From Eledone cirrhosa (lineage: Eukaryota), in contig OZ024740.1 of the NCBI GenBank assembly GCA_964016885.1, positions 275,466,001-275,530,000 on the forward strand: a DNA stretch of 64,000 bases, written 5' to 3'. The position numbers and the translations under genes were made by a program. Below, one piece after another: positions 1-64,000 of the stretch (positions are counted from its first letter, which is position 1; every line of letters starts with the position of its first letter). The notes below the pieces were generated by a model that did not search any database, had not been told where the DNA came from, and saw only the letters and a program-made list of their open reading frames with translations.

Positions 1-1570
1 CCATCAATCACCTCCTCTTCATGGACGATCTTAAGCTCTTCGGGAAAAGTGAGAAGGAGTTGGATGTGCTTGTTGACACTGTCCGTATTTTCAGCAGTGA
101 TATATGTATGCAGTTTGGTATTGGTAAATGTGGAGTCATTGTGATGAGGAGGGGTAGGTTGAGCAGAAGTAACGGGATCCAGATACCAACAGGTGAGATG
201 ATAAAGGAAATTGACTCTGAGGAAAGATACAAGTATTTGGGCGTTCTGGAGGCTGATGGCATAAAGAACAAAAAAATGAAGGAATTGTTAAGAACTGAAT
301 ACATTCGGAGAGTAAGGAGCGTATTGAAGTCACATCTGAACAGCAGAAATGCCATAAGCGCAGTAAATTCCCGAGCTGTGTCTATTATTAGGTACAGTGC
401 GGGAATTCTGAGATGGAATGTTGCTGAACAAAAAGAAATGGATAGGAAGACTAGGAAGCTATTGACTATCTACAACATGTTCCACAAGAGGAGTGATGTC
501 GATAGACTCTACCTAAGGAGATCTGAGGGTGGAAGAGGTCTTATCAGCATAGAGGACTGTGTTCAGATGGAGAAAAACAACCTATACAAATACGTGACCT
601 ATAGTAAGGAGCCAATGCTCAGAGCTGTACTGAAGGAGGGGACAGTAGGCCAGGGGATACCCAAGGAGGAAATAACATCAAGGAGGAAGAGCAGCCTTGA
701 GGGAAAATCCCTTCATAGTACCTTCTTTGAGAAAACTGAATTTAGAGATCCACAGACATGGAACTGGTTGAGAAGAGGAGACCTCAAAAAGGCTACAGAA
801 GGAATGCTAATGGCTGCGCAGGAGCAGGCCCTCAAAACGAAGTGGTTGAAGCACCATATCTACAAGGAGGAGGCCAGCCCACTGTGCAGGATCTGTGGAG
901 AGAGAGAGGAGACTGTGGCTCACATTGTGTCCGAGTGTAAACACCTAGCCCAGACCCACTATAAGGGCTGGAGACACGATGTGATGGGCAGGGTGATCCA
1001 CTGGCACCTGTGCAAAGTAAACAATCTACCACATTCTGAGAAATGGTATGAGCATAGGCCAGAGGCGGTGATGGAGAACAGTCAGGTGAAGGTGCTGTGG
1101 GATTTTAGGATACAGACGGACAAAAAACTGGAACACAATAGACCTGACCTGGTGGTTGTGGACAAAGAAAAAAGATCGTGCCTGATTGTGGATGTGGCCT
1201 GCCCGTTCGACACGAGAGTGCAAGAGAAGGAGAGGGAGAAAATTAACCGATACCAGGACCTAAAGTGGGAGGTGAAAAGGATTTGGAACTGCCATGAAGT
1301 CAAAGTGATCCCGATTGTCATAGGCGCACTGGGGACTATCTCCAAAGGTTTCCAGGGATGGTTAAAGAAAATCGGCCCCTTCACGCTTTTTGGAACGCTT
1401 CAAAAGGCATGCTTGCTTGGAACGGCAAGAACCCTCCGATACGTCCTGAATATCTGAGGCTGCAGGTAGTGGCTTGATATTCAATCCAACGGACTTTCCA
1501 GTTAACCAACATCAATGACTGAGATTCAAGGAATAACAATAACAATAATAATAATGATGATAATAATAAT
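1..1570 (+). mobile_element. R4/Dong-clade non-LTR retrotransposon (RLE type), 3' half; runs off the window start
   Basis: Uninterrupted ORF, ~75-bp 3' UTR, then AAT/AAC tail at 1532-1570; near-identical copy at 45450-46076. Confidence 0.93.
21..1457 (+). CDS. Reverse transcriptase C-terminus, CCHC knuckle and restriction-like endonuclease (frame open upstream of 21)
   Basis: HLLFMDD (RT catalytic motif), YKYLG, CRICGEREETVAHIVSEC, RHD, RPDLVVVD...D...EKINRY motifs of RLE LINEs. Confidence 0.93.
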   Translation: MDDLKLFGKSEKELDVLVDTVRIFSSDICMQFGIGKCGVIVMRRGRLSRSNGIQIPTGEMIKEIDSEERYKYLGVLEADGIKNKKMKELLRTEYIRRVRSVLKSHLNSRNAISAVNSRAVSIIRYSAGILRWNVAEQKEMDRKTRKLLTIYNMFHKRSDVDRLYLRRSEGGRGLISIEDCVQMEKNNLYKYVTYSKEPMLRAVLKEGTVGQGIPKEEITSRRKSSLEGKSLHSTFFEKTEFRDPQTWNWLRRGDLKKATEGMLMAAQEQALKTKWLKHHIYKEEASPLCRICGEREETVAHIVSECKHLAQTHYKGWRHDVMGRVIHWHLCKVNNLPHSEKWYEHRPEAVMENSQVKVLWDFRIQTDKKLEHNRPDLVVVDKEKRSCLIVDVACPFDTRVQEKEREKINRYQDLKWEVKRIWNCHEVKVIPIVIGALGTISKGFQGWLKKIGPFTLFGTLQKACLLGTARTLRYVLNI

Positions 1571-1938
1571 TGTTTCTACTTTTGGCACAAGGCCAGCAAT
1601 TATCCTAGTGCATTACTGGTACTTTATTTTATCGAGTCCGTAAGGATGAAAGGCAAAGTTAACCTCGGCGGGATTTGAACTCAGAATTGAAAGGGCCGTA
1701 ACTCTATGCGTCAAAGCATGGCGTCCGACCCTCATAAGGATGATAATAATAATTGTTTCTACTATTGGCACAAGGCCAGCAATTATCCCAGTGCATTACT
1801 GGTACTTTATTTTATCGACCCCATAGGTATGAAAGGCAAAGTTAATCTCGGCGGGATTTGAACCCAAAGTGTAAAGGGGCGTAACTCTAATTCTGCAAAG
1901 CATGGCATCTGACCCTCTACTGATACTGCTAATCCACA
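1571..1938 (-). mobile_element. Two tandem copies of tRNA-derived SINE family A (1571-1733, 1753-1938)
   Basis: On the minus strand: B-box-like GTTCAAATCC, central GCCTTTCATCCTTACGGGGTCGATAAAATAAAGTACCAG (resembles the Meta/MESC domain, from memory) and (ATT)n tail; full copies elsewhere carry A-box-like TGGCAGTATCGG. Confidence 0.9.
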
Positions 1939-1939
1939 A

Positions 1940-3393
1940 TAATAATTTCTTTATTGGCCACTAGAGCCTTCATATTGGCGACAATACCAAAAAACCCAGG
2001 TGAGTGGAGGTTTACAATAAAATCGAGTAAAAACATATTAACAAATCAATTAACAATAAAAATTCACCAATAGTGGGGAAAACCACCCAGGAGTGACTCA
2101 GGAACCACCTGACACTTTGTGGGCACTCAGGAAGGGCATATCCACTGCCAATTAACCAGCCTACAGGCGCATGCTCAGAGTATGCCCATTCCCACGAGCC
2201 ACTTTCGCCACATTCACTCACCTTTTAGCAAATGTACTGGGGGCGGGGGCAGCACTTCTCTCTCTACCCTCACCTTTCTTTCCAAGTAAAACTTGAAACA
2301 GTTGATGAGGGATTGGCCAAAGACAAAAGTGTCTATTTTCAATTCTTTAAATCCGATTCACCACACAACGTCTTTTGCTACCACCACCAGACAGAAGAAA
2401 ACTGCCTGCCGTTCCTGGCATTAAGAAGGCCACAGGCCAATCTTCACTATGGATTCAGTCGATAGCTGGATCCCTCCTAGACATGACAGCAGCTGTTCGA
2501 CATAACTCCACAAGTCAGTAATGCATGGATGCTGGATGAATGCATGCAGAATGATTTTGTTGCTCTGTGCACATCTCTGCCAGGTCCATATAACAGCACT
2601 AACATGCCTGTAGAGTTTATCTCAAACTGGCAGTGCCCCCAGTAGCACTACCAAGCAAGGGATTTCTGTAAGTTATGCATAGCCTCTGGCTCAAAAGTCC
2701 TCTGCAACGGACTGGTCAGTTCAAATTTGTTGATGCCCAGAGCCTTTCTGAGTGTATCTTTGTGCTTGCCCACCACTAATCCAATATAGAACTTGAGAAT
2801 GGAAGTTCTACTGACCACATTGCCAACCTGGTAGAGGGCAGTGCGCACGTGGCAACATTCCAGATGCCAGGCACCTAGTCTCAGTCTCTTCATAACCCAA
2901 GAGAATAGCTCAGGCAAAGAGATGAGCTGTGAAAAAGCCTGTCTCAAAAAAAAAAAAACACACACACACCCGTTCACCGTTTAAGTAGAATGTCTGGAGA
3001 TGCCACAGCCTTGGTTTATGTTTGCACATCATTATACTTGGTATGCCCAGCTTTCCATGTAGAGGGTGCTAGCAGCAGATGGACTGCCTCACCAATGGAA
3101 ACTGTCCCCTCCATAAGAAGTTGAAGAGGAGCCATTCCAATTTGCTGAGGCTTGAGCAGGGGTAAGGCATGATGGTCAGGTGGGAGTAGATGACGGATTT
3201 GATGTACATGTTCACCAACTCGTTTCATGGACAGCTGCCTGTCGGCCCATTTCTGAGTTAGAATGGTTACCCTGTTTGTAACCTCATCTAAATTCTTATC
3301 CACCTGGAGGTCTGATCCTAACCAAACCCTGAACAACTTTACTGGCATGCTGTTGGACAGCATGGATTTGCCACTCCAAGTGCCGAGCTGCAA
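1940..3393 (-). mobile_element. Degenerate 5'-truncated Tx1/L1-type LINE
   Basis: Translations match copies at 39585-42602 (VKLFRVWLGSDLQVDKN, MHNLQKSLAW); 3' end GTGGCCAATAAAGAAATTATT. Confidence 0.85.
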
Positions 3394-3528
3394 GTTCTCA
3401 TCTCACAAATTCAGAATTTTTTTCACTTTTCCATTACACACAAATTGCTTTCACTACCATGCACATTATGTCTTTTTGCCTTTGCAGCTATACTCTATTT
3501 TAGGGAGTTCTCTGCACTTCTGTCCTTC

Positions 3529-3530
<2 letters not shown>

Positions 3531-3609
<79 letters not shown>
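3531..3609. repeat. (CT)n microsatellite (another at about 4621-4697)
   Basis: Direct reading. Confidence 0.97.
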
Positions 3610-3611
<2 letters not shown>

Positions 3612-3976
3612 CCCTCTCTCTCTCCTTCCCTTGGCAAGCAGCATTTCCGTGCCCACTCCCCTCCACTCCAATCACTGCTTTCCCAATTTGGCTGAGAACA
3701 ACAAACATCTTAGTATTAAAACATAGTAGTGCTTGTTCCAAAACAAAATTTAACTCAGCCAACACTGTAAAGTGATTAACATTAGGAAGGGCATCCAGCC
3801 ATAGAAACCAAGCCAAAAAGGAGCATTTGAATAAGACATGATCACCTGATCACTTAGGTCTCAGTATGTGATAATCCATCTAATCCATGAAAGCCTGGAA
3901 AATAGAAGAGAAACGGTGATGAGGATGATGATGATGAGGATAACAGTCATACATCTTATATATATGTATAAGATGG

Positions 3977-4012
<36 letters not shown>

Positions 4013-4069
4013 AACTTACATTCATATTTTGTATAAGAATGCAGTAATGTAATAATTTATGTGTTAACC

Positions 4070-4075
4070 TTTATT
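4070..4075 (-). promoter_or_regulatory. Candidate AATAAA polyadenylation signal of the putative host gene
   Basis: AATAAA on the minus strand 50 nt after the TAA at 4128-4126. Confidence 0.4.
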
Positions 4076-4125
4076 CATTACTTCCTATCGGCAAGTTGAT
4101 ATCTTGCTGAAAGATCTCTGATTGC

Positions 4126-4193
4126 TTAAGTCCTGTGATTCTGGCTGAGAAACTCTCTTGGGTGTAAATTAAGAGATGGAGATATTGAAATAT
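4126..4193 (-). CDS. Putative terminal coding exon E of an unidentified host gene: (N)ISISPSLNLHPREFLSQNHRT*
   Basis: T-rich acceptor TTTTTTATTTAG, phase-compatible with exon D, stop followed by AATAAA. Confidence 0.5.
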
Positions 4194-4637
4194 CTAAATA
4201 AAAAATAAATAGATAAATAGATAAATAAATATTTAAAAAAAATGGAACATTATATTTACTGAAGATTGGAAACTTTGTCAGTTTTAGTATCCAGGGGAAG
4301 AACAAGAGTTAAAAAGAAATGTCAACAACAAAAAGGAAAAACGATTTCACACATTAGATAGTTTTGGCTACATTATTTAGTTGGAATAAGATTGAACTTT
4401 TAAACAGAGAGAGCTGTCTTCTATAAACTGTGGGGTACCTATGAAACTAAATCACCATTTTGGATACAGGGATTTTTGAAAATATTTTATAACTTCAAAG
4501 AGAATTGGTGAAAAAAAAAAAAATAAATAATCTGGGAAGGTTTAATCAGCTTGAAGAATGCTAAAGCTATGACTTGGGGCTATGATCAGCTTATGATAAA
4601 CAACAACCAGCTCTCAGCAACTCTCTCTCTCTCTCTT

Positions 4638-4700
<63 letters not shown>

Positions 4701-5438
4701 ATAAAGTGTTTTGGTTGAACCATCTTTTCAGTGGTTATGAGCATAGGAATTTTTTTCATTTTTTTTTCAAATTCTTATCCCCACACTTCACACCTTCTTG
4801 CACCCTTGAAAATATAATTACTTGCTCTCGTCCATATGTGCTCTGAGACATGTACACACACACATATCAGACGGTGAGCTCAATCACACATGTAAATACA
4901 CACTCCCAATACACATACATTAATAATCACACACCCAGAAATAAACAGACATAGACACATACAATTTTGTCTATGCATACATACATCCACACATTCATAT
5001 GTGCAAACATCAACACACATACACACACAGGCACTCACACATTTATATATGCATTGATATTTACACTAAAAAAAATGAGCATCCGTGTGAATTCTCTTAT
5101 ACTATTATAACAACATGCTCTTCCATATACATATATGCACACATTTATGTACACACTTGTCATTACATATTCACATTAAAAAATGCATTGACATATTCAG
5201 ACTATTGCAGACTCATCCACATGCATATACAAGTACATACACAAGCTTTCATTTTATTACATGCAAACACATAGTTACATAAAAATTCACCATTTATGCA
5301 CACATACATAAAAGCACATAATCACATTGACAGATACTAACGCAGTATCATTAATACACACACACACACACAGACGCACAAATATACCCATATTAGATTT
5401 ATTACAGATACACATTGTCATAGGAAAACACACCTATT

Positions 5439-5496
<58 letters not shown>

Positions 5497-5498
<2 letters not shown>

Positions 5499-5597
5499 GA
5501 GTGTCCTCCCAAAAGTGTATACACACTTTGGCTACCTGCACAGGCAATATTTATTAGAATGCAGTTGAAGTGTGTATACATTTTTGGGGGACACCCT

Positions 5598-5598
<1 letters not shown>
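5497..5598. mobile_element. 102-bp Tc1/mariner-type MITE inside a (CA)n run
   Basis: ~31-bp imperfect TIRs CAGAGTGTCCTCCCAAAAGTGTATACACACTT / AAGTGTGTATACATTTTTGGGGGACACCCTG, TA on both sides. Confidence 0.85.
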
Positions 5599-5635
<37 letters not shown>

Positions 5636-5955
5636 GCATACATACATACACACACCTATACTAAGGCAACATCAACAACTGTTCAACTACTTTCTCAGAT
5701 GAAGTTTCTATAACATATCAGAATTTTAATATATTTTTTTAAAGATAAATTTAAAGAAAAAAAAAAGAACAGAATTTCATATTAAGAACACTAATAAATT
5801 TTTTTTTTAAATTAATGAAATAGAAATATCAATATAATAAAATTTCAACAAAATCTGAGTTAAAATTTTGTAAACAAAAAACATGTTGACAGAGAAGACA
5901 GACAGATTCATGCTTTGAAATATTGACATTTATTTTTACTTCCAAGTCAATTTAC

Positions 5956-6027
5956 TTAACTCTTGCCGAACCAATTCCTCTAGTTGAGAAATAGGTACCA
6001 GTTGGTGGTAAAGCTCATCTTTGTAAC
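5956..6027 (-). CDS. Putative 72-nt internal exon D: (G)YKDELYHQLVPISQLEELVRQEL
   Basis: Acceptor CTCTTGCAG, donor GTAAAT, phase 1-1, open frame in non-repeat sequence. Confidence 0.55.
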
Positions 6028-6074
6028 CTGCAAGAGCATAGAATATTCCTAATTTCTTGTAAATGAGGAAGTAA

Positions 6075-6474
6075 GCAGTGAATTGGCACAAAGTTGTTAT
6101 GGTACAGGGCAAAATGGTTTGCAGATATTGGTTCTGGCTCTTTAATTTCAGAGTTCAAATCTTGCTTTGCTTTTCATTCTTCTGAGATCGATGAAATAAA
6201 GTTTAGTTAAGCACTGGAGCTGCTACAATCAACATTTTCCTCACTAAAATTTGATGTTCTTGTGCCTAACGTAGAAACAATTATTTGGTGGATTGGCAGT
6301 ATCGGTAGAGGGTTGGATGCTAAGCTTTGACGCATGGACTTACGGCCCTTGCCATTCTGAGTTCAAATCCCACCGAGGTTAACTTTGCCTTTCATCTTTA
6401 CGGGGTCGATAAAATAAAGTACCAGTAATGTACTAGGTAATTGCTGGCCTTGTGCCAAAAGTAGAAACAATTAT
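6075..6474 (+). mobile_element. Old long-form SINE A (about 6075-6282) followed by a young short-form copy (6287-6474)
   Basis: Same head, central domain and GTAGAAACAATTATT end; the old form has ~30 extra bp before the tail. Confidence 0.85.
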
Positions 6475-7843
6475 TTGTTCCACCTCTCTGCATTCTCACT
6501 TCTAATAAAGTATCAGCCCTGGGCAAAGCATTGATGAATATCTAGTGTCATATAGAAATATTTTCAGTCTTTCTTGGGTATTTTTTCGTGTTGAGGTCTT
6601 GGGTGGTAGATTCAATCTGTTACAATGTATCTGGTTCTTGGATGCCTTTAGTGGAATCCATTGCATTGCAAGTATTTGGGAAAGTTCTTTTGCTAAAAGA
6701 TAAACTTTTCCTTTTATGCCACCGTGCCAGATCTACCATGGTTCTTAGTCCTGCTTAGGCACAAGACCCCATTGGCCAGAGGGGGCCCATCTTCCGGCCT
6801 ATCTTCAGGACCCAAGTAAGGGGCCTCATAACTTAACTAGCACAGGGCCTCGTTTGTCTTCAATCCAGCACTGATGTCACCAGTCTTGAAAGCTCTGAAA
6901 AAATGAGTCAAAGTTGCTGCTCTTCCCTCCCTAACTAAACAGCAAAAACAACAAAATAAAACAAAAACAGTTGAAAGATGGCAAATTGACAGAGTCATTG
7001 GCATGTCAGATAGAATGCTCTGCAATATTCATTCCAGCTTTCTACTCAATCTCAGTCCAAAACCTGCTGAGGTCAACATTGCTTCCATTTTTTCAAGGTA
7101 AATAAAAAAGCACATGTCCAGTATTGGTGCCAGTTCTTCTTCACTATCTCTTTCACATTTCTTTACTCTCACTTTAACTACTTCTCTGGAATAAATCTGT
7201 TGTGTTCTGTGTTCAGACCTCAAAAGGGGATGGGTTATACCAGATTTAAAATGTCTAAGCTAAGTTAACACTGGCAACATTTGAAGACTTAACTCATAAG
7301 TTCAAATCTTGCCAAGGTCAATTTAACATAAAGATACATAACAAAATATTACAGAAAATTAGTCCAGTAATCACACTTTAACACCATTCCTTCCATTTAA
7401 CCACTTATTCTCTCACTCCACTGCCTCTTTCTATCATTATATGACCTTTTGTACGACCTACCTCATCAACTTATATGTCACTCCCCACCCCATCTAGTCT
7501 TATTGCTCCCCTCCACCACCACCACTACCTGTCTTGCCATTTCACCATGCCTTCTAACATGTAACAATATGTTTATGTTACCATGACTGAATTCCAAAAT
7601 ATTCAATGAAATGTGTTTTTAAATGGCATCATGTTTTCTTCTCTTCTCTTCTATATTTATCATCTTCAGTCTTATCATCATCAGCAACAGTAGTATCAGC
7701 AGCAGCAACAGTAGTAGCAGCAGCAGCAGCATTACTATTTTCATCATTCTCTTTACTCACCAACGATATTCCCTCAGCCTCAGATAATTAGATATTGCCT
7801 ATATCATGATGGTATTTGAAACCGGGACACAAAAGTAAATACT

Positions 7844-8024
7844 TGTTTCTACTTTAGGCACAAGGCCAGCAATTACCCAGTGCATTACTGGTACTTTATT
7901 TTATCGACCCCGTAAGGATGAAAGGCGAAGTCAACCTCGGCGGGATTTGAACTCAGATCGTAAAGGGACGTAACTATGTTGGAAAGCATGGTGTCCGACG
8001 CTCTACTGATACTGCCAATCCACC
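7844..8024 (-). mobile_element. SINE A with perfect 18-bp TSD
   Basis: GACACAAAAGTAAATACT at 7826-7843 and 8025-8042. Confidence 0.93.
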
Positions 8025-8103
8025 GACACAAAAGTAAATACTGTAATGCATTCATCCTAGTACTTTTCAGGGTCTGACGTTTTAGGTAAAGATAATAATT
8101 ATA

Positions 8104-8712
8104 ATGTTTCTACTTTTGGCACAAGGCCAGGAATTACCCCAGTGCATTACTGGTACTTTATTTTATCGACCCCGTAAGGATGAAAGGCAAAATGAACCTC
8201 GGCAGATTTGAACTCAGAACATAAAGGACCATAACTCTATGCTGCAAAGCATGGTGTCTGATGCGCTACTGATATTGCCAAACCACCACCCTTGATAAGG
8301 ATAATAATAATAATAATGATTTCTTTATTAGCCACACGGGGCTCACATTAAGGAAACATTAAAGACTATACAGAACAATACAATGTGGTTTTTTCTTTGT
8401 GTAAAATAAAATTTATAAAAGAGACTAAGAAAATAAACATTTAAAACAAACATAACAACTTCCTTAAAGTTGAGGAGACTCTAAGGGTCACTCATGTAGA
8501 AATCCCCCCAAAACAACGGTCACCCTGTCCACTTGGGCAAAGTGACCTCTCTCAGTCTTTCTACTCCAATCTACAGGTGTATGCTCAAGGCAGGCCTATT
8601 TACATGGACCATGCGCACCACTCTCACCCACAAGGCCAGAAATTTGGGGAGAGGAGAAAGCTGATTAAATCGACCCTAGTGCATTACTGGTACTTTATTT
8701 TATTGACTCTGT
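8104..8712 (-). mobile_element. Stack: SINE A (8104-8292), Tx1 3' fragment (about 8318-8628), long-form SINE A fragment (about 8628-8712)
   Basis: Tx1 ORF end WVRVVRMVHVNRPALSIHL* and 3' end GTGGCTAATAAAGAAATCATTATT; SINE central domain. Confidence 0.8.
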
Positions 8713-8830
8713 AATGGTGAGAGACAAGAACATCATCATTATTTTTAATGTCAGCTTACAGTTTCTTAGTCAATGTGGACTAATTTATCAACAACAATTT
8801 TGTTACTTTCACCTACCTTACTCACCCCCC

Positions 8831-8842
8831 TCTCTCTCTCTA

Positions 8843-8881
<39 letters not shown>

Positions 8882-8908
8882 TTCTCTCTATCTATCTATC
8901 TATCTATT

Positions 8909-8957
<49 letters not shown>

Positions 8958-9015
8958 TTATCTCTCTCTCTCTCTCTATCTATCTGTCTATTTATCTATT
9001 TATCTATCTATCTCT
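8831..9015. repeat. Compound (TC)n/(TCTA)n microsatellite
   Basis: Direct reading. Confidence 0.95.
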
Positions 9016-10399
9016 CCTCATCTTTATTTTTAAGTAGTACTTAAAGAAGTTGGTGAGTGCTTGGCTTGAGAATAAAATACTCTGTTCTCAAACCTACTAG
9101 CCATGTTTGCCAAACATCCTTTAATACAACCACAAAGCAGAGGAAGGCTAACTGCTTCTTGTTTCCAAAAGGAGGTGGTGGGTTGATATTTAAGATAGAC
9201 ATAATCTATGCTACATGGAAGAATGGTAAAATAGTAAATTTGGTAGAGTTCCAAATTGAATACTTGCTGTATTTAGTTATTTTCCTTGATAATCTGAGTT
9301 TAAATCCCATTGCACTAATTTGCTTTTAATCCTTCTAATGACCTTTGGGTGATTACAGCAAATTATATGCCCACCTTTAGAAATCTTTCTAACTTAAGCA
9401 CAAGGTCAGCACTTTTGAAGACAATAAAGTTGATTAGATTGCCCCAAGTTCTTAACTAGTACATTATTTTATCAGCACCGGGAAGATGGAAGGCAAAGTT
9501 GACCTCAGAATGTACTTACTTGTACTTGTAGCAGTGTTCATCCAGGGTGGGTTGAGCTGGTTCCATCAAATGTATTCACGGTGTAAGTTCATTTCAATGG
9601 AGTTTCTTCAGGTGATTGGTTTCCCAAGCGGTGCCCAGCTGGAATTATATGCACTTTAGGATGGTGCAATCCAAACATTGCATCAGTTATAGTGCCAAGC
9701 ATTCGCTTTCACAATGGTGATGTAATGAAAGGAGTTTGGCTGGCCAAGGTGATAAACACAACCTATTTGAGCCATTTTGTAGATCAGCAGGAGCTCACCC
9801 CATTGCAAATCTTGTGCATCCCAACCCTCAGAATAACTAAGTGCTGAAAAACATTTTGTTCAACACTCCAATATTTCTGCCAATCCACTCCATCGAATAA
9901 CAGTAATGATATTAATGGTTTCTTTTATATTCCACAAAGGCCCAAGCTGATGCAAACAACACAGTGATGAATTAAACCCAAAGTGGGGCTTACAAGCAAC
10001 AACAACAGCTATTCTCGTTATTGGCATTAGGAAGGGCATCCAACTGTAGAAACTTAGCCCAAAACAATTTTGTCTGATCTGACTTAGCTCACAATGTGAC
10101 AACATGTCAAACCCATGCTAACTTGTAAAATGGACATTAAACTGTGATAATGACAATGATGATTATTCCAATAAATTAGAGTATCAGAAAATGTTTAGTA
10201 GCATATGTTTTGGCTCTTTATATTCTGTGTTCAAATTCTGTCATGGTTAACTTCCCCTTTCACCCTTCCAAGATCAATAAAATAAAATACCAGTGAGATA
10301 CTGGAATTGATTTAATTGACTTTCCCTTTCCTCTAAAATGTCTGGCTTTGAGCTACAATTAGAAATCATTTTCTATTCTTTACTCCATATTTTGTTGTT

Positions 10400-10740
10400 C
10401 CTCTGTTGGTATATCGATTGCTAGATAACAAGCTGCTTCCGGCAGCCTTAGGTATCTAACAACTTGTATATGGTTCTTACTGTGCCCAAAAAACAAGACA
10501 TCTGAAGTGTTAGGAAATACACCTCTGTATCCAACATCTTCAACGAAACATTCCAACTTCAAGACACCCTCTTTAAGCCTCCTGTTACATTTAGTATGGT
10601 AAACATTTTATGTCAATTATAGAAGCTGTGGATTTTGTATTTCAGGTCTTGGTACTTTTCTGTTTTCTTGTGATAAAGAGGCTGGAGTAGCACACACCCT
10701 GGTCCTTAAGTTAGGGCTTTGGGGGTGTTGCACAAAAGCC
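10400..10740 (-). mobile_element. Old R4/Dong-type 3' remnant
   Basis: KTEKYQDLKYKI and FLGTVRTIYKLLDT*GC align with EKINRYQDLKWEV and LLGTARTLRYVLNI*GC of the intact copy. Confidence 0.7.
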
Positions 10741-10759
10741 ATTAAAATATGGGAGACAA

Positions 10760-11050
10760 TGGCTAGCTGCTTGGGTCAGCCCTATTAGCTTTATGTTTAT
10801 GCCAGACTTGTTCAGTAGTCTTAATGCTGATGTCCACTGCCACTGGCAGCAGAATGGGAGAATCCTCATTTCTGTGAGCTGAAAAATAGCAGCCCAATAC
10901 TTTACTAAATGCAGAGTTCAAGACTTTGGCCAAGGTATTAATAAAGAGGTTGGTACTTGTTGATACTTTGATTAGGGAGGTGCAGACATGCAGCATTCTG
11001 AACAGATCTATCCAAACCAACCTCCACTTCATGTGCTACAACATAGAAAG
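10760..11050 (+). mobile_element. Tx1/L1-type RT fragment
   Basis: LLNAEFKTLAKVLIKRL...QTCSILNRSIQTN resembles the L1-clade RT motif LLNxDYKILAKVLANRL. Confidence 0.6.
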
Positions 11051-11399
11051 TGTTTGCAAGGAACCTGGTATGAATTTAGCTCCCAACAATTTAGATGAAT
11101 GAAAGTTTTTCTAAAGGGTTCTCAAGGCAACCAATTTTGGTTCTATCTTCAGGAGATGCATCACTGTAATATACAAACATATGCTCAATGATCAATGTCA
11201 TTCCCCACCTATATGAACTCTTCAGTATCATGTACTTGGTCCATCAAAGCTGCCTCACTTACTTCTTCAATATATACTGGTTCTAGAGTGACAACTGCAA
11301 AAACTAAAATTATAAGGTGCATCTTGCATGAACTAGGAGGTAGAAGAAGTGTAAGACACCAAGTACATTGTAGTGATCAGCATCACTTTAAGGGAGTAC

Positions 11400-12195
11400 A
11401 AGTGAGTGAAAGTAGCCAAAATTGACCAGGAAAAGTCTGTGGGCTTGCTATGTGGTACCTGTAGGCAGATCTATGCTGTTCAACATCATTGTGAGGCACT
11501 GAATAGAGAGACAAATTAAATTGCTTAGAGTCTGGTTTGGTTCAGATCTCCAGGTGCACACAAGTGAGGATATGGTGACAAGCAGTGTGACAAGCCTCAC
11601 CCAGAAATTGATGGAGAAGCTATCCCTGAAAGGCGAGCAGATTTGGTGAATGCCTACATCACCTCTGTCATCCACTATTGATCGTCTCTTCTGCCATGCA
11701 CAAGTTCATGACTGACTGGATTGAACCATCTGATCTTTTACTTTTGTGGAAGCAATGCGTCCCAGTGATCCAGTTGAGCATTTACTGTTAACACTAGCTG
11801 CACAGGGGAATAAACATACTATGGCTATTGATGCACAGATATGTGCTGAAGTTGTAACATCTCCAGTGTTTCCTTGAACAGGTGAACAGGTCTGGTCATT
11901 GTTTATTAGTTATGTCATTCTCTCGGGAAGACTCTGGGTTACTGTTTATTAATGAAAATCAGCTGTCTCTTCTGTTCCAAAGAACGTTTATTTCATAGCC
12001 CTTGGATAATTTCCAGAAATCACTACCATGGCAGTGCTATCAGGGAGTATTGCTGGTTTGGGATAAATTCTATAGGCATGGAAATACCAGTAGCTGAGGC
12101 CTGCATGAGATATGTGCAGGATGATGAAACACTTCTGCATGCACTTGTCCAATGCCGAAGCATAGCTGACTTGCTAGAAATAGTTGTTTGTAGAA
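11400..12195 (+). mobile_element. Degenerate Tx1/L1-type LINE
   Basis: Matches the 39585 copy (IKLLRVWFGSDLQV; QDDETLLHALVQCRSIADL). Confidence 0.8.
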
Positions 12196-13300
12196 CTTGC
12201 AGCACTTATTGTTTCGTCAAACTCTCTGTGTTTTGACCTGGATGTATTGTTTCAGAGTCACTTTGGTGTTCAATAGATTTTCTTCATCTGTGATCTTACA
12301 CTTTCTGTTAACTTCTCTTGCTTTTCTTGTCTTTACATCCATACCCCTGGCTAGCTCAGCGATTATTGAAATTTCACCTCTCAGGTTATCAATTTCTTTC
12401 TGCATTTTTATTTTCCATTTAATTTGCTTATGAACATGTCTGGTTTTCTTTTTCTTAATTTTAAGACTTATTTAGCTTTAGCTGTAGAGTATATGAGGTT
12501 GTTAAGTGAGGTCAAATCATTTTCAACTTCTGCTAAAATCTCTTTCATTGCAACATTGTAAATGTTGATTTTATGAGTATTCTTTTTGTTGTACTGAAAC
12601 TTATGCAATTTGTCTCTGTCTTTCATTTCGGTGTATACAGTTTTACTTAATTCTCTGGTAATGTCTTCTTTAGCTTTGGCAATGTCTTGCACATTGCCTC
12701 CTAGGACCCTGTGATTGTTTCCATTATCCTCAGCAGCTGGTTCTCTAAGTTGTTCTTCCTCAATATTTCTAATCTTTCCAATTTTGTAAATCTTCTCATT
12801 GACTTCTTCTTCCGACATGCTATCAAAGGTGACTGTCAGTGTTCTGATATTGTTAGGCTGTATTGGTATTTCTGCTTCTCTGTTATTGCATTGTGTTCTT
12901 ATCTGTTTTAATTCATTTAATATCAATTTGTTTTTTTTTACAATATATCTACATGTGTTACCTAGTTTATTGACATCTATATACGGGGGGGGGGGGGGGG
13001 GGGGGACCAGTTTCCTCCATCCAGTGTATGGTTGTTCTGTATCATTTGATTGGGAGTTGTTTAATGCTATATAAAATGTTATCATAAACTGTTTATATTT
13101 CTCCCTATTGCATTTTTGTTTTCTTTTCTGATTTCCGAGTGTTGTTTGTTAATGTTTGTTCTATTAGTCCAAGGTTGAGGATTTCATGGTTCTGTTGACC
13201 TGTTGAACTGTTGTTTGGGAAGTTGTTTCAGTTGCCAACTTTTCAATCCTAGCCTGTTGTATCAGTGGGAGGCATGTCCCGCATGATGGAGGATGCCATA
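12196..13300 (-). mobile_element. Degenerate N-terminal region of an R4/Dong-type LINE
   Basis: LTSLNNLIYSTA and TLKQYIQVKTQRV resemble pre-RT motifs of R4/Dong ORFs; frame broken. Confidence 0.6.
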
Positions 13301-13679
13301 TAATTTAGAAGGCTTAAGCATTTTGCCCTTATAAATTCTGTTTTATACTTACTGTTAAGGATATATATTCATGTACCACACTAGACAGATTTGCTTTAAA
13401 AAGTTTAGAGAGGCCTTTCTACCTTCATCGAGGTGAGGTTACCAGTGCTGACCACCATTCCAGTATTTCAAAACCCTTTAGCAAACAAACAGTAAAAAGC
13501 CCTGGGTAAGGGTTCAGAAACTAATGCATGTCTTTACACTTAAGTAAGTGATTATTATTATCATTATTGATAATTAAAGAAAAATAGTGTTTAGTAGTAG
13601 TAGTCATAGTTTCTCTATGTTTTTTAGGTGCTGGTAGTGGTACTTTTTCAAATGTTTCTGTGATGAGAGTAGTTGCATA

Positions 13680-15485
13680 GTGGCAGTGATGGTGGTGATG
13701 GAGTAGTGGCAGTAGTGGAGAAGGAGTAGTGGTGGTGGCAGTGATGAGGTAGTGGTGGCAGTGGTGGAGTATTGGTGGTAGTGGCAGAGATGGTCTAGTG
13801 GTGGCAGTGGTGATGGGGTAGTGGTGGTGGCAGTGATGGGGTAGTGGTAGTAGTGGTGGAGTATTGGTGGTGGTGGCAGAGATGCTCTAGTGGTGGCAGT
13901 GGTGATGGGGTAGTGGTGGAGTATTTGTGGTGGTGGTGGCAGAGATGCTCTAGTGGTGGCAGTGGTGGTGGAGGAGTGGTGGCAGTGATGGGGTAGTGAT
14001 GGCAGTGGTGATGACAGTGGTGGAGTATTGGTGGTAGTGGTGGTGATGGAGGAGTGGTGGCAGTGAAGATGGGGTAATGGTGGTGGCAGTGGTGGTGGAG
14101 TAGTGGTGGCAGTGATGGGGTAGTGATGGCAGAGGTGATGACAGTGGTGGAGTATTAGTGGTGGTGGTGGTGATGGAGGAGTGGTGGTAGTGGTGGTGGA
14201 GTAGTGGTGGCAGTGATGGGGTAGTGATGGCAGAGGTGATGACAGTGGTGGAGTATTAGTGGTGGTGGTGGTTATGGAGGAGTGGTGGCAGTGAAGATGG
14301 GGTAATGGTGGTGGCAGTGGTGGTGAGAAGTAGTGGCAGTGATGGGGTAGTGATGGCAGTGGTGGTGGTGGTGATGGAGGAGTGGTGGCAGTGAAGATGG
14401 GGTAATGGTGGTGATGGTGGGGTGGTGGCAGTGAAGATGGGGTAATGGTGGTGACAGTGGTGATGGAGTAGTGGTGGTGGCAGTGATAGGGTAGTGGTGG
14501 AGTATTGGTGGTGGTGGTGATGGAGGAGTGGTGGCAGTGAAGATGGGGTAATGGTGGTGGCAGTGGTGGTGAGAAGTAGTGGCAGTGATGGGGTAGTGAT
14601 GGCAGTGGTGGTGGTGGTGATGGAGGAGTGGTGGCAGTGAAGATGGGGTAATGGTGGTGATGGTGGGGTGGTGGCAGTGAAGATGGGGTAATGGTGGTGA
14701 CAGTGGTGATGGAGTAGTGGTGGTGGCAGTGATAGGGTAGTGGTGGAGTATTGGTGGTGGTGGTGATGGAGGAGTGGTGGCAGTGAAGATGGGGTAATGG
14801 TGGTGGCAGTGGTGGTGAGAAGTAGTGGCAGTGATGGGGTAGTGATGGCAGTGGTGGTGGTGGTGATGGAGGAGTGGTGACAGTGAAGATGGGGTAATGG
14901 TGGTGGCAGTGGTGGTGAGAAGTAGTGGCAGTGATGGGGTAGTGATGGCAGTGGTGGTGGTGGTGATGGAGGAGTGGTGGCAGTGAAGATGGGGTAATGG
15001 TGGTGATGGTGGGGTGGTGGCAGTGAAGATGGGGTAATGGTGGTGACAGTGGTGATGGAGTAGTGGTGGTGGCAGTGATAGGGTAGTGGTGGAGTATTGG
15101 TGGTGGTGGTGATGGAGGAGTGGTGGCAGTGAAGATGGGGTAATGGTGGTGGCAGTGGTGGTGAGAAGTAGTGGCAGTGATGGGGTAGTGATGGCAGTGG
15201 TGGTGGTGGTGATGGAGGAGTGGTGGCAGTGAAGATGGGGTAATGGTGGTGATGGTGGGGTGGTGGCAGTGAAGATGGGGTAATGGTGGTGACAGTGGTG
15301 ATTGGGTAGTGGTGGTGGCAGTGATAGGGTAGTGGTGGAGTATTGGTGGTGGTGATGATGGAGGAGTGGTGGCAGTGAAGATGGGGGTAATGGTGGTGGC
15401 AGTGGTGATGGGGTAGTGGTGGTGGCAGTGATAGGGTAGTGGTGGAGTATTGGTGGTGGTGGTGATGGAGGAGTGGTGGCAGTAA
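13680..15485. repeat. G-rich GTG-based complex minisatellite with a 246-bp higher-order unit
   Basis: Marker GAGAAG at 14325, 14571, 14817, 14917, 15163 (spacings 246, 246, 100, 246). Confidence 0.92.
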
Positions 15486-15712
15486 TGATGAATTTGTTGT
15501 TGTTGCTGCTGTTTTTGTGTTTGTCTCCACTAAATGTTGTAACCATAACAGCTGGGTGTTGTTATGTTTGTTTTTGTTTGTGCTGTGTTTTGTAGCCATA
15601 TGGCTTATTACTGACATCTTGTAGACAGGTTGACGTATAACTTATACTTTATCCTCAAAATTTAAACTAGCCATTTTGAATTTTTCAAGAAATTTGGAAA
15701 TTATTATTATTA

Positions 15713-16770
15713 TGGTTGGACGCCATGCTTTGATGCATAGAGTTATGGCCCTTTACGCCCTGAGTTCAAATCCTGCCGAGGTTAACTTTACCTTTCATCC
15801 TTATCGGGGTCGATAAAATAAAGTACCAGTAATGCACTGGGATAATTGCTGGCCTTGTTCCAAAAGTAGAAAGAATTATTATTATGGTCTCCCTCTTTGT
15901 ATTGTCCCTTACATGTCGGCCCTTGTGGCCAATAGATGAAATCATTATTATTATTAAGGGCGGTGGATTGGCAGTATTGGTAGAGGATCGGACGCCATGC
16001 TTTGATGCATAGAGTTCCGGCCCTTGCCATTCTGAGTTCAAATCCAGCCAAGGTTAACTTTGCCTTTCATCCTTACGAGGTCGATAAAATAAAGTACCAG
16101 TAAAGTACTGGCTAATTGCTGGCCTTGTGCCAATAGTAGAAACAATTATTATTATTATGGTGGATTGGCAGTATCAGTAGAGGGTCGGACGCCATGCTTT
16201 GCAGCAAAGAGTTACACCCCTTTATGGTCTCAGTTCAAATCCCGCTGAGGTTGACTTTGCCTTTCATCCTTACGGGGTCGATAAAATAAAGTACCAGTAA
16301 TGCACTGGGATAATTGCTGGCCTTGTGCTAAAAGTAAAAATGATAATAATAATAATAATAATTATTATTATTTTTATTATAGGTGGATTGGCAGTATCGG
16401 TAGAGGGTTGGACGCCATGCTTTGAAGCATAGAGTTACGTCCCTTTATGATCTGAGTTCAAATCCCGCCGAGGTTAACTTTGCCTTTCATCCTTACGGGG
16501 TCGATAAAATAAAGTACCAGTAATGTACTGGGTAATTGCTGGCCTTGTGCCAAAAGTAGAAACAATTATTATTATTATTATTTTGGTAGTATTGGTAGAG
16601 GGTCGGATGTCATGCTTTGCAGCAAAGAGTTATGGCCCTTTATTGTCGGAGTTCAAATCCTGCCGAGGTTAATTTTACCTTTCATCCTTACGGGGTCGAT
16701 AAAATAAAGTACCAGTAATACACTGGGATAATTGCTGGCCTTGTGCCAAAAGTAGAAACAATTATTATTA
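15713..16770 (+). mobile_element. Head-to-tail array of five SINE A copies plus a ~60-bp Tx1 3' end (about 15895-15955)
   Basis: Copies start at about 15713, 15958, 16158, 16381, 16584 and are separated by ATT/AAT repeats. Confidence 0.92.
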
Positions 16771-16910
16771 TCATTATTGTGTTTTTTCCCTTTCCTTCAG
16801 TTTTGTATCCCTTTCTTGCTGAGGGTCTTGTTGTCGTTTCTGTATTTCTAATTACAAACAATCAGAAATTATTTTTAATGTGATATGTATTCTTGATTAT
16901 TATTTCATCT

Positions 16911-17086
16911 TGGCAGTATCGGTAGAGGGTCGGACGCCATGCTTTCCAGCATAGTTACATCCCTTTACGATCTGAGTTCAAATCCCGCCGAGGTTGACTT
17001 TGCCTTTCATCCTTACGAGGTCGATAAAATAAAGTACCAGTAATGCACTGGGTAATTGATGGCCTTGTGCCTAAAGTAAAAACAAT
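16911..17086 (+). mobile_element. SINE A with 12-bp TSD
   Basis: ATTATTTCATCT at 16899-16910 and 17085-17096. Confidence 0.92.
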
Positions 17087-18605
17087 TATTTCATCTATAT
17101 TAGATGGTATATATGAAAATAAACGACTGCAAGGTAAAGCCTTTAATTCAAGAAATATTGGTTTAGTATTTGACTATAGCCACAATATGCAGTATTGCTG
17201 AGTAAAAACCAATACAACAAAATTAACATATCAATTTATAATTATCTAGTTTTGTGAGACTCAGCAAACAATCTCTAAATGTGTTCATGTATCAAAACTT
17301 TATGTATGCATGTATGTATTTTTATGTATATATGTTTGTGAATGTATTATATGAATATGTGAATATATCCAGAAGAGAGAAATTGAGAGTGAGAGAAACT
17401 ATGTGGGTCTGTATTTTTTTCATTTTCCTGAATATTTTTCAGTTCTGAGGTAGGAGAAGAAAGCAAGATATTGGTTTCAGATAATACCAAACCTCTTCTC
17501 AACAGATGAGTCAAAACATGAGTAGCACAAAACACTGGCGTCAAATAGTTGCAAGGTTTCAATGTACGGGAAATGATTATTCATTTATTCAATGCGTGCA
17601 ATAGCAATAATTGTGTAATATATATTGCAATGACGACAAAATGGTAAGATGAAACTTGCTTGTTGTAAAGAGCAACCTTGTGTCTAAAGATTTATATGGT
17701 CGAAGATTTATGAAGAAGCAAAAAGAAATCCAGGAGTAGATTTTCAAAGAATTCAATCCTAATGTGTTGGAGAGAAGAAGAATTTGTTTGAATATAGTTT
17801 TGTTAAAAACTTTTAGATTTTTTTGTTTAATATTCTTTTTTTCATTTTAAACTTTAATTTTATTCAGAGATGAAGTTATGTTTATAGCAATTCTTTTTTC
17901 CTTGTATTTTGTTGCGTTGTTGCATTTTTCTTTCACTTCGCCATCACCTGCTCCTTTCAAGATTTTTAAAGTGATGGCTATGTCACTATTCACTCCTTGT
18001 AACCTGAAATGGGGGTTGCTCCATTCGGTCTTTGGATTAATGTTACTCGATAGAGTGCTTAGCTCAGAGATCAGAGAGTCACTCCAAAGTAGAGCCGCTA
18101 CTTTTCCAAATTGAAAGGTCATAGCTTTGAGACTACGAATGTGGTTAGAGTGTCTCAGGAAATTCAATACGAGAGTGGAATTTTATGGAAATTTATTAGA
18201 TAGTTCTGGTTGCTTGGATGAATAGATAGATGTTCTTTTTTTTTTTATCATTGCTGTAAGGTCTCCTCTATTCTGAGTTTAACCATATATTTTGCAATTA
18301 CTCAGCCAGATAAGAACCTATACTAAGCACTATGCACTTTACCATGCAGTAGTTGGCCTATTATCATGGCAGTCATGTCATCATGTAATTTACCATATCA
18401 TTCATCATGTTTATTACTTTACTGGTTTCATTTATAGAGCTGTATTCATGCTGGGACTCTGCCTTTAAGAGTTGGGTCAATCATAACAATTCCAATACTT
18501 TTTCAGTCTGGTACATACATTATCAATCTCTACTTGCTAAATGGTTAAGTTACAGGACATAAAGAGACTCAACATAACCACAGATATAAACACACATACA
18601 TACAT

Positions 18606-18848
18606 GATGATGGCTGCCTCCTCGTTATCGAGTATGGCCATTGCACGATATACCATTATTAATAATTATTAATTAATTCTATCATGCAATGCTTGCGCGT
18701 GAAGATATTTTTTAAAGTGAGGAAAGACTGTGCACTGAGCCAATCTCACTCTCAGAGTGACAGTAGCTATAACCTGAAAAGAATAAAAGATCAACATCAT
18801 CGGTAACTAGTGAGCCACAGGTTTTATATTGGAGTTATCCCAGTTTCC
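18606..18848 (-). mobile_element. Non-autonomous repeat family B (RTE-related), truncated copy
   Basis: Matches copies at 19905-20447 and 21075-21430. Confidence 0.75.
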
Positions 18849-18870
18849 ATACATACATACATACATATAT

Positions 18871-19387
18871 GGTGGCTTCCAACTCGTTTTCGAGTACGGC
18901 CACTACTTTATATCCATGTAGGAGAACCCCTACCGATGCACTGAACAAGTGTGACTTTTTAGTCCAGCCAGCGACTTGAAAACTCTGGTACAAACACTAC
19001 ACTTGTGACAATTATTGACACATAGTGCTGGGCCCTTGGTACCATGTGACGACAAGTGAAGAGAGATCTCCAGATATAAAGCAATGCCTGTGTGGTGAAG
19101 CAACCCCACCAAGGCTTCTTGGTGAGGAGGGTGACTTTGGACATCCTGCAGGACTAAAAACAAAACCTGTCAAACGGCAAAGGAGCTCTTAAGAGTCAAT
19201 GGCCATCCAAAATCACCAGGAGAGATGACCCCTTAGCCTTTGTCAAGGCAGAATTCTAGGAGAAGGAAAACTCTGATATAACACCTGCAACCCTGATGAT
19301 AACCAATGATGTTGACTTGTTCTTCTTTTTGGTAAATATCATCTTGGTTAAGAGAATGGGACTGGCTTTGTGCAGTGCCTTTGCTCA
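18871..19387 (-). mobile_element. Non-autonomous RTE-derived family C with inverted 5' half
   Basis: Encodes CSVCTRVFKSLAGLKSH (RTE-type C-terminal zinc finger remnant); colinear copy at 63191-63709. Confidence 0.85.
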
Positions 19388-19484
19388 CATACATATATAC
19401 ATACATACATACATGCATACATACGCATACATACACACACATACATACACACAAACATACATACATACATACATTCATACATAC

Positions 19485-19815
19485 ATGTCAACGTTGTAAG
19501 AAAAATACAAGAAAGGAGTACATCTACAGACCATTTATGAGGAGTTTGCAGATCCAGTATCCAAGATACACCTTCAGTTTCATAGCCATCATTACTGGAG
19601 CTACAGGTTATATACCAACCCACTTGGACTAAAGTATAACGGAACTTGGATTTGTGGACAAAGAGTGCAGCTGCCTAATTCATAGACTACAAGTGGCTGC
19701 GATAGCAAAACATTCTTGCGATTCAAGGGATGACAATTTCTTTTCTTTTACAATCTTGCCACCAGGAGGGTGACCAGTCAAAATTAGACTTGCAATTAAG
19801 AGAAAGAGAAACATA
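19485..19815 (+). mobile_element. RLE-LINE 3' remnant between CATA repeats
   Basis: KEYIYRPFMRSLQIQYPRYTFSFIAIITGATG, similar to the 20525 copy. Confidence 0.65.
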
Positions 19816-19904
19816 CATAATCTTCATCATCATCATCATCGTTTAATGTCTATCTTCCACGCTAGCATGAATTAGACAAGAATTGTCTAACTTGAGGCAA
19901 GATT

Positions 19905-20447
19905 GATTATCGAGTATAACCATTGCACGATATATCATTATTAATAATTATTAATTAATTCTATCATGCAGTGGATTGGCAGTATCGGTAGAGGGTCGGA
20001 CGCCATGCTTTGCAGCAAAGAGTTACGGCCCTTTATGGTCTGAGTTCAAATCCCGCCAGGGTTAACTTTGCCTTTCATCCTTACGGGGTCGATAAAATAA
20101 AGTACCAGTAATGCACTGGAATAATTGCTGGCCTTGTGCCAAAAGTAGAAATAATTAATTAATTCTATTGTACAATGCCTGTACGTGAAGATATTTTTTA
20201 AAGTGAGGAAAGACTGTGCACTGCGGCAATCCCACTCTCTGAGCGACAGTAGCTATAACCCGAAAAGAAGAAAAGATCAACATCATCGGTAACTACTGAG
20301 CCGCAGGTTTTATATTGGAGTTATCCAAGTTTCCTGAGTTGCCTTCTCCTAGAAGAATGCAGTGACAAAGGCTAGGGGTCCTTTACTCCCAGTAGTTTAA
20401 CTGCGCGATCGTGTAGTCAGCCAGACAATTTCTATGTCCCCGCGCAT
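19905..20447 (-). mobile_element. Family B copy interrupted by SINE A (+ strand, 19969-20152)
   Basis: ATTAATTAATTCTAT duplicated on both sides of the SINE. Confidence 0.85.
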
Positions 20448-20524
20448 ATACATACATATGTACACATATACATATACACATATATACATATGTAAATACA
20501 TACATACATACATACATACATATG

Positions 20525-21062
20525 GGACAGGGAGAAGAAAACATACACAGTAGTGAAAATTAGCTGCCCAGCAGATGCCAATATAATACCAAAGATTAGT
20601 GAAAAGGAGAATATTTATGCAGAACTGATAAGAAATCTCCAGATACTCCACCCTGATTACACCTTCAGATTTATGCCTGTGATTATTGGGGCACTGGGGT
20701 ATGTTAGTAACTGCCTCAATACAAATCTTGAGAAGCTAGAACAGAAAGAACACAACTAGTTAGGAAATTACAAGTACAATCTATTAATGGAACAGTAAAA
20801 ATATGTAAAACATTCCAAAAATGTTGCATCTAATAACTGCATATACACATGTACAGATACAAAGCATATACACATGCACACATACAACTCAAAACATACA
20901 CATCCACACATACAATAACATCCGTATCTACACATGCAAGCATACATACATATCTACCTAGTTGATGTTGTGTAAATTCTAATAGAGAGTCTTGTGTCTA
21001 TGTTAGAAACCGACTCTCTCTCTATTGGTAAAACTTTGTTAAATTATAAAACCAGAAGAACA
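20525..21062 (+). mobile_element. RLE-LINE (R4-like, second family) 3' fragment flanked by (CATA)n
   Basis: ISCPADANI..EKENIYAEL..FMPVIIGALG and GTVKICKTF endonuclease C-terminal motifs. Confidence 0.8.
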
Positions 21063-21074
21063 TACATACATACA

Positions 21075-21430
21075 TGATGATGGCTGCCCCCTCGTTATCG
21101 AGTATGGCCATTGCACGATGTACTATTATTAATAATTATTAATTAATTCTATCGTGCAATGCTTGTGCATGAAGATATTTTTTAAAGTGAGGAAAGACTG
21201 TGCACTGAGCCAATCCCACTCTGTGAGCGACAGTAGCTATAACCCGAAAAGAAGAAAAGATCAACATCATTGGTTACTACTGAGCCGCAGGTTTTATATT
21301 GGAGTTATCCCTGTTTCCTGAGTTGCCTTCTCCTAGAAGAATGCCCTGACAAAGGCTAGGGGTCATTCACTCCCAGTATTTAACTGCGCGATCGGGTAGT
21401 CACCTTGACAATTTCTATATCCCTGCGCAT
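21075..21430 (-). mobile_element. Family B, most complete copy
   Basis: Shares CCTTCTCCTAGAA..GACAAAGGCTA and GGCTGCC..CTCGTT.TCGAGTA.GGCCA blocks with family C. Confidence 0.8.
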
Positions 21431-22347
21431 ATATATACATATGTACAAATGTATATACACATATACATATATTCATATGTAAATACATTCCTACATACAT
21501 ACAATTGTCTTCTACACAGTTTCCATCTCCATAATTCAACTCACAAAATATTGATCAATATGAGGCTATAGTAGAAAACATTGGTCTAAGTTGCCATGCA
21601 GTCGGTTTGAACCCTAGACATTGACACAGGTCAATATCTTTAGTTGTGTTCTTAACAGAAAGAAGAATTCAGACTTAGTAGTGTCTAACAATAGTACAGA
21701 CATTCTCATACAAACGTTTGTTTCGTCTTTGTTTTGATTAAAAGAGATGGCCTTTTTAATATGTTATTGTAGTATTGCTCTGGTGTGCTGTCGATGTATC
21801 TAAATGTTTGCAGATGACTAAATAAGTAGTTTCACCAGTAGCTTATGTTGGAGCAGATGTCAAACATATAATGTTTAAAGTATATATATGTCTATCTAGA
21901 TGGGCCTTTAATTTCAGTTTTTTTATTTTTATTTCTACATTTTTTTCTTTATTTTCAATGTGTAAGTCATCTGTTGCAGGTGTAATATATATCAACTGTG
22001 AAGATGCAGAGTTTGCTATTTTCAATGGTTTATGTTCAGAGAGTATTGTGTGAAATTTATGAAGGGAAGTATGGGGTCTTATACAATATGTTATTAGTGT
22101 TATATATCTGTTGTGTCACTAATGTATCATTATTATACTAATATATATTTATACTACAGTACCAATATGCTTATTATTATATTTCATTTTTATATTTATG
22201 AATTAATTTTGCAAGAATGTCTGATGAAAGAACATTGACAAAATAACTAATAACTGATAATAAAACTGAAGAGAAATTCAGACAGTGCCTGTGTTTTTTA
22301 TTGGCAATATTGACAACATGACCATCACCAAATATAACTTATCATTA

Positions 22348-22732
22348 TGGCAGTATCGGTAGTGGGCTGGATGCCATGCTCTGCAGCATAGAGTTACCTC
22401 CCTTTATGGTCTGAGTTCAAATCCCGCCGATGTTAACTTTGCCTTTCATCCTTACAGGGTTGATAAAATAAAGTACCAGTAATGCACTGATTATAATTGC
22501 TGGCCTTGTACCAAAAGTAGAAACAATTATTATGGCAGTATCGAGAGAGCGTCAGACAACATGCTTCACAGCAGAGAGTATAGTGCTTTACATTCTGAGT
22601 TCAAATCCCATCGAGCTTAGCTTTGCCTTTCCTCCTTACGGCGTCAATAAAATAAAGCACTGGAGTCGATTTCATTGACTTTCCTCTCCCCCTGCAAATT
22701 GCTGCCCTTGTGCCTCAAATAGAAACAATTAT
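22348..22732 (+). mobile_element. Short-form then long-form SINE A in tandem
   Basis: A/B-box-like motifs, central domain, ATT tails. Confidence 0.88.
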
Positions 22733-22789
22733 TGTAATGTTCTTATTATTCTAAGGAAGTTTTAGTTAGAATATTTATTAAAGGGTTTT

Positions 22790-23253
22790 TGGAGTAATGT
22801 TACTCAATACCGTTTGTAACTCGGAGAACAAAGGGTTGCTCCAGGTAGAGCCGCTACTTCTCTGAATTGAGAGATCACAGCTATGATATTATGGCCATGT
22901 AGTTAGAATGTCTCAGGAAAGAATCACTAGACAGATTTTATGGGCAAAACCAACAGGCAGGAGACCGAAGTGTTAGAACCCAAGCAAGATGGTTGGATAA
23001 CATCCATGAGCTCAGCTGATCTCACTTGAGGATCCAGCCCGATCAGTTTGAGATGGTTGCTTCTGACAGGACACGCAGAAAGGAGTGTTTGTGGACCCCA
23101 TGAGCCTCTCAAGAATAAATGGGAGGAGAAGGAGGAGTAGGGGGAGGAGGGGAGGAGGAGAAGGGGGAGGAGGAGAGGAGGAGGGGAGGAGGAGGAGGAG
23201 AAGAAGAAGAAGAAGAAGAAGAAGAAGAAGAAGAAGAAGAAGAAGAAGAAGAA
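22790..23253 (+). mobile_element. RTE-clade LINE 3' remnant followed by an expanded GGA/GAA run (relatives at about 18030-18170 + and 25420-25720 -)
   Basis: VEPLLL*IERSQL*YYGHVVRMSQERITRQIL. Confidence 0.75.
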
Positions 23254-23585
23254 GCTACATTAAAATTCTCTATGTTAAATGGCGATGTACTGAATACCAT
23301 ATGCAGGCAAATCGTTTTTAATTAATTGTAATCCAAGTCTTAGCTAAAGAAAGACATTACAAAATTAATAGCAGTGATTACACTCAAAGGAAGGGGAGAT
23401 AATTTCAAGGAATTAAAGGTGGTCTTCTAACATTGCCATAGTCCATGGGCAGGAACTAGTTAAAAAGGAAAATTCATTTCTCAAGTTAAATTATATGCTC
23501 AAAGAAAGAACAGTTTACTCTAAATGATTCTAATGACAATTATGAAGAAGTTTCAGTCTATTACACCAGAAAACCCTGTAGATCA

Positions 23586-23908
23586 TTTGATAGTAAAATA
23601 GTTATGTTTTGACCAAACAATTTGATAGTAAAATAGTTATGTTTTGACCAAACAATTTGATAGTAAAATAGTTATGTTTTGACCAAACAATTTGATAGTA
23701 AAATAGTTATGTTTTGACTAAACAATTTGATAGTAAAATAGTTATGTTTTGACCAAACAATTTGATAGTAAAATAGTTATGTTTTGACCAAACAATTTGA
23801 TAGTAAAATAGTTATGTTTTGACTAAACAATTTGATAATAAAATAGTTATGTTTTGACCAAACATAATTTGATAGTAAAATAGTTATCATTTGAACAAAC
23901 ATAATTTG
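23586..23908. repeat. 35-bp minisatellite, about 9 copies
   Basis: Unit TTTGATAGTAAAATAGTTATGTTTTGACCAAACAA, no spacers. Confidence 0.97.
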
Positions 23909-24389
23909 CATAATTATAAAAGTAAAATGACCTAAGGAATATAACTCAACTGTGTCAGTGACATGAATTTTGATAGTTAAATTTAAAAACTATGAACTTA
24001 TTGCTGTATGCACACCTTTTAACGAATAAAAAATCTTCCAATTTAGTTGGAAAAAGAAAACAAAATCCTGCAGATTGAGCTGTAGAGCCACTTTCCCCCT
24101 CCCTCTCTTCCTTTCTTTCATTGCTTAAGTCCTCTTTTTTCTTACCCCTCACCTCTCTCTCCTTATTGGTGTGTATATTGTACAGTTTTATTTTATATTG
24201 GATATTAAGAATTGCAATAAATTCTGTTTTATATTGTTAGTTACCTTCAAAGAAAGAGGGAAATAATTTCAAAAAATTAATTATTTATTTCTCAATGTTA
24301 ATCTTAATGTTCAGGGAAAGTATGAATAAAGCAATGTCTCCTTGTTATAATAATATGTACTTTATTCTACTATACCAATATGCATATTT

Positions 24390-24722
24390 TCCATATAAGA
24401 CCTCCCTTTTGTCACGAATGTTCATGGGATTTGTACCTAGAATATTTCTCCTATGAAACACAAGTCTGGGCAAAGTGTTTTTGTGGAAGACCAGCAGTGA
24501 CCCATGCATACCAGTCTCTCTTCTCCACAACACTGATGTTGTTGAAAGGGAAGACAAAGTATGATACAGCTTGGCGCCAGTGACATTGCAACTCATTTCT
24601 ACAGCCAAGTAAACTGGAGCAATATAAAATAAATTGTCTTGTTCAAGGACACAATGTATCAGCCAGTCTGGAAATCGAACTTACAACCTCCTGATTGCAA
24701 GCCCAAAGCTCTAACCACTAAG
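24390..24722 (-). mobile_element. Older tRNA-head SINE (CORE-like)
   Basis: AGTTCGATTTCC B-box-like, then GTGTCCTTGAACAAGACA; head similar to the 60836 copy. Confidence 0.65.
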
Positions 24723-24754
24723 CAATTTCACACATTAATTTTCCATATAATAAT

Positions 24755-24879
24755 TGTTTCTACTTTTAGCACAAGGCCAGCAATTACCCCAGTGTATTAC
24801 TGGTACTTTATTTTATCGACCCTCGTAAGGATGAAAGGCAAAGTTAACCTCGGCAGGATTTGAACTCAGATCATATCTC
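24755..24879 (-). mobile_element. 5'-truncated SINE A with 18-bp TSD
   Basis: AATTTTCCATATAATAAT at 24737-24754 and 24880-24897. Confidence 0.9.
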
Positions 24880-26087
24880 AATTTTCCATATAATAATATA
24901 TGTTCATAGTACTGTACCAATATACTAATGTCTTTGTATTATACTAATATATCCTAATAGTAATATACTATTTTGAATGTAGGAGTGTGTCTACATGATG
25001 TGGCTATGGTCATTGCCTTTGCATACACTCTAATACCAATGAGATGGACATAGTTGTTTTTGCTCTTGAATAATTGCAAGTTGCCAGCTGTAGAAAACAT
25101 TATGTAGAATGTAGAAATGTAATCCCAGAAGGTTGAATGTCTGAGGTGTAAGGACTAGTTGTAGTGTATGATGTGAATGAGTGATGAGTGGAGGAGAGGC
25201 GAGTGAGTTATAAGTACCTGAGTGAAGGTGGTATGAGAGAAGCAAAGAGTAAGGAGCAGGATATTGATACGGGAGTAAAAAAAAAAAACAAAAAAAAACA
25301 ATACATCTGGGATGCCTTGCAATATGTGTTCCAGTACTTTACATTCTAAACTCAAATCAACTTTGCCTTTCATCTCTAAAGTAATACGATTACCTGAGGT
25401 CAATTACATAGACTATTTCTCTTCTTCTTCACCCACTTATTCATGAAAGTCATGGGGGAAAGAGTCCTCAAACACTCCTTCCAGCGGGTCCTATCAGAAG
25501 CAACCATCTCCAACTGATCTGGCTGGATCCCCAAGCGTGACCAGCCAAGTTCATGGATTTTATCCAACCATCTTGCTCAGAGTCTACACCTGGGTCTCTT
25601 GTCATTTGGTTTTGCCAACAAAATCTGTCCAGTGATTCTTTCCTGAAACATTCTAACCACATGCCCATAGTATCATAGCTGTGATCTCTCAATTTGGAGA
25701 AGTAGCGGCTCTACCTAGATTGACTATTTCTCTTCACACAAATTTCAGACCTTTTGTCTATGTTAGAAATGATTATTATACAACTATATTTATATCCATC
25801 ATGTTTCCTTGCTTGGGTCCCAAAATATCTCTTTGATGTTTAGTAAAATATGTTGGTTATTCTATACCTATTGATTCTAGTCAGTAATTGTTTTGCTCCA
25901 GATCAGCCCTATAATAAACATAATATAGCTGTGACCATCTTAGTTTTCTTCCAACTTAGTGTATCTAGGACTGCATTATGTGCTGTGTCCTTCCATTTTA
26001 TAAAAGTAGCTAGATATCAACTTGTACTTTGAAGGCGGTTTGGCGGCTATATTTAGCAGACTTAATGATCTAAATCACCTTTGTTAC

Positions 26088-26166
26088 CTTGGATAGATTC
26101 CTGTCTGTTTTGTATAATGTTGTTGAGTAAGTCAAACCCTATCAAATTTATCTTTACTCAGTAACC
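26088..26166 (-). CDS. Putative 79-nt exon C: GY*VKINLIGFDLLNNIIQNRQESIQ(G), with in-frame TGA
   Basis: Strong acceptor TTTTATTTTGTTATTAG, donor AAG/GTAACA, phase 0-1 bridges exons B and D. Confidence 0.45.
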
Positions 26167-27254
26167 CTAATAACAAAATAAAAAAATCCCTAATTAATCA
26201 AACATTTTTTCAGAGAACAGAGGTTATCAAATAGCATAAGTGAAAGAGAAAGAGAAAGAGAGAAACAGAGAGAAGGTGATAACCCCGTCCCTCTTCCTCC
26301 TCTTTCTGGACAAATTCAAATTGTCTCATAAAGACCTCCTGACCTTCATAATGTTAGTATGGGTCAATGATGGAAGCACCTTTACTAACAACCTGTGTAC
26401 ATTCATTAGAAGGTATGTGGAGGTCAAGTAGTGTGGCTCGGTACAACCACTTGGTGCATTTGTTGCTTAATTGATTATCTTGCTAACCCCTTCCTCTTCT
26501 GCCTCACCCCCTCTGCTCTTCACTTTTTCATTAATCATAATTCCACATTTTCTTATAATTTACCACTACCATCACCACCATCACCACCATCACCACCACC
26601 CTTCTGACTCTACTCTACTGCACTGCATCTAGTTCCTACTCTCACCACCACTTCCTGAACTGAATGAGTATTTAGTCATACTAGAGAAGACAAGAGGACA
26701 TTACTCATACTTACATGTTGATTGTGGTTTGTAGTTATAATGAAAGTGGGGGGAGGGAAGATTGTTTACCTTTTTTTATTTGATTGTAGTGGTGTGCTTT
26801 ATGCTTTCATCTTTTTTTTAATCTTTTTTTATTTATTTAGTGATGTTTTCAATTATAAAGTATATGACTTTAACCCAACAACCATCCAGTTATTAGGGAG
26901 CTGTATAATTATAAGGACTCCTCTTGTCTTAAAAAGACAAAGGGATAAATTAGAGATTGGAAAATAAAAAAATTAAAATAAGAAACACTTTCTTTGTCTC
27001 TGTACCTGGACTGTAAAAAATAAAAACAGAGAAAATTATGTTGCCCCACACACACTTATACACATTAACAAATATCTGAAATACAAAATCTAACCCATGC
27101 TAGCGTGGAAGAACGGACGTAAAACGGTGATGATGATGATGATGATGATGATGTATATATATATATACTGTATTTCAAATATTTGTTAATGTGTATGTGG
27201 GGGGGGGGCACATAATTTTCTTTGTTTTTATATATATATATATATATTACTCAG

Positions 27255-27565
27255 CTGTAGAAATGAGATGGTAGGACTGGAGTCCCTATCATTCCACTGC
27301 AAAGTGGTCGTCGAGGTGCCACGCCAAAAAGCACCCAGCCCACATTGTAAAGTGGACATCTAGGTGCCACAGAAAAAAAGCACCCAGCACTCACTGTAAA
27401 TGAGGTTGGTGTTAGGAAAGGCATCCAGCTGTAGAAATCAAGCCAGAATCAGTTCCCGTATGAGCAAGAGAAGGTCAGCCAACTGGACACTGCCCACAAC
27501 AGGACAGCCCATTTAACCCATGCCAGCGTGGAAGAACGGACGTAAAACGGTGATGATGATGGTGA
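27255..27565 (+). mobile_element. Repeat family D (RTE-related SINE-like element, GAT tail); close copy at 59279-59524
   Basis: GGCATCCAGCTGTAGAAA block and CCCATGCCAGCGTGGAAGAACGGACGTAAAACGGTGATGATGAT end; fragments at about 3770, 10020, 19830, 27090, 33905, 52200. Confidence 0.75.
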
Positions 27566-27599
27566 TATGTATATATACATATATATATATATTTATATG

Positions 27600-27643
<44 letters not shown>

Positions 27644-27658
27644 CATATATATATATAC

Positions 27659-27695
<37 letters not shown>

Positions 27696-27735
27696 TGTAT
27701 ATATATATATGTATGTATATATGTTGATATGTATG

Positions 27736-27768
<33 letters not shown>

Positions 27769-28332
27769 TTCGTTTCTGAATTTGTTTAGCAAGATTCTTT
27801 ATCTGAAATCATGTGTTGAAACCGATATTGTTATACTTTGGGAGGGTCATGTTGCCAATAAGAAACACACGCACCAGTTGCTTTCACTTCAATTTATTAT
27901 ATATTTATAAATTTATAAATTTACAAAGCTACAAACTATATATATATATATAAGTGTATAGTGAATATATGTATGTGTATATATATATAGTGAATATCAT
28001 TTCACACCTTTTATTGTTAAGATTTTTGATGTTCTATTAAGAGAACCGATTTTACTGAAAAAATCGAATAATGTACACCATTTTACCAGGGGGGAAAAAA
28101 TACTGGTCCACCCCCACACACACACACACATTCTCACCCACACACATATATACACACACACACACGCGTACATTAACATACAAAGAGACTTATACACACA
28201 CACACACACACACGCACTTCTCCGTATAAGACAAAAGCTGAAAAATATCTTTTGACATGCTAAAATTACATGCTAAAATTACAGACACATTCTTACTGAC
28301 CATCCCTGCTACCACGAATTACTCTGCTATAT

Positions 28333-28363
<31 letters not shown>

Positions 28364-28502
28364 CACACACACACACACACTTATCTTAATAGCCATTTGA
28401 CACACATCCCTGCTAACCATTATCACAACATCGAACACCTTACTACTACTACTACACACACACACACACACACATATTTGTTGTGAAAGAGTCATTTCTT
28501 AA

Positions 28503-28747
28503 TCTTGGCGCAAAACCAATTTTTTATTCACATGACCTCTACCGACCAATCAAAATTGTTTTGACCACAAGAATTTTTGCAAACACCAAGTAGCGCTGGA
28601 GCCACTTTTTTAACATAAAAACAGTCTTGGCGCAAAATCAATTTTTTACATTCACATGACCTCTACCGACCAATCAAAATTGTTTTGACCACAAGAATTT
28701 TTGCAACACCAAGTAACGCTGGAGCCACTTTTTTAACATAAAAACAG
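28503..28747. repeat. Tandem duplication of about 122 bp
   Basis: 28503-28624 repeated at 28625-28747 with few differences. Confidence 0.95.
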
Positions 28748-28981
28748 GTAGAATTCCCAAAACTAATCAGATCAGAGCAAACAACACGGACACTCTATCT
28801 CAAAATTATTTTTGAAAAGCATTTAGAAATGCGCAACCGGTAAAAACTTAAAAACTTAAAACCACAACTGAATACTAACCCATACAATTACTAATACTCT
28901 TTTATTCCTAATTAAACCATTTTTCAACTGTGAACAATTTGTCAGCATTTTCTATTCCGTTTACCAATATATATATATACA

Positions 28982-29048
<67 letters not shown>

Positions 29049-29072
29049 TATATATATATATATATATACTAC

Positions 29073-29104
<32 letters not shown>

Positions 29105-29133
29105 GTAGTATATATATATATATATATATACAT

Positions 29134-29183
<50 letters not shown>

Positions 29184-29372
29184 TACTATATATATATACT
29201 ATATATATATATATATATTACTAACAATAATAAGGATGTCAAGTTTTAAAAAAATGTTTAAGATAAGACGCTCTAAGGAATAAATCCAAGCATTTATTTT
29301 AATTTTCTTAATTTGATATATATAGATATATATATATTGGAAAGACCAATATATATATGTACATTATATATA

Positions 29373-31045
29373 CTTAAGGTTAATATTGATGCAATTCAAT
29401 TCAAGCACTCAAAGTACTTTTTCCACATAGGAGTGATGGAGTATATATCGAATAATTTCCACTGTGAAACCATAATACCTAGAAATAAGTATATATACTC
29501 TTAGAGGTTGATTGTCAATTCTACTGTCCATGCTTAATTGGGGTAGTATTGAGACCTATTGATACTCATACTCTCCCACCCCCACTAGCTTTTGGCCAGC
29601 TGTCACTAACAGGGTGGCTAGCAGTAAGTTATAACCATGTCATGTTACAGGCCTGGATGGAGTCATTGTTTGGTTGAGAGGGGGAACTGCCTAGGCGAGT
29701 TTCATAAAACTCTGCAGTAGTTGATGGTCAACTTCCTTCGGACCTGTGCCTGTGCAGACTGGAGGGGGTGAATTGGTACTTACAAGGGAACGGGCAAAGA
29801 ACTCAAGAGCACACGCTTTGACCGTTCCCATGTCGATTCAATTTGGATTGCCTCGGAAACATAACCTTATTATGTAACAAGCTGTCTGACGATTCGTGGC
29901 ACTGGCACACAGAACCGTGTGGCCACTGTCGCCATTGAAATATGTATCACAGCATTATCATTAAAGGACTTTAACATCTGAAACTACTTTGCTTTTTCTT
30001 ATTCGATACATACTGCGTCACTCCTATCTGGAAAAAGTACGTTGAGTGCTTGAATTGAATTGCATCAATGTTTACCTTAAGAATTGAGCTCCAAAACGTT
30101 GAGCGCTCTATGGTGTAACCGATATAGTGGAGAAGAGAGGAACCAGTCACCAGCTATGCCCGGAAATTTCCTCTACCATGGGGATGGAAATCCCTTATAC
30201 TGGATGGACATAACATTATAAACTAACTTTCGACAGGATAAATACCCGGAAATAAAAACAACGATAAACCCCTATTTTCCTGCAGCAAATTGCATTTGCA
30301 CAGAGGCCTTGAACAGAAGCCCCTCACTTTACCAGATAACAAACCTTTATATGGACAAATTGACAATCATATTAACCACGTATACCGTCATTTCCATGCA
30401 GTTTACCTTCCTCGTATATATTTCTCATATATATCTCCTATCTCATTTTACATATGTATCTCCTATCTCATTTTGCATCTATGTATTGTATGTATCTTTT
30501 GTATTTTTTGTGTATTTTATATTTGTATTTTTTTTGTTTTGTTCCATGTGATAAAAATACTAACTATGTATTCGCCTAACTACTACCTTTCATACTGTAA
30601 TTTATCCTCAGTTCTACTGTACTGTACTATCGTAGATAATATATCTGTACAATATGTAGATAATATATCTGTAACATTGATCCTACTTTCAAAACTTCTT
30701 ACTATAACTTAAACATCTCCCTATTTATTAGTTATTATATGTGCATATATTTTTTTTACTCACTTCAATCTAGATTCTAACTTGTAATTTTTTTAATTTT
30801 TGATTGCTGATTTTTGATTTTTAATTTTTAGTTTTAATTTCCAACTCTCATTCATAATTTCCACTGTGAAACCATAATACCTAGAAATAAGTATATATTC
30901 TCTTAGCGGTTGATGGTCAATTCTACTGTCCATGCTTAATTTAGGGTAGTATTGAGACCTATTGATACTCATACTCTCCCAACGCCACTAGCTTTTGGCC
31001 AGCTGTCACTAACAGGGTGGCTAGCAGTAAGTTATAACCGTGTCA
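29373..31045 (+). mobile_element. Non-coding element with Penelope-like pseudo-LTR layout
   Basis: Direct repeat 29452-29642 / 30854-31045 and inverted repeat 29373-29455 / 29999-30081. Confidence 0.55.
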
Positions 31046-31124
31046 AGAGGAGACACAAAAGAGTACAGATAGTCATTGAGGAGTTCACAGAATATGTGAT
31101 GAAATAATTTTTGTTTTTTCATAC

Positions 31125-31207
31125 TGACATATCTTGAATGAATTTGAAATACCGCATATCACCATCCAAATTAGTAATTTGTCGTCGCACTGATGATGTC
31201 AAGAATC
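31125..31207 (-). CDS. Putative 83-nt exon B: (R)FLTSSVRRQITNLDGDMRYFKFIQDMS
   Basis: Open frame, donor GTATGA, weak acceptor ATCTTAG, phase 1-0. Confidence 0.45.
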
Positions 31208-31419
31208 CTAAGATCTGATCACATCATACCTTTATATGTCTACCCTCAGTTTTAGACTTTCACTTTTTCCCTTTATTTCTCGTCTATTGCTGTGCAGTCA
31301 TCTCTACTGTATATTATGACTGATGCTTTGAATCCTTAGCCATACATTTTTTCTTACTTTCCTATCCCACCATCTTTTCTCTGTCCTTCTCTTATGCAGT
31401 AGTGAAACAACAAAAGAAA

Positions 31420-31975
31420 CACACACAACAAAATATAGCGCATCACTCATGAACACAGTCCTAAGACACTTGAACTCCATTTACATGTAGAGAGCTCTAG
31501 GCAAGCTTCCTTGAGAGGATGAGTGTCTCTGTCTTTGTAGCACTGATTTTCATTCCTACCATGAAGCACTCAGCAGCAAAACAATCGAATGCATTTTGGA
31601 GATCACCTTCTGATGAGTTCAGTAATATCATGTTATCCGCAAATTCCAGTTGACTGATCCTACACCCATCAGTCTCAATACCACTCCCAACCCAGCTGCA
31701 CACATCAATCCTGTTTATAATGATTATGAACAGGAGAGGTAACAGTTTGTACCCTTGGTGGAGTCTGACTCCCATATTGAACGGTTTTGACTTACCACCA
31801 TTTATCTGAAAACCAATATTAGGGCATTTGTATTGAGATATCAGGGCAACAAAAGGCTTCTATCCCATACCCCCACCCCAGAACCTTCCACAACAGGTCT
31901 CATGGAATGCAATCATATGCCTTTTCAAGGTCTACAAATCAAGCATACATCTCTTGGCAATACTCCCACAATTGA
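31420..31975 (-). mobile_element. RTE-clade RT remnant
   Basis: FVDLEKAYD, LHQGYKLLPLLFIIII, LEFADNMILL, GMKISATKTE. Confidence 0.85.
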
Positions 31976-33103
31976 AAGTATGTGTGCCATCCAGTGATTG
32001 AAACTAGTAAAGAATAGTGTTGAAATGGCTGAATAGGGTAATTATTAGGAAACTGAGGCTAGGTATCAGGCTGATCTGTGGAAGTTACTTTTGATAAATA
32101 ACTTACTGTCAATAGGAGGTCAGTTATGGGTTTAACTTTCAAATTTAGCTTAACCTAACTTAGTAGACAATAATATACTAAATGTAATGAATCCTGAAAT
32201 TTCAATTCAGCAAAATTGCAAAGTGCAAGCATGTCTGTGTGGTTAAGAAATTCACTTTGTTATATGGTTTCAGGCTCATTTCCATTCCATGGTACCAAGG
32301 GTAACTATTCTCAACTATAGACTTAAATCAGCCAATGCCATCTGAGAGAAATTTGGTAGACGGAAACATTCATAAATATGGCAGAGGCATGAAGCTTCTT
32401 GAATTTTGTTTCTCACTTCTATAAATATCATTGAGGCTTTCTGACTAATAAAAAACAAATAGTGAATATTGCTGAATACAGATTTTAATTTTATTGCTCC
32501 CCACTCTTAAATAATCTTACTATTATTGATGAAATTTATGTCAATCTTTTTGCTTCTTTGTGGTTTTACTTGTTTATATTTCTTCTTATTTCATTATTCT
32601 TAATTTTTCTTCATATTTCACTGTTATCATTTGTTTTTATTCATACTTACTAAAAATTGGTATTTTTTCATTAAATAATATTGTAATTTTTTTGTAAAAG
32701 TCATTGCAATTTCTATTTTTTTATATTCAATTATTATTTTTCTTCAATGAAATAATTCAATTGGATTATATGTTAGAAAGACATATGGAAATATTTTGGC
32801 AACTACTGCTCTTTCATGTCCTTGGTAATTCACTAAAACTTTTCATTAAATATTTCTTAGATTCAAAAACTATTTTCCCTTTAATCAAATCAATACTGAT
32901 TAAATGGATAAGAAATCAAAAATACAAATTATGAAAATGTTATCATTATTTTTGTCGCATTTTCCTATTCTTCTTTAAAGTTCCATTTGTGCTTTCTTAT
33001 ACAAAGAAAAGTTTTTATTTTACACAGGTTTGATTGTGTTATTTTTTATGTAAAAAAGCACAGGTTATTATTGCTTATTTCTCTAAGTATATATAAATGC
33101 ATA

Positions 33104-33199
<96 letters not shown>

Positions 33200-33249
33200 C
33201 ACACATATATATATATATAAATATAGATAGATATAAATATATATATGTG

Positions 33250-33319
<70 letters not shown>

Positions 33320-33904
33320 CATCACATAAGCAGGTATATATGTTTATATGTTTATATTATAAAAGTGTTCCAATGCATGTGAAATCAAATTTAATTTCTT
33401 ACATATGAATATACATACATGTGTGAATATATATATATATGTAACATATGTTAACACAAACATAAATATATATTCTTATATTTGAATATATGAAAAAAAT
33501 ATATGTATGCAACTGTAATTACCAATATATTGAAGTGCTGACATGCATACGATTATATGAATATGTTCATTCACACACATATCTACACATAAAATATAAT
33601 TTGAATGCATATGCATATTTAGATATTCAGCGTTAACTTGCCTTTAAGTAAATATTTATATAGATTGAGGTAATCTTCTACATAAATGCACACCCGCACA
33701 TGAAACACACATACACCACACACACACATATGTATATATATATTATTAGTTCATATACTATGGAAACAATTGAGAAATTCATTTTCTATATTGCTATAAA
33801 TATTTTTTTTTTTTTTTTTTTAGATTTATTTAAGTTACCTAAATGAATCCTACCCTCCACTGCTAACTCTCTCTTTCTCTCTCACTCTCTCTCTCTTTCT
33901 CAAT

Positions 33905-34489
33905 CATCATCATCATCATCATCAGGTTTAGCGTCCGTGTTCCACGCTTGCATGGGTTTGGATGGGGGTTTTCCCACTTGAGGCAAGAGTGATTGTCTTG
34001 CTCGCATAGGACTGTCTGGCGGGTTTTCTACAGTTGGATGCCCTTCCTAACACCAACCACATTTACAGTGTGGGGCTGGGAGGTTTTTACCGTGTTGCCT
34101 ACATGGCCACATTACAGCGTGGACTGTGTCTACACGATCTCATTTGTTTCGGCCTGGATGTTGTGGGACCAACATAACTTTACATTGAAAGGGGCGGTGT
34201 GGGTGGGGTGGAGGTGGTGGGACGGGGGTGTGTTTTGATAGAGATGCCTACTGACTGTAGTAGGTTTTTACTTTGTATTTAGGTAAGGCGGGTCTTCTCT
34301 ATTACTGAGTACCGCCAAAGGTCTCGGTCCAGTGACATTGTCTTGGAGAGGTGTAAGCGTGTGAGGTCGGAATTTATCAGCTCGTCCCATGTTTTTCTGG
34401 GTCTGCCTACTCCGTGGCTACCGTCTATCTTTATTGCCCTGCACTTTGTTATACAGCTGTCGTCTTTCATGCGCATCACGTGACCGTAC

Positions 34490-34490
<1 letters not shown>
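33905..34490 (-). mobile_element. RTE 3' ORF remnant joined to a family D tail
   Basis: HVMRMKDDSCITKC..GRPRKTW; CAT repeat at the left end. Confidence 0.75.
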
Positions 34491-34536
<46 letters not shown>

Positions 34537-34734
34537 CGTTTGTATTTATGTATATATATACACACACATATATATATGTATAAGCATATATATAAATACA
34601 CACACATATATATGTATAAGCATATATATTCTATTCTAAGGCGGGTAAAATTCCCGAGATCCATGGACGAGTTCTCTCCAGCGGTGTCTGTCCCTCATTA
34701 TCGCTGCCATGTCCTGCGTCTCCAAATGTCAGCT

Positions 34735-34880
34735 CAAAAGTGACACAGAGGAGACTGAGGTTAGCTGGACATGCTCACCGACATCCAGATTTGACATTGC
34801 ACTCAGTGCTCCTTTGGGATCCCCTACATGGACACACTAGAAGAGGAAGACCAAGGTTAATGTATGTTGATGCCCTAAGC
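34735..34880 (+). mobile_element. RTE/RTEX-like 3' fragment
   Basis: RRLRLAGHAHRH..LLWDP.HG..RRGRP. Confidence 0.7.
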
Positions 34881-34948
34881 ATATATATATATGCATATAC
34901 ATATATATATATATATATGTTTGTATATATATAGATAAATACAAACAC

Positions 34949-34981
<33 letters not shown>

Positions 34982-35397
34982 TTCATTTATTTATAAGGCT
35001 AAATAGGGAGTTAGGGTCATAAGACAAGAAGTTCTTGTTTGATAACCCTGTGATAAACAGGCAAAACTCCAGAGTAACAAAACTCACTATTTAGCCTTAA
35101 TAAAATGAATATATAAACTCTAGTTCGATATTGAGTACTCTTTTCTCTCAGCTGACAATCACATGAGGATATATGTATGTTTGTATGCATGTATGTATTC
35201 TTTTACTCTTTCACTCTTTTCCTAGTTTCAGTCTTTAGACTGTGGCCATGTTGGGAGACCACTTTGATTTTGATTCTGTCAATCACATTGACCCCACTAT
35301 TTATTTTCAGACCAAACCACAGACATGAATGTAAACACAGGCATACTCACATGTGCGCCCCCCCCCCCCCCACACACACACATAAATATATATATAA

Positions 35398-35585
35398 TTG
35401 TTTCTACTTTAGGCACAAGGCCAGCAATTACCCAGTACATTACTGGTATTTTATTTTATCGACCCCGTAAGGATGAAAGGCAAAGTTAACCTTGGCGGGA
35501 TTTGAACTCAGACTGTAAAGGGACGTAACTATGCTAGAAAGCATGGCGTCCAACCCTCTACCGATACTGCCAATTCACCGCCCTT
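35398..35585 (-). mobile_element. SINE A (further single copies at about 37588, 39072, 44417, 50956, 52005, 53015, all + strand)
   Basis: Full head GGGCGGTGAATTGGCAGTATCGG through to the ATT tail. Confidence 0.9.
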
Positions 35586-36026
35586 ATATTATATATATAT
35601 ATATATATATTAATCCATATTAACCTAGACAGTCAGCACAAATATGCATATATATATGTATGTATGCATGTATGTATGTAATGTATGTATCCAAATTAAT
35701 ATACATAGACAACATAAACATGCATATTAAGTGAGAAAATCCTTGCCTTGCCATTCAGATCCTGATGGATTATTACCTGATTACTAAACCATATGCCATC
35801 TGTATGAACTATGCTGCTAAGATCAGTGTTCCTAAATGCAGCATATATGCTATAAGTATGCAATTACTAACTTTACTGTGCAGATTTGTGAACATAACCT
35901 CAGAGGTAATAATGTTTATTTTATAAAGATATGAAGCCAAAATAAATTAGAGTTGAGTGTCTTGTCTAAGTACATATCAGGTCAGCTGCAACTGCAGTAT
36001 GCAATGAAGAGCTAATATCTATTCAC

Positions 36027-36099
36027 TGTGCATTCTACTTGAAGTCTTTTGATACTCTTCTCGTGTAAACAGATGAAAAAAAGCTGATGAGAATTTGCT
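36027..36099 (-). CDS. Putative 73-nt exon A: SKFSSAFFHLFTREEYQKTSSRMH
   Basis: Strong acceptor CTGTTTTCCCTTTAG, modest donor GTGAAT, phase 0-1 fits exon B. Confidence 0.4.
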
Positions 36100-36915
36100 C
36101 TAAAGGGAAAACAGTGGAATAAAGGGGAAATGTCAACAGATGGGGGATGATTGCATAAAATGTGTGGAGAAATAAAAATTATTGCCTGTTGGTGAGTATA
36201 ACATACACAGACACTCTCTCTCTCTCCCACACATACATGCCCACACATATAGAAATTGATGGAGCTAAAGTTAATATCTCCAATTGGAAAATAATGAGAA
36301 TTTATGTAAGGAAGTTAAAAGATAATGCACAGAATACTGTAAGCAAAACTTCTTAGTTTATTGAAATTTCCCTTTTAGCTACAGAAAGAAATAAAAATAA
36401 AAAAGGGAGTTAATTTCAAGAAATTAAGAACTAATTCATCAAGTAAATTTACATCTTTAGGCAAAGGAGAGTCTGATCTTTGTTTGCAGGTAAGGGAGTT
36501 CTATGGATATATGTTTCAGACTGTTAGGCTTCATCGGCCTAGAAAAGGATAGCCAGAACTAAAATTGTGACCTATGATAGACTGTAAACCTATTGAATAT
36601 ATAATGTGTATTTACATCTGTTCCTTGGAATGAAACCAAAGCTAAGTACTTAGGAAGACATTTCATTTAATTTCATAAACATAAATTCAGGGTTTCAGCA
36701 TTGGGTAGCTAGACTACAAATGGTGGTACCCCAGAATGGCCACAGAAATCTAACATATTCTTTGAGTGTTGGCCAGCAGTTAGAGCATACAGTAATGTGT
36801 GGGAGCATAACCATGAGATAAAATTCATGAAAATTTTGTACAGGTTCGAAATGATAACAATATGAAAAAGGTGCAAACTAGCACAGGGGAATATATGTAA
36901 ATATCTTCCTTTTAA

Positions 36916-37136
36916 CCCTTTACCATTCGCATTACTCTATATTTACAATTGCATTTTTACAGTAAAGGCTTTACTTCACATAATCATCTCACATAATATG
37001 GAATCTATCAGATTTTGATATCATTTATTTTGAGAACAATACTTTAAAATCAGTATGAGTGGCCAGTTACAGCTGGTTTGAACAAAATGGGTTGAGAGAA
37101 TTTTGGCTGGATACAGCCAGTTTAAATGCTAAAAGG
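36916..37136. mobile_element. piggyBac-like MITE
   Basis: TTAA at 36912-36915 and 37137-37140; ends CCCTTTACCATT / AATGCTAAAAGG. Confidence 0.7.
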
Positions 37137-39289
37137 TTAAACATTCAGTTTAGAAGTATTTGTTGTAACTGAGTCACTATTATTGATGGGTTCTTACAAT
37201 CTCTCATTGTAGGATGTTTTTAATTAGCTATGGTATCTAAGATGCAGTTCCATGTCTGTAATTATTTTTCACTCTTTTGTACTCTACCCATAACATTCAT
37301 CCTTAATATAATATTAGGTTAGCATAATCTTTTAGTGAAGTTCATAGTACTGCAATAGCAACATACCTGGCTTCTTTAGGATTTAAAGATGAAAAACAAA
37401 GAATTTATAATCAAATGATTACTTTTTCTTTTTAATTTAATTTTTATTTTAGTCTCATGTCAGTCACATACTTCCTACAAAGAAACCACAATCTTCTTCC
37501 TCCCCCTTATCATCATTCTCTCCACCACCACCACCACCACTACCACATCTGCCCCCACCACTTTACATGGCCTCACATTATTGATATGTGGATTGGCAGT
37601 ATTAGTAGAGGGTCAGACGCTATGCTTTGCAGCATGGAGTTACGGTCCTTTATGGTCTGAGTTCAAATCCTGCCAAAGTTAACTTCACCTTTCATCCTTA
37701 CGGGGTCGATAAAAAAAAAGTACCAGTAATACACTGGGGTAATTGCTGGCCTTGTGCCATTAGTAGAAATTATTATTGTTATTGTTCTTATAAATGTAGG
37801 TAAGTGGTAGAAACTGACAGAGAAAGACTAAATGTTTAATCATTAGATTCTGTTATGACAATGTGTGGATTACAAATTTTGATAATGTTAAATTTGATTT
37901 TGATCCAATTTGTCTGCATTGAATTAAATAAATATTAAATAGCAATATAGTGATCATGGCTGTTTGATTAAAAGACTTGCTTTACTACTACATTGTTTTA
38001 TAATTTTGGATTCAATCTCATTGTACAGCTCCTTGGAAAAGTACCTTCTATCATAGGCTTAGGATGAGCGAACTTGTGAGTGAAATTTAGATGACCAAGT
38101 GTGTGCTGAAACCTATCATAGTCCTTAAGGGGTAGACTTAATATGCTATCCTTGTTTAAGATCAACACACGACCCTTGTGAGCTTTCAGTGAAGTCTACT
38201 TTGTTGCAAGTATTCATGCTCGATCTCCTGCCTGGCTTTAGCTTTCTACATCCTAAAAAAGGTTCTATATGGGTGCTGTCCTTCCTCCTATGACTAAACT
38301 ATTAAAAAAAATAAATACTAAACACATGCTGATTCTTATTCAATTTATTATACTCATACCAAGCATGCATGGCTCCATAATAGGGTCAGCAATCACCCTT
38401 AACTCTATTATTATAAACAATCATTATAACCACTATTAATTTTATTAGTTCAAATTTTGACTTTCATTACCACCACCACCACCATCACCACCACTACTAC
38501 TACTAATGCGATTATCATCATCATCATCATCATCATTATAGTTTCAACGGTTTTAAATGAGTTTCTACTACATTGCAAGGTACACCTCCTGGGTTCCTGG
38601 ATGTAGAATTATCTTTGTATATTACAGACCTGTCAACTCTCCCTGTCCGACAAGGAGATATCCTACCCATTTTGGGGTGGGTGAAAGATGCCTTCTCTTA
38701 TGAAAATGGGTATAGCTTTCAATAGGTAAAATCTCCCCATTTTGCTTAATTTCTCCCCGTTTTGAGGCATTTTTTTTTTCAGCATAATCCATTTGGGTTT
38801 CTAGAGGTAGGCAGGTCTTTGTACATAAGGGTTGCTTTGTTAGAGGCTGGGAGAGGGGTTATTTCATTGTTTCTGGTGTTATTTCATATGCTTATTGTGT
38901 AGAGTATGAGCAATGAGAGTTGTGTTACTTTCCTGGGTGACGTTTGTGTTTCATATGTCATATGATAGATGTTGTGTGTTTTAGTGCGGAAGGGTGATTC
39001 TGCAACATATGTGCAACATATATGCAGCATATGTGCAGCATATTTGCTGTCTGGATTGCATTATATTATTATGATCTGAGTTCAAATCCCGCCGAGGTTG
39101 ACTTTGCCTTTCATCCTTACGGGGTTGATAAAATAAAGTACCAGTAATGCACTGAGTAATTGCTGGCCTTGTGCCTAAAGTAGAAACAATTATATTATTG
39201 GATAGCAACTGTAGAAAATGTAAGTTGTTATATTTTATTAGCACACAATACAACCTCTATAATAACCACTGGAGTGTTCAGTTTGAGAT

Positions 39290-39510
39290 GTGCTATTGAA
39301 TTGAAAGTGATTTGTGTATGATGAAAACTGTGCTTAGTATTACTATGTTTTGGTGTGGGCCATGGTATGCCGTCTTTGTGTTTTTGTTCATAATATTTTA
39401 ATGCCCTAATTATTATTGGTACTGCTTTCACTTCCATGGCACACATTCTGCTTATTTGAATTTCAAGGGCTTTGGTAATCTGACAGTTTCTCCACCTTCT
39501 TCTGAGCAAT
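39290..39510 (-). mobile_element. Old R4/Dong-type 3' remnant
   Basis: LEIQISRMCAMEVKAVPIIIRAL resembles LKWEVKRIW..VKVIPIVIGAL. Confidence 0.6.
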
Positions 39511-39584
39511 GGTTTGGTTAGAAGGGGTTATTATTACTATTATTGTTACTATTATTATTATTGCTGTTGTTGTTGTTTTTGTTG

Positions 39585-41129
39585 TACACTAAAAGAATAC
39601 AAAGCGATGACAGGAGCAATGATCAACCAGGAAACGTCGGTGGGCCTGCAGCTCGGCACCTGGAGAGGCAGTCGGACACTGGACGCTGGTTAAATTGCTA
39701 GGGGTCTGGTTCGGTCCGGGCCTCCAGACGGACAAAAACTGGGATGAGGTGATGAGCAAGGTGGCTTCTCTCACCCAGAAATGGGTGGAGAGGAAGCTAT
39801 CCCTGAAAGGTCGAGCAGAGGTGGCTAACGCATACATCGCGTCCGCCATCTACTACCGCCTGACCATCGTGCCTTGTCCTAAGCCTCGCCTGACTGCGCT
39901 GGAGCGTTTGCTCTTTCGCTTTTTGTGGAAGGGACGCACTCCGATGGTCAGACGGTCCATCTGCTGTCAACACCCGCTATATGGAGGGCTGGGCATGCCG
40001 TGGCTGATGATGCGCAGACACGCGCTCAGGCGACGACATCTCCACCTCTTCCTCGACAGTGATCAGGTGTGGTCGCCGTTTGCTAAACGCATCTTTCCCC
40101 AGATCATCTCCTTGACGGAGCTGCAGTCCTGGGTCAAGCGAAGACTGAGAGGGAGCGCTTGGTGACTGGAATGTCTTCAGGCACTCACAGCCCTCGACCA
40201 ATCGGGTAATGTGATTGGTGGAAACTCCACCTTGGCGTTCTATAGGGATTTAGTGGAGGGGAAGAGCGACGACGAAACTCTAGGCGTCGACGAAAATCAA
40301 GTAACCAATCTCTTTGGAAGAACTTTCGGGCTGGGGCCTATGGAAAACTTCCAGAAATCCCTGGCCTGGCAGTGCTACTGATGAGCTTTGCCAGTTTGGG
40401 ATAAACTCTACAAGCATGGAGGTGCCATCAGCCGGGCATGTCCGAGATGCGCGCAGGGCGACGAAACCGTCCTGCATGCACTCGTCCAGTGTCCGAGCAT
40501 TGCTGACTTGTGGGTTTATGTCGAACACCTGCAGTCGCGTGTAGAATGGATCCGACTATCAGCTGAGTCCATCGTGAGGATTGTCCCGCCCTCTTCCTTT
40601 AGCTGGGAAGGGCAGGCAGTTTTTATCTGTCTGGTGGCCATGGCGAAAGAGATAGTATAGTGGACGTGTCTGAAAGGGCTGAAGACGAGCACTTACCTCT
40701 TCGGTGATGCCCTGATTAACTTTTTCCAATCTCATTTGAAAAGGAAAATCAGTGTAGAGAGGGAGGTGCTCTCTTCCCAGCTTTTTGTTGAAAAATGGGT
40801 GAGAGAGGCAAGAATGGCCCGAGTGAATGGACCTACTCTGAGTATATGCCTGTAAATTGAAGGAGGAAAACTGGGAGAGGACATTTGCCCTCGTTGTCAG
40901 GGTCACCGTGGGTTTTTTTAATGGGCTTTATCCACGATGGCTCTCGGAAGTCTTCCCCCTATTGGGGATTTTTCATTGTTCTTTTATTACATACTCTGTT
41001 TTTTTTGTTTTTTTTACACGCAGAAATGCCCATTTGTACCGTCCTGTATTGTCCTGTACTGTCCTTAATGTCTACTTTGTGTATACCCTTGTGGTTAATA
41101 AAGAAAGCATTATTATTATTATTATTATT
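39585..41129 (+). mobile_element. Tx1/L1-type LINE, 5'-truncated, frameshifted
   Basis: KLLGVWFG, LSLKGR, FRFLWKG, GGLGMP, CPRCAQGDETVLHALVQC knuckle; AATAAA then (ATT)n tail. Confidence 0.92.
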
Positions 41130-42601
41130 GTTAAATTGCTCGGGGTCTGGTTCGGACCGGACCTCCAGATGGTGAAAAACTGGAATGAGGTGACGAGCAA
41201 GGTGGCCTCCCTCACCCATAAATGGGCTGAGAGGAAGCTCTCCCTGAAAGGCCGGGCGGAGGTGGCGAATGCGTACATTGCATCCGTCATCTGCTACCGC
41301 CTCACCGTTGTCCGTTGCCCCGGCCCAACTCTCACCAAAATGGAGCGCCTCCTCTTCCGCTTTTTGTGGAAGGGACGTGCTCCATGGTCAGATGATCCAT
41401 CTGCTGTCAACACCCGTTGCGTGGAGGACTGGGCATGCCATGGCTGATGATGCGCAAACAGGCGCTGAGGCTGCGACATCTCTGGTGCTTCCTTGATGGT
41501 GAACAGGTGTGGTCGCCATTCGCCAGGCACGTTTTCCCACAGCTCGTCTCCTTGATGGAGCTGCAGTCCTGGGTCAGAAAAAGACCAAGAGATAGCGCTT
41601 GCAAACTGGAATGTCTCCAGGCGCTCACTGCCTTCTGCCAGCTGGGCACCAGTATCGGTGGAACATCCACCTCGGCTTTCTATAGAGGACTAGTGGAGGG
41701 GAAGAGCGACTAAGTTCTCGGAAAGATCCTGGGCGTCGAAGAATATCAGCTGTTTGCTCTCTTCCAGAGAACTTTCAGCCCAGGGCCTATGGATAACTTC
41801 CAAAAATCCCTGGCCTGGCAGTGCTACCGGAGAGCGCTGGCGGTTCGAGATAAGCTCTACAGGCACGGAAGTGCCGTCAGCCGAGCCTGTCCGAGATGCG
41901 CGCAGAGCCACAAAACCGTCGTGCATGCACTCGTTCAGTGCCCAAGCATTGCTGACTTGTGGAGCTATGTCGAATAGTTGCTGTCGCGTGTAGGAGTCTA
42001 TTGTGCAGATGGTCTCGCCGTCTTCCTTCGAGGAGGAAGGGCAGGCGGTTTTCATCTGCCTGGTGGCCATGGTGAAAGAGATTGTGTGGTGGACAAGGTT
42101 GAAAGGGTTAAAGACAGACACTTTCCTCTTCGGCGAATCCCTAATTAACTTTTTCAAGTTTCACTTGAAGAGGAAAATCAGGGTGGAGAGGCAAGTGCTA
42201 CCTTCTAGCAAGTTTGTTGAAAGGTGGGTGAATGTAGCGAGAATGGTCCGAGTGAACGGGACCACTCTGAATATATGTCTGTAGATGGAGAGATGGAAAA
42301 ATTGAGAGAGCGCGCTTGCCCTGGTGGTCAGGGTGGCCGTGGTCTTTTGTGTGGTTTTCGCCACGAGTAACCCTCGGAGGTTTCCCCCCTATTGGGGAAC
42401 TTTTCTTTGTTTCAATTTTCATTTTTATTGTTTATATATATATATGTTTCTATGTCTTTTTTTTCTTTTCTTATATAAATAATAAAAATATTTACACGCA
42501 CAAAACCCACATTGTACCGTCCTGTACCGTCCTGTGCCGTCTGTAATGTTTTTCTTGATGTCAGCCCTTGTGGCCAATAAAGGAATCATTATTATTATTA
42601 T

Positions 42602-42602
<1 letters not shown>
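41130..42602 (+). mobile_element. Second Tx1/L1-type copy starting in the ATT tail of the first
   Basis: Same motifs, clearly diverged from copy 1; ends GCCCTTGTGGCCAATAAAGGAATCATTATT. Confidence 0.92.
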
Positions 42603-42675
<73 letters not shown>

Positions 42676-42702
42676 TCTGCTGTAGTAGTAGTAGTGGTGG
42701 TG

Positions 42703-42750
<48 letters not shown>
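42602..42750. repeat. (TAG)n/(TGG)n microsatellite continuing the LINE tail
   Basis: Direct reading. Confidence 0.95.
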
Positions 42751-43216
42751 TTTTCCCCCTTAGTCATCTCTCAACGACTGGTAACAATTCATTATTTCAA
42801 CCATAGCAACACATTCAGTATGTTAGTCACTGAACAAAATGTAAGTCAATCCTATATTTATCCATAAGCCATCAGGTTTACTTCCAAATTGCTTTATAAT
42901 TTAACATTCTATCAAGTCAAAACACCAACAAGAAAAGAAATATACATATATGCTAATAAAATAATCTCTGCAAAGACAATAACAAAACAAAACAGAGTAT
43001 ATAAATTATAAAAAAATCACTCAAAATGACCAACAGCTTCACAAGTTATTATGTCCATCATTTTTTGAGGATTTATGCTAAAAAGATTGTGGGTAGTTTG
43101 ACAAACATGTAGATCTCAATATATCTTTTCATCATATTTTTGGTGGTAGTTTTATGGCAATTTACATTAATTCACTAGTACATTACAGTACTCGTTTACT
43201 GAATTTTACCATTGTA

Positions 43217-44185
43217 TTATTATTTATCCATACAAGGAGTCGGTAGAGCTTTGTGACATATAGTTTCATTCCTTTATGTTCTTAGTTCAAATCCAGTCGA
43301 GGTTGTCCTTGCCTTTCATCCATACGGTGTTGATAAATAAAGCACTAATAATGTACTGATGTCGATTTAATTGACTTTCCTCTCCCTTTCTGGCCTTGTG
43401 ACTATAGCAGAAACAATTATTTTGCCTTTCATCCTTACGGGGTCGATAAAATAAAGTACCAGTAATGAACTGGGAAATTGCTGGCCTTGTGCCTAAAGTA
43501 GAAACAATTATTTATACATATAAGGAGGTTGGACTGGGTGAGTTGGAAGAGCTTTGTGGCAAAAAGTTATAGCCCTTTATGTTCTGAGTTCAAATCCAGC
43601 TGAGGTTAGCTTTGACTTTCATCCTTTCGGGGTTGATAAAATAAAGTACCAGTAATGCCCAAGGATTGATTTAATCAAGTTTCCCCTACCCCAAAATTGT
43701 TGGCCTTGTGCTTAAATCAGAAAACATTATTTTTTATTCATACAAGGGCGTTGGATTGGCAGAGTCGATAAAGTATCAGGCACCATGCTTTGTGGCATAG
43801 AGTTACAGCCCTTTACATTCTGAGTTCAAATCCAACCAAGGTTAGTTTTGCCTTTAATCCTTATGGGATTGATAAAATAAAGTACCAGTAATACACTGAG
43901 GCTGATTTAATTGACTTTCCTTCCCCAAAAAGTGTTTGCCTTGTGCCTAACTCAGAAACAATTATTATTTATACATATAAGGGCAGTAGATTAGCAGAAT
44001 CATTAGAGTGTCAGACAAATTCCTTTGCAGCATTTAGTTATGGCCCTTTATATTCTGAGTTCAAATTACGTTTCATTAATAAAAAAAAAAGTACCAGGTA
44101 ATTATTGGGGTCAATTTAATCAACTTGTCTCCCCCATAAATTGCTGCTCTTGTGCCTAAATTAGAAATAATTATTTATACACATA
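43217..44185 (+). mobile_element. Array of four long-form SINE A copies and one truncated short-form copy
   Basis: Copies at about 43235, 43421, 43523, 43745, 43980 with a recurring spacer. Confidence 0.88.
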
Positions 44186-44765
44186 TGCATACATATGTAT
44201 TTGAGTGTGTGTGTTTATGTGCATTCATTTTTCTCTCTATATAGATATGTAAACATGTACATTATCATCATCATTATCATCATCCTTTAACCAGGAAAAA
44301 TAGATATAAACACGTATAAATAATATCAACATTAATACATATGCATTTCATTTTGAGTTCCAAAATCGTTACCAAAACTACCTAACAGTTCATCTTGTTT
44401 ACACTCATTATTTTATTGGTAGAGAGTCGGACGCCATGCTTTGACGCATAGAGTTACAGCCCTTGCTATTCTGAGTTCAAATCCCGCCGAGGTTGACTTT
44501 GCCTTTCATCCTTACTGGGTCGATAAAATAAAGTACCAGTAATACACTGGGTAACTGCTGGCCTTGTGCCTAACGTAGAAACAATTATTTTCAGGGGCTT
44601 TTTCTACGGACTACCTTTTATTTTCTGTATCTATCCTTAGTGACCCTGTCTCTATTTTTTGTACTCCTGAAGAAGGACTAAAGCCCGACATGCCAAACTT
44701 TCTTTACCCTTTTCCATATAAAGCATGAAACTAATAAGACTTTTTGTGTTCTGTCGTTTCCTTGA

Positions 44766-44817
<52 letters not shown>

Positions 44818-45408
44818 TTATATATAGGTCAAGGAAATGACAAAACAGAGGGACAAAAAGTCTTATTAGTTTCATGCTTTATATATATATATATATACAT
44901 ATACACACACATATATATGCACACATAAATTCTGCTCTACAAAACTCTGTGAGTGCATATCATGTAATTTGGTGTTCTACAGGAAAACGACACCACCCTA
45001 CTATATACTATATTGTTTACAATACAAAACATACACACATACAATACCAGAGACAGGCTGAGAGTAAGAATAAGAGTAGTTATCACTTTTAAATACAAGC
45101 ATACAAACATGCAAAAGCACTATCACATACTCATTACAACTGTCTAGTCTCTCCCATCTTCACAATTACAGAACCCTTGTAATAATCTCTTAAGGCTTGC
45201 TATTAGTTAAAAAACAGAATTTAACTACACGGAGAATGGGTGGAGTGACGTTCACAAGAAGAAGCGCTGTTTCTTTTATTTTTTTTACTAATTTTTATTT
45301 TTTATAGTGCAGTTCATTCTACCAAGAATTACTTATGGTAGATAACAGAACTGAAGCAGCAGCTTTCAGATTCCTTTTATGTTGATAACACTATCAGCAC
45401 TCATCAAA

Positions 45409-45449
<41 letters not shown>

Positions 45450-45453
<4 letters not shown>

Positions 45454-46076
45454 CACCTAGCCCAGACCCACTATAAGGGCTGGAGACACGATGTGATGGG
45501 CAGGGTGATCCACTGGCACCTGTGCAAAGTAAACAATCTACCACATTCTGAGAAATGGTATGAGCATAGGCCAGAGGCGGTGATGGAGAACAATCAGGTG
45601 AAGGTGCTGTGGGATTTTAGGATACAGACGGACAAAAAACTGGAACACAATAGACCTGACCTGGTGGTTGTGGACAAAGAAAAAAGATCGTGCCTGATTG
45701 TGGATGTGGCCTGCCCGTTCGACACGAGAGTGCAAGAGAAGGAGAGGGAGAAAATTAACCGATACCAGGACCTAAAGTGGGAGGTGAAAAGGATTTGGAA
45801 CTGCCATGAAGTCAAAGTGATCCCGATTGTCATAGGCGCACTGGGGACTATCTCCAAAGGTTTCCAGGGATGGTTAAAGAAAATCGGCCCCTTCACGCTT
45901 TTTGGAACGCTTCAAAAGGCATGCTTGCTTGGAACGGCAAGAACCCTCCGATACGTCCTGAATATCTGAGGCTGCAGGTAGTGGCTTGATATTCAATCCA
46001 ACGGACTTTCCAGTTAACCAACATCAATGACTGAGATTCAAGGAATAACAATAACAATAATAATAATAACAATAAC
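45450..46076 (+). mobile_element. 5'-truncated young copy of the R4/Dong LINE inserted in (AAT)n
   Basis: Matches 938-1555 with one difference seen (G1081 vs A45593); (AAT)n at 45409-45450. Confidence 0.96.
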
Positions 46077-46256
46077 ATTTAATAAATAAATAAATTCCTA
46101 CCACAAATTTTTTTTTTTTTTACCCCTTTTGCAATGCCTGCCATGATTTTAGCATCCATACTCAGTATCATCACCACTAGAATCTCTACACTGGGGACCA
46201 GGATCTGGCATATCATATCATATATATATATATATATCTATGTATGTATGTATATG

Positions 46257-46289
<33 letters not shown>

Positions 46290-47023
46290 ATGTATATATA
46301 TATGTATATATATGTGTGTATGTACATTATTATATATGTACTTGTTTTTTTAATAGAGATGTTTTTTTTTTTATAAGATAAGGGGGAGTCATAAGGAGAT
46401 GGGGGAAGAACCTTCCAAGATTCTCTGTGACTGCTAAGAGTCATCTAGATATTGTTCACCTTGAATATCTACAACTCAATATTTGAATGTGGTTAATGTG
46501 GGAATTCCAGAGAGCTTGCTCTTGTATGAAGGAAGGTGGGTGCAAAGGATTTGTTGCAGAATATCTGGAAGATGGGATGCAAGTATATAGCATGATGTAG
46601 AGAGGGGAAATGGGTGTGGCAAATAGGCTTTGTGGGTGAAGGCGTAAATGTTGTTAGTTTGAAGAAGGAGAAACAGATAAAAAGGGAAAGAAAGAGAGGA
46701 AGATGAAAGAGAAAGAGTGACAGAGAGTGAGATAGGGAGAAAAAGAGAAAGACTGACAGAGAGTGACATAGAGAGAGAAAGAGAAAGACAGAGAGAGAGA
46801 GAAAGAGAGAGAAACAGAGAGAAAGAGAGAGAAAGAAAAAGAAAATTTTAACCAACACCATATATCGACAGATTTAAACAACTTGTCTTTATATACAATA
46901 TTTTCATGCATAGAAAAAAGAGATAAGTAGTAAATTCACCAGTGTCATCATGTGACTTTTCTCAAAAAAAAAAGACGGTCGAACTTTTGTTAGGTAAATT
47001 CAAGGTGTGAACAAAAATTTGTT

Positions 47024-47171
47024 CACTGCCTCAAAAAAGTTTTGATATAGCTTTACAAACAATCAATTAAATAATTAGTTATATGAACTAAAAGAAAATT
47101 AATAATAATGGGTATAAATCTAAGTTGTAGCTGCAATATAATGGATACCAATCGAATTATTTGAGGCAGTG
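47024..47171. mobile_element. Small MITE-like element
   Basis: TIR-like CACTGCCTCAAAAAAGTTTGAT / ATCGAATTATTTGAGGCAGTG. Confidence 0.5.
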
Positions 47172-47428
47172 ACAAAGCACTCAATGATGTGAAAAGTTAA
47201 TATGCTTTTACCCAGATTAAACACAAGAAGTTAATCAAGTGTGACACCAAAAATAAATCAACCAAAAAAATATTCGCTAGGTTTCTGGGATTCCTGGAAG
47301 ATACATTATATGAATATATATATATATATCTTCATCATCATCCCTATTTTTCCTAGCATGGGTTAGACGAGTTGTCTTGTTGTGAGAAATGGTAGGTCAG
47401 GTAACCATGCCTTGCTCATATAGAACTG

Positions 47429-47463
<35 letters not shown>

Positions 47464-47732
47464 TCATCATCATTTTACGTCCGCTTTTCCCTGCTTGCAA
47501 TGGTGGGACAGGCCCTATTATATATATATATATATATGCATGTCTATATATAAGTACACATACACCTTCTCTACTGATCCAAATTACCTATATATTTACT
47601 ATCTATCTATAAATCTATGTCTATATATGAAAATATACACCTCATGAATTATTATGTAATGTTCATGTCATATATACACATATATACATTTATACACACA
47701 CACACACACATTTATATATATATATATATATA

Positions 47733-47770
<38 letters not shown>

Positions 47771-48115
47771 TTGTATGTATGAATGCATATAGCTGGATTG
47801 ACTCTGTATACATCTATAGGCATAGATACATTCATCCATGCATGCATGAATGTATAGCCATATCTAGATCTAGGGATTTAAGTGTTATGCATAGAAGCTT
47901 TCCAATACATACAAACAGACACAAATACATAAATCTAGAAAAATATATATCTATATAAGTAGCTATGTAAATTAAAGTGTGTGATCATATACATACATTT
48001 ACATATATTTATATATGCATATGTGTAAGTAAAATAATTATACACTGATACATACAAACTTCTATTTACAGAAATACGTATACACATATAATATGTATGT
48101 ATATATATATATATA

Positions 48116-48575
48116 TCATCATCATCATCATCATCATCATTTTACGTCTGCTTTTCCCTGCTTGCAAGGGTTCGACGGGTCCTATTCAGCACAGCATCTC
48201 TCCACTTGTTATGGTCCTTCGTCATCTTCTCGGTGAGTTTCAGTGATCTGGGGTCTGCACTCACCACCTCCACCCATGTTTTACGTGGTCTACTTCTACT
48301 GCGTTTTCCTTCTACTGGTATTTCTTGGCATTTCTTTACCCAGTGGTCATCCTCCATGTGCATCACATGTCCATACCATCTCAGCCTTTTCTCCTGCACA
48401 CCACAACTTATCCCTCTTATACACAGTTTCTTTCTCAATTCGTCTATACTTGGTCATTCATGCACATTGACATTGAACATCCAACGGAGCATACTTGCTT
48501 CATTTCTCTCCAGCCGTCGCATATCTTCTGCAGTTGCTGCCCATGTCTCACTACCATGCAGCATCGCGCATCTCA
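48116..48575 (-). mobile_element. RTE-clade LINE 3' end with GAT tail
   Basis: EKRLRWYGHVMHM..GKRSRSRPRKTW; ends AAAGCAGACGTAAAATGATGATG like family D. Confidence 0.88.
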
Positions 48576-49731
48576 CAAAAAAAGAGTGTGGTAAGATACC
48601 AGGTGGACCATAATGCAACAGAGTACTCGATACTTGGGGGAGTAGAGTGGGTAATATGAAAAGATTTAGGACCCTGACGGCTAAGCCCCGGCCGTTTTGA
48701 CAGCTAGATTGGATCTAGCTGTCAAAACTGCCATAGCTCAGCTGTCAGGTTCCTATATATATCTATATATCTATCTTTATATATATGCATAAATATAGTT
48801 CAAAGAAACAATGATACAGATATATAAAAAGTCTTGTTAGTTTCATGCTTTAGGAAAGGAGTATTCAATGCCAAAGTAGAGTTTTACTATTCATTTTGTT
48901 AAGGCTGAATAGTGAGGCTTGTTACTCTGAAATTTCATCTGTTTACACAATGACCCTGTGTGTGTCTGTGTTTGTGTGTGTATGTGTGTGTGTGTGTGTA
49001 GGTGTAGGTGTGTATGTTTGTGTGTGTGTATTGATATATTTGTATATATGTAGAGATATCAATACATAGATAGGTAGATAGATAGATGTAATATGTTTAT
49101 GTATGTGAATGTGTTTGTGAATGCTTGTTACTATGCTATCATAACTCATGCATCTCTTCATCAGCTTATGTGCCACACTTGAGCCATAAATAAACAAGCA
49201 TACAAATACATGTATATTGATACTGATGCACCTATATATATATATATACATGCAAATACACATTTAAGTATGTATAAGACAGTAAGCCCTATGGACGCTA
49301 ATAAATCCAATTATTCTATGGTGTAACTTCAAAGAATTTGCTTCAATGTAGCTTTAAACAAAGTTATTTAACTCACAGAGAAGAAATTCAAAGTTTTGAC
49401 CAAAGAAAAGACAATGAACCCATTGTCTCTATAAATGTTTTGCCTTCCAATTTCTAGATTCCATATTGTCATCAGTAGGGCTTACTTATCTTCTACAATT
49501 AAACTTCAGTATGCAGGAATACAGGAATATATATTTTTGTGCTTATTTGTGTGTATTATTTTTAATGTTGTTATCATTATTATCATTATTATCCATTACA
49601 CACACACATACATATATACATATATACATATAATATATATATATACATATATATATGTATGTATCTATGTATATTATATATATATATATAATATACATAG
49701 ATACATATATATATATATATATGTATCTATG

Positions 49732-49767
<36 letters not shown>

Positions 49768-49945
49768 CATAGATACATATATATATATATATATATGTAT
49801 CTATGTATATTATATATATATATATATATATAGGAACAAGTAAGACCCCGGGGTCTTACTTGTTCCTATTACCCACTCTACTACCCTAAGTATTGAGTAC
49901 TTTGGTGCGTTATGGTCCACCTGGTTCCTTACCACATTTCCTTCG

Positions 49946-49976
<31 letters not shown>

Positions 49977-49987
<11 letters not shown>

Positions 49988-50655
49988 AAACGAAAAATCA
50001 GTGATGCATCTGAACTCAATTTATTGTGTTACAATTGTTTCGCCGGCGGACAGCTTGAGACGTGATCATTGTGTGGATCTGTCTGATTCTGGATCCGGAG
50101 GTTCGACAGACACGTCTAATGATTTCGGAGCATATTCTCTCACTGGGGTATCTGAGCCTCTAGGCCAGTACCATCAAAAACTTCATCCTCTTCGCGTGTC
50201 CTGTGATTGGCTGCTGGTTGTCTATGTCATCATAATTCTGACCACAGGTACCAGTCCACCGACCATCAGTGTGTGTGTGTGTGTGTGCGCGCATGGATGT
50301 GTGAACTACCAAACACAGCAGTAATTCATTGCAGTGTAGCAGACATGGGAGAGCTAACGCCCTGATGGTCAGCGGACTGGTACCTGTGGTCAGAATTATG
50401 ATGATGTAGACAACCAGCAGCCAATCACAGGACACGCGAAGAGAATAAAGTTTTTGATGGTACTGGCCTAGAGGCTCAGATACCCCAGTGAGAGAATATT
50501 CTCTGAAATCATTAGATGTGTCCATCGAACCTGCGGATCCAGAATCAGACAGATCCACACAATGATCACGTCTCAAGCTGTCCGCCAGCGAAACAATTGT
50601 AACACACAATAAATTGAGTTCAGATGCATCACTGATTTTTCGTTTTCTATTATAT
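49977..50655. mobile_element. Fold-back/MITE-like element with ~293-bp inverted arms and 92-bp spacer
   Basis: Arms 49977-50269 and 50362-50655 are reverse complements with scattered mismatches; abuts (TA)n. Confidence 0.85.
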
Positions 50656-50754
50656 CATATTCTGCTCTGTAAGAGCATAGAGTGCTCAACTGGCATACTG
50701 CCTATGGAAGCATCGTAGCTACCATCAGACATATATATATATATATATATATAT

Positions 50755-50897
50755 AAGTCTAAAGTCTGTCTTAAGCCAGAAGGCTCATTTGGCTGGGGCT
50801 TATTCTGGGGCTTATTCATGGCGTGAAGCGGCTGAGAGTACAGGACGCCAGTCCGTCGCAGGTACTCATTTTCAGCTGAGTATACTGGATCAACATG

Positions 50898-50900
<3 letters not shown>
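50755..50900 (-). mobile_element. 3' part of the SINE family seen at 60836
   Basis: CCAGTATACTCAGCTGAAAATGAGTA and AGACTTTAGACTT tail shared. Confidence 0.75.
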
Positions 50901-50932
<32 letters not shown>

Positions 50933-52689
50933 TCATTATTTAACATCTATTTATAAGGGCGGTGGATTGGCAGTACCGGTAGAGGGTCGGACACTATGCT
51001 TTGATGCATGGAGTTACAGCCCTGCCATTCTGAGTTCAAATCCTGCCAAGGTTAACTTTGCCTTTCATCCTTACGGGGTTGATAAAATAAAGTACCAGTA
51101 ATGCACTGAGTAATTGCTGGCCTTGTGCCAAAAGTAGAAACAATTATTTAACATCTATTTTTCAATGTTTTCATTGGTTAGATGGGTTGTTACATTATGA
51201 GACAAGTTAGATCAAGTGACCACGTTTTGATTATATGAATCCATATTTTGGCTTGGTTTCTATGACTGAATGCTCTTTCTTGCCCCAACCCCATTACAGT
51301 GTGGATTGTGTGCTTTTTTATCATAGCACAAACACCTAACAAGGTGGACTGGGTGCAGTTTTTGTTGTGTCACCATATCACCATACTAGGTGTATTAGCA
51401 CTTTTTATATCATGGCAACAGCATTGTGGGAGATCAGATGTAGATCATGTTCAATTTATATACCTGTATGTATAGATTGGGCAGAGGAGTGAGGGTTTGG
51501 TGTAGACAGACAAGTAATCAAGTTTGTCATGGATGAGGTGCATGGGATATTTAGCTGGTGAGGTGGGGGTTTTAATACTGGGGAGGGTGAATAGGGAGGA
51601 GAAAATAGATGATTGGTGCAGACTAGTGTCCTCTACATGTTTATTTCATCCTGTGCACATGGGAAGGTGGGTCTTCTGCAATAAAGTTTAACACTAGAGA
51701 TATCATGCTGTGTCATCTCCTTTGGGAGGTTTAATTGGAAAAGGTTAGCTTTAATCAATTCATCAAAAACTTTTCAAGGTCTTCCTCTTTCATAGTTTCC
51801 ATGAGCTTTGAGTTCCCTACATCTTTTTATAAAACTATGCCCCTCCATAAGCATCAGATGTCCATACCCAACCAATCTCTTCTCCTACACATTGCATCTG
51901 ACAAATCTTATACTTAGTTTTTCTCTCGGCTCACTGACACTTCACCAACCATTTAAACTACTATTATAGATCCATCAGGTATAAATTATCATCGTTATTT
52001 TATTGTGGATTGGAAGTATCGGTAGAGGGGCAGACACCATGCTTTCCAGCATAGTTATGTCCCTTTCCATTCTGAGTTCAAATCCCGCCGAGGTTGACTT
52101 TGCCTTTCATTCTTACGGGGTCAATAAAATAAAGTACCAGTAATACACTGGGTAATTGCTGGCCTTGTGCCAAATGTAGAAACAGTTATTTTACATACTT
52201 TTTTCCATGCTGGCTTGTGTTGTATGGATTATCATTAACTATGTTATTTTTTGTTCATAGTTACTTCCCTCTTAGACAGGTTGAGCACCACATCTCATTA
52301 ATACACTCTGCTTTTGACATATTTTCTATGGCTGGATGGCCTTCCAAATGCCAACCTATCTACAGTGAGTACTAAGAGCATTTTATGATGGCACCAGTAC
52401 AAGAGGTTTTTATCTTTTGTGGCATTTCTGAATAGTCCTCTCTAATATGTTATCTTCATTTTTAATTTACTTATATTGTTAAATTTTGTTGAAATCATAT
52501 CATATATTGCATAAAGTATCTATGAAAAAAATAAAATTTATGTTTATTCATAACTAAAATTTATTAATCATTGTTTCTATACTGTTTTGTTTAATTCTTC
52601 TAATGATAATGGCAACGATTTCAGTTCAACAAAGAAGGCTCTAATTTCACAATCCTTCCTTAACATCAAGTAAAAATTCCTTGCTTTAA

Positions 52690-52900
52690 AAACATTTTTT
52701 GCATCCAACATTGATTTAATGATTTGCCATAAATTTCTAATACATTTCAGGTCTGGAAATTGTCCAGACTAAAGCAAGGTCTCAATTTCATGATCTTTGA
52801 GAATCATTTCCATTAATTTGGCAGAATCAGCAGGAACATTATCATGTTGGTTTATTACTAGTTTGGGAATAAATAGGTTGGTTTACAAAGAAAAAAAGAT
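52690..52900 (-). pseudogene. Tc1-family transposase remnant
   Basis: QHDNVPADSAK...*SGQFPDLKCIRNLWQIIK resembles QQDNAP...WP..SPDLNPIENLW. Confidence 0.7.
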
Positions 52901-53587
52901 GCTTTTATAAAATTTCTTCTTCATATAATTGTGAAGTGATACTTTCATTGTAGAAGATGATATGGTACAACATATCAACTAGTGAAATTCCACAACAATA
53001 TTATTCAACATCCAGGGCAGCGGATTGGCAGTATCAGTAGAGCGTCAGGCACAAGGCTTGGCAAAATAGGGTTATGGCCCTTTATGTTCTAAGTTCAAAT
53101 CCCACTGAGGTTAGCTTTGCCTTTCATCCTTACAGGTTCAATAAAATAAAGTACTAGTAATGCACTGGGATAATTGCTGACCTTGTACCAAAAGTAGAAA
53201 CAAATATAATACAACACCTAATTTTGTTGTAGAACACAAAAAATGCTTTTGGATAGCAGTGTATTTTGTCGTCATCATTATCGTCATCATCATCATTATA
53301 ATCATTATTATTTTACATCTGTTTTACATGCTGGCATGAGCTAGTATTTTATTCTAGCATCAGCACCATTTATGTTGTATTGTCACCAGCAAATTTACGG
53401 CATCCTCTCTAGCATATATTTTCTCTGTTTTTTTATAGTAATATGTCAAAAAGGTTCATAAGAGAGGGGTCAAAATAGAAAAAAAAGCTAAACAAATTTT
53501 ATAAGAGGAAATCACATATACAAATTAATTACATTTTTATGAGGAATCCGGATTTTTACAGAGCTACCTTGCATTTCATTTTCAAAT

Positions 53588-54678
53588 TAATAATAATGAA
53601 ATTATTGTGTACAGTGCTCAGGTGCACTACAAATCATCAAAGATGCATATATAGTACATAGAATAATGTACAAATGTCATGAAAGTGAACAGTGTAAGGG
53701 TCATGATATACACACAGATACATGCATGCATGTGTATGGAGGGGGAACATCAGGTGTAGTGTTGGCGAATTTCAGGAAGCATGAAAGTTTTGAAGGATGC
53801 AATGTCCTGACAACTAACAACCAATGTTGGTAGTTTGTTCCATTCTTCAGCAACTCTGAGAGTCAAAAAATGTTTCCGAAAGTCATGTGAGCTCTGCTGT
53901 TTTCTGACTTTGTAGGCATGCCTACGGGTGTTAGACACATGGAATTCAAAAAGGTTCTCAGGGTTGTTGTTGGCAAGATGGTTAATAATTTTGTGGGTGT
54001 TTACCAAGTCAGTTGCCAGATGTCAGAGCTTCAATGTATCAATACCCAGGGAAGCAAGGTGTTCAGTGTAAGATAGATGCCTTGTGGAGAGTATTTGCTT
54101 GGTTGCACATCTCTGAACAGTTTCTAGGAGGTCATTATTCTGAGCAAGATAGGGGTTCCAGACTGGTGATGCAAATTCTAAGTGTGGCCAGACCACATCT
54201 ATATACTGATTTAAATAGATAGCTGGAGAGTGGCTGACAAAGGTCGTGCTGAGTGATGCCAAGACACCCTCAGCCTTCTTGAGAATTTTAGAGTTATGCT
54301 TCATCCAATGCAAATTGCTGCTGACAGTAATACCCAGGTCACATACACAAGAAGAGTTTTTGAGATTAGTGTTGTTGAGGGAGTATATATGGATGCTGGG
54401 TTTTTCCTCCCAAAATGCATGATTGAGTTGCCAGTCCATGATTCATTGCTGCATTGTATCCAGGTCTGATTTCAGGAAAGACGTATAGTGTTCAGGATCC
54501 TTACTATTTATCTCAAGGTACAGCTTCATGTCATTTGTGTATTTAAGCCCTGTGTCATTCTTTAAGTAGGCATCTATGTAATTAATATATGCAACAAACA
54601 AAAGGGGACCAATAACAGATCCATGTGGTTCACGAGATGACATCTCATAGGGTGAAGAATACTATCCCAGAACCGTGA
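53588..54678 (-). mobile_element. CR1-clade LINE, degenerate 3' part
   Basis: GSVIGPLLFVAYIN, PHLEFASPVWNPY, LETVQRCATK, HFLTLRVAEEWNKLP; short ATT tail. Confidence 0.9.
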
Positions 54679-56158
54679 TTTGTAGGAATCGAGTTGACTG
54701 CCCTCTATCCGGGGAATGACTTTCCAGTAACATTGTCTACAAATGTAAGGTCAAAACACCCATGTCTAGTAGGGCCTACATAGTGTTAACTGCCAATAGA
54801 TTCAAGCAGCATCTTTACATGCACACCCATTCTTTTCATAACCCTTTAAGAAGGAATATGACGTCACTTTCAACTTATTTCTGGAGTCTAAAAGACAACC
54901 ACACCCAATATAGGTTACACTGGGAGATTATAGCTAAAGCTATATCATATAACGGAAATAAAAGACCATGCGATCTTTGCGCTGCTGAAGCCCTGGAATT
55001 ACTCTACGCCAATGGTCACATCTTAAACAAAAAATCTGAGGCAATTTCGGCTTATAAACACAAATTACATAAAACTTTCCTGTATTACAGCCCCACATTA
55101 TACCCTTACGGATAGTACGAACAATACGCGGATAATTTACAACTTGGTGTGGTAGCTAAGTATATTTTATGTTTATACCATTACTTATTTGTATAGGTAA
55201 GTATATATTACCTGTATGTTTTGTGGAGGTACATATACTTTCTCGTATGTGTATATGCTTGTATTTGTTATAGGTGTATATATTATATATACTGGTATGT
55301 GTGTATATGGTTATGTGTATATGTGTATTTCGTTTTTGTGTGTGTATGTGTGTATGCGTGTTTGGACGTATGTAAGGTGTGTATATGTGTACATTGAGTT
55401 TTAGTATGTGTACGTTTGGTGAACATATCTGTATTTACCTGTAGGTATGTGTGTGTGGGCGTTATACACGTACTTATGTGTGTATATTTATATACGTTTG
55501 TATAATTATACACACATATATTTTTATATGTGTATTTGGTGTATACGTTCGTATGTGTGCGCCTGTTTATGTGTACGTTCATATATATGTATGCATGGCA
55601 TGTGTTTTCACATATGCACGTCTATGTACGTATATAGATGTGTGTTGACTTTGCCTTTCATCCTTACGGGGTCGATAAAATAAAGTACCAGTAATGCACT
55701 GGTTAATTGCTGGCCTTGTGCCTAAAGTAGAAACAATTATTTTAAGGTGAATTGGCAGTATCGGTAGAGGGTTGGACGCCATGCTTTCTAGCATAGTTAC
55801 GTCCCTTTACAGTCTGAGTTCAAATCCCGCCGAGGTTAACTTTGCCTTTCATCCTTACGGGGTCGATAAAATAAAGTACCAGTAATGTACTGGGTATTTG
55901 CTGGCCTTGTGCCTAAAGTAGAAACAATTATTTTAATAACCTCTGTCATTTTCGTTCCACTAATTTATTTACATTATTCTTAACTCCGAAGCCGAGAAAC
56001 TCATTCGGTTTCCTAAATAGAATAATAGTCTATGACTCCATTTATACCATAAACGTGGTTTTGTCTTTGCGTGTATTTGCTCTAGGGTTCTTATATATTT
56101 GACATATAGTTATCCTTATTGAGCCCTCTTTGGATTTTAGTCTTCACATTTATTATTA
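54679..56158 (+). mobile_element. Penelope-like element A (GIY-YIG part and 3' region), interrupted by two SINE A copies at 55644-55930
   Basis: CRNRVDCPL, NIVYKC, AYIVLTANRFKQ, CDLCAAE, LNKKSE. Confidence 0.88.
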
Positions 56159-56186
56159 TTACTATGTATGTATATATATATAATAT

Positions 56187-56287
<101 letters not shown>

Positions 56288-56351
56288 ATATATATATATA
56301 TGTATATATATGTATATAGATATGTATATATATATATATACATATATAATT

Positions 56352-58810
56352 GTAATAATAATATATTTGAAGAGTAAAATCCAAAGAGGGCACGATAAGG
56401 ATAAATATATATCAAATATATAAGAACCGTAGAGCAAATATTTATTAAAATAACAGATTAAAGTTTAAGCAAAGAATCGCTGCTTTCAGCCTTAACGGGA
56501 TCTTGTGAAACTAACAAAGTCAATCTGTAAACGCAGAAGTAAATATTTCGAAAAACGTTGCAACCGAAGGAAGACAGGAAACGTTTCCTGGTAAAGAACG
56601 AAAAAAAAACGAAAATAATACGTCATTATTTGGAGCGATGAAAACAAAACCACGTTTATGGTATAAATGAAGTCGTGGACTAATATTCTATTTGATGGTT
56701 CGTGGAGACGTTCTCTGGCAATGAATGGAAAAAACGAAGATAATACGTCATCATGTGGTGCGTTGAGAACAATTACACGCAAAGACAAAACCACGTAAAT
56801 GGTATAGCTGAAGTCGTTGACTAAAATTCTATTTAGGAAACCGAATGATTCTCGGCTTCAGAGTTAAGAATAATGTAAATAAATTACAGAGGTAATTGAA
56901 ATTAAATATATACAAGCACGCATCCATATGCGTACATACACATTCAAACGCGAAAACACCCGCCATGGGTAGACAAATACAAACACGTACAGAAAAACAC
57001 GCACGCACATACAGAAACCACGTACCACCTGTACCCGCACATATACGAACGTATACACCAAATACATATAAAAATATATATAAAGAAAATATATATATAT
57101 AAGTGTGTGTGTGTGTGTGCGTATACATATAATTATATAAACATATGTAAATATACACACATAAATATGTATATAACGCGCGCACTCACATACCTACATG
57201 TAAATACATATGTGTTCGCAGACATCGTCAACCAAGACACAAAGTACACATATACACACACCCTACACACGTACGAACACGCATACTCACACGGACGCAA
57301 AACTCACGTATACACATAACTATATGCACATGTACTAGTATATATAATATAATATATACGCTAAAAACAAATAACGAAACGAAATTAAATTTCGTTTCGT
57401 TTGTAACTCACTTTTGTATGACTGACATAATATATACGCCTTTAACATATACAAACAAATATACGTACTAGAAAGTATACGTATCTTCACAAAACATACA
57501 GGTAATATATACGTACCTATACAAATAAGTAATGGTATAAACATAACATATACTTAGCTACCAAATCAAGACGTAAAATATGTTTATGTTTACAAGTCAA
57601 AATTGTCTCAGATTTTTTGTTTAAGATGTATTCTTTGGCGTAGAGTATTTCCAGGGCCTCAGCGGCGCAGAGGTCACATGGTCTTTTATTTCCGTTATAC
57701 GATCTAGCCTTAGCTAGAATATCCCAGTGTAACTTATATTGGGCGTGGTTGTCTTTTAGACTCCAGATATAAGCTGAAAGTGACGTCATATTCCTTCTTA
57801 AAGGGTTAAGAAAAGAATGGGTATGCATGTAAAAACGCTGCTTGAATCTATTGGCGGTAAACCCTATGTAGCCCTACTGGACGTGGGTGTTTCAACCTTA
57901 CATTTGTAGACGATGTTACTAGAGAGGCATTTCACGGATAGGGGGCAGTCAACCCGATTCCTACAATTACAGTTAGTACTAGCTACAGGGTTGCACGTGT
58001 TCCTACGGCTATGTAATTTAGCTAAATTTGAAGCTGTGATGTTATGTGCAAGGTTAGGAGTCGTAGAGTAAGACATTTTAATGGTATTTCTATTAAAAAT
58101 GTTACTATATTTATGTAATGGGGGAAGTGCTTCATAATAAGGGAGAGAAAGATCTTAGCTAATGGTGTGGCCACCTCCATATTATATGGTGGGTTATACC
58201 ATATAATACGTCGGGATCTATTTTTCCTAGGTCTATTCACGTACTCAGTATATGCTACCTTATCGACAAATCCACTCCGAGCAAGAGCTTCATTGTAATA
58301 TGTGGAATGGTCGGTGAAAATAGGCTCGTTTGTATATAGACGGGAAAGCCTCAAAGAAACGTTTCTTACCAGGTTCTTGATTATGCTGGCAGGATGGTTA
58401 GAATGCTTACTTATGTAATTAAGCGAATCATTCGGCTTTCTATACGGGTAGTGCAAGCCATTCGACAAATTTAGGATAACGTCGAGGTAATTAACGACCC
58501 AGAGGTTAGCCTCAACCTGTATGGAGAGGTTGAAGCCTTTAAAGAAGGCTGTGAGTTCTTTTCTGAACCTGTCGCAAGCAAGTGTGCCGCACTTTGTCAT
58601 GGTCAAAAGACCGTCATCACGGTACAAACCACCGCCCACGTTGGGGAATTCTTCCGTTAAGGGTGAAAGCAGCGATTCTTTGCTTAAACTTTAATCTGTT
58701 ATCTGCCGTCGGGGTCATAATTTTTCCTATTACCCACTCTACTACCCTAAGTATTGAGTACTCTGGTGCGTTATGGTCCATCTGGTTCCTTACCACAATT
58801 CCTTCGTTAT
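56352..58810 (-). mobile_element. Penelope-like element B (RT C-terminus plus GIY-YIG), frameshifted, with inverted terminal segment
   Basis: GLYRDDGL, VNYLDV, SNHP, IIWYNPPY, NIVYKC, CDLCAAE; about 58650-58700 is the reverse complement of about 56450-56500. Confidence 0.9.
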
Positions 58811-60281
58811 ATATATATATATGTGAAAAAAATGGAGCGCTGCGTGGTTGCACATGGGTTACATATGAATAAAATTAGTCCTTCATCAGTGATCTTCCAA
58901 CTTTCATTTGTATTTCATCGCTTTAAAAATCATATACCTCTAGTTGACGCAAGCAATAACAAATAAAGTTATTGGGACAATAGTTTTTTTAAACTCATAA
59001 ATCATGCGTTAAATGAGACATTTAAGAGTTAGGGCAGACAATTATTCATAGTTTAATTATCAATGGCGCAATATTGTGGAAATATGCAAATCTACGCCTT
59101 TCTTTTTGGGAAAATGGAAGGCTTTACAAACAGGTATTCAGGGTTATTTGAGTAGAATTCTTACTTCTTAAATAATTGTACAGTCAAAAAAATATATGAC
59201 TATGTTTTTCACAATTTTTTTTTAAATCTTTCGACTTCAATGAAATTTAATGTGTATGTATTCGAACACAAGCACTTTTAGAAATGAGATGATAGGGACT
59301 AGGGTCCCTATCATTCCACTGCAAAGTGGTCGTGTAGGTGCCACGGCAAAAAAGCACCCAGCACTCACTGTAAATGAGGTTAGTGTTATGAAGGGCTTCC
59401 AGCTGTAGAAATCAAGCCAGAATCAGTTCCCGTATGAGCAAGATAAGGTCAGCCGACCAGACACTGCCCACTGTCTAACCCATGCTAGCGTGGAAGAATG
59501 GACGTAAAACGGTGATGATGATGATATATATATATATATTCTTTCTATTAGCAAATTTAAGGATTCTTTATATGTCTCTTAGTAATACTTGGGGCTCATG
59601 TAAAGAAAAGTGTTACAGACCTCTGCAATAGACAAGCATCTGCTCGGTGAAATATTACTCAGGTTAACTTATTTTATTTAAGGGTAGCTGATATATACTA
59701 ATGTATATGATTTTATGTTCTTATTTTCTGCATGAAACTGCATTAGCAAGATTTTCTTGAAAAGTATCAAGCAGCACTATGACTGCATAACTTTAACAAT
59801 TAAAGCAAGTCATTGACATAAAGCACTTCATGTGCATGTGTTGTTTTATTGGCACCATGACACTCGCAATGTACAACAATATATTTAATTTAGTTTACTG
59901 CAAATTTTCATAACAATCTGTCCACCAGTAAAGATACTATAAACATTTGAATTAAGAAACTTGGTTTTTAATATTTTCTGCTAAATTATTGAAGGCTGTT
60001 CATTAAATTTGGTCTAAGGTATATTTTTCCGTAAAACAAATTATAAACTTACTACTTATTCAATTTCCCTTTCCCACTCAATAACTATTACAGGTAGTGC
60101 CCCCAATGTAACTAATATTTACATAATCATATATTCTAATAACTGAATAACACTATAAACTATTGTCATTAATAATCTTTAATAAATTTATAACTGTTGG
60201 AGGTATCTTTTATAATTGTTATCTGAAAACCTTCTACTGTCCAGCTCTCCTGAAAGTTTCTTACCACTGTTTCTACTTATA

Positions 60282-60831
<550 letters not shown>

Positions 60832-60835
60832 CTTT

Positions 60836-61121
60836 GCAGAGGCACATGGCTTAGTGGTAAGGGTGTTGGATTCACAATCATAATGTCGTGGGTTCGATTC
60901 CTGGGTTGCGTGTTGTGTTCTTGAACAAAACACTTAATTTCACATTGCTCCAGTATACTCAGCTGAAAATGAGTATCAGCAATAGCTGGGGGTTTAACCC
61001 TGTGATGGACTAGCGTCCTGTCCAGGGAGGAGTCTTGTACTCTCAGTCACTTCATGCCATGAAACCAGGATAAGCACTGGCGAAATGACCCTTGTGGCTT
61101 AAGATAGACTTTAGACTTTAG
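60836..61121 (+). mobile_element. Full-length tRNA-derived SINE, second family
   Basis: A-box TGGCTTAGTGG, B-box GGTTCGATTCC, CCCTGTGATGGACTAGCGTCCTGTCCAGGG block, (CTTTAGA)n tail. Confidence 0.88.
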
Positions 61122-61811
61122 ATATAAGTATATATACCAAAGCAATGTTGATTTTCTTCAACTAGCTTCGGATACATATTTATATAATCACCCTGGTGAG
61201 TAACCTGCCTTTGAGTTGTAAATTGAAATTTTTTATTTATTTATACTAATTCAATTTATTTGTTTATTGTTTGCAACTCTACCTTAGTTTTTCAACAGAA
61301 GCATCCTAGTTGAGTGCTTTTGGCAAGTTTGATTTTTCAATTTTGTATTACTGCCATCATGTTTCCAAATTTAGTCAGGTCTTGCTTACCCCTTTATTAA
61401 TGTGAAGTCATGCATCACTAAAAATCTAGGTTTACTACTACACATGTTGATGATCATCACTGCTGCGTACTAGCTGACTAAATGGACCTTTCTGTTTGTG
61501 GGAGGTTAACACCTACCAAGGAAGAAATTTCCTGGCGTTACTTAATTTTTGTGAATGGTGGTTCCAGTTGGACTATTGTTTAACAGATCGGAATTACAGA
61601 AACAAATTCTTGGTCTACGATTGTGATATGGTGATATCATACATACACAAAGTCGTTTTTCTTACTAATTAACGAATGTGTACACTCTGAGTAATGAGTT
61701 TGTATTTTTAATAATACAAACTTAATTAAATCATTGAGTAAGTGAGGAAACAACCGAGAATGGGTTCATTTTCTCCGATATTTATACATATGTATGATTA
61801 TATGTATATGC

Positions 61812-61901
<90 letters not shown>

Positions 61902-62180
61902 TTATATATTTATATATATATTTATATACATATATATATATTTATATACAAATATATATATGTATAATATATATATATATATATATATACTCACAAAGAC
62001 ATTACTTGTACACATATACATGCCCATAGAGTGTAATAACCATGTTAAACAAATACATATGTGCGTGGATGAGAATAGCATTCCAGTGAATGTGTGTGTG
62101 CTTTTGTTTGTACACAGACTGACACACACACGCCAATGCACACATATATATATAAATATATACATATATATACATATATA

Positions 62181-62224
<44 letters not shown>

Positions 62225-62264
62225 TATATATATATATATATATATGCATATATATATATATATA

Positions 62265-62327
<63 letters not shown>

Positions 62328-62632
62328 TTATTATCAATACTTATCTCTCTGTCTTACACACATATACATGTACATAATATGACACCTATATGTACTCACA
62401 CATATTTAAGCCCACATACAAAGAACACCAATAAATTAACCAATTTTGAGCATCGAAGAACATCTTCACACTCAGTGGGTTGGAAAGTTATTTAGATGTA
62501 GCCTATTTCTGATGTACACCATGATAGAACAACACTCATACACACACACACACACATATGTATATATATATACATATATGTATATGTATATATATATACA
62601 CATATGTATATATATATACATATATGTATATG

Positions 62633-62681
<49 letters not shown>

Positions 62682-63190
62682 GATTCAGATGGAAACAACC
62701 TATCAAACCCATGCCAGCATGGGTTTGATAGGTTGTTTCCATCTGAATCAGTTCTTTTTCTTGATGTAACTGTCCGCCTACATTTGTTAGAGAACAATGC
62801 TTTGTACCTTGCTCTTACATCCCAGTTTTTTCATGGTTTTTACAGCTGGATGCTAACCATTTTAAAGGGTGTACAGCACGGTGGTATTAACACTAGAGAA
62901 CATGCCATACACAAGACAGTAGGGTGCCCTCTACTCTGCTTTGAATTTTTTGTTGTTCGTATTCAAGGCCAAAAATACCCAAGAGTGTAATTTGAAGGAG
63001 AGTGATGACCAAGATGTTAATTGAGGACAATGTATGAATGTAAGGGTTAATTGGGCGGGGGCAGATAGTGATAGGATGTATAATATTAGGAGATGGTTTG
63101 TGATAGATAATAAAAACGAAGTGTGTTTGTGATAGCTACAGAATACAACTATATTTTATTGTGTGGGTAAAATATATAGATAATATATAT

Positions 63191-63709
63191 GGTGGCTGCC
63201 AACTCGTTTTCGAGTACGGCCACTACTTTATATCCATGTAGGAGAACCCCTACCGATGCGCTAAACAAGTGTGACTTTTTAGTCCAGCCAGCGACTTGAA
63301 AACTCTGGTACAAACACTACACTTGTGACAATTATTGACACATAGTGCTGGGCCCATGGTACCATGTGACGACAAGTGCAGAGAGATCTCCTGATATAAA
63401 GCAATGCCTGTGCCGTGAAGCTTTTATAGTGAGTAAAGGCACTGCACAAAGCCAGTCCCACTCTCTTAACCAAGATGATATTTACCAAAAAGAAGAACAA
63501 GTCAACATCATTGGATACCATCAGGGTTGCAGGTGTTATATCAGAGTTTTCCTTCTCCTAGAATTCTGCCTTGACAAAGGCTAAGGGGTCATCTCTCCCG
63601 GTGATTTTGGATGGCCATTGACTCTTAAGAGCTCCTTTGCCCTTTGACAGGTTTTGTTTTTAGTCCCGCAGGATGTCCAAAGTCACCCTCCTCACCAAGA
63701 AAACTTGGT
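63191..63709 (-). mobile_element. Family C non-autonomous RTE derivative, colinear copy
   Basis: High similarity to both halves of 18871-19387. Confidence 0.88.
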
Positions 63710-64000
63710 AATATATATACACACACACATACTCACATAAGTTATCTTTCGTTTTTAAATTATTTAAATTCTTTCCATAACAAATGTGCTATTGTAACAC
63801 ATCTCCATTGATGGAATTTGGATATCAAAAACCAAAGTATTACATGTTGAACTTTAGAAAAGTCTTGCATAACTTTAATGTTCCATTTTCAAATTCTAGT
63901 AGTTGGTACCTTTCTATGCTCACAGTCCCTAGCAGTTGAAGATTACCATTTGAGACATTTATTAACACAAATAAATGCACCAATAATTATCAGTATATAT

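What the first reader, a model, noticed from the sequence alone, without database searches (positions are those of the whole stretch)
42561..42602. SINE A shares its 3' terminus with the Tx1/L1-type LINE: a candidate ATT-targeting partner pair
Seen: Tx1 ends (42563, 41085, 15929, 8318-, 1945-) approximate GCCCTTGTGGCCAATAAAGAAATCATTATT. SINE A ends GGCCTTGTGCCAAAAGTAGAAACAATTATT. Both have ATT tails, land in ATT tracts and stack in the same orientation (1571-3393, 8104-8712, 15713-16770). Known: SINEs borrow the 3' end of their partner LINE, and several Tx1 families are microsatellite-specific. Inference: the dominant SINE is mobilised by this Tx1 family through tail recognition. The match is only about 30 bp, and the CR1 here also has an ATT tail.
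Basis: partly seen in the sequence, partly recalled or inferred. Interest (0 to 1): 0.75.

Follow-up and report, generated by a model that had tools for sequence, protein, structure and literature searches.

The report
Abundant SINE mimics Tx1 retrotransposon tail
The commonest short jumping element in this stretch of a likely octopus genome ends in a worn version of the 25-base signal, predicted to fold into a small RNA hairpin, that ends a family of repeat-targeting retrotransposons, and it lands at the same ATT motif, so those retrotransposons likely copy it, though not necessarily the subfamily flagged here.

Summary
The LINE is L1/Tx1-type (APE endonuclease, RT, zf-RVT, CCHC ORF1) and belongs to a radiation of ATT- and ATCT-targeting subfamilies. 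They share a 25-nt end: a 4-bp stem with covarying pairs, a 5-nt loop, AATAAA and GAAA. SINE A (about 187 bp, roughly 300,000 copies) carries a diverged version: 16 of 25 identical to the flagged family, same loop, same spacing, one flipped pair. It scores 11.4 bits on a Tx1 profile; 3 of 41,136 background sites do as well, and five other LINE ends score below -8. The best evidence is the insertion signature. SINE A has 12-21 bp duplications starting ATTA (59 of 112), and Tx1 has ATT on both flanks. The ATT-tailed CR1 has ATT upstream in 0 of 32 copies. Against: an unanchored profile search misses the SINE tail, the hairpin is not the SINE's best fold, the SINE uses shorter ATT targets, and the flagged subfamily (2.5% diverged) is younger than the SINE peak (6.5%). 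Verdict: the ATT-Tx1 lineage is the likely mobiliser (about 75%), through tail recognition about 60%. This scan noted the same pairing before, in this genome and in another.

The parts
41130..42587 (+). 5'-truncated Tx1/L1-type LINE, subfamily Tx1a (ORF2 C-terminus plus about 306-nt 3' UTR), inserted in the ATT tail of a Tx1b copy
   Evidence: longer relatives carry Exo_endo_phos, RVT_1 and zf-RVT
42563..42575 (+). Predicted 3' hairpin: stem AGCC/GGCC (3 of 4 pairs) around loop CTTGT
   Evidence: (pair probability about 0.8 for a family copy)
42576..42587 (+). AATAAA followed by a GAAA-like terminal block, conserved across Tx1 subfamilies
42588..42602 (+). (ATT)5 tail/target tract
39690..41108 (+). 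5'-truncated Tx1b copy; stem variant (family AACC/GGTT), followed by (ATT)7
15889..15943 (+). Very short Tx1d 3' fragment (stem GGCC/GGCC) inside the SINE stack
8318..8620 (-). Tx1c 3' fragment (6-nt loop variant); subfamily divergence 6.5%, equal to the SINE A median
1946..3396 (-). Old Tx1f copy heading the 1571-3393 stack
16382..16564 (+). Representative SINE A: Pol III A-box-like motif about 16389-16400, B-box-like motif about 16456-16465, central domain, Tx1-like tail
   Evidence: boxes read by eye; no tRNA call by ARAGORN or Rfam
16540..16564 (+). SINE A 25-nt terminus: stem TGGC/GCCA around loop CTTGT, 16 nt from loop to ATT as in Tx1a and Tx1b
15714..16760 (+). Head-to-tail stack of five SINE A copies and one Tx1d fragment separated by ATT tracts
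1571..1937 (-). Two SINE A copies behind Tx1f, abutting the AAT tail of an opposite-strand Dong/R4-like LINE (3-1536, +)
8105..8291 (-). SINE A behind the Tx1c end
53598..54352 (-). ATT-tailed CR1 3' part (rival partner; unrelated tail, no ATT target signature)

Best explanation
SINE A is a likely Pol III-transcribed, non-autonomous retroposon that ends in a diverged copy of the 25-nt terminus of a microsatellite-targeting L1/Tx1-type LINE lineage, and it is likely copied by the ORF2 protein of that lineage's ATT-targeting branch, which would bind a predicted small stem-loop with a CUUGU loop. Inferred mechanism: the APE endonuclease nicks the strand opposite ATTAT(T). The freed AAT-rich primer end pairs with the RNA's AUU end. 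Target-primed reverse transcription and a second nick about 12-21 nt away then give a TSD that starts ATTA. Each insertion leaves ATT on both sides, so LINEs and SINEs pile up in one orientation, and antisense to AAT-tailed Dong elements. The SINE RNA probably ends after only one or two AUU units, which would explain why it accepts shorter targets than the LINE. Several successive subfamilies (Tx1c, then b, then a) probably served as the driver. Shown: sequences, TSDs, flanks, orientation, covariation in Tx1. Inferred: RNA fold in the SINE, protein-RNA recognition, transcription, nick positions.
For: LINE identity: Exo_endo_phos, RVT_1 and zf-RVT; best solved relative human L1 ORF2p, E 7e-7; CCHC knuckle read in ORF1. 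Conserved terminus: ends found by walking from the ORF to the first microsatellite show the motif in all ATT-type subfamilies. Across 14 subfamily representatives 48 of 56 stem cells pair (slid controls 7-28), and pair 2 swaps G-C (10) to A-T (2), permutation p 0.0055 ignoring relatedness. With five SINE rows included, covariation is 0.386, reached by 4 of 500 shuffles; the third pair is C-G in 7 rows and G-C in 4 SINE rows. Tail match: 11.4 bits, 3 of 41,136 background, against CR1 -8.6, RTE -22, RTE-X-like -21.5, Dong -10 and -12. Frequent SINE tail variants fall downstream of the 3-bp stem and loop. Insertion signature: SINE A TSD of 10 bp or more in 59 of 112 copies (permuted mean 4.6, max 9), mostly 12-21 bp, mode 18, 53 of 59 starting ATTA. 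Two or more ATT units just upstream of the 5' end in 64 of 112 SINE A, 13 of 29 Tx1a, 22 of 37 Tx1b and 0 of 32 CR1, against 2.5% background; upstream ATTATT also in RTE 1 of 17, RTE-X-like 0 of 14, Dong 0 of 30. Reported L1-clade TSDs are 7-18 bp and RTE 7-15 (PMC6007223). Orientation: SINE next to ATT-Tx1 34 same, 4 opposite; SINE next to Dong 1 same, 23 opposite. Timing: SINE A median divergence 6.5% (range 2.5-14), Tx1c 6.5%, Tx1b 3.4%, Tx1a 2.5%. One SINE A sits inside a Tx1a 3' UTR with a 14-15 bp TSD (L234).
Against: The match is short and degraded. An unanchored nhmmer profile of Tx1 ends finds 27 Tx1 ends at E below 2e-5 but SINE tails only at E 17 or worse. The SINE lacks AATAAA. The PWM representatives were gathered with a filter that required the AATAAA/GAAA part, and the register was chosen by eye. 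The hairpin is not the SINE's best fold: pair probability is 0.12-0.13 in the full RNA and 0.4 in the last 45 nt, and other hairpins form in the MFE. Only 7 of 14 Tx1 representatives fold it with probability near 0.8 or more, and folding z-scores are mostly not significant. The SINE uses shorter targets than Tx1a/b: three or more ATT units upstream in 18 of 112 against 32 of 66, Fisher p 5e-6. Tx1 TSDs cannot be told from arrays (permutation uninformative), and 15 of 66 Tx1a/b copies have no ATT upstream. ATCT-branch tails match the SINE as well as ATT-branch tails. The age-matched Tx1c has the poorer tail match (13 of 25). A second CR1-like family has a weak resemblance (local score 18, 58 of 3000 shuffles). 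LINE age sets were picked by similarity to one copy. Only about 2 Mb of 3 Gb was surveyed. SINE A outnumbers ATT-Tx1 ends about 12 to 1 (106 against 9 in 1.08 Mb).
Confidence: 0.6

Rival explanations
1. ATT-Tx1 ORF2p copies SINE A, but in a relaxed way, through primer pairing with the AUU end. The tail resemblance is a relic of an old tail capture and is no longer read.
For: Same target signature, but a degraded tail, no AATAAA and low hairpin probability in the SINE. SINEU of crocodilians is assigned to Tx1-Mar with no shared terminus (PMC4494074).
Against: SINE subfamilies keep the 3-bp stem, loop and GAAA while the spacer varies. The flipped pair keeps pairing.
Confidence: 0.17
2. The true partner is a LINE not sampled here or now extinct (for example another CR1-like or RTE-like family). 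Tx1 merely shares the ATT target and the short resemblance is convergent.
For: Only about 2 Mb surveyed. The SINE scores well below any Tx1 end. Its target stringency differs from Tx1a/b. CR1b/CR1d ends score 18 in local alignment. Several old families had no recoverable 3' end.
Against: A driver of about 300,000 copies, some recent, should leave many copies of itself. A scan of 1.27 Mb for SINE-like tails without a SINE body returned only truncated or older SINEs, captured internal fragments and a Tx1 end. CR1b has 3 ends in 2 Mb, none with an ATT array. Its best alignment spans a junction that exists only in the short SINE form.
Confidence: 0.17
3. The abundant ATT-tailed CR1 mobilises SINE A through the shared ATT tail.
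For: CR1 is abundant and young, ends in ATT, and SINE A lies next to it in the same orientation in 13 of 13 cases.
Against: The tail is unrelated (5 of 25; -8.6 bits; 1709 of 2000 shuffles as good). CR1 has no ATT upstream (0 of 32) and its 2 of 32 duplications do not start ATT, so its ATT is element-encoded and not a target.
Confidence: 0.04

Closest known systems
SINEU / Tx1-Mar of crocodilians (Kojima 2015, PMC4494074; passages read)
   Same: A SINE assigned to Tx1-clade machinery by shared target preference and overlapping age.
   Different: SINEU has snRNA heads and poly(A) tails, and no LINE sharing the SINEU-1 terminus was found. Here there is a Pol III-type head, no poly(A), a microsatellite target and a shared terminal motif.
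Microsatellite-targeting Tx1 families Kibi (TC)n, Koshi (TTC)n and crocodilian (TTCC)n/(TTTC)n families (PMC4494074)
   Same: APE-type LINE inserting into simple repeats, with subfamilies that switch repeat unit (ATT or ATCT here).
   Different: Different units and a different phylum. No partner SINE is reported for them in the passages read. Phylogenetic placement next to Kibi/Koshi was not tested.
Stringent-type SINE/LINE pairs with a 3' stem-loop, notably ZmSINE2/3 with LINE1-1_ZM and SINEX-3 with L1-1_CR (PMC3747384; section 7 and passages)
   Same: A conserved short 3' hairpin with variable, compensated stem and conserved loop shared by LINE and SINE.
   Different: That survey found only 3 SINEs with L1-clade tails, all from plants or a green alga. 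The shared stretch here is much shorter (about 25 nt) and more diverged.
Octopus tRNA-derived SINEs (OK, OR1, OR2; tRNA-Core and tRNA-Deu classes; PMC4758252, PMC4824008, PMC8967140 passages)
   Same: Very abundant short SINE with a central domain in a cephalopod-like repeat landscape.
   Different: No partner LINE is given in the passages read. Bivalve SINE partners are CR1, CR1-Zenon, L2 and Nimb (PMC11481361).

Membership tests
L1/Tx1-group LINE | ORF2 with N-terminal APE endonuclease, RT and C-terminal zinc-binding zf-RVT | tested here: met
   Pfam on L031, L034, L039; closest PDB human L1 ORF2p
Tx1 clade | ORF1 with a CCHC zinc knuckle (feature recalled, not from a call) | tested here: met
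   CX2CX4HX4C read by eye in ORF1 translations of both branches; Pfam gave no hit on those ORFs
Tx1 clade | Target-sequence preference | tested here: met
   ATT upstream in 35 of 66 Tx1a/b copies against 2.5% background; ATCT-type duplication in 19 of 20 ATCT-branch copies
Tx1 clade | RT phylogeny grouping with named Tx1 elements rather than L1 proper | not testable with these tools
   No named Tx1 sequence was returned. Homologues are unnamed or hypothetical fish proteins. The tree has no labelled reference.
SINE | Short, non-coding, high copy, fixed 3' end, 5' truncations, TSDs | tested here: met
   187 bp; 130 copies in 1.144 Mb; TSD in 59 of 112
tRNA-derived SINE | Head homologous to a tRNA, with A and B boxes | tested here: inconclusive
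   Box-like motifs seen by eye; ARAGORN 0 genes; Rfam no tRNA match
Deu/Nin or CORE SINE superfamily | Central domain homologous to the published domain consensus | not testable with these tools
   A 67-bp core is shared by several SINE forms. The Deu/Nin label is recalled and also appears in an earlier AI note; no reference sequence was in hand.
Stringent-type SINE/LINE pair | SINE 3' end homologous to the LINE 3' terminus | tested here: met
   16 of 25 identity; 11.4 bits, 3 of 41,136 background. Weak: not found by unanchored profile search.
Stringent-type SINE/LINE pair | Shared 3' stem-loop | tested here: inconclusive
   Covariation in Tx1 and a flipped pair in the SINE, but SINE pair probability only 0.12-0.4
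Stringent-type SINE/LINE pair | Same insertion signature and overlapping activity | tested here: met
   target stringency differs
Stringent-type SINE/LINE pair | Trans-mobilisation depends on the shared tail | not testable with these tools
   needs a cell or in vitro assay

The most novel reading that the evidence does not exclude
The dominant SINE of this cephalopod-like genome is an animal case of a stringent SINE partner for the L1/Tx1 group. A 13-nt hairpin with a CUUGU loop is the RNA signal read by Tx1 ORF2p, kept while the lineage switched between ATT and ATCT targets. The SINE has ridden successive ATT-Tx1 subfamilies and reached about 300,000 copies by relaxing the target from ATT arrays to any ATTAT.
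Probability: 0.5. Interest if true: 0.65.

Novelty: new variant of a known kind. Interest (0 to 1): 0.5.

Why it matters
SINEs are about 12% of the Octopus vulgaris assembly (PMC13282606), and the passages I read name no partner LINE for them. Tail-sharing pairs in the L1 group are rare, and those listed are from plants and algae (PMC3747384). If true, this names the enzyme behind a major SINE expansion in a cephalopod-like genome. It also gives a minimal, naturally varied RNA element for testing how an L1-group ORF2p reads its template, which bears on whether stringent recognition was ancestral in the L1 clade. It explains the oriented LINE/SINE stacks at ATT tracts. The mechanism class itself is textbook, so the surprise is moderate.

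Tried and rejected
1. A SINE-tail match downstream of a Dong/R4-like LINE (L068:9610-9660) looked like a better partner. Rejected: the Dong ends about 900 bp earlier with an AAT tail, and the match is an internal captured fragment in another repeat.
2. CR1 copies carrying the SINE tail in the 3' UTR. Rejected as the source of the tail: these are four separate SINE insertions at one ATTATTCT site, with different 5' ends and duplications.
3. Dong/R4 as mobiliser. Rejected: opposite-strand AAT target; SINE antisense to it in 23 of 24 adjacent pairs.
4. RTE and RTE-X-like families: ATG and TA tails, no tail match, no ATT upstream. The RTE TSD test was unfair (offsets allowed only after ATT) and was redone.
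5. CR1b: a genome search for more copies returned nothing although the query comes from the genome, so its TSDs are untested beyond 3 local ends.
6. Tx1c TSDs were mostly unreadable (old copies, noisy 5' ends). The row 'Tx1c unb n=140' was dropped because its reference included SINE sequence. Searches stopped early, so unbiased ages for CR1, RTE and Dong and a 3'-anchored global alignment were not obtained.
7. Insertion order of Tx1 into SINE tails (12 adjacent cases) could not be fixed by unique TSDs.
8. No RNA holder listed. Laying two contig runs on a SINE copy confirmed high abundance, but the variant table is incomplete near the tail and was not used.
9. Rfam and ARAGORN gave no tRNA match. 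Homologue searches gave no Tx1-named protein.
10. Literature searches found no report of an octopus SINE-Tx1 pair. Ohshima and Okada 1994/2005, Kojima and Fujiwara 2004 and Repbase/SINEBase entries were not readable, and no supplements were read, so prior description there is not excluded.

Full report
Setting. The window is G000:C1:275466001-275530000 in a 3.0-Gb assembly. Its repeat content (CR1, RTE, Dong/R4-like, Penelope-like and Tx1-like LINEs and very abundant SINEs) resembles that described for octopuses (PMC13282606, part 1 of 3 read; PMC8967140, passages). 'Octopus-like' is my inference, not a tool result. Evidence came from the window, a 1.14-Mb position-chosen sample (window, its neighbours and spaced blocks) and loci picked by similarity, about 2.0 Mb in all.

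Observation. The window is rich in both elements: 24 SINE A copies and 5 Tx1 ends in 64 kb, against 106 and 9 in the other 1.08 Mb.

The LINE. Longer relatives encode an APE endonuclease, RT and zf-RVT, with human L1 ORF2p the best solved match. ORF1 ends in a CCHC knuckle read by eye. No named Tx1 reference was available, so 'Tx1' rests on architecture and target specificity. The genome holds a radiation of subfamilies, some ending in (ATT)n and some in (ATCT)n. In a tree of 19 genome rows and 5 outgroup rows each tail type needs one change, with low support (73/49 and 61/39). All end in the same design: a 4-bp stem, a 5-nt (sometimes 6-nt) pyrimidine-rich loop ending GT, then AATAAA and GAAA. 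In 14 representatives 48 of 56 stem cells pair, against 7-28 when the partner is slid. The second pair is G-C in 10 and A-T in 2 (permutation p 0.0055, relatedness ignored). Seven of the 14 fold this hairpin with probability near 0.8 or more.

The SINE. SINE A is 187 bp with Pol III box-like motifs; ARAGORN and Rfam do not call a tRNA. Extrapolated copy number is about 300,000. It is the short form of a family: 121 of 183 core-domain hits are of this type, and a longer form with about 40 extra bases has the same tail design. Without gaps, the last 25 nt align to Tx1a at 16 of 25, with the same CTTGT loop and the same 16-nt distance to ATT. The stem (TGGC/GCCA) has one pair flipped relative to Tx1. 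On a 12-row alignment of LINE and SINE ends, covariation is 0.386, reached by 4 of 500 shuffles. Common SINE tail variants fall in the spacer, not in the inner stem or loop.

How strong is the match? On a matrix from the 14 Tx1 ends the SINE scores 11.4 bits. Three of 41,136 masked ATT-preceding sites do as well, the best of which looks like another old Tx1 end at window 9917. Five other LINE ends score -8.6 to -22. By local alignment, Tx1 ends score 12-27 and 17 non-Tx1 ends 8-18; the best non-Tx1 are two CR1-like ends at 18 (58 and 76 of 3000 shuffles). On the other side, true Tx1 ends score 21-36 in leave-one-out, and the representatives were collected with a filter on the AATAAA/GAAA part. 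An unanchored nhmmer search ranks SINE tails at noise level (E 17 or worse). The hairpin is a minor fold in the SINE RNA (0.12-0.4). The tail alone is therefore suggestive, not decisive.

Insertion signature. This is the stronger evidence. Of 112 SINE A copies from the position-chosen sample, 59 have a TSD of 10 bp or more (permuted flanks: mean 4.6, max 9). Lengths are mostly 12-21 bp, and 53 of 59 start ATTA. The ATT 'tail' is thus largely target. Two or more ATT units lie just upstream of the 5' end in 64 of 112 SINEs, 13 of 29 Tx1a and 22 of 37 Tx1b, but 0 of 32 ATT-tailed CR1. Upstream ATTATT is seen in 1 of 17 RTE, 0 of 14 RTE-X-like and 0 of 30 Dong copies, and background is 2.5%. Dong-like elements use the same microsatellite on the other strand: SINE and ATT-Tx1 lie antisense to them in 23 of 24 and 37 of 38 adjacent pairs. 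The SINE is less demanding than the LINE (three or more units in 18 of 112 against 32 of 66), and Tx1 TSDs cannot be separated from the arrays. Same-strand stacking follows from the shared target and also occurs behind CR1 tails (13 of 13), so it is not separate proof.

Timing. Median divergence from family majority: SINE A 6.5% (n=98, range 2.5-14%), Tx1c 6.5% (n=21), Tx1b 3.4% (n=22), Tx1a 2.5% (n=31), ATCT branch 0.3% (n=25), CR1 0.9% (n=63). The LINE sets were chosen by similarity and are biased young. One SINE A lies inside a Tx1a 3' UTR with a 14-15 bp TSD. Four distinct SINE A insertions occupy one ATTATTCT site in CR1 copies whose upstream part is 97-99% identical to the reference (the query favoured such loci). 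SINE activity thus lasted into the Tx1a period, but its bulk matches the older Tx1c.

Mechanism. The most likely reading is target-primed reverse transcription by ATT-branch Tx1 ORF2p: binding of the SINE RNA at the hairpin, a nick opposite ATTAT, priming on the AUU end, and a second nick 12-21 nt away. A short AUU end on the SINE RNA would explain the relaxed target. All of these biochemical steps are inferred. I put the Tx1 lineage as mobiliser at about 0.75 and tail recognition at about 0.6. The main rivals are relaxed use by the same enzyme and an unsampled LINE.

Known systems and novelty. SINEU/Tx1-Mar is assigned by shared target, with no shared terminus found for SINEU-1 (PMC4494074, passages). 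A survey of 58 pairs lists only 3 SINEs with L1-clade tails, from maize, sorghum and Chlamydomonas (PMC3747384, section 7 and passages). Passages of PMC4758252, PMC5804259, PMC4824008, PMC3531059, PMC5786205 and PMC11481361 name octopus SINEs or mollusc partners but no octopus SINE-Tx1 pair; of PMC6007223 I read the abstract and part of the results. Six searches found no such report. Key older papers and Repbase were out of reach, and no supplements were read. Three earlier AI notes of this scan reach the same idea, two in this genome and one in another; my reading was recorded before I saw them and they are not independent support. Verdict: a real, moderately well supported new variant of a known kind; interest 0.5.

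Noticed in passing
window 3-1536 (+) and 45454-46075 (+); L068:5900-8708: Dong/R4-like LINEs with a restriction-like endonuclease motif and AAT tails insert into the same microsatellite on the opposite strand; ATT-Tx1 and SINE A then insert antisense into their tails.
   Followed up: partly
L064:3995-6636 (-); L292-L320: A very young (0.3% diverged) sister Tx1 branch targets (ATCT)n and keeps the same hairpin. No SINE with an ATCT tail appeared among the clusters shown.
   Followed up: partly
L114:2850-2915, L202, L203, L211: Four independent SINE A insertions at one ATTATTCT site in the 3' UTR of young CR1 copies: a local hot spot.
   Followed up: partly
L061, L063, L076 (third cluster): A SINE form with the same central domain but an unrelated, longer CT-rich 3' region, suggesting a tail swap to another partner.
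   Followed up: no
L068:9610-9660, L012, L027, L087, L126: A SINE-tail fragment is fixed inside another, unclassified repeat family and has been copied with it.
   Followed up: partly
   Followed up: partly
window 43248-44170 (+): Stack of older, longer SINE copies with a short inverted repeat and a pyrimidine-rich block that SINE A lacks.
   Followed up: partly
window 13686-15490 and 23585-23901: A 1.8-kb GT-rich degenerate tandem array and a 35-bp by 9 minisatellite.
   Followed up: no
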